Positions 1 to 41,566 of a DNA stretch of 41,566 bases are shown here, one piece after another. The position numbers and the translations under genes are program-made. Source of the stretch: a virus (Duplodnaviria > Caudoviricetes). The notes beneath the pieces are model-generated. The model ran no database searches. It saw nothing but the letters and a program-made list of their open reading frames with translations, and was not told the DNA's origin. The stretch spans positions 1 through 41,566 of IMG/VR virus record IMGVR_UViG_3300020043_005694; one strand, written 5' to 3'. Each line of letters starts with the position of its first letter. Within the stretch, counting starts at the first letter, position 1.

Positions 1-357
1 GCTGGTACTTGTGATTTGGTTTGTGAAATAGATGGAGAATTATGGATTATAGACTTTAAAACCTCAAATCACCTCCAAACTACTTATGATCTTCAAACAG
101 CTATTTATGCTCAATGTTTTGAAGAATGTTTTGGTAAAAAAGTAGACCGTATAGGTATATTATGGTTAAAATCTTCTAAGAGAGGACCAGCCAAAGGTAA
201 GATTCAAGGTAAAGGATGGGAAGTATATGAATCTTCTCGTTCTAAAGAAGAAAATTTAAGTATTTTTCAAACTGTTAAAAGTTTATTCGACTTAGAAAAC
301 CCCAACCCATCCCCAATATTTACAGAGTTTAGAACTAAAGCTAAACGAAATTTGTAA
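1..357 (+). CDS. PD-(D/E)XK exonuclease, C-terminal part (runs off window start)
   Basis: Frame reads AGTCDLV...WIIDFKTS...LQTAIYA, i.e. the D, DxK and QxxxY motifs of RecB/Cas4-like phage nucleases. Confidence 0.8.
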   Translation, partial: AGTCDLVCEIDGELWIIDFKTSNHLQTTYDLQTAIYAQCFEECFGKKVDRIGILWLKSSKRGPAKGKIQGKGWEVYESSRSKEENLSIFQTVKSLFDLENPNPSPIFTEFRTKAKRNL

Positions 358-378
358 TATTTATTACAAATATTTGCT

Positions 379-1140
379 ATGAAATTATTGTCTATCCTTT
401 TAGAGGCTATAACCAGTCCTAAAGCTATATTCTTAACTGGTCCTTCTGGGGCGGGTAAGACAACTTTGCTTAGCCAATTAAATCTTAAAGGATTTGAAAC
501 TATAAATGTTGATGATACTTATGAAGCCTTACTTAAAGCTTCGGGGTTAGGAACAGATTTTAAAAAATTTACCCCTGACCAAATAGCACAAGCTGGTAAA
601 TTTATGAGCCAAGCTCGAACAGCTACTAAAGAAAAAGAATCAGAAGTTATAGCTAATTTAAAAAATATAATCATAGATGCACCTGGAGCATCTTCAGGAC
701 CCCTATTAAAGAAAAAACAAGAACTTGAAGATTTAGGTTATGATACTTTTATGTTTATGGTTGTTGTTCCTGTAATGACTTCTTTAGATAGAAATTCTAA
801 ACGTGATAGATCTTTACCCCCAAGTGCTGTTATAAAAAATTGGGAAGGGGTATTTAAAAATATACCTGTTTATCAATCTGAATTTGGCCCAAATATGACT
901 ATTATTAATAATAGCCCTGAAGGAGAAAATTTTGAATTTGATCCTAATGAATATGTAAAAAGATATATTAAAGGTGAAGATAAAGTAGTAGGTAAACCTA
1001 AAACTCCTGAGGAGGAAGCTAAAAAAAAGAAAGATATGGATGAATTATTTAAAAATATCCAACAACTATTGAACCAGAAAATAGACTTTGATTCTCTCCC
1101 TTCAGCTAAATCTAAACTAAATAAATTTTTAACTCAGTGA
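379..1140 (+). CDS. P-loop kinase (AAA_33/zeta-toxin-like)
   Basis: PKAIFLTGPSGAGKTT Walker A, INVDD, NIIID, lid motif RNSKRDRSLP. Confidence 0.75.
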   Translation: MKLLSILLEAITSPKAIFLTGPSGAGKTTLLSQLNLKGFETINVDDTYEALLKASGLGTDFKKFTPDQIAQAGKFMSQARTATKEKESEVIANLKNIIIDAPGASSGPLLKKKQELEDLGYDTFMFMVVVPVMTSLDRNSKRDRSLPPSAVIKNWEGVFKNIPVYQSEFGPNMTIINNSPEGENFEFDPNEYVKRYIKGEDKVVGKPKTPEEEAKKKKDMDELFKNIQQLLNQKIDFDSLPSAKSKLNKFLTQ

Positions 1141-1514
1141 ATAGATTAGTTCAAGAATTAATTAAACCTTTTTTAGATGAGGTTGATTCAAAATATGATG
1201 TTGTAATTTATGGAGGTGGATTTAAACCACCTACAAAGGGACATCTTAGAACAGCCTTAAAAGCGTACCAAATACCTTCTAATGAACATCAAATTGTAAT
1301 TGGTTCGGGAGTTAGAGACAAAATTACATCAGAAGATTCATTAAAGATTTGGCAATTGTATCAAAATAAGGAAGGTTTACCTCAAGATATTAAAATATTT
1401 CAAGCTTCTTCTCCTGTAAAATATGCTTTAGATTTAGCTAAAGAAAATCCTGATTTAAAAATTGCTTTTATAGCAGGTGTTACTTACTGCTATATATTAA
1501 TATACTATACCTAA
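1137..1514 (+). pseudogene. Cytidylyltransferase-like (HxGH class) nucleotidyltransferase, truncated at ~1480
   Basis: YGGGFKPPTKGH motif; after AFIAG the frame runs into non-coding-looking DNA (VTYCYILIYYT) that holds an antisense promoter. Confidence 0.6.
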
Positions 1515-1530
1515 CGTTAGGAAAAAGCAA
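1502..1530 (-). promoter_or_regulatory. Leftward sigma70-type promoter TTGCTT-N17-TAGTAT with palindrome in the spacer
   Basis: -35 at 1530-1525, -10 at 1507-1502; perfect palindrome CCTAACGTTAGG 1510-1521; degenerate copy CCCAGCGTTAGG 1547-1558. Confidence 0.65.
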
Positions 1531-1531
1531 G

Positions 1532-1540
1532 TTATCCACA
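1532..1540 (+). promoter_or_regulatory. DnaA box TTATCCACA
   Basis: Perfect consensus, 1 nt from the -35 of the leftward promoter. Confidence 0.6.
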
Positions 1541-1646
1541 TTTATACCCAGCGTTAGGTAATAGGTAACAATTACATACACTTGTAAAGTAAGTGCTATG
1601 TATTCATATATAGGATATCACCGGCACTACACAACTAGTGTTTTTG

Positions 1647-1729
1647 TTGTGTACTTATATACATTTACATATTGTATTTATGTTGTGTAATATTATCTAT
1701 TTACAATATATAAAAACATTGTGTAATAT
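1647..1729. repeat. TTGTGTA array with 36-bp period
   Basis: TTGTGTA at 1647, 1683, 1719; the first two continue N9-ATTTACA; inverted copy TACACAA at 1628. Confidence 0.65.
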
Positions 1730-1731
1730 AA

Positions 1732-1770
1732 AACCAAAGAAACCCCAGTTACGGGGTGTTTTTTTTGGTT
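1732..1770. terminator. Bidirectional intrinsic terminator
   Basis: ACCCC-AGTTAC-GGGGT hairpin with A-tract before and T-tract after; downstream of the leftward chaperonin operon. Confidence 0.65.
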
Positions 1771-1912
1771 CTCCCCCTAGGTATACCCGCGCGCCCGCAT
1801 GTACGCGCACGAGGACTTTTTTGGAAGAAAATTATTTCGGTCTGGAAAAGTATTTTGAAAACCTTTTTTGGAAAAGTGTTTTTTAAAAGTGCTTTCCCCG
1901 GTTTGCCCAAAA

Positions 1913-2089
1913 TTAGGGGTGTGTGAGGAGTTTAGTGAGACAAGTGTATGGGTCTATCTCTCTTACCTCTAGTGGATTGCCTTCTCGGTTCCAGTAGCCC
2001 TTCCAGTTACCGTCGATTTGTTTAACCAGGAGGATTTCATTCTCTTTTACTTTAGGACTCTCTTTAGTTGGTTGGTGCAGCTCTGACAT
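1913..2089 (-). CDS. Hypothetical protein, 58 aa (not in ORF track)
   Basis: MSELHQPTKESPKVKENEILLVKQIDGNWKGYW...LLTHP*, overlapping the upstream gene. Confidence 0.6.
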   Translation of the reverse strand: MSELHQPTKESPKVKENEILLVKQIDGNWKGYWNREGNPLEVREIDPYTCLTKLLTHP

Positions 2090-2199
2090 AGGTGTGTTTT
2101 AGAGGTAGCTATTACGTTACTTCCTTTTAATACAATCTTTCTTTTAGCCGTAAACAAGGCTCTGCGGTGGCAGTTATCACACTTAGAGAGGAGCTTCAT
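2047..2199 (-). CDS. Small zinc-finger protein, 50 aa (not in ORF track)
   Basis: MKLLSKCDNC...HLCQSC..., two CxxC; start overlaps the groEL end. Confidence 0.6.
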   Translation of the reverse strand: MKLLSKCDNCHRRALFTAKRKIVLKGSNVIATSKTHLCQSCTNQLKRVLK

Positions 2200-3682
2200 G
2201 GTCAGGGAAGGTTACGATAGTAGGTGCAGAGAGGGCAGTAGCAGCCACACTCACGGCATTACGCACAGCATTTACTTCTACGTTGGTTGGGTTAACAATA
2301 CCAGCTTCAATTAAGTTCACTGGCTTACGGGTACGTGTGTCGTAGCCGTAGCCAAGCTTGAGGTCAGTGGCTTCTATCCCGGCGTTCATTAAGATTTGAA
2401 ACATCGGAGCCTTGAGTGCCCAGCCCAGTATCTTTCCACCTATTGTATCGCTTGGTGTGTAGGCGTAAGCCATCGTGACACCAGCACCAGGGACAATACC
2501 ACCGTGGAGGGCTTGATAGGCAGCACTGATAGCGTCTTCTACCTTAAGGCGACGGTACGATAGGGCTGATTCACTAGGAGCTCCCACGAAGTATCTTGCG
2601 GTCTTAGTGTTAAGACGTGATACGCGGTGTGCGCTGTCTTCTGTGGATTCATCTTGTAAGATTTTGATATGGTCGGTCATATCCTGTACGCCGTCAATGA
2701 AGGTGTCTGACTTAGTGATGATGATGTCTACACACGTACCGAGGTCTTCGAGCTTGGCTTCTTTCATACCGTATGAGGCGGGGTCAATAAGCTTGGCTCC
2801 AGTTGCTAGTGTCAAGTCTTCAAACCATTGGTCTTTCCAGAGTACGGGCATCTTTACAATCACGATACGGAAGCCACGAGCCATACGTGTCTTAACGAGG
2901 TCGGGTACTACCAGTGGGTCTACTTCATCAGCAAACACCACGAGGTCAGTTGTTCCTTTAGCATGGAGCATTGCTGCGAGGCGTTCAAAGTCAGCAGCTG
3001 AGGCTACCTTTTGTTTTGATACTAGTATCTTAGGGTTCTTTAAGCGGATTTGGTTGGTATTCGCGCCGGTATCACTCGCGTCACACATATACGGGCTAAG
3101 GTATCCAGCTCCATTGACAGTGATACCTGAGCCAATCGTGTATGAGTCTTCGGTGGTCTTTGATACATCCCAGTACACCAATCCTTCCTTACCAATCGTT
3201 TGGTATATCTCTTGGATACGGTTGCCAATCTCCTCATCTTCTGCCGAGATAGTGGCTACTTGAGATACATTGTCCACAGTGATGTCCACAGACTGAGCTC
3301 GGATAGCTGCTTCAACCTTTGGCAGTTCTTCTTCGAGTGAGCGTTTAATCTCAATCGCTGAGTATTCTGAGTTCATCCCCGCTTCAATGATAGCTGCCGT
3401 AAGGACAGTGGTGGTACTAGAGCCGTCACCGGACTGTTTGTTAGCACGTGATACTGCTTCCTGGAGGATTTGTTTACCCATCTGTTCGATTGGGTCAGCA
3501 AACTGAATAGCCTGGAGAATAGTGAAGCCGTCGTTTGTCGTGAGGAAGCCAGGATTTTCTATTGCCTGAATGATAGCGTTCGAGCCAAGGCTGCCCATCG
3601 TAGCTCCTACAGCTTTACTAGCTTTGTTAATACCTGATACGAGGCGGGCGGTTGCGTCTGTGTATAAGTTATCGTGTGCCAT
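2183..3682 (-). CDS. groL: Phage chaperonin GroEL (Cpn60), divergent
   Basis: TNDGFTI, GDGSSTTTVL, VATISA, KVEDAISA, GIVPGAG; 499 aa, no GGM tail. Confidence 0.95.
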   Translation of the reverse strand: MAHDNLYTDATARLVSGINKASKAVGATMGSLGSNAIIQAIENPGFLTTNDGFTILQAIQFADPIEQMGKQILQEAVSRANKQSGDGSSTTTVLTAAIIEAGMNSEYSAIEIKRSLEEELPKVEAAIRAQSVDITVDNVSQVATISAEDEEIGNRIQEIYQTIGKEGLVYWDVSKTTEDSYTIGSGITVNGAGYLSPYMCDASDTGANTNQIRLKNPKILVSKQKVASAADFERLAAMLHAKGTTDLVVFADEVDPLVVPDLVKTRMARGFRIVIVKMPVLWKDQWFEDLTLATGAKLIDPASYGMKEAKLEDLGTCVDIIITKSDTFIDGVQDMTDHIKILQDESTEDSAHRVSRLNTKTARYFVGAPSESALSYRRLKVEDAISAAYQALHGGIVPGAGVTMAYAYTPSDTIGGKILGWALKAPMFQILMNAGIEATDLKLGYGYDTRTRKPVNLIEAGIVNPTNVEVNAVRNAVSVAATALSAPTIVTFPDHEAPL

Positions 3683-3887
3683 ATTCTATGTTAAATCGGG
3701 GGTCATTAGATTGTAGGGCTTGCCTTATGTGGTAAGAGATATAAATGTGATTAGGTGTATCTATTGGGAAATGCTTTTTAAGTCCACACCGTGAGCATCG
3801 CTCTACTAATCCTTTATTATCACTCATGAGGATTTTAAAGTCATGGAGCATACTGCGGCGACACTCACTATTCTGGTAGCGGCTCAT
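3669..3887 (-). CDS. Small Cys/His zinc-binding protein
   Basis: C..HDF..ERCSRCG; overlaps groES and groEL. Confidence 0.6.
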   Translation of the reverse strand: MSRYQNSECRRSMLHDFKILMSDNKGLVERCSRCGLKKHFPIDTPNHIYISYHIRQALQSNDPRFNIEYGTR

Positions 3888-4110
3888 AGGCTACGAGGTC
3901 TTTATATTCCACAAACCAGACAAACTTATCCAACTCTCCTTTGACGGGGAACTTCTTAGCAAGCCATGAGTCAAAATACACTAGCGTTCCTTTGAGTTCA
4001 TCCGGGCCTTCAAGCACAGTTCCTACCTCCTGGTAAGTTGTACGGTCTGAAGCCATAAAGGTGTCAGTTTCGAGTGGCTGTATCATCAGGTGATTGTTGA
4101 GTGGTTTCAT
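3868..4110 (-). CDS. groS: Co-chaperonin GroES-like protein, 80 aa (start revised to ATG 4110)
   Basis: MKPLNNHLMIQP...GTVLEG...GTLVYF...FVEYKDLVA follows the Cpn10 pattern; next to groEL. Confidence 0.75.
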   Translation of the reverse strand: MKPLNNHLMIQPLETDTFMASDRTTYQEVGTVLEGPDELKGTLVYFDSWLAKKFPVKGELDKFVWFVEYKDLVAYEPLPE

Positions 4111-4330
4111 CGTCAAATGACTTAAATGGGTCTTCGGCTTGCATATTGATAATAGTAGCCATACCACTAGAACTAGAACTAGAAGTGAACGTATAGTCGG
4201 GAGCAGGTACAACTATTGGTGGTACTACCTCCATAAATCCGTTGGTGGTGGATTGGTAGTACTTAACCGATTTCAATTCCTCTACCGTATAGCGACTGAT
4301 GTCGAGTAAGTTTTTAATGCGCTTGAACAT
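4064..4330 (-). CDS. Hypothetical protein
   Basis: ATG ORF tightly packed in the operon. Confidence 0.6.
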   Translation of the reverse strand: MFKRIKNLLDISRYTVEELKSVKYYQSTTNGFMEVVPPIVVPAPDYTFTSSSSSSGMATIINMQAEDPFKSFDDETTQQSPDDTATRN

Positions 4331-4331
4331 A

Positions 4332-4547
4332 CTATTCCTTCTCCATGAAGGTGGACTCTACAGGTTCTTCTGCCGCTGGCTTTGGTGTCAGGATGACAGG
4401 GGTACTTTGCATAGTAACCTTAAAACCACCAGCTCCATCCGGTACGAACACAGGGTAGGTAGCGAAGTCTACTTGATGCTTCTCTACGAGTTCACCATAT
4501 TCTTTTAAAAACTCATTCCTCTTAGCTACTTTTTCTTCTTCGGTCAT
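4332..4547 (-). CDS. Hypothetical protein
   Basis: ATG ORF with AT-rich leader, first gene of the leftward operon. Confidence 0.7.
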   Translation of the reverse strand: MTEEEKVAKRNEFLKEYGELVEKHQVDFATYPVFVPDGAGGFKVTMQSTPVILTPKPAAEEPVESTFMEKE

Positions 4548-4579
4548 ATAAATATATTATATTAGTAACACTTCCGTAA

Positions 4580-4709
4580 GCCTCCGTTAAGCGTCGAACT
4601 TAACTTGGCTCTGTAGCCCTGTGCGGGGTTGGGGTAACTTGTGGGAAAGTATCTTATTAGGTTTCATATTATTATGGTACACAGGCTGGAGCAAAGACCA
4701 TCTGGAGGC
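4580..4709 (-). ncRNA. Putative tRNA/tmRNA-like structured RNA
   Basis: GCCTCC/GGAGGC closing stem stacked on GTTAAG-TTCGACG-CTTAAC T-arm; long internal helix 4692-4679/4624-4608. Confidence 0.45.
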
Positions 4710-4727
4710 GGCATAGAACTATCTATG

Positions 4728-4752
4728 TACTATTGTACTATACACAATAGTA
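4728..4752. promoter_or_regulatory. Operator-like inverted repeat in the divergent region
   Basis: TACTATTGT-N7-ACAATAGTA, perfect 9-bp arms; overlaps a leftward TACAAT -10-like hexamer. Confidence 0.5.
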
Positions 4753-4764
4753 AACAGGTAGGGG

Positions 4765-4793
4765 TTGTACTTGTGGATAACGGGTGCTATGCT
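4765..4793 (+). promoter_or_regulatory. Rightward promoter TTGTAC-N17-TATGCT with a DnaA box in the spacer
   Basis: Extended -10 TG at 4785; TGTGGATAA 4772-4780 is a perfect DnaA box on the minus strand. Confidence 0.6.
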
Positions 4794-4843
4794 AAATGTG
4801 CGTTTATTTATTGTTTAGTAAACGTTTTCTATTGCAACAACGT

Positions 4844-4874
4844 CACCTATCCTTTCCCAAGGGTAGGTGGTTTT
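4844..4874 (+). terminator. Intrinsic terminator
   Basis: CACCTATCCTT-TCCC-AAGGGTAGGTG followed by GTTTT. Confidence 0.65.
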
Positions 4875-4882
4875 GGTATAAT
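4874..4882 (+). promoter_or_regulatory. Extended -10 promoter TGgTATAAT
   Basis: Perfect TGnTATAAT upstream of a structured leader and the CHAP gene. Confidence 0.6.
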
Positions 4883-4988
4883 AAAGCTTCCAGTTATGGC
4901 GCGAGCGCATCCCTCTGTATAGCATCGGTAGTCAGGTAGATTAGTCCTCCTACTGCCGTGAGAATTTCAGTCACTCCATTTATGGCTT

Positions 4989-5399
4989 ATAAAATATCTA
5001 TTTATAATTATTCTCTTGGCGTTACCATTTACGGTAATCGCACAGCCAAAAGAACCTATACCCACGGGTAACTTAGCGGATGTAATTCTGCTCAAGGAAA
5101 ACAACCCAAACCCCATTCCGGTCATCATACCGAATACTGTTTTGTGTAATTGTTGGGCGTATGTTAAGTCTGTCTATCCATCACTACCATCAAGCAGCAG
5201 TATCAAAGCTAACCTCACTGGCACTGGTTCTGTGGCAGTTTTTTATTACCCTAAAGTTGGACTCCATCATTACGCGGTAGTCGTTAGTGAAACAAATGAT
5301 AGCTACCTCATTGAAGAAACTAACTATAAACGATGCAAAAAAGGTAGCCGAACTATTCCAAAAGACGACCCTAGTCTCATTGGGTTTTTCCCCATTTAA
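4989..5399 (+). CDS. Secreted CHAP-like peptidoglycan hydrolase (start uncertain: ATA 4989 or TTG 5016)
   Basis: NCWAYV (Cys), GSVAVF, HYAVV (His), EETN; in-frame signal-peptide-like IKYLFIIILLALPFTVIA. Confidence 0.7.
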   Translation: MKYLFIIILLALPFTVIAQPKEPIPTGNLADVILLKENNPNPIPVIIPNTVLCNCWAYVKSVYPSLPSSSSIKANLTGTGSVAVFYYPKVGLHHYAVVVSETNDSYLIEETNYKRCKKGSRTIPKDDPSLIGFFPI

Positions 5400-5402
5400 C
5401 AC

Positions 5403-5431
5403 TTGTTATCTAGTATGAGTTATAGTACTAT
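5403..5431 (+). promoter_or_regulatory. Promoter TTGTTA-N17-TACTAT
   Basis: Intergenic, correct spacing, ahead of the exonuclease operon. Confidence 0.55.
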
Positions 5432-5458
5432 ATACGTGTTACCAATTAAGAAATCATT

Positions 5459-5632
5459 ATGGAATCAGAGGCACATAGCTGCGAGTTTTGCCAAGACACG
5501 GGCTACGTACAAAACGTTGAGTTTGATGAAGACTCACACACATACCAAGACGCAGGATTAATCATTTGTAAGCACCCAAACAATTATGAAGACTATACTG
5601 GAGCTACTGTCGGAAATAGAGAAATCGACTAA
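5459..5632 (+). CDS. Hypothetical protein, 57 aa (not in ORF track)
   Basis: MESEAHSCEFCQDTGYV...; CxxCxxxG motif. Confidence 0.55.
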   Translation: MESEAHSCEFCQDTGYVQNVEFDEDSHTYQDAGLIICKHPNNYEDYTGATVGNREID

Positions 5633-5753
5633 AGAACTGACACAAGCTGTGAATGAATTATCAATGCCGTTCGCTGGTATGATTGATACAGAAGCTATTG
5701 AGCAGGTCGAAGACGAACGGAACAAAGACCACTACGAAGCTGAACAGATATGA
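5586..5753 (+). CDS. Hypothetical acidic helical protein, 55 aa (not in ORF track)
   Basis: MKTILELLSEIEK...; ATGA overlap with the exonuclease start. Confidence 0.6.
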   Translation: MKTILELLSEIEKSTKELTQAVNELSMPFAGMIDTEAIEQVEDERNKDHYEAEQI

Positions 5754-6436
5754 GTTACGCCTTTAATGCCGCAAGGCACATCCATACGTGGGAAGGTAAG
5801 CCTCTACACGGAGTAACAAGTGTATTGAAGATGTGGGGCGACCCAGGAGCATTGATAGGATGGGCGGCCAACCAAGCTGTCGATGCTATTGTGAGAGGGG
5901 AGAGTCCTGAAGATGCTCGTAAGGCTCACCTGAAAATCCGTGACGCTGCCGGTGATAAAGGAAAAGAAGTTCATGCCGTTCTTGAAGAAGTTATGAACAA
6001 GTGGATTAAAACTAAAACAATGCCGTTGACTGATGATGAAGTCATAAACTCCGTTATTGAATGGATGAGTAACGAAGGATACAAACCAATTAAGTCGGAG
6101 TTCCCTGTCTATAACCTTGACCTTTGGTACGCTGGCATCATGGATGCTGTAGTAGAAAAAGAAGGTCAGCGGTTCATCTTAGACTTCAAGACTTCAGGTT
6201 CACTCCAGACTAAAAACTTCTACCAGTGTGGAGCATACAGTTTGGCCATTAAGAACATGAAGGAGGAATCTGAGGTAGGTGGAGCAATTATTGTTCACAT
6301 TCCTAAAGGACTGTCCTTTAATCCAGAAACTAATGTTTATGTACGTTATGATATAGGACACCTAGAGACAGCGTTCACCAATATCTTAGAGACATATAAA
6401 CTTGACCAAGAAATTACTAAGCTGATTAAGTATTAA
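5750..6436 (+). CDS. PD-(D/E)XK (RecB/Cas4-like) exonuclease
   Basis: GVTSVL, GKEVH, SE...YAGIMD...ILDFKTS...YQCGAY. Confidence 0.85.
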   Translation: MSYAFNAARHIHTWEGKPLHGVTSVLKMWGDPGALIGWAANQAVDAIVRGESPEDARKAHLKIRDAAGDKGKEVHAVLEEVMNKWIKTKTMPLTDDEVINSVIEWMSNEGYKPIKSEFPVYNLDLWYAGIMDAVVEKEGQRFILDFKTSGSLQTKNFYQCGAYSLAIKNMKEESEVGGAIIVHIPKGLSFNPETNVYVRYDIGHLETAFTNILETYKLDQEITKLIKY

Positions 6437-6439
6437 ACT

Positions 6440-6826
6440 ATGATTGAAAAAGTAACTATCGCTCGGTTGTCTTTTATTGAAAAGGACAAAGAGGGTAATC
6501 CGTTAAAGACTAAAGACGGTAAGCCATACACACGCTGTCTCTTAGACACGACCGATGGCCGTAAGATGTCCGGCTTCTCTAACCCCGTCGCTAAGACCTG
6601 GCAGCAGGGTGACGAAGTGGAGATTGACGTAGAGAAGAACGGTGAGTACTGGAACTTTAAAACCCCGAAGAAGGAAGCAGGTGGTGGTAACTACCAGGAG
6701 CAATTAGACCGCATTGAGAAGATGCTTAATGTCCTGTATGCCTTAATGGTTCCAGCCAGCGGAGTACCAAAAGATTCCATTTACGCCAAACAAGAACCAG
6801 CAGCAGTAGACCCTAACGACTTCTAA
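6440..6826 (+). CDS. Probable single-stranded DNA-binding protein
   Basis: OB-fold-like beta-rich N-terminus (GDEVEIDVEKNGEYWNF), acidic tail ending DF, follows the exonuclease. Confidence 0.55.
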   Translation: MIEKVTIARLSFIEKDKEGNPLKTKDGKPYTRCLLDTTDGRKMSGFSNPVAKTWQQGDEVEIDVEKNGEYWNFKTPKKEAGGGNYQEQLDRIEKMLNVLYALMVPASGVPKDSIYAKQEPAAVDPNDF

Positions 6827-6832
6827 AACACT

Positions 6833-6854
6833 AAGAGCCCTTCGGGGCTTTTTT
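6833..6854 (+). terminator. Intrinsic terminator
   Basis: AAGAGCCC-TTCG-GGGCTTTTTT. Confidence 0.85.
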
Positions 6855-6855
6855 G

Positions 6856-6900
6856 TTATCCCCAGTTGTGAATACACAGCCGTAAGAGCTATGGTATTAT
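6856..6900 (+). promoter_or_regulatory. Near-consensus DnaA box plus extended -10 promoter for the replication operon
   Basis: TTATCCCCA 6856-6864 (1 mismatch); TGgTATTAT 6892-6900. Confidence 0.5.
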
Positions 6901-6907
6901 TACAAGT

Positions 6908-7014
6908 ACCTCAATCGGGGTGGCCAGTGAAATAAAAAGTCGAGTAGCTTCACTAGCGACCTCAGTTGTGGTCGGCTCCCGAGTAATCGGGCGCTGGCCA
7001 GAGTTGAGGTCGCT
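6908..7014 (+). promoter_or_regulatory. Structured 5' leader of the replication initiator
   Basis: Long hairpin 6955-7014 capped by GTAA, plus an alternative pairing partner at 6908-6929. Confidence 0.6.
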
Positions 7015-7019
7015 TTTAT

Positions 7020-7772
7020 ATGGCATCACCACAATTAGAAAATGGCTTCACACAAGTATCCAACGAACTGTTGGAGGCTTTGTCGATGATGCAGATGTCT
7101 GGGAGTGAATGGCAGTATGTGATGTGTTTACTCCGTCAGACGTACGGCTTCCATAAGAAAGAAGCTTGGGTGAATAATAATCTAATTGGGTTGTTAACGG
7201 GGTTGCCAAGACAGAGGGTGTACGAGGCAAAATTACGTTTATTAGCTAAAAATATCGTAACGGAAAAGCGTTCCAAAATATCCATAAATAAGGACTATGA
7301 GTCCTGGAAGTTGTCACGGAAAAGCGGACAGACCGTAACGGAAAAGCGTTACGATTTGGAACGGAAAAGCGTGTCTATAAAAGAAACAAAGAAATATAAT
7401 AAAATAAAAGAACCTATGTTTAAAAATAAATACAACGAAGATGGTCATTACGAGGAAGTAGCAATTGACGTTGAAACTGGTGAAGCTTCCCTTCCTCAAG
7501 GTAAAAAGAAAAAGACCCGCGCGGTGGATGCGGATGTGCTGTCGGTGTTCGAGCTTTTTAACAACCCAGCGAAAGCCCTGTGGCGGATGCGGGAGATTGA
7601 AACGATAGCTGCCCAAACTTTGTTCGAGGTCTACGGGCTGGAAACCTTGAAGAGGCGTATGGCTCGGATTGAAATAGAAAAACAAAAGAAAGACCCCTAC
7701 TTCCCGGAAGTAAACACACCTAGCCAATTACTCGATAAAATGTCCAGCGTTGAACGCTACCTCGGCATATGA
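7020..7772 (+). CDS. Replication initiator, lambda O-like
   Basis: PQLENGFTQVSNELLEAL...RQTYGFHKK (Phage_rep_O pattern); iterons in mid-gene. Confidence 0.85.
   Translation: MASPQLENGFTQVSNELLEALSMMQMSGSEWQYVMCLLRQTYGFHKKEAWVNNNLIGLLTGLPRQRVYEAKLRLLAKNIVTEKRSKISINKDYESWKLSRKSGQTVTEKRYDLERKSVSIKETKKYNKIKEPMFKNKYNEDGHYEEVAIDVETGEASLPQGKKKKTRAVDADVLSVFELFNNPAKALWRMREIETIAAQTLFEVYGLETLKRRMARIEIEKQKKDPYFPEVNTPSQLLDKMSSVERYLGI
7256..7435. repeat. Replication origin: four iterons plus A-rich unwinding region
   Basis: ACGGAAAAGCG at 7260, 7316, 7338, 7361; third lies in CGTAACG-GAAAAG-CGTTACG; A-rich tract ~7376-7435. Confidence 0.8.
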
Positions 7773-8590
7773 CAACCATTGACCAAGCAATCGCAGAACT
7801 GGAAAGCCTCGAAGAAGCCGAGATTGTCCTGCTTTCTGAAGGAGCAGACCTTATCGGCCAGGACACTGGGAGCAAAGTCACCTCTGGCTTCGACCTTATT
7901 GACGACTGTATCGACGGAGGGTTTCGAGAAGGAGACTTCAACATCGTGACGGGTATCCCCGGTGAAGGTAAGACCACCTTCTGCCGAATGATTACCTTGA
8001 ACTTCGCGGAGAAGGAAATCCCTACCTTGTGGTTTTCGTTTGAAATGACCTTGCGGGAACTGTGGGACTCGTTCGAGAAGATGGGAGCTGATAAGTCCCT
8101 TATCTCCTACGCCCCTATGCAACTGCGTGACGACCTGGAGTGGATGTTCCGCCACATGGACAAGGCCATCAAGGAAAAAGGCGTGAAGGCTATCTTCATC
8201 GACACTCTCGGTGACATCGTGAAGACCCCGAAGCAACAGCAGGAGATGTCCAACTATGCTTCCTTCCTGGCCCAACTCTGCAAAGACCTCCGCATGTACG
8301 CCATCCAAAACAACGTGATGATATTCGCCATCGCCCACGCGGTGAAGAACACCAGGAGTAAAACGAACGAAACCGACAACTCCGACATCGCCAACTCTAA
8401 CGGCATCCCGGCTGCCGCGACCAACATCTTCCATGTGTGGCGCGACGACAGCAACACCACCCTGGTGAAGATTGGCAAGTCTCGCCGTGACGGAACCAAA
8501 CGTAACTGGCGCGTGAAGTTTAAGTTTGAGGAGAACAAGTTACACCAGCTTGAGTCCGCCAGTGAAGCTAACAAAGATGACTTATGGTAA
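7769..8590 (+). CDS. DnaB-like/RecA-fold replicative helicase
   Basis: SGFDLID, GIPGEGKTT, FSFEM, IFIDTL, AH, KSRRDG. Confidence 0.85.
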   Translation: MTTIDQAIAELESLEEAEIVLLSEGADLIGQDTGSKVTSGFDLIDDCIDGGFREGDFNIVTGIPGEGKTTFCRMITLNFAEKEIPTLWFSFEMTLRELWDSFEKMGADKSLISYAPMQLRDDLEWMFRHMDKAIKEKGVKAIFIDTLGDIVKTPKQQQEMSNYASFLAQLCKDLRMYAIQNNVMIFAIAHAVKNTRSKTNETDNSDIANSNGIPAAATNIFHVWRDDSNTTLVKIGKSRRDGTKRNWRVKFKFEENKLHQLESASEANKDDLW

Positions 8591-9147
8591 TGGATAGAAC
8601 CAGATGGGCACTTACCCACACCAACCTAGACCCTAAGCGCATCTCAGAATTAACCGGAGACACTGAAACCGACTGCTGGTACTTCCTAACGGACTTAAAC
8701 CAAGCTTTACGAGAAACCGAAGACTCCTACCGCGAAGGCAGTGACCAACGCAGGATGAATTTAGAAGCGTTTATCGAAGAAATACCCAACAAACACGAGA
8801 TAAAACGGCAATCGTTACTTGACCGCCTCCAGCAAGCAAAACGTGACAACGATTTAAATGCCGTTAAACGCCTACTGGTTGAGTTCAAATCATTTATGGA
8901 ACCAAGTACCGTAATCGACGCAAACTCTATCCTACAAGCAAAACAACACCCAATTACGACGCTCCTAGATGTCCATCGAGTCGGTAACATCAGTTGCCCC
9001 TTCCACACCGACAAAACACCTTCCTTCCAGATTAAAAAAAATAACACCTTCTCGTGTCACTCCTGTGGAGCCTTCGGTGATTGCATTGACCTCTACCAAA
9101 AGCTCCACCACGTTGATTTCAAGACGGCGGTAAGTGCGCTACAATGA
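8584..9147 (+). CDS. CHC2 zinc-finger protein (primase zinc-binding domain, no TOPRIM)
   Basis: CPFHTDKTPSF...FSCHSCGAFGDCIDL...FKTAV at the C-terminus. Confidence 0.85.
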   Translation: MVMDRTRWALTHTNLDPKRISELTGDTETDCWYFLTDLNQALRETEDSYREGSDQRRMNLEAFIEEIPNKHEIKRQSLLDRLQQAKRDNDLNAVKRLLVEFKSFMEPSTVIDANSILQAKQHPITTLLDVHRVGNISCPFHTDKTPSFQIKKNNTFSCHSCGAFGDCIDLYQKLHHVDFKTAVSALQ

Positions 9148-9323
9148 AACCATCACCCGTCAAGGAACCGAGAGACTGGAGCTACTGCTCGACCTGTGAC
9201 CAACACTACACTTTTATCAATTGCCGCTACACCCGCAAGGGAAGAAACATCTGCCTGAAGTGCGCGTGCGAAGAAAATAAACAAAAACAACATGAAATTA
9301 ACACTAGACAACATCCAAGATGA
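9144..9323 (+). CDS. Small zinc-finger protein, 59 aa (not in ORF track)
   Basis: CSTC...CLKC; ATGA overlap with the upstream gene. Confidence 0.55.
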   Translation: MKPSPVKEPRDWSYCSTCDQHYTFINCRYTRKGRNICLKCACEENKQKQHEINTRQHPR

Positions 9324-9621
9324 GTTAGAGAAGGGGAATGTACTCCCAGCACGTGCTGCTGATTTACTCGTTATCGTATCTGCAAAATATGGCCGGGCTG
9401 CTGATGAATACGTAAGAAAGTCAGCGGAGTTCGCTAAAGCATTTAACGAGGCCCGTGAACGTTTTAAGAGCGATACCGCTACCGAACGCTACCTTGAAAA
9501 CAGTGAGCTTGGAATTGAACTTAACTTCTGGAAATACCAACTCAAGAAGGCTGAAATAATCAGTAAGGCACTCAACACTTTGGTCTACTTACGGACAGCT
9601 GAAGCTAAAAATTACGTATAG
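9292..9621 (+). CDS. Hypothetical helical protein
   Basis: ATG ORF in operon. Confidence 0.7.
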   Translation: MKLTLDNIQDELEKGNVLPARAADLLVIVSAKYGRAADEYVRKSAEFAKAFNEARERFKSDTATERYLENSELGIELNFWKYQLKKAEIISKALNTLVYLRTAEAKNYV

Positions 9622-10139
9622 TGAAAAGGTCAGGATTTAGGCAACAGTCAATAGAAGAAATTAAGGCAAAACAGGCTGTTAAACGTGCGAAACTAGCAAG
9701 TAAGCCTAAAGTATCTAAAGCCAAGAAAAAGAGCGTGGTGGTGGCAAAAAAGGCTAAAAAACCACGTGTCAAAACTCCTGCCCAGTTAAAGAAAATACTT
9801 GACTCAGTATTCTCAGTATATATCCGTAAAAAACACGCTGATGCTGAAGGTAATACATCATGCTACACATGTGGTAAACAACTCCCTTGGCAACATATCC
9901 AGAACGGACATTTTGTCTCACGGCAGTACCTCGCTACTCGTTGGAATGAAGATAACTGTAGACCGCAATGTTGGGGTTGTAACGGTTATGGTCATGGTAA
10001 ACCACTTGATTTTGAGGAAAACCTTAAACGAGAATTAGGTGAGGAATACGTGGAGAAAATGAAGGCTAGTCGGCATCAAATCCTCAAACTAGACCGCCAC
10101 TGGTACCAAGAGCAAATAGATAAATACAAAAGTTATTAA
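9621..10139 (+). CDS. ninG: NinG/Rap-family recombination endonuclease
   Basis: FSVYIR, CYTCG, NGHFVSR, TRWNEDNCRPQCWGCN. Confidence 0.85.
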   Translation: MKRSGFRQQSIEEIKAKQAVKRAKLASKPKVSKAKKKSVVVAKKAKKPRVKTPAQLKKILDSVFSVYIRKKHADAEGNTSCYTCGKQLPWQHIQNGHFVSRQYLATRWNEDNCRPQCWGCNGYGHGKPLDFEENLKRELGEEYVEKMKASRHQILKLDRHWYQEQIDKYKSY

Positions 10140-10177
10140 CACCCCCTCTTGCAATCTGTTAACGTATAGTATAGTAT
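10133..10177 (+). promoter_or_regulatory. Promoter TTGCAA-N17-TAGTAT preceded by a degenerate DnaA box
   Basis: -35 10149-10154, -10 10172-10177; TTATTAACA 10133-10141 (2 mismatches). Confidence 0.6.
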
Positions 10178-10182
10178 GTTAT

Positions 10183-10548
10183 ATGAAGTTAACAATAAAC
10201 AATAAACAAATGCAGAACATAAAAATAGAAGTAAAAGTGTCATTACCGTCAGGCGCATCAGTCGGACTAACAGACACCCAAAACAATCAAATTAGTACCT
10301 TTATTTCAGGCCTCCTCTTCGGAGAAGCACCTAAAGAGAAACGAGCGTATAACCGTAAGAAGAAGTACCGAACATGGACTAAGGAAGAAGACGAACTACT
10401 TATCCCGGTACTAACCATGAACGAGAAGGAGACTCGCAAGTACTACAAGCAAATAAAGCGTCAACTTAACCGTAATATGGATAGTATCTACAGTCGGGTG
10501 TATGTACTCCGTAAGAACAAGTCAGTTATACGTGCAACAACCTGGTAG
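10183..10548 (+). CDS. Myb/SANT-like HTH DNA-binding protein
   Basis: RTWTKEEDELL...LNRNMDSIYSRVYVL. Confidence 0.6.
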   Translation: MKLTINNKQMQNIKIEVKVSLPSGASVGLTDTQNNQISTFISGLLFGEAPKEKRAYNRKKKYRTWTKEEDELLIPVLTMNEKETRKYYKQIKRQLNRNMDSIYSRVYVLRKNKSVIRATTW

Positions 10549-10572
10549 GAAGTGTGATATACTTTATAGTAT

Positions 10573-10755
10573 ATGACTACAATTAAAAAGACCAACCGAG
10601 AGATAAGTCCCGAAGTTATCACATTAGCTCTGAAATGGGCAAACGATGAAGTTACACTAGCAGACGTAGCCCGCAAGCTCGATACCGTGAATATGACCCA
10701 TTCGTATACCACGCTGGCTAGAGCCCTCAAGGAACACATAAAGATTACAAAATAA
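10573..10755 (+). CDS. Small HTH-like protein
   Basis: VTLADVARKL; preceded by TGaTATACT (10555-10563). Confidence 0.55.
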   Translation: MTTIKKTNREISPEVITLALKWANDEVTLADVARKLDTVNMTHSYTTLARALKEHIKITK

Positions 10756-10775
10756 ATAAAGTCTAGCCACTTTAT

Positions 10776-10961
10776 GTGGCTTTTCTTTTATCAAATATGA
10801 CCAACAAACACATCGAACACGCATCATGGGAAGATAGTATAGAAACCACCAAACCCCGCACTGACTGGGTTCCAACCTTTGTAGGAGTAGTAGCTATGAT
10901 TTCTATCTGCTGGACTATCTATGTTGTAGCGAGTGCTTATGAGGTAGTAACACTTCTCTAG
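10776..10961 (+). CDS. Small membrane protein (start may be the internal ATG)
   Basis: One hydrophobic segment FVGVVAMISICWTIYVVA. Confidence 0.55.
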   Translation: MAFLLSNMTNKHIEHASWEDSIETTKPRTDWVPTFVGVVAMISICWTIYVVASAYEVVTLL

Positions 10962-10962
10962 T

Positions 10963-11103
10963 ATGAAGAAAGTATTTACAGGGACGATGGACATGATTAT
11001 TTTAGAAATAAGAGACTGGTTGAATGAAAAGGAACAAAAAAACGAATGGGGTGAGGTCCAATTTATAGAGGAAGAAGTTATTGTAGAAATAATACGTAAC
11101 TAG
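10963..11103 (+). CDS. Hypothetical protein, 46 aa (not in ORF track)
   Basis: MKKVFTGTMDMIILEIRDWL...; fills the gap with 1-nt spacers. Confidence 0.55.
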   Translation: MKKVFTGTMDMIILEIRDWLNEKEQKNEWGEVQFIEEEVIVEIIRN

Positions 11104-11104
11104 T

Positions 11105-11434
11105 ATGAAAACACCATTGCCGGAAAAGATACAGCACCCAGAGATTAAGCTTGATTTAATCTTAAACCAAATCATCACCTACCTCGCCGAACTGAGTGAG
11201 GTGGTGGAGGGGAAGCAAGGGAGAAACGAAACAAGATGTCCACAATGCGTACTAGAAAACAATAATGGTATTTGTGACCGCAAAGATTGTTCTAACCATC
11301 AATATGAACTAGCAGACACCCTCAAGGATAAGTTAATGGGAGAAATACGAGGCATTTTTTTCCAAAGTGAATACCTTATGGAGAGAACAAAGTTTGATGA
11401 AATTGAAGCCATTGTTAATCGCCTTATTCCCTAG
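11105..11434 (+). CDS. Hypothetical protein
   Basis: ATG ORF with central Cys cluster. Confidence 0.6.
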   Translation: MKTPLPEKIQHPEIKLDLILNQIITYLAELSEVVEGKQGRNETRCPQCVLENNNGICDRKDCSNHQYELADTLKDKLMGEIRGIFFQSEYLMERTKFDEIEAIVNRLIP

Positions 11435-11497
11435 TGTATGACAAACCGCACCATCGTACTGAAGCACTTAGATTTATTGGGTAGTAAAGAATAATAT

Positions 11498-11866
11498 ATG
11501 CGAGAGATAAAGTTTAGAGCGTGGGATGATTTACACAGCAAAATGTATTTGAATGTCGGGATGTTATACAGCATCTGGTATCGCGGCCATTTCCTTTCTA
11601 ATGATTTTGAAGTAATTGGAACTAGTCCACAGATTAAAGTGATGCAATACACCGGCCTCAAGGACAAGAACGGAGTGGAGATTTATGAGGGGGATATATT
11701 ATTGAAACGCAATTACGCCCCACAAGAGATATACTGGATGGATTGTCGTTACCACTTGCGAGGGAAAGAAGAAGAACGGAACAATTTCGCTTTGCCAAGC
11801 GATTTGATGTATTCCGAAGTAATTGGCAACATCTACGAGAACGCAGATTTATTGGGTAAGGAGTAA
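11498..11866 (+). CDS. yopX: YopX-family protein
   Basis: MREIKFRAWD, MQYTGLKDKNGVEIYEGDI, EVIGNIYENADLL. Confidence 0.95.
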   Translation: MREIKFRAWDDLHSKMYLNVGMLYSIWYRGHFLSNDFEVIGTSPQIKVMQYTGLKDKNGVEIYEGDILLKRNYAPQEIYWMDCRYHLRGKEEERNNFALPSDLMYSEVIGNIYENADLLGKE

Positions 11867-11872
11867 TACATT

Positions 11873-12256
11873 ATGATTTGTGAATGCAAACATGACGGAA
11901 GTACCTATTCTTCAGTTTATTGCGATGCGTGCGGGGAAAACAACTGCAAGAATTGCATTAAGAGCACCACGCCAACCCCACAACCCCTCCCCGCCCTGAT
12001 TACAGAGATGCAGGAGCGTGTACGGGAGACACACCCGGTACACAAAGAATACGGCTACGTTCTCCTCAAAGAAGAAGCACGTGACACCCTCATCACCAAC
12101 ACCGCCAACGCTACCTTAGAGTATGTGAAGGGGGTGGTAGATAGTTATTTAATCGCAATAAGTACAGGTGAAGATGACTACACTGCCGAGCAATTAGGTG
12201 AAGAAATAAAAGCCCGCCTTACCAATAACCCCGACGCATTAAAAGCTATTGAGTAA
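11873..12256 (+). CDS. Hypothetical protein with N-terminal Cys cluster
   Basis: CEC..CDAC..CKNC. Confidence 0.6.
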   Translation: MICECKHDGSTYSSVYCDACGENNCKNCIKSTTPTPQPLPALITEMQERVRETHPVHKEYGYVLLKEEARDTLITNTANATLEYVKGVVDSYLIAISTGEDDYTAEQLGEEIKARLTNNPDALKAIE

Positions 12257-12261
12257 CTTGT

Positions 12262-12471
12262 ATGAAGCTATACGAAATCCCTAAAGGCTCACGTATCAAA
12301 GCGGACACAACAAACGCAGACGGTACAAGGTGTGGAGACTTTATCATTTTTCACCACACTGATGGAATGTTCTCATTTTGCACTGTTGAGAATAAGGAGC
12401 TTGATGTTGTACATCTATCAGCCAGCCAAGAACTTAAATTATCAGCCGAAGGGTATTATGAACTTGTATGA
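12262..12471 (+). CDS. Hypothetical protein
   Basis: ATG ORF, ATGA-coupled to the next gene. Confidence 0.65.
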   Translation: MKLYEIPKGSRIKADTTNADGTRCGDFIIFHHTDGMFSFCTVENKELDVVHLSASQELKLSAEGYYELV

Positions 12472-12878
12472 CAGAAAAAGAAAAGGCACTCACCCACGTT
12501 CGCTCAGTTTGTCCGGAATTGATGAAGTTGAGTTTTGGGTGTGAGATAAAGTGCAAAATGCGAGATGATGACCCTCATATCGTTCATGCTGATGTACTTG
12601 ATACGGACGAATGGAAGGGATGGGTCTATGTATATAACTGTAGCCTAGGTGCAGAGAAAATACATCCCAACAACGTTTACCAAATCAACGGCCACACCCC
12701 ACACATAGAGCATTGGTTGAGGGGGATGGAAGGCGAGATAGCGTTCTTGCCAGTGGTGAAAGCTAAACTGCGGTTCTATGCGGCGGGTAAGGATGTCGTA
12801 TTTTACGACCTCACCAAAGACGGCGACGAACAATCAGAGGAGTTTTACCAAGCATATAACGACATCATTGGCTTATGA
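12468..12878 (+). CDS. Hypothetical protein
   Basis: ATGA-coupled at both ends. Confidence 0.7.
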   Translation: MTEKEKALTHVRSVCPELMKLSFGCEIKCKMRDDDPHIVHADVLDTDEWKGWVYVYNCSLGAEKIHPNNVYQINGHTPHIEHWLRGMEGEIAFLPVVKAKLRFYAAGKDVVFYDLTKDGDEQSEEFYQAYNDIIGL

Positions 12879-13249
12879 CCCAGCGACCTATTGAGGGAGT
12901 AGTATTAGCACCAGAAGGAACACCACTTGCTGTATTTCAAAAGGAACGAACTAACGCAATAAGCGAAATGTTCGACAACGTGTACGCAAACGGAATTTAC
13001 CCGACAAGTCACTTCTTTGCTCGCATTGATAAGTGTGTTGAGGAACTTTTAGATGAACAACGCCGCCAAGCTGATGAGCGGTTGCGGGAGGTGGTGGGGG
13101 AGATAACAGCACACCACGATGACCATGCTGCCGCAGTAGACGCTAACACTGATTATTGCCGTGGTGTACGTTTCGGATTGCGTTTTGCACTAGAAAGTAT
13201 CAAAGCCAAGCACAACATCGACATTACCCCTAATACACCACAGGTATGA
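12875..13249 (+). CDS. Hypothetical protein
   Basis: ATGA-coupled at both ends. Confidence 0.65.
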   Translation: MTQRPIEGVVLAPEGTPLAVFQKERTNAISEMFDNVYANGIYPTSHFFARIDKCVEELLDEQRRQADERLREVVGEITAHHDDHAAAVDANTDYCRGVRFGLRFALESIKAKHNIDITPNTPQV

Positions 13250-13389
13250 AGTACATCTTTATTGTAGGAGGCATTTGCCAAATTATCGTAGCTGGCTTTA
13301 TAGCGTTTGGCGGATATGAACCTGGTATATTTGCAATGACTACGGCTTTCCTAGGGTCAGGAGTATGGTTAATAGATGACAATGACTAA
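13246..13389 (+). CDS. Small two-helix membrane protein, 47 aa (not in ORF track)
   Basis: MKYIFIVGGICQIIVAGFIAFGG...FLGSGVWLI. Confidence 0.55.
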   Translation: MKYIFIVGGICQIIVAGFIAFGGYEPGIFAMTTAFLGSGVWLIDDND

Positions 13390-13477
13390 CTGCGGAACCT
13401 GCCCCGCCTGCCTACGGTTCCATAAGCGGATGATGAAGCGGGGGAAGATTATTAAGAAGCAAGAAATCGAGATATGA
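13382..13477 (+). CDS. Tiny Cys-rich basic protein, 31 aa
   Basis: MTNCGTCPACLRF...; overlaps both neighbours. Confidence 0.4.
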   Translation: MTNCGTCPACLRFHKRMMKRGKIIKKQEIEI

Positions 13478-13635
13478 ATATATACCTTATAGTGTACGTC
13501 GTTTTATCAGCAATTGGGCTTGGAATGAGTTTAGCTACGCATGGACAGCCTAGAAAAAATGAAAACGCATGGAACAGTTTACTAGCTTTTGCGCTAACTC
13601 AGTTTCTGGTGTGGTCTATTTATTTGACTGCCTAA
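13474..13635 (+). CDS. Small two-helix membrane protein, 53 aa (not in ORF track)
   Basis: MNIYLIVYVVLSAIGLGMSLATHGQPR...NAWNSLLAFALTQFLVW. Confidence 0.6.
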   Translation: MNIYLIVYVVLSAIGLGMSLATHGQPRKNENAWNSLLAFALTQFLVWSIYLTA

Positions 13636-13731
13636 TATGCCTACCTACCTCTTCGTCGTTATCACGGCCAGTGTCGAAGTAACCTTTTACAACATTAGTA
13701 GTTTAGTAGCACCGATGTGTATACTGTAGCT

Positions 13732-13911
13732 ATGATTGAATTAAACAAGCGGTACATCGTTACCCATCCTAGTGGCGAGAAGGAAGTAATTTACTTACAA
13801 AGTACCGATGAACTAAATACATACACAGCACTAGCCGAAACAGGGTCTATCTTTAATGAAGTAAAAGTCACAGTTATCCAGGATAGTAGTTGCATAAATT
13901 GCGAAGGCTAG
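13732..13911 (+). CDS. Hypothetical protein, probably leaderless (start revised)
   Basis: TATACT 13720-13725 lies 6 nt before ATG; ends CINCEG. Confidence 0.55.
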   Translation: MIELNKRYIVTHPSGEKEVIYLQSTDELNTYTALAETGSIFNEVKVTVIQDSSCINCEG

Positions 13912-13950
13912 GTGTATACTTAAAACAGAGTTCTTTGATAGGAGGAAACC

Positions 13951-14148
13951 ATGAAGACTACAGTCTGTTGCTGGTGTCTAGCTCCTGTTAAGGTGCGCGA
14001 CTCCTTTGACCATCTAATCAATAAGGCAGTCTGCTCTACTGGCTGCCGCGACGCTGAAACGATTTTTAATATCCACTTCAGCGATGAAGAGATAAACAAA
14101 CGTGAACACTATCGAGCATTAACGGAGGGCAGTGATGGCAAAACGTGA
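13951..14148 (+). CDS. Small zinc-finger protein (CxxC...CSxxC)
   Basis: CCWC...CSTGC; SD AGGAGG at 13940-13945. Confidence 0.7.
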   Translation: MKTTVCCWCLAPVKVRDSFDHLINKAVCSTGCRDAETIFNIHFSDEEINKREHYRALTEGSDGKT

Positions 14149-14383
14149 AGGAAAGTGCCCATGCTGTGACATTGTAGGGATATTGACTAAACATCATATC
14201 TACCCGAAACGTCACTACGGAAAACATCATAGTACGGCATTATTTTGGCTTTGCCGTAAATGTCACAACGAACTCGAACTGCATATCCCTATGATGCAAA
14301 TGCAGCACGACTTCTATCCCCAAATCCTGCACATTTTCCGTGAGGAACTGTGCGCCAACGCGAGGAGAAAGCCATGCAACTGA
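14132..14383 (+). CDS. HNH endonuclease-like protein
   Basis: CPCC...HHIYPK...LCRKCHNELE; GGAGG upstream. Confidence 0.7.
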   Translation: MMAKREGKCPCCDIVGILTKHHIYPKRHYGKHHSTALFWLCRKCHNELELHIPMMQMQHDFYPQILHIFREELCANARRKPCN

Positions 14384-14556
14384 ACCTGCCACTATCAGAC
14401 CTGCCTGATGTTCTCTGTGAGCATTGCCGCCAGGTTGTACCGCAACCGTTCTATGTGGTTAAGCATTTTGGCCGCATGACGCAGCAACTGCCGTTCTGTA
14501 ACCAGGAACATGCCAATGTATACTACTTGGAACATTTGCGTAAAGGTGGAATATGA
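14374..14556 (+). CDS. Small zinc-finger protein (start revised)
   Basis: CEHC...FCNQEH; SD GAGGAG before ATG 14374. Confidence 0.6.
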   Translation: MQLNLPLSDLPDVLCEHCRQVVPQPFYVVKHFGRMTQQLPFCNQEHANVYYLEHLRKGGI

Positions 14557-14753
14557 CCAAAGAGCCTGAGTTTAACGCACACTACCAGTGTGTCCACTGC
14601 TTTGGTTTAAAGGCCAAGGCTGATATCATCTTCGTCGATGACAAACCGGTATGCCGTCATGGTGACGGACCCGATTCATGTAAGGAGAAATATTATGCTT
14701 CGACTCGTCCTCGCCCTGTTCGTCGCTCTTTATACGACGACGGCCACTGCTGA
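14553..14753 (+). CDS. Small Cys-rich protein
   Basis: CVHC...CRH...C; ATGA coupling, AAGGTGG upstream. Confidence 0.6.
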   Translation: MTKEPEFNAHYQCVHCFGLKAKADIIFVDDKPVCRHGDGPDSCKEKYYASTRPRPVRRSLYDDGHC

Positions 14754-14979
14754 ACATCCGTTGCCAGCTGTTCCTGAGGGACTTGTGACCACTTCGGTCA
14801 TCCCTTGTACGGACAACGACACGGGTGAATCAGGTGAGTGTTCTATACGGCATGACGCGGAGGATAATACGTATATCGTGTTCCGACAGGAAGGCAATAT
14901 AATGTTTATCCGGCAAATTTATACCGACGGGCGACCCTTTATCGACCTGTGGGTAGACGACCTGTACAACACGTTCTGA
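14695..14979 (+). CDS. Small secreted protein (start revised)
   Basis: Signal peptide MLRLVLALFVALYTTTATA; SD AAGGAG. Confidence 0.65.
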   Translation: MLRLVLALFVALYTTTATAEHPLPAVPEGLVTTSVIPCTDNDTGESGECSIRHDAEDNTYIVFRQEGNIMFIRQIYTDGRPFIDLWVDDLYNTF

Positions 14980-15002
14980 AGCACCTGTAATGGGTGCTTT
15001 TT
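14979..15002 (+). terminator. Intrinsic terminator
   Basis: AAGCACCT-GTAAT-GGGTGCTT-TTT. Confidence 0.75.
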
Positions 15003-15022
15003 ATACCATGCTATAATCTATA

Positions 15023-15120
15023 TGCGGCGTAGTTGCTGCTTACTAGTCTAACTATACCTAGTCAGACTGGAACTCATAAAGACACTGCAACCGCCTGTGG
15101 AGGGCGGTTGTTGTGTTGTT
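15023..15120 (+). ncRNA. Putative ~95-nt small RNA
   Basis: TGcTATAAT 15009-15017; hairpins 15024-15039 and 15043-15070; terminator-like hairpin 15087-15111. Confidence 0.45.
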
Positions 15121-15431
15121 TATTTAATTGAGGCTATCAGGTATTCTTTGTAGTTTCGTTTACCGACATTTATTGGTTCGTCTAGTATGTGCCGGTACTT
15201 GTATTTGTTTGGAGCAACTTTTTTATTGATTTTAATATCAAACTCTTCGTGGCTTAACACTGGTTTTCCTACTTCTATATTAAATCGTTTACACCAGTGA
15301 ATGACTGTCGAATGGTCTTTATTGTAAGCTTTTCCTATAACAGGGTACGAGACACCTTGAGAACGTAAAATGAGCATTTGGTAAATAAACACTTGGTCAT
15401 CCTTAGTGTATCTGTTAGCTTTTTTACGCAT
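15120..15431 (-). CDS. HTH protein resembling the DnaA domain IV recognition motif (start revised)
   Basis: SYPVIGKAYNKDHSTVIHW versus DnaA-type SLPEIGxxFGGRDHTTVLHA. Confidence 0.7.
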   Translation of the reverse strand: MRKKANRYTKDDQVFIYQMLILRSQGVSYPVIGKAYNKDHSTVIHWCKRFNIEVGKPVLSHEEFDIKINKKVAPNKYKYRHILDEPINVGKRNYKEYLIASIK

Positions 15432-15438
15432 TGTAAGA

Positions 15439-15606
15439 CTACTTATTACGTAATCCTGTCCATGATAAGCCACCTGCTCGATAGCGGCCATAGAGAGCTA
15501 CCCCCGCAACGATAAGTACGATTGCTGCGTTGACCACTGATTCAGCATTTTCTACACCTAGGTAGGTAAGGATTGCTACAGCGATGTATGTGATTGAAAT
15601 CGGCAT
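15439..15606 (-). CDS. Holin-like membrane protein, 55 aa (not in ORF track)
   Basis: Two hydrophobic helices, basic tail YGRYRAGGLSWTGLRNK, starts 1 nt after the endolysin stop. Confidence 0.7.
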   Translation of the reverse strand: MPISITYIAVAILTYLGVENAESVVNAAIVLIVAGVALYGRYRAGGLSWTGLRNK

Positions 15607-15607
15607 A

Positions 15608-16123
15608 TTATTTAAATCGTCGTTTAGTTATTAAGTTGGCTAGTTGAGCCTTTAACTGATTGACGCGAACCGTAAGAGAAAATATCTGGTAGTTCACCAT
15701 AAAGTAATCGTCTTTAAGGAGTTTACCGTGGCAAGTCTTAGTTGCGTATTTTCGGTGAGGATATGTAGGGATATTAGGGTACTGTTTCAGTAACGCTCCG
15801 TAAACATTGTACCACGCCGCCATTTGTGCAGGGGTGGGGATAGTCACATCAAAGTTACCAGAAAAGCACACACCGATAGATTTTGTATTCATTCCGATAG
15901 CATGAGCACCTTCTTCGTCATGTTGTCTAGTTTGTGTAATCTTACCGTCTTTTTCTATAACGTAATGATATCCCACATGGTATCCGGCACGAGAGGTAAA
16001 CCCAGGCCAACGTAATTTATGCCATGAGTCAATCATTGAGACAGTAGCATTAGAACTATCAGATAAGGGCTGGGAGTCACTACCGCCAGTATGGTGGGTA
16101 ATTACGACGGTTGGTGTATTCAT
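15608..16123 (-). CDS. Endolysin, N-acetylmuramoyl-L-alanine amidase (Amidase_2)
   Basis: HHT, VGYHYVI, GAHA, SIGVCFSGNF, PHR...KTCHG. Confidence 0.9.
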   Translation of the reverse strand: MNTPTVVITHHTGGSDSQPLSDSSNATVSMIDSWHKLRWPGFTSRAGYHVGYHYVIEKDGKITQTRQHDEEGAHAIGMNTKSIGVCFSGNFDVTIPTPAQMAAWYNVYGALLKQYPNIPTYPHRKYATKTCHGKLLKDDYFMVNYQIFSLTVRVNQLKAQLANLITKRRFK

Positions 16124-16428
16124 AGAAATAGTTTATTAAAAATATCTTTACCAAAGAGACTAATGAAAAGAATAAACCCACTCCAAGTGCTAATAATAAT
16201 TTTATTAAAAGACTTAAGAGCTTCTACTTTTTCTGTCAGTATTTTTACTTCATCTTCTAAGGTAACAACTTGGGTCTTAAGGTCTTTAATTTTTTCGTCA
16301 CGACCAGCACTGGCTTCGTGGATAGTGTTGAGGAGCAGTTCTTGTTTACTAACAGCAGTAGCCAGGCTATCTATTTTACCGAGCACCTGTATTAGCATTT
16401 CCTTGGGAGAGAAGTTGTCATCTGTCAT
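16120..16428 (-). CDS. Coiled-coil protein with C-terminal membrane helix (lysis-associated)
   Basis: Heptad repeats then IIISTWSGFILFISLF; coupled to the endolysin. Confidence 0.65.
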   Translation of the reverse strand: MTDDNFSPKEMLIQVLGKIDSLATAVSKQELLLNTIHEASAGRDEKIKDLKTQVVTLEDEVKILTEKVEALKSFNKIIISTWSGFILFISLFGKDIFNKLFL

Positions 16429-16432
16429 GTAC

Positions 16433-16461
16433 TTGCAGTATTATTATATATGGTATATCAT
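16433..16461 (+). promoter_or_regulatory. Promoter TTGCAG-N17-TATCAT
   Basis: Correct spacing; ATG 8 nt after the -10 (near-leaderless). Confidence 0.6.
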
Positions 16462-16469
16462 GTCAGTAT

Positions 16470-16736
16470 ATGACATTTGAAAATAAAGTATTCGTTGGAG
16501 GTTTGGGGGTACTGGCGGTATGTCTACTACTCGTTGCAGTAGGACTTGCAACTAATAATACCGTACTGCTAGTTGCATTACCGTGGGTTTTGTGGCTCTG
16601 TTTCCACAACCGTATTACAAAGACAATCGCTATTGCGACTCTCCTGGGTCTCCTGGGTAGTGTTGCGCTTGGAGTACCCCTAGGGCTGCTCCTGTTTGCA
16701 GTAACGATGGTCGCTTTCTGGTACGCTTGGATTTAA
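16470..16736 (+). CDS. Hydrophobic multi-pass membrane protein, antisense to the late arm
   Basis: 88 aa almost all hydrophobic; own promoter. Confidence 0.6.
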   Translation: MTFENKVFVGGLGVLAVCLLLVAVGLATNNTVLLVALPWVLWLCFHNRITKTIAIATLLGLLGSVALGVPLGLLLFAVTMVAFWYAWI

Positions 16737-18483
16737 GTTTACCAATCACTGACTTGCCTGAACCTGAGATTGCTCGGTTAGAAATAGCCCTTCCCGCTGC
16801 GGCACCAATACCTGGAATACCCATAGACTGACCAACTGCTTCTCCAGCTACCGTACTCATGTCTCCTGAGCGACGGCCTACCATTGCTCGAAAACCTGGT
16901 CGTTCAGTTACTGAACGCTGGTCTAAAAACTCCAATGCTTCCTTAGCTCGTATCTTGGTAGCCATATCAAAGTTAATATCTGCAATATCTTTGATACCTT
17001 TTTGTTTAGCAAAGTCTTCGATAACATCCATAAACACATCACCGATTTGGTAACGTACGTCTGCGGTTAGTTTAGGTGAATTAAAATTAACAGCTTCACG
17101 AATACCCCGTTTCATCGGGTTAAGCTGTGACATTGCTACTCGTGGGCCGATATTAGTTTCGTAGTCGTCAAATATTTTGTTAGCTTTTTTAATCGCAGAA
17201 GCTACTTCACCACGGTTGGCAAACTCTTTAGCTAACCTCTCGTTAACTAACTGTCTCAATACAGGAATAGGAAGTTCGTCAGGTACATTAGCTAATCTTT
17301 GGTCTAACAAATCATCGTCAATTTTAATACTTTCATCCAAACGATTCATGGCTCCCGTCGCACTGTATCGTGGGATACCTTGTGGGTCATTAATAACATC
17401 AGGTAAGAAGTCACCATCTACAATAGTATCTACGGGGTCTACCATCTTACCTTTTAGCTTTTGAGCCGTAAGCACAGCACCTGCTTTAGACGGGGCGGAT
17501 GCACCAGATGCACGCAGTTCAGCTTTAGCAGCATCTTCAACTGATTTAACAAAACCTGTCTTAGCGGCACCAGCACGAGCAGCGTCACCTACCATACCCA
17601 TACCAGTACGGGCGGCCTTAAAGATGGGAATAACCGATACGATATTTCCAATCGCTCCGATGTTTTTAGCGGCTTCTGGATGCTCGGTAGCAAAGGTTTG
17701 CCACTCAGAAGCGATATTCTTACCACCAAGACCTTCAAGGAGCGGAGCAACTACTTTCTTACCTACAAAATCCATTGCTGCGCTATAGCCCCCAAACGTC
17801 GCTAGGTCGAGTCCTTTGTCTACAAGGTCAATAGCACCACCTGCGAGTGCTCCAGCGGTCTGGAGGCCACCTGAAGCGATTTGAGACACATCTCCTTCAG
17901 CGACTCCGGTTGAGAGTTTACCAAGAGCCTCACTACCTTGAGCCAGGCGGTTGTTTAACTTAGATGGTTCCTGTGGTGCTTGGTACGGGGCAGTTCCTAA
18001 TTGAGCTAATACACCTTCATCTTCCGGACGAGGGACAGAGGTTTGGAACTGAGTACTACCAATCGGAGCAGCTTGACCACCGCCTCCTTTGAGTTCGTTG
18101 TAGTGCTGACTTACTTTTTGTACATACGCAGGTACGTCATAGGCTACCCCTTGTTTATTAGTACCTTTAAAACCCTCCTTGTAGGCTTCTGCCTTACCGG
18201 AGTTCCACATGGAAGCAATCTGTGCTGGGTTATACCCCTGGTCTTTCAACTCTTTAATCCGTGAGTAGGCTACCTTATTCTGATTCTCTACTGAGTATTC
18301 AGCGTTAGGTTGTTGAAGATACTGTCCAGACCACTGTTTCCAAGTGTCGGGCATAAACTGATAGGCTCCAGTTTCTCCGGAAGCTCCACGAGCGTTGTAG
18401 GGGTCAGCTAAACCACCGGTTTCAGCCCGGCGGATTGCCTTAGCAAGATTTAAAGCTTGGGGGTCTAGTTGATTTGGTTGCAT
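16630..18483 (-). CDS. DNA-ejection protein with N-terminal lytic transglycosylase domain (start revised)
   Basis: AIRRAETGG...GAYQFMPDTW...WNSG...YVQKV; ATG 1 nt after the upstream stop. Confidence 0.8.
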   Translation of the reverse strand: MQPNQLDPQALNLAKAIRRAETGGLADPYNARGASGETGAYQFMPDTWKQWSGQYLQQPNAEYSVENQNKVAYSRIKELKDQGYNPAQIASMWNSGKAEAYKEGFKGTNKQGVAYDVPAYVQKVSQHYNELKGGGGQAAPIGSTQFQTSVPRPEDEGVLAQLGTAPYQAPQEPSKLNNRLAQGSEALGKLSTGVAEGDVSQIASGGLQTAGALAGGAIDLVDKGLDLATFGGYSAAMDFVGKKVVAPLLEGLGGKNIASEWQTFATEHPEAAKNIGAIGNIVSVIPIFKAARTGMGMVGDAARAGAAKTGFVKSVEDAAKAELRASGASAPSKAGAVLTAQKLKGKMVDPVDTIVDGDFLPDVINDPQGIPRYSATGAMNRLDESIKIDDDLLDQRLANVPDELPIPVLRQLVNERLAKEFANRGEVASAIKKANKIFDDYETNIGPRVAMSQLNPMKRGIREAVNFNSPKLTADVRYQIGDVFMDVIEDFAKQKGIKDIADINFDMATKIRAKEALEFLDQRSVTERPGFRAMVGRRSGDMSTVAGEAVGQSMGIPGIGAAAGRAISNRAISGSGKSVIGKLKSKRTRKRPSLLQTGAALGVLQAQHYPGDPGESQ

Positions 18484-18484
18484 G

Positions 18485-20266
18485 TTACCACTGTTCAGCA
18501 AAGCTGTTACCTCCTCCACTTCCACCTTGGTTTGAATAAGCACCAATCTGTTGGTTGTATGAAGATACTGTGTTACTAATGAGCGATTTCATAGTGCGTT
18601 CAACTTCCTGCAAAGCTCCTAGTGACACCGTGTCAGGTATCTTTTCAGCGGCCATAGCTTGTGTTGCGTCAGTTGGCGTACCACCACCGAGGATAGCAGC
18701 GTACTGTGAACGAACGGTCTGGAGGCCAGAACGGAACGCTACTACATCTTGGTCAGAGGTGAGTCCTCGGCTAATACCTTGAGCAAGCTGGTTCAAAACC
18801 GGCTGATTAAGGTCGTTAATTTGGCCTCGTTTAGCGATATCCAGGATAAGATTAAAGTTAGCGTCAGCGGCGTTACCAACTGTTTGAAGCTGTGATACTT
18901 GCTGAGTGAGAGTTCCTGCTGCACCAAGTTGTTGTGCCCCGATGTATGAGCTCGCTCCGGCAGTACCGAAGGCTCCACGTTGGTAGGTTGGTGAGCCTTG
19001 AATGGCTTGTTGGATGCGTTGTAAGTTCTGTTCTGGGCTGAGGTTGGCATCGTATTGCACTCCAGCGTCAGGGTATTGACCAGCGAGTTCAATAGCTTGC
19101 TGTGCGGCGTTGTAACCAGCGTAACCACCAAGACCAGCCCCGCCAGCTGATTGACCAGTAGTAGGGTTAATGAATTGGTTACTGTATGGAACCTGTACAG
19201 GCTGTGCGAGATTACCTGCGTTAGAGAGTCCTGTAACTCCGGTCTGCTGCTGAGTGAGAGAAGCCTGTAGTGAAGGGTCAAGACCTTGCAGGGTTTGTTC
19301 CTGAGCAGTTAATTGCTGTTCAGTTCCCTTGAGAGCAGCAGCTTGACCTTGAGCAAGAGCAGCCATACGTGATGAAGCTGATTGTGAAGCAATGGCGGCG
19401 TTACCTGAACCAACAACATTAGAGCCAGTAGAGAGGTTTCCCGCTACAGCTCCAGCACCGAGTTGACCTACGCGGTTAATCTCTGCACCGTATTGTTCTG
19501 AGATACGAGCAGCATTATCAGCGATAGCTCTGTTACCACGAGCTACTTCTTCCATTTCCTTACGGACACGGTTCTGTTCTTCATTGCTGGTAGATACGTT
19601 ACGAAGGTCGTTTAGGACTCCAGCAAAGGGGTCATTTTGAGTTCCTGTAGTTGCTCCGCCACTAGCTTGTGCTCGTTCAGCAGCGCGTTTTGCGTCTAAC
19701 TGTGATTGTAGTCCCGTCATTTGACCAGTAAGAGCAGCAATTTGCTGTTCACGGGATGGAGTTGTTGCTGGGTTTGTTTGATTAGATGTGGCTGTATTAA
19801 CTACACCTGAGCCAGTCATTCCATTTTGTGATGACTGGTTACGTAAGTTAGATAGTCCAATAGACCCGTACTGAGGAAGGTTTAAGTTTAGACTGTTTGA
19901 AGAACCAACTTGGCCTTTTCCACCAATGGCAGTTTGAGCTTGCTGTTGTAAATCTTGAGTAGTAGGAAGCCTAGAAGGAAGGGTGCCAGTAAGAGCACTC
20001 ATACCTGGGTTAACAGTACCACCACGGCTTGTATTACCAGATACAGTAAGAGGACTCTTAAAATTAGAACTATTCATCGCTTGAGTGTTGGCCCATGCGT
20101 TATAACCACTCTTAACTCCAGCTGCTGCTGGGCCACTAAACGAAGTAGGGTTAGTCGGTGCCTTTGGAGGTGTAAACTTTTTTGGTACACCAAGAGATGC
20201 AGGACTCATTCCCTGTATAGCGTTCTTCCAGCTTTGCGAAACTTGATTAGATTTAATTTGAGCCAT
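18485..20266 (-). CDS. Probable internal virion/ejection protein
   Basis: Q/A/G/S/N-rich, at the end of the tail genes. Confidence 0.65.
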   Translation of the reverse strand: MAQIKSNQVSQSWKNAIQGMSPASLGVPKKFTPPKAPTNPTSFSGPAAAGVKSGYNAWANTQAMNSSNFKSPLTVSGNTSRGGTVNPGMSALTGTLPSRLPTTQDLQQQAQTAIGGKGQVGSSNSLNLNLPQYGSIGLSNLRNQSSQNGMTGSGVVNTATSNQTNPATTPSREQQIAALTGQMTGLQSQLDAKRAAERAQASGGATTGTQNDPFAGVLNDLRNVSTSNEEQNRVRKEMEEVARGNRAIADNAARISEQYGAEINRVGQLGAGAVAGNLSTGSNVVGSGNAAIASQSASSRMAALAQGQAAALKGTEQQLTAQEQTLQGLDPSLQASLTQQQTGVTGLSNAGNLAQPVQVPYSNQFINPTTGQSAGGAGLGGYAGYNAAQQAIELAGQYPDAGVQYDANLSPEQNLQRIQQAIQGSPTYQRGAFGTAGASSYIGAQQLGAAGTLTQQVSQLQTVGNAADANFNLILDIAKRGQINDLNQPVLNQLAQGISRGLTSDQDVVAFRSGLQTVRSQYAAILGGGTPTDATQAMAAEKIPDTVSLGALQEVERTMKSLISNTVSSYNQQIGAYSNQGGSGGGNSFAEQW

Positions 20267-20275
20267 ATATAATGA

Positions 20276-21394
20276 TTAAGAGGTACCCATCCAAAATAGA
20301 TTAGGATTCCTTGGAATAGGTTGCGGGCCTAAGTCTACGTTAACACTTTTAGTTCCAGCATAGTCTTCAAGGAGTGTTAGGCGTTCATCGTAGAGCGTTT
20401 TGAACTTTTTAAAGTTACTGTCGTTACTGACGATGGATGAGAAGTAGGTTTGTAATGCTCCATAAACAAGCATATCGTGGAAATCTTCTTGGAGTAAGGG
20501 GAGTTGTCCAATGATATAAGCGGAAGCTGTCGTACTAAAGACGTTTTGGATTGGAGAAGCTAGGAGTACGTCAGTGTCAGATGTGAACCGTAAGATTGGG
20601 TACCACAAACCATCACCAGACGGAGGGGTGATTTTAATAGCGAGGTTGAAGAACGATAGGTCAGTGTTGATTGGGTAGGTTCCTGTAGTGTTCCAGGCTG
20701 TTGTTGTACCTGTAATCTGGTTATCTCCGACTGCAAGACTAGAGAGTGTACCAGTTGAATAATCCGCAAAGGTTAAATCAGGTACACGGGCTTTATAATT
20801 AAAGTTAATTACTTGACCAGAGCTAGAAGGAATCGGCCAAAACTGTACTTGGTTTTGGTAGATGAAGTAGTAGTTCGGGATGTTTGAGGTGTACGGTAGA
20901 GAGTTAATCATTGTCCACTCCTGGATAGTCCGTACTGGAGCTGGAGTAAATTGAAGCTGACCTACAGAGATAGTGTTGTTTTTAATCTTTGAGATAGATG
21001 CTGGGATTGGGTAGGCTTGTACACCAATAGTTGAGATAGCGGTGGTAGTACACGCTGAAGTGAGTGGTGGTTGCCAGGTGATAGCGGTAGAGCCTTGACT
21101 AAACTTTACATTACGTTGTTCTGAGTTATCAAAAGTAACTAACTGCTGTACGGTCTGGTTAGTCCAGGCGGTAGAAAGAGTAGCTGAAGTAGCTGCATTA
21201 GCGGGTGCAATAGTCACAGTCAAATCCTCTGCTCCAATCGTGAGGGTAGAGTAGGTGCGTTCATTATCAAAATACTTCTGTACCAAGTAGCGGTGCTGGT
21301 CACTAATAAGCTGACCCATGAGTGATGAGTTAGCTGAGGTAGTGTTGTTTGAAAGATTGGTAGCTAGGTTAACTAATTGGGTAAAAGTTTTCAT
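20276..21394 (-). CDS. Probable head-tail adaptor/tail tubular protein with inserted beta domains
   Basis: MKTFTQLV start, PNYYFI..FWPIP, EDFHDMLVYGAL: pattern of podoviral adaptor proteins. Confidence 0.6.
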   Translation of the reverse strand: MKTFTQLVNLATNLSNNTTSANSSLMGQLISDQHRYLVQKYFDNERTYSTLTIGAEDLTVTIAPANAATSATLSTAWTNQTVQQLVTFDNSEQRNVKFSQGSTAITWQPPLTSACTTTAISTIGVQAYPIPASISKIKNNTISVGQLQFTPAPVRTIQEWTMINSLPYTSNIPNYYFIYQNQVQFWPIPSSSGQVINFNYKARVPDLTFADYSTGTLSSLAVGDNQITGTTTAWNTTGTYPINTDLSFFNLAIKITPPSGDGLWYPILRFTSDTDVLLASPIQNVFSTTASAYIIGQLPLLQEDFHDMLVYGALQTYFSSIVSNDSNFKKFKTLYDERLTLLEDYAGTKSVNVDLGPQPIPRNPNLFWMGTS

Positions 21395-21395
21395 A

Positions 21396-22061
21396 TTATG
21401 TGATTACATAGTTAACTATAATCCTCCAGTTTGTTTCGAGGTATGGCACATATAGTTTTACACTTGTTTTACTAAAATCTACTACAGTTACACGGGCTCG
21501 AATATCAGAGATGGCGCTACCGACGTATACGTCTACGAGGTGGTCTTCACTCACACCTGCCTTAAACTCGTCATTTGGGTCGTCACAATACATAAAGCTA
21601 CTACCCTGAATAGGTACAGTTTTGTCTGTGCCATCAGGTTGGGCGGTTGGAAAAGGATACTCTGGCCCACCCATTTTAACTGAACGAGAAGACTCTGGCT
21701 GGAGATAAAATCCGTTAGTTAATTGAGCAGAACCAATAGTATGACATCTAATACCATCTGTTACCTGGTCAGTAACTACTCCATAGGCAAGTATATTAGA
21801 GGGAGTAAAATTACTTGTAAGATTTATGGTATAAGTAGCACCCTGCGTACCCATAGTGATTGAACCGGCTGTATTCAAACTAGGCACAATATTCTCCTGT
21901 TTAATCTGCAAGCTATCTACTCCATTATGGGAATGGTTGGGAATGGAGTTAATTTGAAAACGGCTCGCTCCTTGAGAACGCTTTAATTCTTCTTGAACTA
22001 TCCGTCGGATAGAACTTTCACTTATTCCTTTATTGCTACCTTGGTAATCTAACTGTCCCAT
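21396..22061 (-). CDS. Virion structural protein
   Basis: HSHNG motif, position in the tail cluster. Confidence 0.55.
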   Translation of the reverse strand: MGQLDYQGSNKGISESSIRRIVQEELKRSQGASRFQINSIPNHSHNGVDSLQIKQENIVPSLNTAGSITMGTQGATYTINLTSNFTPSNILAYGVVTDQVTDGIRCHTIGSAQLTNGFYLQPESSRSVKMGGPEYPFPTAQPDGTDKTVPIQGSSFMYCDDPNDEFKAGVSEDHLVDVYVGSAISDIRARVTVVDFSKTSVKLYVPYLETNWRIIVNYVIT

Positions 22062-22062
22062 A

Positions 22063-25008
22063 TTAGCGGAGCATTATTTGTGCCAGGCGGACAAATGACG
22101 ATGCAGTTGTGCCACTTGTAGTCACTACAGCGCGGAATTGAATCCACTGGGTCTTCTGAAAAGCCATTTCGTAGTAGCCAGAAATAGGGAAGGTAGTCTC
22201 AGTATTGGCAGTACCACAACTTGTCCAGGCAGATGTACTATCGAGTCGGTAGTACAATTGTACACTATCACCAGATTGCAAGGCTGTAGAGAGTTTATAT
22301 TCAAGTTGAGTATAGGTATCCTTTGAGAGAATGGTTCCGGTTGGGATTAAGTCAGTCTCTATAACGTAGGTTGTTACTGGCACTGTTCCTGTGCCGTCAA
22401 TACCAAAACTAGATGTACCAGTAGAGTAGCTATCCTGCCACGCTGCCCAGTATTGCGGGGAAGTTACATCTTGTTCTAAGGCTGGGAGGATAATAGTCGC
22501 GTAACCATCGTAATCACCGTATGACTGTTGGTTTTCGAGGCGTAGTGCCATACCAACCTCCTGTGATGGGTCGATGTTCTGTGATGGAATAAATGACCAG
22601 ATACCACCACAGTTACCCGCTTTCGTAGCAGTTTGGTCGAGGATTGAGAAGTACACCCGGCCACGGATATAGTCAGCATCACCCCAAGTAAAGAGGGGTT
22701 CGATGTAAGTAAGTGGGGTTCCTGGTACACCAGCACAGTAGTCAGGCACCTTTAAGGCAAGAGAAGCCACACTGTTGTTCGTGATGTAGACGTTACCTTT
22801 GTTACCCGCAAAGACATAGCCCATGTTGTTAACATTCACGATTACCTTAATATCATTTTCAGGTAGGGCAATAAAGTCAGATGGTATCGCATCTATCTGG
22901 TTCCAAGGGTAAATAAGATTAGTACGGCCTCCAATAAGAACTGTGTTACCTACTTCGGCGAGACACTGAGCTGTTTCATTAGCTGGGAGGTTTACACGCT
23001 GGGTACTTAATTGAACGAGAGGTTCACTACCTCCTGCTCCTGAAATAGAACCAAATGGCCAAAACGTAGTAAAGTACTGAGTTCCTATAGCTCCTGTGTC
23101 TAATGTTTTAGGAGAAAAACCAGTTAAAGTAGTGTAGGCGATAAAAGTGCCAGCATCTACATTATAATCTAAGTAATACACTGTCCCAATTATCACATTG
23201 GTAGGTTGCGTTCCATAGACATCAGTAAAGAACACTACAGGAATACGTGTCCCGTCTGGTGAATAAGGAAGCGAACCAGCAATAATTGAACTAATAGTCC
23301 CCGTAGTGCCACTAGCTGTATACGTGCACATTGATTGAATATTGGCGATACTTGTAACTAGTGATGTGGTAGCAAATACTTCACCAATATAGTTACCATC
23401 GCAGTAGTACACCTTACCCTGATTACTTTGTATGGCTGGTTTACGGCTAGTTGGGAATACTTCGTTCATTCCAGAACCAAGAAGTACCGAGAGAATAGTG
23501 CCTAAATTAACTGTTGGTTTAGCAAAGATAAACAGAAGTCCAGTATGTAATAACATTCCGTTCAGGGTGGAAATTCCAGTGATACCAAATGTACTATAGC
23601 TCATTGGGTCAGGCAACATCCACTGTGTTCCATATGTGCCATAAATAGCCGTATCCCACAACCATACGTATCCATTAACATCTAAAATGTAATAGCGGTA
23701 TTCCGTAGTAGTAGCCGTAGTGTACTTTTCTACACATTTAGCAATCATACTATTAGGTACAGCCACCGTACTAAAGGTGATAGAGCCTGTAGTTCCATGA
23801 GTTAAAGCGTTGGCTCCTGTTGGGTCAAATTTAGAAGAAAGTTTATATGTAGTACCACTTTTATATGAAACGTAGTATTGGTTTGTTTTAGGTAGAGCAA
23901 GTACTCGAAATGCTCCACTCTCATTAAAAGTATGGATAGTATTTGTATTGGTATAAGTAATAATCCCTCCAATAGCTATACACGTTCCAGTTACATATGA
24001 AACAATTACAACTCCTGAACCTCCATCACCACCTTCATACGTGCCAGAATCGCCACCGGCTCCACCACCTCCTCCTCCCGTGTTAGCTGTACCTGCTGTA
24101 CCTGCTGCGGCTTCACCACCAGCACCGCCACCACCTAAACCAGCAGAACCAGCAGGGTAGATACCCCCTTCGTATCCGCCCCCACCACCACCTCCGTAAT
24201 AAGTACCAGCAACTCCAGAAATAGAGCTTTGAACACCGTCACCACCGTCACCACCAGCACCAGTAGTCCAATTAGCTCCAGCAGCCCCAGCACCACCACC
24301 ACCACCACCTCCGGCTGTAGTCGCAGAACCATCACCACCGTCATTTCCAGCAGTAGCAGTTCCACCAACACCAGCAGTGGTTGAATTACCACCACCACCT
24401 CCGGCTGAACCTCCTGCCCGGCCATCAATATAAGAACCACTAGAAGAACCTCCTCCACCACCTCCTACAGCCGTATCAATACCAGCTATAGATGATGAAG
24501 TACCATCATCGATTGACGAGACAATTGTATTTGAAGAAGCATCACCACCTTCACCTACAGTAACCGCATACGTACCTACCGCGATACTAGTTGACGATTC
24601 AATGACTTCACCGGCACCACCACCACCACCGGCTGCACTTGTACCAGATACAGTACCACCAGCACCACCGCCACCCACAATTAAGTAGTCAACCGATACT
24701 GTAGTAGGAGTAGTAGTTGTAGAGATAGACGTAACACTAGACGCTGTGACGTTAATCCACTGCCCTACTTGTAGATTAGACGGGCCAGTAAAGTTAGTAG
24801 CCCCGTCAGGAGTCAATGTTCCATCAGTAATAGCTAAGGGTTGTTGGGCTACACGGGTATACGAAGCTAGTACTTCACCTGAAAGAGTAGCAATGTTAGC
24901 GTTCTGAATATTAGCGGTTCCTTTAGTTGGAGATGGGGCAATACCAAACTCAACACCATCGTAAATGATGTCCTGTCCTTCATCGGTTTCTTGGTTGCGC
25001 CAGCTCAT
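22063..25008 (-). CDS. Large tail (nozzle-like) protein with inserted glycine-rich domain
   Basis: 981 aa; VDYLIVGGGG...GGSGVVIVSY domain; beta-rich remainder. Confidence 0.7.
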   Translation of the reverse strand: MSWRNQETDEGQDIIYDGVEFGIAPSPTKGTANIQNANIATLSGEVLASYTRVAQQPLAITDGTLTPDGATNFTGPSNLQVGQWINVTASSVTSISTTTTPTTVSVDYLIVGGGGAGGTVSGTSAAGGGGGAGEVIESSTSIAVGTYAVTVGEGGDASSNTIVSSIDDGTSSSIAGIDTAVGGGGGGSSSGSYIDGRAGGSAGGGGGNSTTAGVGGTATAGNDGGDGSATTAGGGGGGGAGAAGANWTTGAGGDGGDGVQSSISGVAGTYYGGGGGGGYEGGIYPAGSAGLGGGGAGGEAAAGTAGTANTGGGGGGAGGDSGTYEGGDGGSGVVIVSYVTGTCIAIGGIITYTNTNTIHTFNESGAFRVLALPKTNQYYVSYKSGTTYKLSSKFDPTGANALTHGTTGSITFSTVAVPNSMIAKCVEKYTTATTTEYRYYILDVNGYVWLWDTAIYGTYGTQWMLPDPMSYSTFGITGISTLNGMLLHTGLLFIFAKPTVNLGTILSVLLGSGMNEVFPTSRKPAIQSNQGKVYYCDGNYIGEVFATTSLVTSIANIQSMCTYTASGTTGTISSIIAGSLPYSPDGTRIPVVFFTDVYGTQPTNVIIGTVYYLDYNVDAGTFIAYTTLTGFSPKTLDTGAIGTQYFTTFWPFGSISGAGGSEPLVQLSTQRVNLPANETAQCLAEVGNTVLIGGRTNLIYPWNQIDAIPSDFIALPENDIKVIVNVNNMGYVFAGNKGNVYITNNSVASLALKVPDYCAGVPGTPLTYIEPLFTWGDADYIRGRVYFSILDQTATKAGNCGGIWSFIPSQNIDPSQEVGMALRLENQQSYGDYDGYATIILPALEQDVTSPQYWAAWQDSYSTGTSSFGIDGTGTVPVTTYVIETDLIPTGTILSKDTYTQLEYKLSTALQSGDSVQLYYRLDSTSAWTSCGTANTETTFPISGYYEMAFQKTQWIQFRAVVTTSGTTASSFVRLAQIMLR

Positions 25009-25012
25009 ATAA

Positions 25013-25675
25013 TTACATCATTGCAAAGAAATTAGTGGTGTTAGCTCCACTAGTTGCAGCAGGTTTAATACTTATCCAATGATACCCATTATGTGAGCCA
25101 GTAGTTTGATTGATAGTCATTGATTTAGCTCCAGCTGGAGTCAGAGGATTTGAGCTGTGTTCATATAAGTCTCCTAGTCCGTCTAAAGTTGTCACGGCTG
25201 TAGCGTTTGCTCCTGCGGTAGTTGGACGGTTTCCAGCGCTGTAACCAATTAAGAAATCATTATCTACTGTTGTTGTAGTGTTGATTGTGTAACTGGCAGT
25301 ACTGCTTGATACACCACCCGATGTATCTGGTTGAGCAGACTGCAATGCACCGTCATATGAAACAGCGACAAACCAACTCCCTAATGGTACAGCAGAAAAA
25401 TCAGCCGAAATGCTATTTGTTCCACTTGTGGGATTTATTAAATACCACATTGATGTGTAGTAAGCGTTAGACGTGTTGTCAACGGCGTTTACTTTTGTCA
25501 TTGCTACACTGTTGTAAGTGATACTTGAAAGAATATCAGTACCTCCCGCATTAAAGTACAACCCAAAAACCAACAATATACGGTTGGAGCCACTGCCAAC
25601 ATCAAAGTTGAACGCCCTGGGGTCGGATGCACCGCCATCACCTGTTTTAGTAAAGTTATAACGAGATAGTGCCAT
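25013..25675 (-). CDS. Tail-associated beta-rich protein
   Basis: S/T/N-rich; NRILLV, ITYNSVAMT, WYLINP. Confidence 0.6.
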   Translation of the reverse strand: MALSRYNFTKTGDGGASDPRAFNFDVGSGSNRILLVFGLYFNAGGTDILSSITYNSVAMTKVNAVDNTSNAYYTSMWYLINPTSGTNSISADFSAVPLGSWFVAVSYDGALQSAQPDTSGGVSSSTASYTINTTTTVDNDFLIGYSAGNRPTTAGANATAVTTLDGLGDLYEHSSNPLTPAGAKSMTINQTTGSHNGYHWISIKPAATSGANTTNFFAMM

Positions 25676-25676
25676 A

Positions 25677-26003
25677 CTACACCTGTGAAGTTACACCAAC
25701 AGCACTCGTGATACCCACCTTTAATGCTGCTTTTTCAGCTTCTTTGGTAGCGTTTACTTGCGAGTCAATAACACCCGCCTTTTTACGATACAGCTCTTGA
25801 ATCGTTACGTTTTTAAGGTACTCCTCAACGTACTGCATACGTGTCTGTGGATTAGCTTTAAGGCGGTCTTGAATAGATATAGGTTCCACTAAAAGAGCTA
25901 GTTCTTCTGGAGTTTTAAGTACTTCAGTTAAGTACCCCAGTTCGTCAGCAAAGGTATCAAAGTCGGCTGGTTGTGCGGTAATTTTAATGTTTATTTCTGA
26001 CAT
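25677..26003 (-). CDS. Hypothetical protein, possible fibre chaperone
   Basis: Helical ORF directly after the fibre gene. Confidence 0.55.
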   Translation of the reverse strand: MSEINIKITAQPADFDTFADELGYLTEVLKTPEELALLVEPISIQDRLKANPQTRMQYVEEYLKNVTIQELYRKKAGVIDSQVNATKEAEKAALKVGITSAVGVTSQV

Positions 26004-26013
26004 ATTAGTTTAA

Positions 26014-27885
26014 TTATACTGTTGAACCACTTGCTACGCAGCGCCATTTACTCGTGACTGCGTTCCAAATAAACGCTACGTCTAGTCTTGTGGTAGTCAC
26101 TGTGGTGGTTGGTAATGCGACTGGCCCGTTTTCAAATGTAGCCCCCCAGGTGATAGCTCGTGCGGCTGTACCTGTAATAGCAATCCACAGCTTTTGGCCA
26201 TCAGTAGGTGTACCTGAAAGGTTGGTGGTGAACGAAGTGATGTCTACTGTTTGAGCTGTAAGAGAGTAGAAGTCAACATCATCAGTGTTAATGGTTGGGG
26301 TAGCACTTGAAGTGGTTGTACCTGTACGCGGCTTGATACGAGCGGTAAGACTGGCACCAGCAAGCGTTACATCGTTACCAACTTGTGTAAGAGTAGCGTC
26401 ACCGTTATCCCAGTTTATTACTCCTCCCTCTGCTAGGAATAGGTCGGACCAACCAACTGTAGAAGTGCCTAAAGACCTATCGTCATTAGCTCCTGGTCTT
26501 ACCGCACCAGCAGTAAGTGCTAAGGCGGCATTACCTAAAGAGCCAGCAACCACATTGTACAAAAACAATGTGGAATCTTCCGAAGTAGAAGTTGTGTCGT
26601 CAATACGAGTAGATATACGACCATACTCTTGCTTATTTCCTGCGCTGTCTTCTCCGTAAAAAGAGAGACTACCAACAACATCATTTGCGGCTGGACTGGC
26701 AGAATTATGGTAAAGGCTTACATTAGGGCCAGTTCCCCCTGTGTTTGTGTCAGATAACTCTAGGTGTGTGTCTGAGTCTTCAACCCGCATATCTATGTAA
26801 CTCCCGGAAGAAACATCTTCATAATAGTTAGCTACATAGGTGGGTAGTACGTAAAAATCTATATAGTTAGAGGAAGCATCATCTGTAATAGATAGTGTGT
26901 CTGTCTGAGCAATAATATTACCAGTACCGTTAGGTGTAATTGTTATATTTCCATTAGCCCCATCAGCGATAGTTATATTTCCTGTAGTAGCATTACCTGT
27001 TTGGAGTATGAGGTCAAAGTTACCATTTGATTTTACTGTACCATTACCTGCTCCTGAGCCAGCTGAAAGAGCCCCCACTACACTAAAGTCTCCACCTGTT
27101 GTTGCCGTGAAAGCTGTTGCTCCGCCAATTATACCGTAAAGGTTAGTAGCATCTCCTCCGTATCCTGTAGTTAAAGTGCCTCGTTGGGGGATGAAAGATG
27201 GGGCTGTGGCACTAGATGCACCTGCTGAAATGGCTGGGGTTGTACTGAGAACAGAGTTCATTACAAGTCCTGTCACTCCTGAACCCCATGTTACGGTAGC
27301 TGGTGCCATTGCATGAAAATCCCATGAACCGTTAGCCGAACCTATGCTAGTCACAAAACACTGCACAGAACCCCCAGCTGGAATAACATACTGAGAAACA
27401 GCACCAGCATTAGTAATAGTGAGTGATTGACTAGAATTGTTATTGAAGGTAAATGTCTGTGAAAGAGCGAGGGTTGTGGCGTCTGGTAGTTGGTATGTCT
27501 GAGTTGATGAGCCTGTAAGGTATTGGTTGTGAGAACTGGCTACCGTTAGAACAGTTGTGCCCGCAGCAGAAACCGTAGATGTGGTATTAAGAAATGAGTT
27601 ATTTGCAAAGATATTAGCGTTAGCATCACGTTTTACAATAGTACTTACTGTTGGCAGTGTTGCACTGTTTAAAGTAAGAACGGGAGTTGTTGTACCTGTG
27701 GCTACAGATATATCTGCGTTTGCAGAAGTAACAGAAGTAACTGTACCAGAACCACTACCAGCCAAGTCAACTAAAAGACGGTGCGTAGTTGGATTAGCAT
27801 ATAACGTAACAGGCGTAACCCCGTCTACGGAGGATACCGCAAGCAGGGTAGTTACAAAGTTATTATCTCGTTTCGCATCAGCCAT
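26014..27885 (-). CDS. Tail fibre protein
   Basis: T/S/G-rich mosaic; GTVTSV, GNITITPNGTG, SLGTSTVGWSDLF; C-terminal KWRCVA module. Confidence 0.75.
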   Translation of the reverse strand: MADAKRDNNFVTTLLAVSSVDGVTPVTLYANPTTHRLLVDLAGSGSGTVTSVTSANADISVATGTTTPVLTLNSATLPTVSTIVKRDANANIFANNSFLNTTSTVSAAGTTVLTVASSHNQYLTGSSTQTYQLPDATTLALSQTFTFNNNSSQSLTITNAGAVSQYVIPAGGSVQCFVTSIGSANGSWDFHAMAPATVTWGSGVTGLVMNSVLSTTPAISAGASSATAPSFIPQRGTLTTGYGGDATNLYGIIGGATAFTATTGGDFSVVGALSAGSGAGNGTVKSNGNFDLILQTGNATTGNITIADGANGNITITPNGTGNIIAQTDTLSITDDASSNYIDFYVLPTYVANYYEDVSSGSYIDMRVEDSDTHLELSDTNTGGTGPNVSLYHNSASPAANDVVGSLSFYGEDSAGNKQEYGRISTRIDDTTSTSEDSTLFLYNVVAGSLGNAALALTAGAVRPGANDDRSLGTSTVGWSDLFLAEGGVINWDNGDATLTQVGNDVTLAGASLTARIKPRTGTTTSSATPTINTDDVDFYSLTAQTVDITSFTTNLSGTPTDGQKLWIAITGTAARAITWGATFENGPVALPTTTVTTTRLDVAFIWNAVTSKWRCVASGSTV

Positions 27886-27886
27886 A

Positions 27887-28159
27887 TTATGTTTCGTCTA
27901 TTAAAAGTTTGCCATTAGAATCCACGTAGAGTGATATGGGGGTAGTTCCGTCGGCATCAGAGACAGCCAGTAATGTAGTAACAAAGTTTTCATCTCTGAG
28001 TGCTCGGTCAGGGCCATTGTCACTTCCTGTAATATCATTATCTACCGAAAGAGCATGGTTTGCAGGGTTTATTTTCACAGGTTCGACTGTTAAGCCGTCA
28101 GAGTTAAGAACTCCGAGTATACTTGGTACGTTGTTGTCATCTCGTTTAGCGTTTGCCAT
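27887..28159 (-). CDS. Small structural protein made of two ~40-aa repeats
   Basis: AKRDDN.../ALRDEN...; a third copy starts the fibre gene. Confidence 0.7.
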   Translation of the reverse strand: MANAKRDDNNVPSILGVLNSDGLTVEPVKINPANHALSVDNDITGSDNGPDRALRDENFVTTLLAVSDADGTTPISLYVDSNGKLLIDET

Positions 28160-28163
28160 GATG

Positions 28164-28922
28164 TTATGCGCTTAATGATGCTGCAAGAGCAGCTTTAGCT
28201 TTAGCATCTTTTAATATCTTACCAGCAGTTCCAGCCGTTACATACGGGGCGAGGTCAGTAGTCCACGGGTCGCCAGCAGAACCAGCACCGTTAAGCTTCT
28301 CTCCCATCGTACCAGATACATTGTACTCTGCTGCAAAGGCGTTCCACACAGCGGCAACAATTTCCTCTACCTGGGCTTGAGATTGGTTTACAAAGATGGC
28401 GGCGGTCATTTCTCCTAAAGCCTCTTGACTAGCAGTGAGGGTGCCTTCACCAGTAAGGTTTGCAACCATTCCCGCCAAAGCCCCAGCAGCAGCGGTTAAA
28501 TCACCAGAACCGACTAAGTTTGCGATAGCAGTTAGTTGCCCTGATATATTGGCTGTAAGCGAACCAGAGCCAACAAGGGAGGCAATCATTTCTACAATCA
28601 AGCCAGCTGCTGCGTTTGATACGGTGCCTTCTCCAGTTAAGTCTGCTGTCCCAAAAAGCCCTTCTATACCTGTCCCCGCTACAGTGCCTGTTCCAGGAAC
28701 ATAAACACTCATTCCACCTTCTTTTGGAGCTAATACAAGACTGTATGGTGGTCTATAGCCTGAGCCTGGTTGAGACATTCGGTCTGTTACATTAACTACG
28801 TTGTTATCACCCACGTAAAACGTCATCATCTTATTCAGATTGTAGTTGTACGTTGGGTCTAAGTTGCCACCGAGTGAACGGCTTTGGTTGGCATTTCTAA
28901 CTGAGTAGTTATTAAGTAACAT
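28164..28922 (-). CDS. Structural protein with Gly/Ala repeats
   Basis: Repeated A.L.G.G.LTA units, AAVWN, GTMGEKL. Confidence 0.65.
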   Translation of the reverse strand: MLLNNYSVRNANQSRSLGGNLDPTYNYNLNKMMTFYVGDNNVVNVTDRMSQPGSGYRPPYSLVLAPKEGGMSVYVPGTGTVAGTGIEGLFGTADLTGEGTVSNAAAGLIVEMIASLVGSGSLTANISGQLTAIANLVGSGDLTAAAGALAGMVANLTGEGTLTASQEALGEMTAAIFVNQSQAQVEEIVAAVWNAFAAEYNVSGTMGEKLNGAGSAGDPWTTDLAPYVTAGTAGKILKDAKAKAALAASLSA

Positions 28923-30092
28923 TTAATTCCAAATAAAGGTGAGGTCTCCTGAGAAGGTGGCGTTAGCTGGAGTAGTGGTTGAACTCATGTACATCCAGTA
29001 AAGAGCAGCACCATCATAGATACGAGGTAGTGATGGGTAATCAAACTGTAGGTTACGTTCCGCAGCTTGCCCTAGTACGTTGAGAGGTACACGAGTTATT
29101 TCTTTCACCATTGCTACAGAATATTCTCCAGATACGTATGATGAAGAGTTTTGGATTGTATTGATTTCAGCAATACCAGCGTCACCTGATTGGAGTGGCA
29201 TGGTGTAGTTGTATTTACCAGCACCAGAGGCACCAGAGTAAAGCACAAGGCTATTTGAAGCAGCGGTCTTTCCTAACGGAAGAATGGTTGGGGTTGCTCG
29301 TCCTGCGACTTGTGCTGAGTTGGTGTAACCAAGAGAAAGGTTAGGAGTAGCTGCTCCAAGGGCTGTAGCGTTACTATTAAAGTAAAACGCCTGTACACCA
29401 GCACCATTAGTGTACCGAGGAAGTAACCATGTAATCGTATGTGTACCCGTTCCTGTTGTGGTAATGTCGATTGCGGTACCTGCAATAGCGTTGGCGTAAG
29501 TAGTTGCAAGTGAAAATGTTGTATCACTTAATCTAATCACATAGTAGTCGGTAGCGGTAGCTAGTGGGGCGGGGAGAGTTGTTGTAGTGGTCAAACGCAC
29601 ACGGGTTCCTACAAGGATATTTGACGGGAAGTTTGCAGTTGATGTGTAAGTACAAATATCGGTGACTGCGGCTGTAAATGTGTCAGATTGTCCAAGTGTG
29701 TTTGTGGTAGCATCAGCAAGAATAGAGGTGATTGGAGTCTTACGGTAGAAACCAACAACGTCCACAAGCACCAACCAACCGGGGACTGTAGTAGCCGCTG
29801 AAGTTACCGCTGAAGCAGCAGCGAGAGACTTATAGAATGTAGGCTGTACGTTTCCACCATGTTGCATTGAAGATGCGTTGGTTGTGTTGTCTTTAACCGC
29901 TTGGAATACTAGAGAAGAACCAGTATTGAACAGGGCATCCGCCCCTGGATTACCGTTACCACGAAATAGTGTATGCACCTCACCAGCCACTGCGGCAGTA
30001 GTTGGGTTAAACTGCTTTGTCCAGTTTGTTTTGAATGTTTGCCCTTGTGTAAGAGCGTTTACGATTGCGTCACTTGATGAAAATCCAGCCAT
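28923..30092 (-). CDS. Virion structural protein, paralog of 30111-30971
   Basis: Shared RYT.G.GVQ, YTNS..V.GR, LQ..D.G, PRIYD.A.L; extra inserted domain. Confidence 0.75.
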   Translation of the reverse strand: MAGFSSSDAIVNALTQGQTFKTNWTKQFNPTTAAVAGEVHTLFRGNGNPGADALFNTGSSLVFQAVKDNTTNASSMQHGGNVQPTFYKSLAAASAVTSAATTVPGWLVLVDVVGFYRKTPITSILADATTNTLGQSDTFTAAVTDICTYTSTANFPSNILVGTRVRLTTTTTLPAPLATATDYYVIRLSDTTFSLATTYANAIAGTAIDITTTGTGTHTITWLLPRYTNGAGVQAFYFNSNATALGAATPNLSLGYTNSAQVAGRATPTILPLGKTAASNSLVLYSGASGAGKYNYTMPLQSGDAGIAEINTIQNSSSYVSGEYSVAMVKEITRVPLNVLGQAAERNLQFDYPSLPRIYDGAALYWMYMSSTTTPANATFSGDLTFIWN

Positions 30093-30110
30093 ATTTTTAT
30101 AAATTAAATG

Positions 30111-30971
30111 TTAATCCCATACTACTTTTAAATCTCCAACCAATGCTGTTGTTGCTAAACCACTTCTTGGAAGCACCAGCATAGCTAAGAAAGCATCGTC
30201 GTATATGCGTGGGATGTCTCCACCAATTAAAAGAACATCTTTTTCATACGGTGCTGTGATTTCATTAATTGCTGTCCGAAATAAAGGCTTGACTAATACA
30301 AGTGCGAATAATCCTACGTCTGCTCCTAACATTGTAACAGATTCAATACTTCTTACTCCACTGTCATTACCCTGTAGTCCAATAAAAGGAGCACCTGACT
30401 GGTTCAAAGCGTTTGTTGAACTAGTAATCACTGAACCAATAGCTGTAGCTGTGTTCATAATCACTGTTTTCGATATTCTTCCTGACACACCTTCACTATT
30501 TGTGTAAGTAAAATTAAATGACTGTCCACCAACACCAGCGTTTGTCAGGATAGCCATTACCTGTACTCCTTTGCCGTCTGTGTAGCGAGTGAGAGTGTTT
30601 GTGTTTACCATATCCTGTTGGTCAGTGACAGACATATCAACAAATGGGTAACACATTAAGTAATCACTCAATATGATTGGCATTGGCAAACCAAGGGCAG
30701 TTGAAGTCATTGAAGTCATCGAGCGTAAGTACTTAGTACTGGGTGATACGTTTGCACCATGCTGTAATCCTCCATCAGTTGAGCGAGATAAGACAGTAGC
30801 ATTTAGAATACTACCGATGAAATACTGAGCCGGAGGGTTGCCGGGACTCATGGACGTATCAAACCAAATACCAGCAGAAGTAACCTGTGAAGGTGTTTTT
30901 CTCCACACGTAGTTACGAACACGGCCTTCAAGTTCGCACTCTATTAGTTGTTTGGTGTTGGCAATACTCAT
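30111..30971 (-). CDS. Virion structural protein, paralog of 28923-30092
   Basis: Same shared motifs. Confidence 0.75.
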   Translation of the reverse strand: MSIANTKQLIECELEGRVRNYVWRKTPSQVTSAGIWFDTSMSPGNPPAQYFIGSILNATVLSRSTDGGLQHGANVSPSTKYLRSMTSMTSTALGLPMPIILSDYLMCYPFVDMSVTDQQDMVNTNTLTRYTDGKGVQVMAILTNAGVGGQSFNFTYTNSEGVSGRISKTVIMNTATAIGSVITSSTNALNQSGAPFIGLQGNDSGVRSIESVTMLGADVGLFALVLVKPLFRTAINEITAPYEKDVLLIGGDIPRIYDDAFLAMLVLPRSGLATTALVGDLKVVWD

Positions 30972-30972
30972 G

Positions 30973-31068
30973 TTAATTTACGTCACCTTTTCCGTGTACG
31001 ACAGCGTTCATCTCTACGTATATAGGTTCACCTAACTTTTCTGTTTCTTCTTTAATTTCTGGTTCCAT
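30973..31068 (-). CDS. Tiny hypothetical protein, 31 aa
   Basis: MEPEIKEETEKLGEPIYVEMNAVVHGKGDVN* fills the gap. Confidence 0.45.
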   Translation of the reverse strand: MEPEIKEETEKLGEPIYVEMNAVVHGKGDVN

Positions 31069-31071
31069 ATT

Positions 31072-31512
31072 TTAATCCTCAGTTACGGTTAATCCTGTAG
31101 CAGCAAAGAGGGGAGTAATGTTGAGGGCTACAGCAAGAGATGAGTTTAAGGCACCCGAATACATGAGCACTCCAGCACCAGAAATTTCGGTTCCGATACC
31201 AACATAAGTAATAGTGTTACCCGTTACTCCACATTGAGGAAAACTAATCTGAGCTGCGTTGGTTGCTGTAGAGCCAGAAACAGTCCATCCTCCTACAGTA
31301 CGAGCCACAGCTACACGCGCGTAGTTAGTGTATGTGGCTTCACTTGTAGTTTGGTCGCCAGCTTCTCCTGGGTCTGCTGTGTGTAGGGAAATGTAGAACG
31401 AACCAGCTGCGGCAGAGTTCTGTAAACCAGCAGCGTCACCTACTGTGGCGAAATCTACGTTGTTGAAAAACAATTGAAGTAATGCGTTCTCTGAAGCGTT
31501 TGATTTTGACAT
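31072..31512 (-). CDS. Phage tail-associated protein
   Basis: YISLHTADPGEAG, EATYTNYARVAV, NAAQISFP. Confidence 0.75.
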   Translation of the reverse strand: MSKSNASENALLQLFFNNVDFATVGDAAGLQNSAAAGSFYISLHTADPGEAGDQTTSEATYTNYARVAVARTVGGWTVSGSTATNAAQISFPQCGVTGNTITYVGIGTEISGAGVLMYSGALNSSLAVALNITPLFAATGLTVTED

Positions 31513-31521
31513 ATATAATTG

Positions 31522-31902
31522 TTACGAATAAGTTACTCCTGTTAAAGTGTCCCCTGTATAAGAGAGAGTTTTTACTAAATCTATCCCCCCCGGTGTACTT
31601 CCAGAAAGGACTACACTAGTAAGGTTATCTCCTGTGTAATTAAGAGTTTTAGTTATGCCATTAAAATAAGCAATAGAAGTTAGATTATCTCCTGTGTATG
31701 AGAGCACAGCGTCACTTGCGGCAAGGTTTTTTGAGACTGTCTCGTATGAAACAGATACTCCACCGCCACCGCCACCTGTTGTAAATTCGATTCCGTCTTC
31801 CGTCATCTTAACTGCAAGAACATCACCGCCAAAAGTAGCGTACGTGTGAGGTACATCTGAAAGCTCTGTAAAGGCTGTTACTCCTGGTTGTTCTGTTCTC
31901 AT
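31522..31902 (-). CDS. Structural protein with three L.YTGD.LT repeats
   Basis: FTELSDVP start; LSYTGDNLTS, LNYTGDNLTS, LSYTGDTLTG. Confidence 0.7.
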   Translation of the reverse strand: MRTEQPGVTAFTELSDVPHTYATFGGDVLAVKMTEDGIEFTTGGGGGGVSVSYETVSKNLAASDAVLSYTGDNLTSIAYFNGITKTLNYTGDNLTSVVLSGSTPGGIDLVKTLSYTGDTLTGVTYS

Positions 31903-32381
31903 AGTTGTTTTAGAAGCGTAGAGATAGCGTTCTTTTTAATACCCATTTCAATAGTGTCTGCATCTAGTTGTACTTCACGGTCTAAGAAAATATCCATACG
32001 AACCTTCATGTCGGCTTCTTGGGCTCGGACTACCTTCTCTCGTTCAATGATAGCAGTAGCTTGTTCATCTAGGTCACGTTTAATTTGCTCCTCTGTCTTT
32101 TGGAGTTCTTCCACAGCGTTACGAACTTCTACTTCAGAAGCAATAGCGTCATTTAAGGTGACAGTTGATACCTCAATCTTACCGTCTATTTCCTTTAAGA
32201 GAGTAGTTTTGTAGGCTAGGTCAGCTTCAATTTTACGAACACTATCATCCAGTACAGATTTAAGTTTAGTCAAGCGAGCATTTTCACTGTCAAGTAAAGT
32301 AATACGGTCACGGACTGCATCTATAGCAGCTTGTGATTTAGCATCTATAACTACTGTTGTACTTGAATTATCTATGTTCAT
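31899..32381 (-). CDS. Coiled-coil protein
   Basis: Charged heptad pattern. Confidence 0.7.
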   Translation of the reverse strand: MNIDNSSTTVVIDAKSQAAIDAVRDRITLLDSENARLTKLKSVLDDSVRKIEADLAYKTTLLKEIDGKIEVSTVTLNDAIASEVEVRNAVEELQKTEEQIKRDLDEQATAIIEREKVVRAQEADMKVRMDIFLDREVQLDADTIEMGIKKNAISTLLKQL

Positions 32382-32382
32382 A

Positions 32383-32700
32383 TTAGTTACTCATCTCTAA
32401 TACTGTATACCGTGGACTTGTTCCAGAGATAGTAATTTCTCCACAGTAGATAGCTCCGACATCTTGACTCATAATTCCTCCAGTACCATCGTCTTGTACA
32501 ACAGAGGCCTTTAACACCACGTGAAACACTGTAGAAGACGAACCTGTACCAAGTCGAACAAACAAGGGGTTAGTCCCCAGGTTTTGAATAGACCATTGTG
32601 TTCGCCGAGCGTTAGCCGCCAGCGCAGTAGCTGCCGATGCAATAGCCGGTGTATTTGTTGGGTTAGTGCTTTGGGATAAAATTGCTGTAGCGTCAACCAT
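32383..32700 (-). CDS. Small beta-sandwich-like structural protein
   Basis: ALAANARR..IQNLGTNPLFVRLG. Confidence 0.7.
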   Translation of the reverse strand: MVDATAILSQSTNPTNTPAIASAATALAANARRTQWSIQNLGTNPLFVRLGTGSSSTVFHVVLKASVVQDDGTGGIMSQDVGAIYCGEITISGTSPRYTVLEMSN

Positions 32701-33412
32701 ATTTTTTCTTTAGTCGAGTAACTTCACGTTCCAGAGTCTTTTCACGGTCAATAATCTGTAGTTCCTTGGCACGCAGGTTTTCAGCCATAGTGTCAAGATG
32801 CTCTACTCTAATAATAATATCGCGCTCTCTGGATGCAACAGCTATATCCCTATCTCTTAGCTCTTTTTCAATCTTTTCCTCTAAGGAAACAGCCGACTCA
32901 TAGATTTTAAATACCTGGGACAAGTACGCTTTAGCTTCGTCATACATATTAGAAGTAGCAGACCGATATTCATCTACTAAAGCAATAGTGGATACTGTCT
33001 TTTGGTACAATTCACTACTCCGTTTTGACTGTTTTCTGAGCTCATCTAAGGCTATTCTAAGTAATCCAAGGTGTGCCAAAATCTCATTTTCACGCTCATT
33101 TAGCTGTGTTTCGTAGTCTATAAGGGCTTCTTCACGTATATCGAGCACTTTTGTACTTTCTTCTAGTTCGTTTCGGAGGCTTTTTACCTCGTTTAACACC
33201 TTATTACGCTCATTCTCTATCTTTTTTATGTCTACTTGGATAGCCTTGAGGGTAGAAGCACGAAAAGAGGCTAGTGAAGCCTCCTCTGATGCTGCTATTT
33301 CCCGTAAAGAGTCTATTCTTCGAGCTAATTTGAGTCCTTCGTCGATTTCTACACGCTTCTTACTCGCTTGAAGGACTGAAATTTCCTGTTTTGGAAGCAG
33401 TCGCATTGCCAT
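32693..33412 (-). CDS. Long coiled-coil protein
   Basis: E/K/R/L heptads over ~230 aa. Confidence 0.7.
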   Translation of the reverse strand: MAMRLLPKQEISVLQASKKRVEIDEGLKLARRIDSLREIAASEEASLASFRASTLKAIQVDIKKIENERNKVLNEVKSLRNELEESTKVLDIREEALIDYETQLNERENEILAHLGLLRIALDELRKQSKRSSELYQKTVSTIALVDEYRSATSNMYDEAKAYLSQVFKIYESAVSLEEKIEKELRDRDIAVASRERDIIIRVEHLDTMAENLRAKELQIIDREKTLEREVTRLKKKYG

Positions 33413-33413
33413 A

Positions 33414-33929
33414 TTATGCTTTGAGAGCTTTTTCTCGTAGGTTTACGTTGTCTTTAACGCCGAAAGCGGTGGTGTTAAGTTCTCCTTCTTCGTTACGGGA
33501 TAAATTATCTTCCATTGGTGACTTTTTATCGTCTTTAACTAACGCTTTAGAAATTGGCAACGGTTCAAGACAGCGCTGAATAAATGGAGCTAGTTGGTCG
33601 AGTGAATAAGTACCGGCTGAGTGCATACCGTTAAGGCGAGGTGAGCCGTCAGAGTTACGCTCCTGGTTTAGTAATTTACCGTAGGCGTCAGAAGTGTAAT
33701 ACGCTCCTTCAGCCAAATCTTTAGCAAACTTCTTGCGGATGTACTGTACTTCAAGCGGAGAGTGCTCCGGGATAATCATCGGTGAAGTCGTTTGCGCTGG
33801 ATAAATATACTTTTTACCTCCCCACGTTCCAGTAAATTCAGCGTCAGTCCAATTGGTGAAGTAGAAGATACCAGTAAAGTCTTCTGGGAGCGTCGTTTCG
33901 TACTTCATTATTGATTTATCATCAAACAT
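33414..33929 (-). CDS. Hypothetical head-region protein
   Basis: ATG ORF, 171 aa. Confidence 0.7.
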   Translation of the reverse strand: MFDDKSIMKYETTLPEDFTGIFYFTNWTDAEFTGTWGGKKYIYPAQTTSPMIIPEHSPLEVQYIRKKFAKDLAEGAYYTSDAYGKLLNQERNSDGSPRLNGMHSAGTYSLDQLAPFIQRCLEPLPISKALVKDDKKSPMEDNLSRNEEGELNTTAFGVKDNVNLREKALKA

Positions 33930-33974
33930 ATCTTTATCAGATTACTAACCATATTATCTATGGTGGAGGGTCTA

Positions 33975-34020
33975 AGTGTGCCCATCCCTACCCCCAAAAA
34001 GGGGACAGAGGGGACAAGCT
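33975..34020 (-). other. GC-rich hairpin after the capsid-accessory gene (terminator or processing site)
   Basis: GCTTGTCCC...CCCC-TTTTT-GGGG...GGGATGGGC on minus strand; no clear U-tract. Confidence 0.45.
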
Positions 34021-34769
34021 TAAATGTTTACGTATACGACGCGGTACTCTGTGTCTACACCAGCCTGAGCTGCAAAGCCGAGGCGAGCTGTGGTAGCAGC
34101 TGCAACAGCTACTGCACCAGCGACAGAACCGATACTGATACCAAGACCAACTCCGATAGCTCCCTGTGCGAGGCAAGATACGAGTCCACGTGAGACTACG
34201 AATCCGTAAGCAGCAGCAGCAATAGGACTAAGTGTAACACCTACCTGAGCATTTGTTACAGTTGTTGGCTGGATAATAACATCAGCACCATGAGCAGACA
34301 CGAGGGATACCTCTGAGGCTGTTGTGATAGCTGTGTTAGCACCATCTTCAAGGGTAAGAACTAATGAAGCTGAAAGCGCAGCAGCTGGGTGACTTGCAAT
34401 ACGCAAAGTCTGACCTTCACCGTTGTTATCGTTTACAACTACATATCCACCAGCGTACTGGTTAGCTGTAGCAGCAGTAGCTCCAAGAGTTACAGTTACC
34501 TTTGCTGGTACGTTACCGTTAGCAGAGTATGCCTGGTACGCAGTAACAGCGAGGTTTTGGTGGTTAGGAACAACAGCAGCATCTTGTGTCATAACACCTG
34601 GTACCAATGCAACTGCACCGTTAAGTACGAGTGTCACTTCACGACCATCTGAGGTATCGAAACGAGTACCTACGAGAGTAGCGAGTGAAGTGTCTGTTGA
34701 AGTCTGAAATGCTCCGTTTGCTACGAGAGCGAGTGGGCCTACAGCAGCTCGTTGTGAAATGTGCGACAT
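34020..34769 (-). CDS. Probable capsid decoration/cement protein
   Basis: Ala/Val/Gly-rich, GTRFDTSDGR, YGFVVSRG; two genes after the capsid gene. Confidence 0.6.
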   Translation of the reverse strand: MSHISQRAAVGPLALVANGAFQTSTDTSLATLVGTRFDTSDGREVTLVLNGAVALVPGVMTQDAAVVPNHQNLAVTAYQAYSANGNVPAKVTVTLGATAATANQYAGGYVVVNDNNGEGQTLRIASHPAAALSASLVLTLEDGANTAITTASEVSLVSAHGADVIIQPTTVTNAQVGVTLSPIAAAAYGFVVSRGLVSCLAQGAIGVGLGISIGSVAGAVAVAAATTARLGFAAQAGVDTEYRVVYVNI

Positions 34770-34851
34770 AATTTTTTAATTTAATTGACTAATTCCCTGC
34801 TCATTCTCCTGACCCCGAAGTGAAAGGCAAACAAGACAGGCGGCATAGCTA

Positions 34852-35181
34852 CTAAGAAGCAGTTGAAATTGCTACCCAGTTAGTTGTTCCGTTGTTCACG
34901 TAGAGTCGGTTTGCAACTCCTGAACCGGCGGTGTTGATGCAGATAGAACCCTTAACAGCTGAGAAGGCAGGTACATCTGATGTCACGTACAAAGATGGGC
35001 CATTACTAAACATTGTTACTGGGGCTCCGGCTGCTACTGCACCAGCTGAAGCTGGGACAGCTGTTCCACTCTCTGCCGTTACCGTTCCTGTTACCGCAAC
35101 GCTTGGAGCTGTCACAGCTTCCAAAGTGTTAAGGCCAGCTGACTGAATTGGCGGAAAGAAGTCTTCGAGGTATTGAGTCAT
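34852..35181 (-). CDS. Small structural protein
   Basis: AVKGSICINTAG...RLYVNNGTTNWVA. Confidence 0.65.
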   Translation of the reverse strand: MTQYLEDFFPPIQSAGLNTLEAVTAPSVAVTGTVTAESGTAVPASAGAVAAGAPVTMFSNGPSLYVTSDVPAFSAVKGSICINTAGSGVANRLYVNNGTTNWVAISTAS

Positions 35182-35209
35182 AGTATTCTTATAATTAAGC
35201 TACTAACAA

Positions 35210-36238
35210 CTAAACACCTGTGACACCTGTGAGCACAGCTTGACGGAATGGAGCTGTAGACACGAGCTGTCCACCGAGAACCATAAAGCCGTTAACTGCA
35301 CCTTGGTTGTATGAACGAATCATACCTGTCCATGTGAAAGCATCACCTGGAGCGTAGATACTCTCTCCGTACACGTTACCTTCAATCTTGTTAGCCTTTG
35401 GAGACACACGAGTACCATCAAAGTACTTGAGCGCGTACCAGTCCATGAAGTTCATGTTGAGCATGTAGAAGTTACCAGTTGTAACCTTCTTGTCTCGACT
35501 GATAACCATACCATCCCATCGCTGTTCACTGTAGCCTGAAGTCTGTGCGACGGTTCGGCCACTAGCACTAAAGTCCATGTTATTGCGCTGGAACGGAGTC
35601 TGGAGTTGTTCAAAGTATCCCCAAGTAGTGTAGTCCGTGATGATGAAATCAGGGATAACAGGGCCGTCAGAGATAGAGTTCCAAAGTGTTCGTACTTTTA
35701 CCAAAGAGATAGTTCCACTTGATGCAGTTACTGTAGCGTTAAGGCCAGAGTAGGTTGCACGTGAGAGACCACCGTAGTTAGCTAGGGTTGTACCGTTGTC
35801 AACGATACCAGAAAGACCCATAGGAGCCTTGCCACCGAAGCCTGTACCGTCACCCTGGAGGAAGTTACCGATGTCGTCAGCAGCATCTTGTGCGCGTGAT
35901 TCCATAGTGGTCTTCATCAGGTTGAGGGTTGCAAGCTGGGTGTCGTTAATAGAGAGGTCTGTTCCTGCCAATGCCACGTTAGTAGCCGTAAATGAAGCGT
36001 AAAAAGTCGTGTTTACAGATACTGGTTGCTGTGTGATTGGGAGGAGGTCAAACCCGTTAAACGCTACCGTCGCTGTACCTTTTTGGTACTTGATTGGGAA
36101 GAGCATTTGAGCACCGTTCCACTTCTTTGTCTTCTGCATTACTTTGCCGAAAAAGTAGTTGTCACGGAGAATCTGGTCTACCCATGCTGGTGCGAGATAC
36201 TGGTTGGTTGTGGTTGTAATATTCAATCCTGGAGGCAT
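35210..36238 (-). CDS. Major capsid protein
   Basis: 342 aa after the scaffold; GDGTG...MGLSGIV, YGGLSRATY, PDFIITD, FYMLN, QAVLTGV. Confidence 0.8.
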   Translation of the reverse strand: MPPGLNITTTTNQYLAPAWVDQILRDNYFFGKVMQKTKKWNGAQMLFPIKYQKGTATVAFNGFDLLPITQQPVSVNTTFYASFTATNVALAGTDLSINDTQLATLNLMKTTMESRAQDAADDIGNFLQGDGTGFGGKAPMGLSGIVDNGTTLANYGGLSRATYSGLNATVTASSGTISLVKVRTLWNSISDGPVIPDFIITDYTTWGYFEQLQTPFQRNNMDFSASGRTVAQTSGYSEQRWDGMVISRDKKVTTGNFYMLNMNFMDWYALKYFDGTRVSPKANKIEGNVYGESIYAPGDAFTWTGMIRSYNQGAVNGFMVLGGQLVSTAPFRQAVLTGVTGV

Positions 36239-36250
36239 GATAATTTAATT

Positions 36251-36988
36251 TTAAATGATGCCATTTTCACGGAGCCATCGCTCATGGACATCGTTGTTAA
36301 GGGGTGAATTACCTGAAGCAGTCCCCTGGGTCATCGTTCTAGCGGCTACTTCCTTTGCAGGATTGACCGGCTTTTTAATCTGACCTTCATAGAGTTCCCA
36401 AACGGCGTAGTGGTCGGCATATTCAGTGATATTACCTTCACTATCCTTTGGAGACATTTTCTCTAAAAGCTTCAGAAATCCAGCACGATGTGGGCTGTCA
36501 GATAAGTCTATGTTCCGTTGGTCTTCAATGTTTTCCAACATTTCATCAATACGTCTTTCCGCAGAAGAAACGGCTTGCTGCTCTGACTGTCTGAGGTTCT
36601 GCCATTCTGCAAGAGCTTCCCGTTTTGCTTCATCCTTCGCTCCTAAGAGCGCGGTCTTTAGCAGCTCCGTTGCTTCCCGCAGTTCTGGTGTCTGCGTCCC
36701 GTAAATACGTTCCGCTACATCGAGAAACTGAGCTTGTTCCGTTCGAGAGGATTGTGACTGAGTGATAGCGTCTAGTTTGGCAGCGAGAGCAATTGATGAC
36801 TCTCGTTCGCTTTGAAGCTTTTCCATTAGTCGTCGTTCTCGGCGGTTCTTCGGCTCTGGGTCGCTTGGAATCCCCTCTTCAACTGGTTCCTCTAGTGCCG
36901 TTTCAGGCGTTGGTTCCTGGTTGAAATGAGCGAATGGGTCTTCTTGCTTTTGGTTAAACTCATCGAGAAAGTTTTTTTCTTCTGGCAT
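36251..36988 (-). CDS. Capsid scaffolding protein
   Basis: Acidic N-terminus, coiled-coil body, directly upstream of the capsid gene. Confidence 0.7.
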   Translation of the reverse strand: MPEEKNFLDEFNQKQEDPFAHFNQEPTPETALEEPVEEGIPSDPEPKNRRERRLMEKLQSERESSIALAAKLDAITQSQSSRTEQAQFLDVAERIYGTQTPELREATELLKTALLGAKDEAKREALAEWQNLRQSEQQAVSSAERRIDEMLENIEDQRNIDLSDSPHRAGFLKLLEKMSPKDSEGNITEYADHYAVWELYEGQIKKPVNPAKEVAARTMTQGTASGNSPLNNDVHERWLRENGII

Positions 36989-37073
36989 ATCTTTTTCAAG
37001 ATTAATTGCCTATTTCTAGGACTTTTAAGTAAATTCAGGCTTATTCATCCGAACTGCCTTACAAACGGGGGTA

Positions 37074-37241
37074 TTAATCTTTCTCAGCCATCTCCATCTT
37101 TTTCAGCTTTTTAGCGTGAGAGGCTTCGTCTTTGGACATCCCTTTAAAGATTTTCTTTTCCAGGGCGGCTTTTAAGGCCATTTTCTTATAGTCCTTAGCT
37201 CCTTCTTTTTCCTCTTTGATGTACTCTTTAAGATGAGACAT
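37074..37241 (-). CDS. 55-aa half-ferritin/rubrerythrin-like helical hairpin protein (not in ORF track)
   Basis: MSHLKEYIKEEKEGAKDYKKMALKAALEKKIFKGMSKDEASHAKKLKKMEMAEKD*: E-x6-Y-x20-E-x2-H. Confidence 0.6.
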   Translation of the reverse strand: MSHLKEYIKEEKEGAKDYKKMALKAALEKKIFKGMSKDEASHAKKLKKMEMAEKD

Positions 37242-37250
37242 ACGTGTATG

Positions 37251-37463
37251 TTAATTTTTGTTTTTAGCCCAGTAACTGGTACTACGGTACTTATTACTGT
37301 CGTCAGTACGGTTTTTAAAGTTGCGCATACCAACGGTTTTGTTGTACTTGTGGTTTGAAATAGCACTGCTAATAGCGCCTTTAGCAATAGCGGGAGCTGC
37401 AATCGCTGTGCCTACGGCGTTAGTAACTTTATTTTTAATTGCTTTACCTAAGTGTGAGCTCAT
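37251..37463 (-). CDS. Small basic protein
   Basis: K/N/A-rich, directly after the portal. Confidence 0.6.
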   Translation of the reverse strand: MSSHLGKAIKNKVTNAVGTAIAAPAIAKGAISSAISNHKYNKTVGMRNFKNRTDDSNKYRSTSYWAKNKN

Positions 37464-37472
37464 ATTAATAGA

Positions 37473-39368
37473 TTACATTGGTGGTAACTGGACTTGGTTT
37501 AGTCCGGCATCTGCGGGATTTCGGGCTAGGTTTTGTTCTGGCTCGGTAGTTGCTTCTGGAGCAGTGCCGTCAGGGTTCATACCGGCTTGCATGTTTCCCT
37601 GTGCTTGCATCATTTGTTGCTGTTGCTGGGCCATTTGCATCTGCTGGGCGAAGTCTGGGAAGTTGAGCTGGAGGTAGGCCATTGGGTCAATCTTATAGAG
37701 GACTCCATCAGCAGCAGCTTCGTCAGGGTTTGGGAAGGCCAGCATCTTTAAGAGGGTCTTCGGGCCGATAGCACCTTTATCAAACAGCGCCTGGGCCAAG
37801 TTAATCTCAGTAATCTGGTCACGAGGCCGTAAGGAGTCAGGTGATACGGAAACGAGAAGTGGGGTGTTGAGCTGGGCGTTACTAAGAGTCACATACTCCA
37901 ATGACTTACTTGTACCCATCACGGCAGCAAAGTGTTCTTCATCGTAGAAGACGTAGTAGAGCTGTACGAGCCAGTTAAAGATATTGTCGGCAACCTGTTC
38001 AATTGAATTACCGATTCCACCACCGATACGGGTTGAGTCGTTTTGTTGGTTTAAGATTTGACCACGAGCAGTCGTGTCTTCGTTAGCGGGCTGCGTAGTG
38101 ATGCCCATAATGCCCCAGGACTGGCGTAAATCTGTCTTGGCTATCTCTAGTTCACTAAACACTGAACGAGGCATATCCTGGGCATTTAGAGGCATAATAG
38201 CCTCACCCATAGGAGCACCTGAAGGCACTAAGATTGGATTACCCTTGCGACGCGCTTCAGCAGCTTGCTTGGCAGTCTCTTCGTTAAAGTTATTGCCAGA
38301 AAAAGCGTATGAGTTGTTTGCAGCACTCGTATTGTAGTCGATTTGTTCGGTTCGGCGGCGGATACGGTTCTGGTTTGGAATATTCTGCTCTACGAGAGAG
38401 GTAATGTCGTGTGGCTGTTCCTGGAGAGAGAAGACGGAGAGGAAGGTATACGGCTTTTTAGCTACAGCGAAGTGGTTCTTTGGTTCCTGCATCATGCCTT
38501 CCATTGGTTGACCATCAGGAGTCAAGACTGGCTGTTCGTAATTGAAGTACGGGTTCTTGTACTTGTCTAAGACAATCTCCTGGTAGGTAATGAAAGAGTA
38601 AGAGTCGTCAGCACTCCACCATTCGGTGTAGGTTACAGGGGTTCCCATCTCGCCTTTGACGGATTCAGCAATAGCAGTCTTGTGCTTCGGGAATAAGTCA
38701 GCCAGTTTCTCAGCTGTTACCTTAATACGTTCACCACAGTAGCCGATGAAGTCACCATAAGCATCAACATAGCCTTTAGGGTCGAATATAAAGTCTTGTA
38801 TCTTGCGGTTTTCAATGGTTACGTCGTTCACTTGACCGTTCCAGCCATGTTTCATCACACCAAGGTGGTATATAGACCATTGACGTACCATTAAAGATAG
38901 TTTTCGCTTCAAAATAAGCTGGTCAGCGTGGTATTGGAGCATTACCCGGACAGATTTAGCGATTGCGTCACCTTCTGGAGTGTCGTCAGAATAGACTACT
39001 GGCTCTGGGTTCTTTGAGAGGGCAGCAGCAAGGAAGGTTTCTTCGGCCTCAAACTGAAGGTTAGCGGCAATAGGGAGGTCGTTATCAGTCAGCCACTGTC
39101 CAGAAGCTCGTTTACCGATATACGACTCCTTATTTCGTTCGCAGATTTCTTTGTACTTTGTTTCGTAGGGAGCGTACTGCTTCTCCCACTCGTTTCGGAG
39201 TTTAAGGAGTTCCGTATCGGACATCGAAAGACCAAGCGCACCGACACGCTCACCTTGCGGGCCTTCAGGAGACTCACCAGAGTTCTCCGGGGATTTGTTA
39301 GTACTGCTATTAACCAGGTCAGCTACACCGCTGATGTTTAATGCAAAAGGGTCTGAGGAATCAGCCAT
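37473..39368 (-). CDS. Portal protein
   Basis: 631 aa after the terminase; GVMKHGW, TTARGQIL, Gln-rich tail as in P22-like portals. Confidence 0.85.
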   Translation of the reverse strand: MADSSDPFALNISGVADLVNSSTNKSPENSGESPEGPQGERVGALGLSMSDTELLKLRNEWEKQYAPYETKYKEICERNKESYIGKRASGQWLTDNDLPIAANLQFEAEETFLAAALSKNPEPVVYSDDTPEGDAIAKSVRVMLQYHADQLILKRKLSLMVRQWSIYHLGVMKHGWNGQVNDVTIENRKIQDFIFDPKGYVDAYGDFIGYCGERIKVTAEKLADLFPKHKTAIAESVKGEMGTPVTYTEWWSADDSYSFITYQEIVLDKYKNPYFNYEQPVLTPDGQPMEGMMQEPKNHFAVAKKPYTFLSVFSLQEQPHDITSLVEQNIPNQNRIRRRTEQIDYNTSAANNSYAFSGNNFNEETAKQAAEARRKGNPILVPSGAPMGEAIMPLNAQDMPRSVFSELEIAKTDLRQSWGIMGITTQPANEDTTARGQILNQQNDSTRIGGGIGNSIEQVADNIFNWLVQLYYVFYDEEHFAAVMGTSKSLEYVTLSNAQLNTPLLVSVSPDSLRPRDQITEINLAQALFDKGAIGPKTLLKMLAFPNPDEAAADGVLYKIDPMAYLQLNFPDFAQQMQMAQQQQQMMQAQGNMQAGMNPDGTAPEATTEPEQNLARNPADAGLNQVQLPPM

Positions 39369-39412
39369 AGTATTATAGTATATTCATTAAATGAAAATTG
39401 TATGGTCTATTT

Positions 39413-41083
39413 TCACAGCTCAAACTTGTGTGTCTCAAAGGCAGTGTGAGGGATGTATCCCTCCTGTCCTTGAAGTCCTTTAGGAAACTGAGAAAGACTG
39501 TTTGATATAACTGCGGCCTGTCCTCCACCGAAGCGTTGGAAACCGATATAGGCATAGGCTAGAGTGTGTACGAAGTGGTCAGGGCCGTTTCTTTTCCAAA
39601 CGTACTCAGAGCCATAGAGGGATTTGTCGTCTTTGTCCTTGAGTTCCTTGGTCTTAACTTGCTCTCGGTAGATATAGCCAAAGTGTGAGGCAAACTCCTC
39701 CCATTCTTCAGGGGAGCCGTTAAGACGGATGCGACCAGTATCACGCATTTGTTCGACGATGAGGGTTAATAGGCGGTTACGGTCAATAATTACCTTGCCA
39801 TATTCCTGAGAGGTTCCCCAAGTAGCCATATCAACTGATTTCCTATCCTTACGGTACCAACAGAGGAACACTCTACCGGGATATTTAGCCTGGAGTTTAC
39901 GAACACCAATCAAGTCACCACCCTGGTCGAACATAGCGACAGACTGTTTGTACTTTTGGAGGTGCTCTTCAATGCGGTCATAGGGGTCTTTGTATTGCGC
40001 TAAGGTGGCGTGTTCGTAGTAGAAGACTCCTTCAGCGTTCATAAGACAATAGTGGATACCGTGACCGGTGTCAGCCCCGATAACTACCTTGCTGGTCTGA
40101 GGGTTTACGGTGTCTTCACAGTTCCGGAGCACAACCATTGGTTCAATACGGTCATCTGAAGATACGTATGGAAGGCCAAGAACATAGTTGTAGAAGTACT
40201 GTTTATCCTTATTAGGGTCGTTGAAGGCATCGAGAATGTGTTTAGCAGTCTTATTATGCAGCATCAGCTGGGATACGTGCCAACCGGAGAAGGTTCCAAT
40301 AAGAGGTTTGTTGTTCCAGGGGATACCATCTTTATCTATCCATCGGCCATTAATACGTGCCTCGGTAGGCATTTCCTCTTTACACGCTTTACACTGGAAA
40401 ATCTCCCTCTCTGGGTCAATGGAATCAGGCCAGGTAAGTACGTGCTCATCTTTGCAGTGGGGGCAGGTTACGTGCCATTCCTTTTGGTCTGACTGCTGCC
40501 AATAGATGTCTACCCCGTGACCGGATAAGCTAGGGTGAGAGAAGTACCACCGCCAACCACCGTCTTCCTGGGCTTGAAGGCGAGTTTCATATTGGGTGAT
40601 AACGTCTTGGTCGGAAGCGTCTACTTCGTCGTGGATGTTAAGACCAGACGGAATCATCATCGCTTGTTTTGAGGTAAAGGTACCTCGGTAGAAAATCATG
40701 GAGTCTCCCACGGACTTTTGTTCGATGGTGTCTTTATCCTTCACCCAATCAAGGAGCACGGGGTTCTGGGCGATGATACGGTTAAACGAACCTCCTACCA
40801 TATCTTGAACGTCGCCTTGAGTAGGCAGGGTGTAGATAATCTGACGTTTCTTCTTTTTCGCTACATACAAGGCCTTCAAGGTGTTCATAACGGTGGCCCC
40901 AATTTGCGGGGGTTTCAGCATTACCTGGTGCGGAGAGAAGTCATCGTACATATCCATGAGGAACTTTCTTTTCGTGAAGTCGAGTGGAGTACCGACTTCG
41001 TTCTTAATGGCATACTTTCGTACCCACAGCGAAGGGAACAGTTCCGCAGCAGCAAGGATTTGTTCGTCGGTGTATTCGGTCAT
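39413..41083 (-). CDS. Terminase large subunit (lambda gpA-like ATPase motifs)
   Basis: KPPQIGAT Walker A, IHDEVD Walker B, FSHP, CPHC...CKAC, VLGLPY, IGADTG, PDHFVH. Confidence 0.9.
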   Translation of the reverse strand: MTEYTDEQILAAAELFPSLWVRKYAIKNEVGTPLDFTKRKFLMDMYDDFSPHQVMLKPPQIGATVMNTLKALYVAKKKKRQIIYTLPTQGDVQDMVGGSFNRIIAQNPVLLDWVKDKDTIEQKSVGDSMIFYRGTFTSKQAMMIPSGLNIHDEVDASDQDVITQYETRLQAQEDGGWRWYFSHPSLSGHGVDIYWQQSDQKEWHVTCPHCKDEHVLTWPDSIDPEREIFQCKACKEEMPTEARINGRWIDKDGIPWNNKPLIGTFSGWHVSQLMLHNKTAKHILDAFNDPNKDKQYFYNYVLGLPYVSSDDRIEPMVVLRNCEDTVNPQTSKVVIGADTGHGIHYCLMNAEGVFYYEHATLAQYKDPYDRIEEHLQKYKQSVAMFDQGGDLIGVRKLQAKYPGRVFLCWYRKDRKSVDMATWGTSQEYGKVIIDRNRLLTLIVEQMRDTGRIRLNGSPEEWEEFASHFGYIYREQVKTKELKDKDDKSLYGSEYVWKRNGPDHFVHTLAYAYIGFQRFGGGQAAVISNSLSQFPKGLQGQEGYIPHTAFETHKFEL

Positions 41084-41085
41084 AA

Positions 41086-41373
41086 TTAATCCCAGCTATA
41101 TGTTGTTTCTGAATAAGGGTCATTTCGGTCAGGTTGATAAGGAGGGACAATAGATTTTTCGTAATAGTCCGATTTAGGTTTAGATTCTATGGACTTAATA
41201 ATATTCCGTAAGTCATCTAATTCTACAGGCTTAACCGGCTCAGGCTCTTTAATGGCCTCAAAAGGAACACTACTATTCCAACGGGTACTACGGCAAGAAT
41301 GATTAGGGCAACGACGAGGAGGTATCAAACTACGTTGAAACCATTGGTGATTACATTTAATACAGTTAAACAT
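41086..41373 (-). CDS. Zinc-ribbon protein upstream of the terminase (start revised)
   Basis: MFNCIKCNHQW...PRRCPNHSCRSTRWN; TATTCT 6 nt before ATG. Confidence 0.65.
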   Translation of the reverse strand: MFNCIKCNHQWFQRSLIPPRRCPNHSCRSTRWNSSVPFEAIKEPEPVKPVELDDLRNIIKSIESKPKSDYYEKSIVPPYQPDRNDPYSETTYSWD

Positions 41374-41383
41374 AACTAGAGAA

Positions 41384-41453
41384 TACACCGGTGTAGGCAA
41401 TATGGGTGAAATATATCCACATATGGAATCCATATACGGAATCCACATATGGA
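41384..41453. repeat. 12-bp palindrome plus 3 x 13-bp tandem repeat
   Basis: TACACCGGTGTA 41384-41395; ATCCACATATGGA/ATCCATATACGGA/ATCCACATATGGA 41415-41453. Confidence 0.75.
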
Positions 41454-41566
41454 CTTAGATATAAATCTATGGCGGTTTTTTTGGGTTTTAGGGTAGTGGT
41501 TGTCTGGAAATTAAAGTATTACAGCGTGGAAATAGCACTATAGGGTAGTTAATACCCTCCCTGGGG

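Follow-up and report, generated by a model that had tools for sequence, protein, structure and literature searches.

RNAs that have the shape of a tRNA but carry no anticodon are already known from phages, namely RNA C and RNA D of phage T4, both without known function, and a tag-less tmRNA of mycobacteriophage DS6A. For T4 RNA C, two publications give the function as unknown (PMC9697503, PMC3014915), while the DS6A molecule is described as a “TLD only” tmRNA (PMC4131195, PMC11915505). YrlA-type Y RNAs occur in phages as well, and for one of them cleavage by RNase P and addition of a CCA end are described (PMC4201824). Regulatory RNAs of phages are among the substrates of RNase P (PMC4919922). 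The RNA element analyzed here resembles such anticodon-less tRNA mimics, but belongs to none of those it was tested against (T4 RNA C, DS6A, and YrlA).

Genomic Setting and Host

The window, i.e., the whole stretch of 41,566 nt that was analyzed (IMG/VR record IMGVR_UViG_3300020043_005694), is a 41.6-kb tailed-phage record that is rated complete. It encodes terminase, portal, major head protein, replication genes, and groEL; a tyrosine integrase was not found in this genome. The RNA element belongs to the minus strand, sits where the replication genes of the plus strand and the genes of the minus strand run apart, and is followed on its own strand by ORFs of 71, 88, 80, and 72 aa and then by groEL (Table 1). 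The name groES for the 80-aa ORF comes from resemblance by eye, and the searches did not bear it out (0 matches in Pfam, NCBIfam, and PDB).

Table 1. Coordinates of the RNA element, its parts, and neighboring features in the window.
Feature	Position	Strand	Remarks
tRNA-shaped RNA element	4580..4709	-	130 nt in window; 111-144 nt in four homologues
-10-like hexamer	4732..4737	-	22 nt before the RNA in window
End (acceptor-like) stem, 5' strand	4704..4709	-	6 bp; 30/30 cells paired; 2 two-sided pairs
D-loop-like linker	4693..4703	-	first 9 nt invariant in 5/5; GG at 4699-4698
Outer arm helix, 5' strand	4689..4692	-	partner strand 4611-4608 (register I)
Inner 7-bp arm helix, 5' strand	4679..4685	-	35/35 cells paired; 3 two-sided pairs
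Variable loop	4625..4678	-	54 nt in window; 35-68 nt in family; predicted mostly unpaired
Inner arm helix, 3' strand	4618..4624	-	partner strand 4685-4679
Outer arm helix, 3' strand (4611-4608), and short linker	4605..4611	-	holds invariant CCA
T-arm	4586..4604	-	6-bp stem; 30/30 cells paired; 3 two-sided pairs
End stem, 3' strand	4580..4585	-	next base U in window
A/T-rich spacer to next ATG	4548..4579	-	32 nt in window; 24-25 nt in other four
71-aa ORF	4332..4547	-	adjoins RNA element downstream in 5/5; slot marker gene; no assigned function
80-aa ORF	3868..4110	-	GroES-like by eye only
groEL	2183..3682	-	phrog_5725, E 1e-81; PF00118

Searches with the operon proteins led to four homologues of the element at the same position in related ~41-kb phages, two of them in IMG/VR records (L001, L002) and two among 30 metagenome loci (L179, L181). 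BLASTN of positions 4500-5000 against 50,697 phage records gave short chance matches only, and scans of viral DNA with sequence patterns recovered as true members only the contigs of L001 and L002 (2 of 9, 2 of 20, and 2 of 10 matches). A looser pattern for viral DNA yielded one true member among the 120 matches listed (19 of 64 parts scanned), and with a pattern for GTDB none of the 120 matches listed passed the pairing filter (35 of 64 parts scanned). A covariance model built from the five sequences, R1, had no match in 151 Patescibacteria genomes, in a run without positive control, and over 55 sources matched only the five sequences it had been trained on. Those parts of the literature that were searched hold no description of the phage RNA element. 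The supplementary material of PMC10690425 may list it, because three IMG/VR copies would satisfy the minimum of that study; in six of its files, the invariant motif and two contig numbers had no match.

Patescibacteria make weak use of Shine-Dalgarno sequences, and a Shine-Dalgarno-like 4-mer precedes only one of 22 long ORFs in the window. The KhpA-type protein of a related phage matched 189 of 201 Patescibacteria genomes, with 45-51% identity in the best matches (the 201 include an unpublished genome, G161, on which alone no claim depends), compared to 30-41% in four of five genomes from other phyla. As indirect signs, the KhpA identities and the rarity of Shine-Dalgarno-like 4-mers make Patescibacteria the likely hosts.

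Several further features of the region deserve mention in their own right. In L001, a 171-aa ORF, by eye of the HNH type, is inserted between the 72-aa gene and groEL (4483-4998). The start of the window contig (1-1886, plus strand) carries nuclease-like and AAA/zeta-like kinase genes that do not match the content after groEL in L001 and L002, and may be foreign or chimeric. A strong 28-bp imperfect hairpin (6955-7014) lies directly 5' of the replication-initiator gene.

On the divergent strand, a second conserved leader of ~110 nt follows a -10-like box (4880-5000, plus strand, in the window; also in L001, L002, L021, L022, L024, L181, and L189). It contains conserved blocks and a hairpin with two-sided changes, has no Rfam match, and runs into the gene of a secreted-type protein (ORF 5016-5399, plus strand), whose N-terminus combines a conserved W/R-L-I-K with a hydrophobic stretch. 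In most of the eight loci, no in-frame ATG, GTG, or TTG stands shortly upstream of this N-terminus; in several, this stretch contains an ATG in another frame or a TGA in frame. As a regulatory RNA, the second leader may control translation from a non-standard start. A terminator-like hairpin (4842-4871, plus strand) overlaps the region of the divergent -10 box, and GC-rich inverted repeats occupy the equivalent position in L002, L021, and L022.

A Conserved, Structured RNA

All pairings proposed from the window are present on the minus strand: the end stem, the T-arm with its 7-nt loop, and an interrupted arm around a loop of the predicted size and place. The account of this arm needs one correction: the interrupted helix does close the loop, but the helix next to it has 7 bp, with an internal loop between this inner helix and an outer helix of 4-5 bp. 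On its own, the window element folds modestly beyond chance (z = -2.63; three of 200 shuffles were equally good), and single-sequence folding of the four homologues gives z-scores from -1.29 to -2.47. When the five sequences are aligned, 94 of 94 cells are paired and eight of 19 pairs have changed on both sides, with two-sided changes in all three helices counted (end stem, inner helix, and T-stem). Not one of 500 shuffles equaled this result, a count that is not a probability and, the five rows being related sequences, overstates the significance. Sliding the partners by 1-3 columns in this five-row alignment lowers pairing to 32-52%, and from the G·U pairs it follows that the RNA is read from the minus strand. 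All five sequences belong to one seven-member clade, so that invariant bases may partly reflect kinship. Judged by its pairing and by compensatory changes in five sequences, the stretch 4580-4709 is a real, conserved structured RNA. Its paired stems should, by prediction, assemble into the top half of a tRNA-like molecule, with a long open loop enclosed.

In all five sequences, end stem and T-stem add up to 6 + 6 = 12 bp, and the T-loop is of the UUCRA type and closed by a G-C pair (7 nt in four sequences, 6 nt in L181). The 5' strand of the end stem is C-rich, opposite to tmRNA, which starts with GGG. The base following the stem is U, U, U, A, and A across the five, i.e., the discriminator is not fixed, and CCA is encoded in none. 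At the other end of the molecule, the variable loop is closed by the last pair of the inner helix, an invariant U·G. The loop drifts in length and sequence, and its 3' end is C-rich in four of five. Compared to the 150 nt upstream, which as a background are themselves a promoter region, it is poor in G (8.9% vs. 16.9%; Fisher p = 0.0013) and rich in C (27.8% vs. 19.5%; p = 0.006). Folded alone, the loops reach 0 to -6.7 kcal/mol, i.e., weak structure or none.

The outer part of the arm can be paired in two registers. Register I leaves the GG of the D-loop-like linker free for the T-loop, with 23 of 25 cells paired, three G·U pairs, and one two-sided pair. In register II, the linker UGG pairs with the invariant CCA in front of the T-arm, and 21 of 25 cells are paired in the extension, six as G·U. 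RNAalifold chooses register I, in line with the conserved topology of a tRNA or tmRNA domain that had been proposed. By minimum free energy of the single sequences, register II is ahead in each of the five, by 1.2-2.8 kcal/mol (probability of GG pairing with CCA, 0.64-0.94), and covariation cannot choose between the two because UGG and CCA are both invariant. In tRNA, contacts between D-loop and T-loop build the elbow. By analogy, the linker GG is predicted to contact the T-loop, and such tertiary contacts, which the energy model ignores, would favor register I; the register II pairing would hide the D-loop mimic and counts against an elbow.

Both registers might also be used in turn. A two-state switch, in which UGG toggles between the elbow and the linker CCA or the loop start and thereby gates cleavage or downstream expression, would draw on the small energy difference just given and on the ability of the D-loop-like linker to pair with the first five loop bases in four of five sequences. 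We consider such a switch highly improbable, given the poorer pairing of register II, with its higher share of G·U, and given that no ligand, conserved ORF, terminator, or ribosome site is present to be gated.

Neither tRNA nor tmRNA

ARAGORN, one of the checks originally suggested, reports no tRNA or tmRNA gene in the window and only an unrelated tRNA-Leu in four loci. Another, Rfam, gives no match at the gathering score in the window; at E ≤ 10, four chance matches lie near the element, all outside it, and at E ≤ 1 none was obtained over five loci. Apart from its T-loop, the element shows few traits of a tRNA: D-arm and variable arm are not conserved, a loop of variable length takes the place of the 7-nt anticodon loop, and the 7-bp acceptor with 5-bp T-stem is absent, although the 12-bp total is kept. 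The cloverleaf that had been offered as an alternative fold fails on the same ground, as the first pair of its D-stem holds in two of five sequences and its variable-arm hairpin in one.

Alanine identity, in tRNA numbering, is given by the pair G3·U70. The alanine identity of tmRNA (GGG start, G3·U70, and A73) is found in none of the five sequences, which agrees with the earlier observation that the window lacks G3·U70 and an encoded CCA. The U-Y-G-A-Y motif of the D-loop and the GAC-type linker, which we take to be the SmpB site, are lost as well: U-Y-G-A-Y is found in none of the five, and CA(A) replaces the linker, whereas all tmRNAs of Patescibacteria that could be parsed, 24 from 26 loci, have both the GGG start and U-Y-G-A-Y. 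Moreover, no tag frame or peptide is shared across the five loops, as a standard tmRNA would demand. The element is, by these sequence features, neither a tRNA nor a tmRNA, and it is likely not aminoacylated, considering the variable discriminator, the missing G3·U70, and the C-rich start of the stem.

In register I, however, the element does have tmRNA-like features, namely a stemless D-loop with GG, a long interrupted helix 2, and a short linker to the T-arm. This is the topology of the tmRNA tRNA-like domain, and tmRNA scored over the cut-off in 57 of 61 Patescibacteria genomes. The element could be a mini-tmRNA that has lost its tag and, in the manner of the DS6A RNA, sequesters SmpB so that ribosome rescue is blocked, all the more as a DS6A-like molecule inhibits tmRNA whether or not it can be charged (PMC4131195). 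Nevertheless, this origin appears doubtful: the presumed SmpB marks kept by DS6A as well as by the Patescibacteria tmRNAs are gone, the stems are divided 6 + 6 instead of 7 + 5 and have reversed polarity, neither Rfam nor ARAGORN sees a tmRNA, and model R1 scores the DS6A RNA at only 6.9 bits.

The 26-codon ORF around which a translational switch had been imagined exists (4667-4587, minus strand). Its ATG has a counterpart in the loop of L181 only, at a different place and with an unrelated peptide, and the loop of L002 holds no ATG, GTG, or TTG. Loss of the pairings with conservation of the peptide would have spoken against the RNA; the reverse is observed, and from this comparison the ORF is incidental and private to the window. 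A mini-ORF switch, an intron-containing true tRNA, or the relic of an attP site would be extremely improbable identities: the existence of the ORF in the window is countered by the lack of conservation of both ORF and cloverleaf, and an attP relic by the absence of a tyrosine integrase and by the covariation of both ends of the stem, which a relic would not display. A YrlA-type Y RNA was rejected as well, given that none of three records searched contains a Ro60/TROVE gene, that Rfam offers no match, and that a D stem is missing.

An Accessory Occupant of a Swappable Slot

The gene for the 71-aa protein was used to define the slot that the RNA occupies. It was present in 43 of the 45 loci examined (counts include three duplicate loci; left out were six weak matches, L203-L208, repeats of the same contigs, and L003/L037). 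Upstream of it, five loci carry the RNA, 19 a KhpA-type gene, and 18 something else or nothing, and one is too short. Since 38 of the 43 loci thus have the same downstream gene without the RNA, and ORFs of 71, 88, and 80 aa as well as the 72-aa ORF separate the RNA from groEL, the notion of a needed groES/groEL switch is not supported. Rather, the RNA is, by the comparison of these loci, an accessory occupant of a swappable slot, in an operon that does not need it.

A tree built on the 71-aa and 80-aa proteins unites the phages that carry the RNA, five in number, with two that have a ~90-aa ORF in the slot into a single group of seven (support 94/95), and the RNA was probably gained once. In these two sister phages, the ORF, of no known family, replaces the RNA (L021 1875-2141; L022 1870-2139); L202 has a similar ORF. 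The KhpA-type KH gene (PF13083) is directly adjacent to the 71-aa gene in 17 of the 19 loci. For such phage-borne genes in the first slot of the groEL operon (L025 1783-2046 and 18 other loci), a protein search returned 60 homologues. Searches of whole records found no RNA in L021, L022, L024, and L016 and no KhpA in L001, L002, L021, L022, and L024. RNA and KhpA never co-occur, but this exclusivity is uninformative, because the nearest relatives of the RNA carriers lack both and the exclusivity follows the tree. L017 (about 2200-2290) and L018 carry in the slot, directly after the -10 box, a different, long bulged hairpin of ~90 nt without Rfam match, downstream of which lies a likely paralogue of the 71-aa gene.

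Transcription, Processing, and a Putative Function in trans

A -10-like hexamer lies 20-23 nt before the RNA in all five loci; no match for a -35 partner was found, and the promoter scan did not list the hexamer. Where relatives have nothing in the slot, the distance from such a hexamer to the ATG is mostly 6-8 nt. The difference between the two distances implies a removable 5' leader of ~14-17 nt on the RNA, with transcription presumably from the -10-like box. An ATG ~6-8 nt after the box was noted in L004, L024, L030, L035, L184, L186, L189, and L201, and leaderless mRNAs seem usual in this phage group. Behind the RNA, no terminator-like site was found on the minus strand, and a free RNA would therefore depend on cleavage. 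The spacer of the window contains a second TATAAT (4561-4556), found otherwise in L181 only.

RNase P measures a length of 12 bp, that of acceptor plus T-stem. The substrate layout is present, i.e., a 12-bp stack ending in a T-loop and preceded by a 5' leader, the latter deduced from the -10 spacing, and type A RNase P RNA is encoded in all five Patescibacteria genomes tried. Cleavage by RNase P at the first base of the end stem is hence probable. However, the 6 + 6 split and the absent 3' CCA are not ideal for the bacterial enzyme, for which a 7-bp acceptor stem is a major determinant (PMC4201824). Both the tRNA mimic and the RNase P/Z signal among the original suggestions thus stay in play.

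Under the reading that we prefer, with a rough probability of 45%, RNase P and RNase Z release a stable and likely unchargeable tRNA-shaped RNA whose loop makes it a decoy in trans. Transcription would begin immediately behind the -10 box, at the head of the groEL operon, and to the enzymes of the host the 12-bp stack with its T-loop would pass for a pre-tRNA. RNase P would remove the 5' leader, and RNase Z or exonucleases would trim the 3' side, with or without addition of CCA, which would also free the downstream mRNA with a ~25-nt A/U-rich end. Held on a nuclease-resistant, tRNA-shaped frame, the single-stranded C/A-rich loop might then bind a single-strand RNA-binding protein of the host, and the elbow itself could occupy a tRNA-binding host factor.

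Alternatively, the element might serve only in cis, as a signal at which the cut by RNase P or RNase Z gives the groEL-operon mRNA a new 5' end or sets its stability, whereas the freed RNA would be idle. The missing terminator would suit this view, as would the A/T-rich spacer, which has nearly constant length in four of five loci, and the rarity of Shine-Dalgarno-like motifs, given which the position of the 5' end may matter for translation. A minihelix is a sufficient substrate for RNase P. Yet covariation extends to the inner helix (three of seven pairs), and the loop is kept open and G-poor. Both properties go beyond the needs of a cut site and favor a stable RNA that acts in trans. Considering also the many loci that do without the RNA, and the second -10-like box before the next ATG in the window and L181, a purely cis-acting signal seems rather unlikely.

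The freed RNA could also act by base pairing, as an antisense RNA matured by RNase P like C4 of phage P1, its loop pairing with phage or host mRNA. C4 is an RNase P substrate (PMC4919922), and the position at the head of an operon, the layout of a processed precursor, and the exposed C-rich loop are all compatible with this possibility. In phage sequence (2 kb downstream, 2 kb of the divergent strand, and the window), no target emerged: duplexes of the loop with the flanking transcripts were at shuffle level in 10 of 10 tests (best, 8/40), and perfect complements to the loop elsewhere in the window were no longer than expected by chance. With a poorly conserved loop sequence and no Rfam match to C4 in addition, antisense action of this type is very doubtful.

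As to the partner of a trans-acting decoy, a candidate comes from the slot itself. A C-rich RNA is reported as the ligand in a crystal structure of KhpB (bioRxiv 10.64898/2026.10.12.757534); a Jag_N domain query for KhpB had no match in five of five Patescibacteria genomes, a result that speaks neither for nor against KhpA. The shared slot and the C-rich ligand of KhpB offer KhpA as a lead only. That the unchargeable tRNA frame, with its reversed acceptor polarity and 6 + 6 stack, is a natural tRNA scaffold by which the host is made to mature and protect a single-stranded C/A-rich sponge for its own KH-domain protein KhpA is accordingly a long shot. If true, the sponge would be an RNA answer where related phages carry their own KhpA gene in the same slot, and post-transcriptional control in Patescibacteria would be the target of a phage RNA.

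Comparison With Known tRNA-Like RNAs

T4 RNA C (species 1 RNA, rnaC; NC_000866, 70908-71046) is, like the element, a phage RNA of similar size (139 nt), with a T-arm near the 3' end, ends that are brought together, a long inner arm, and no anticodon. In contrast to the element, it lies in a tRNA cluster, folds tightly (z = -4.57), has an extra hairpin, and lacks a large open loop. In RNA C, the match of model R1 is confined to the T-arm, with 5 bits, and the model reaches at most 7.2 bits on the T4 tRNA region with RNA C and RNA D, and RNA C is thus an analogue rather than a detected homologue. For T4 rnaD (L329 1554-1672), the annotated ends appear shifted by 1-2 bases, the CCA ending just outside the feature.

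The tag-less tmRNA of DS6A (JN698994, about 28478-28560) shares with the element an acceptor-like stem, a stemless D-loop with GG, an interrupted arm, a short linker, a T-arm, and the lack of a tag frame. Unlike the element, it keeps 7 + 5 stems, the GGG start, G3·U70, an A discriminator, and the UCGAC motif within ~80 nt, and it has no counterpart of the 35-68-nt open loop. YrlA-type Y RNAs mimic the tRNA elbow and do not need charging, which is a further likeness, but are built from D and T stem-loops with a Ro60-binding module next to a Ro60 gene (PMC4201824). In mascRNA/menRNA, plant mitochondrial t-elements, and C4 of P1/P7, as in the element, a tRNA-like fold is embedded in a longer transcript, where it is the cut site of RNase P/Z and can release a small RNA (PMC4919922). 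These examples come from other hosts and have other folds, and for the element cleavage is only predicted.

Whereas the compared examples either keep alanine and tmRNA marks or fold tightly, the element does neither: it keeps the putative elbow and the 12-bp measuring length, drops the marks for charging and SmpB, and carries a large open loop. It thereby separates the look of a tRNA from charging, offers a small, testable model for such phage RNAs, and points to host control at the RNA level by phages with Patescibacteria as their likely hosts, a group in which RNA biology has received little study.
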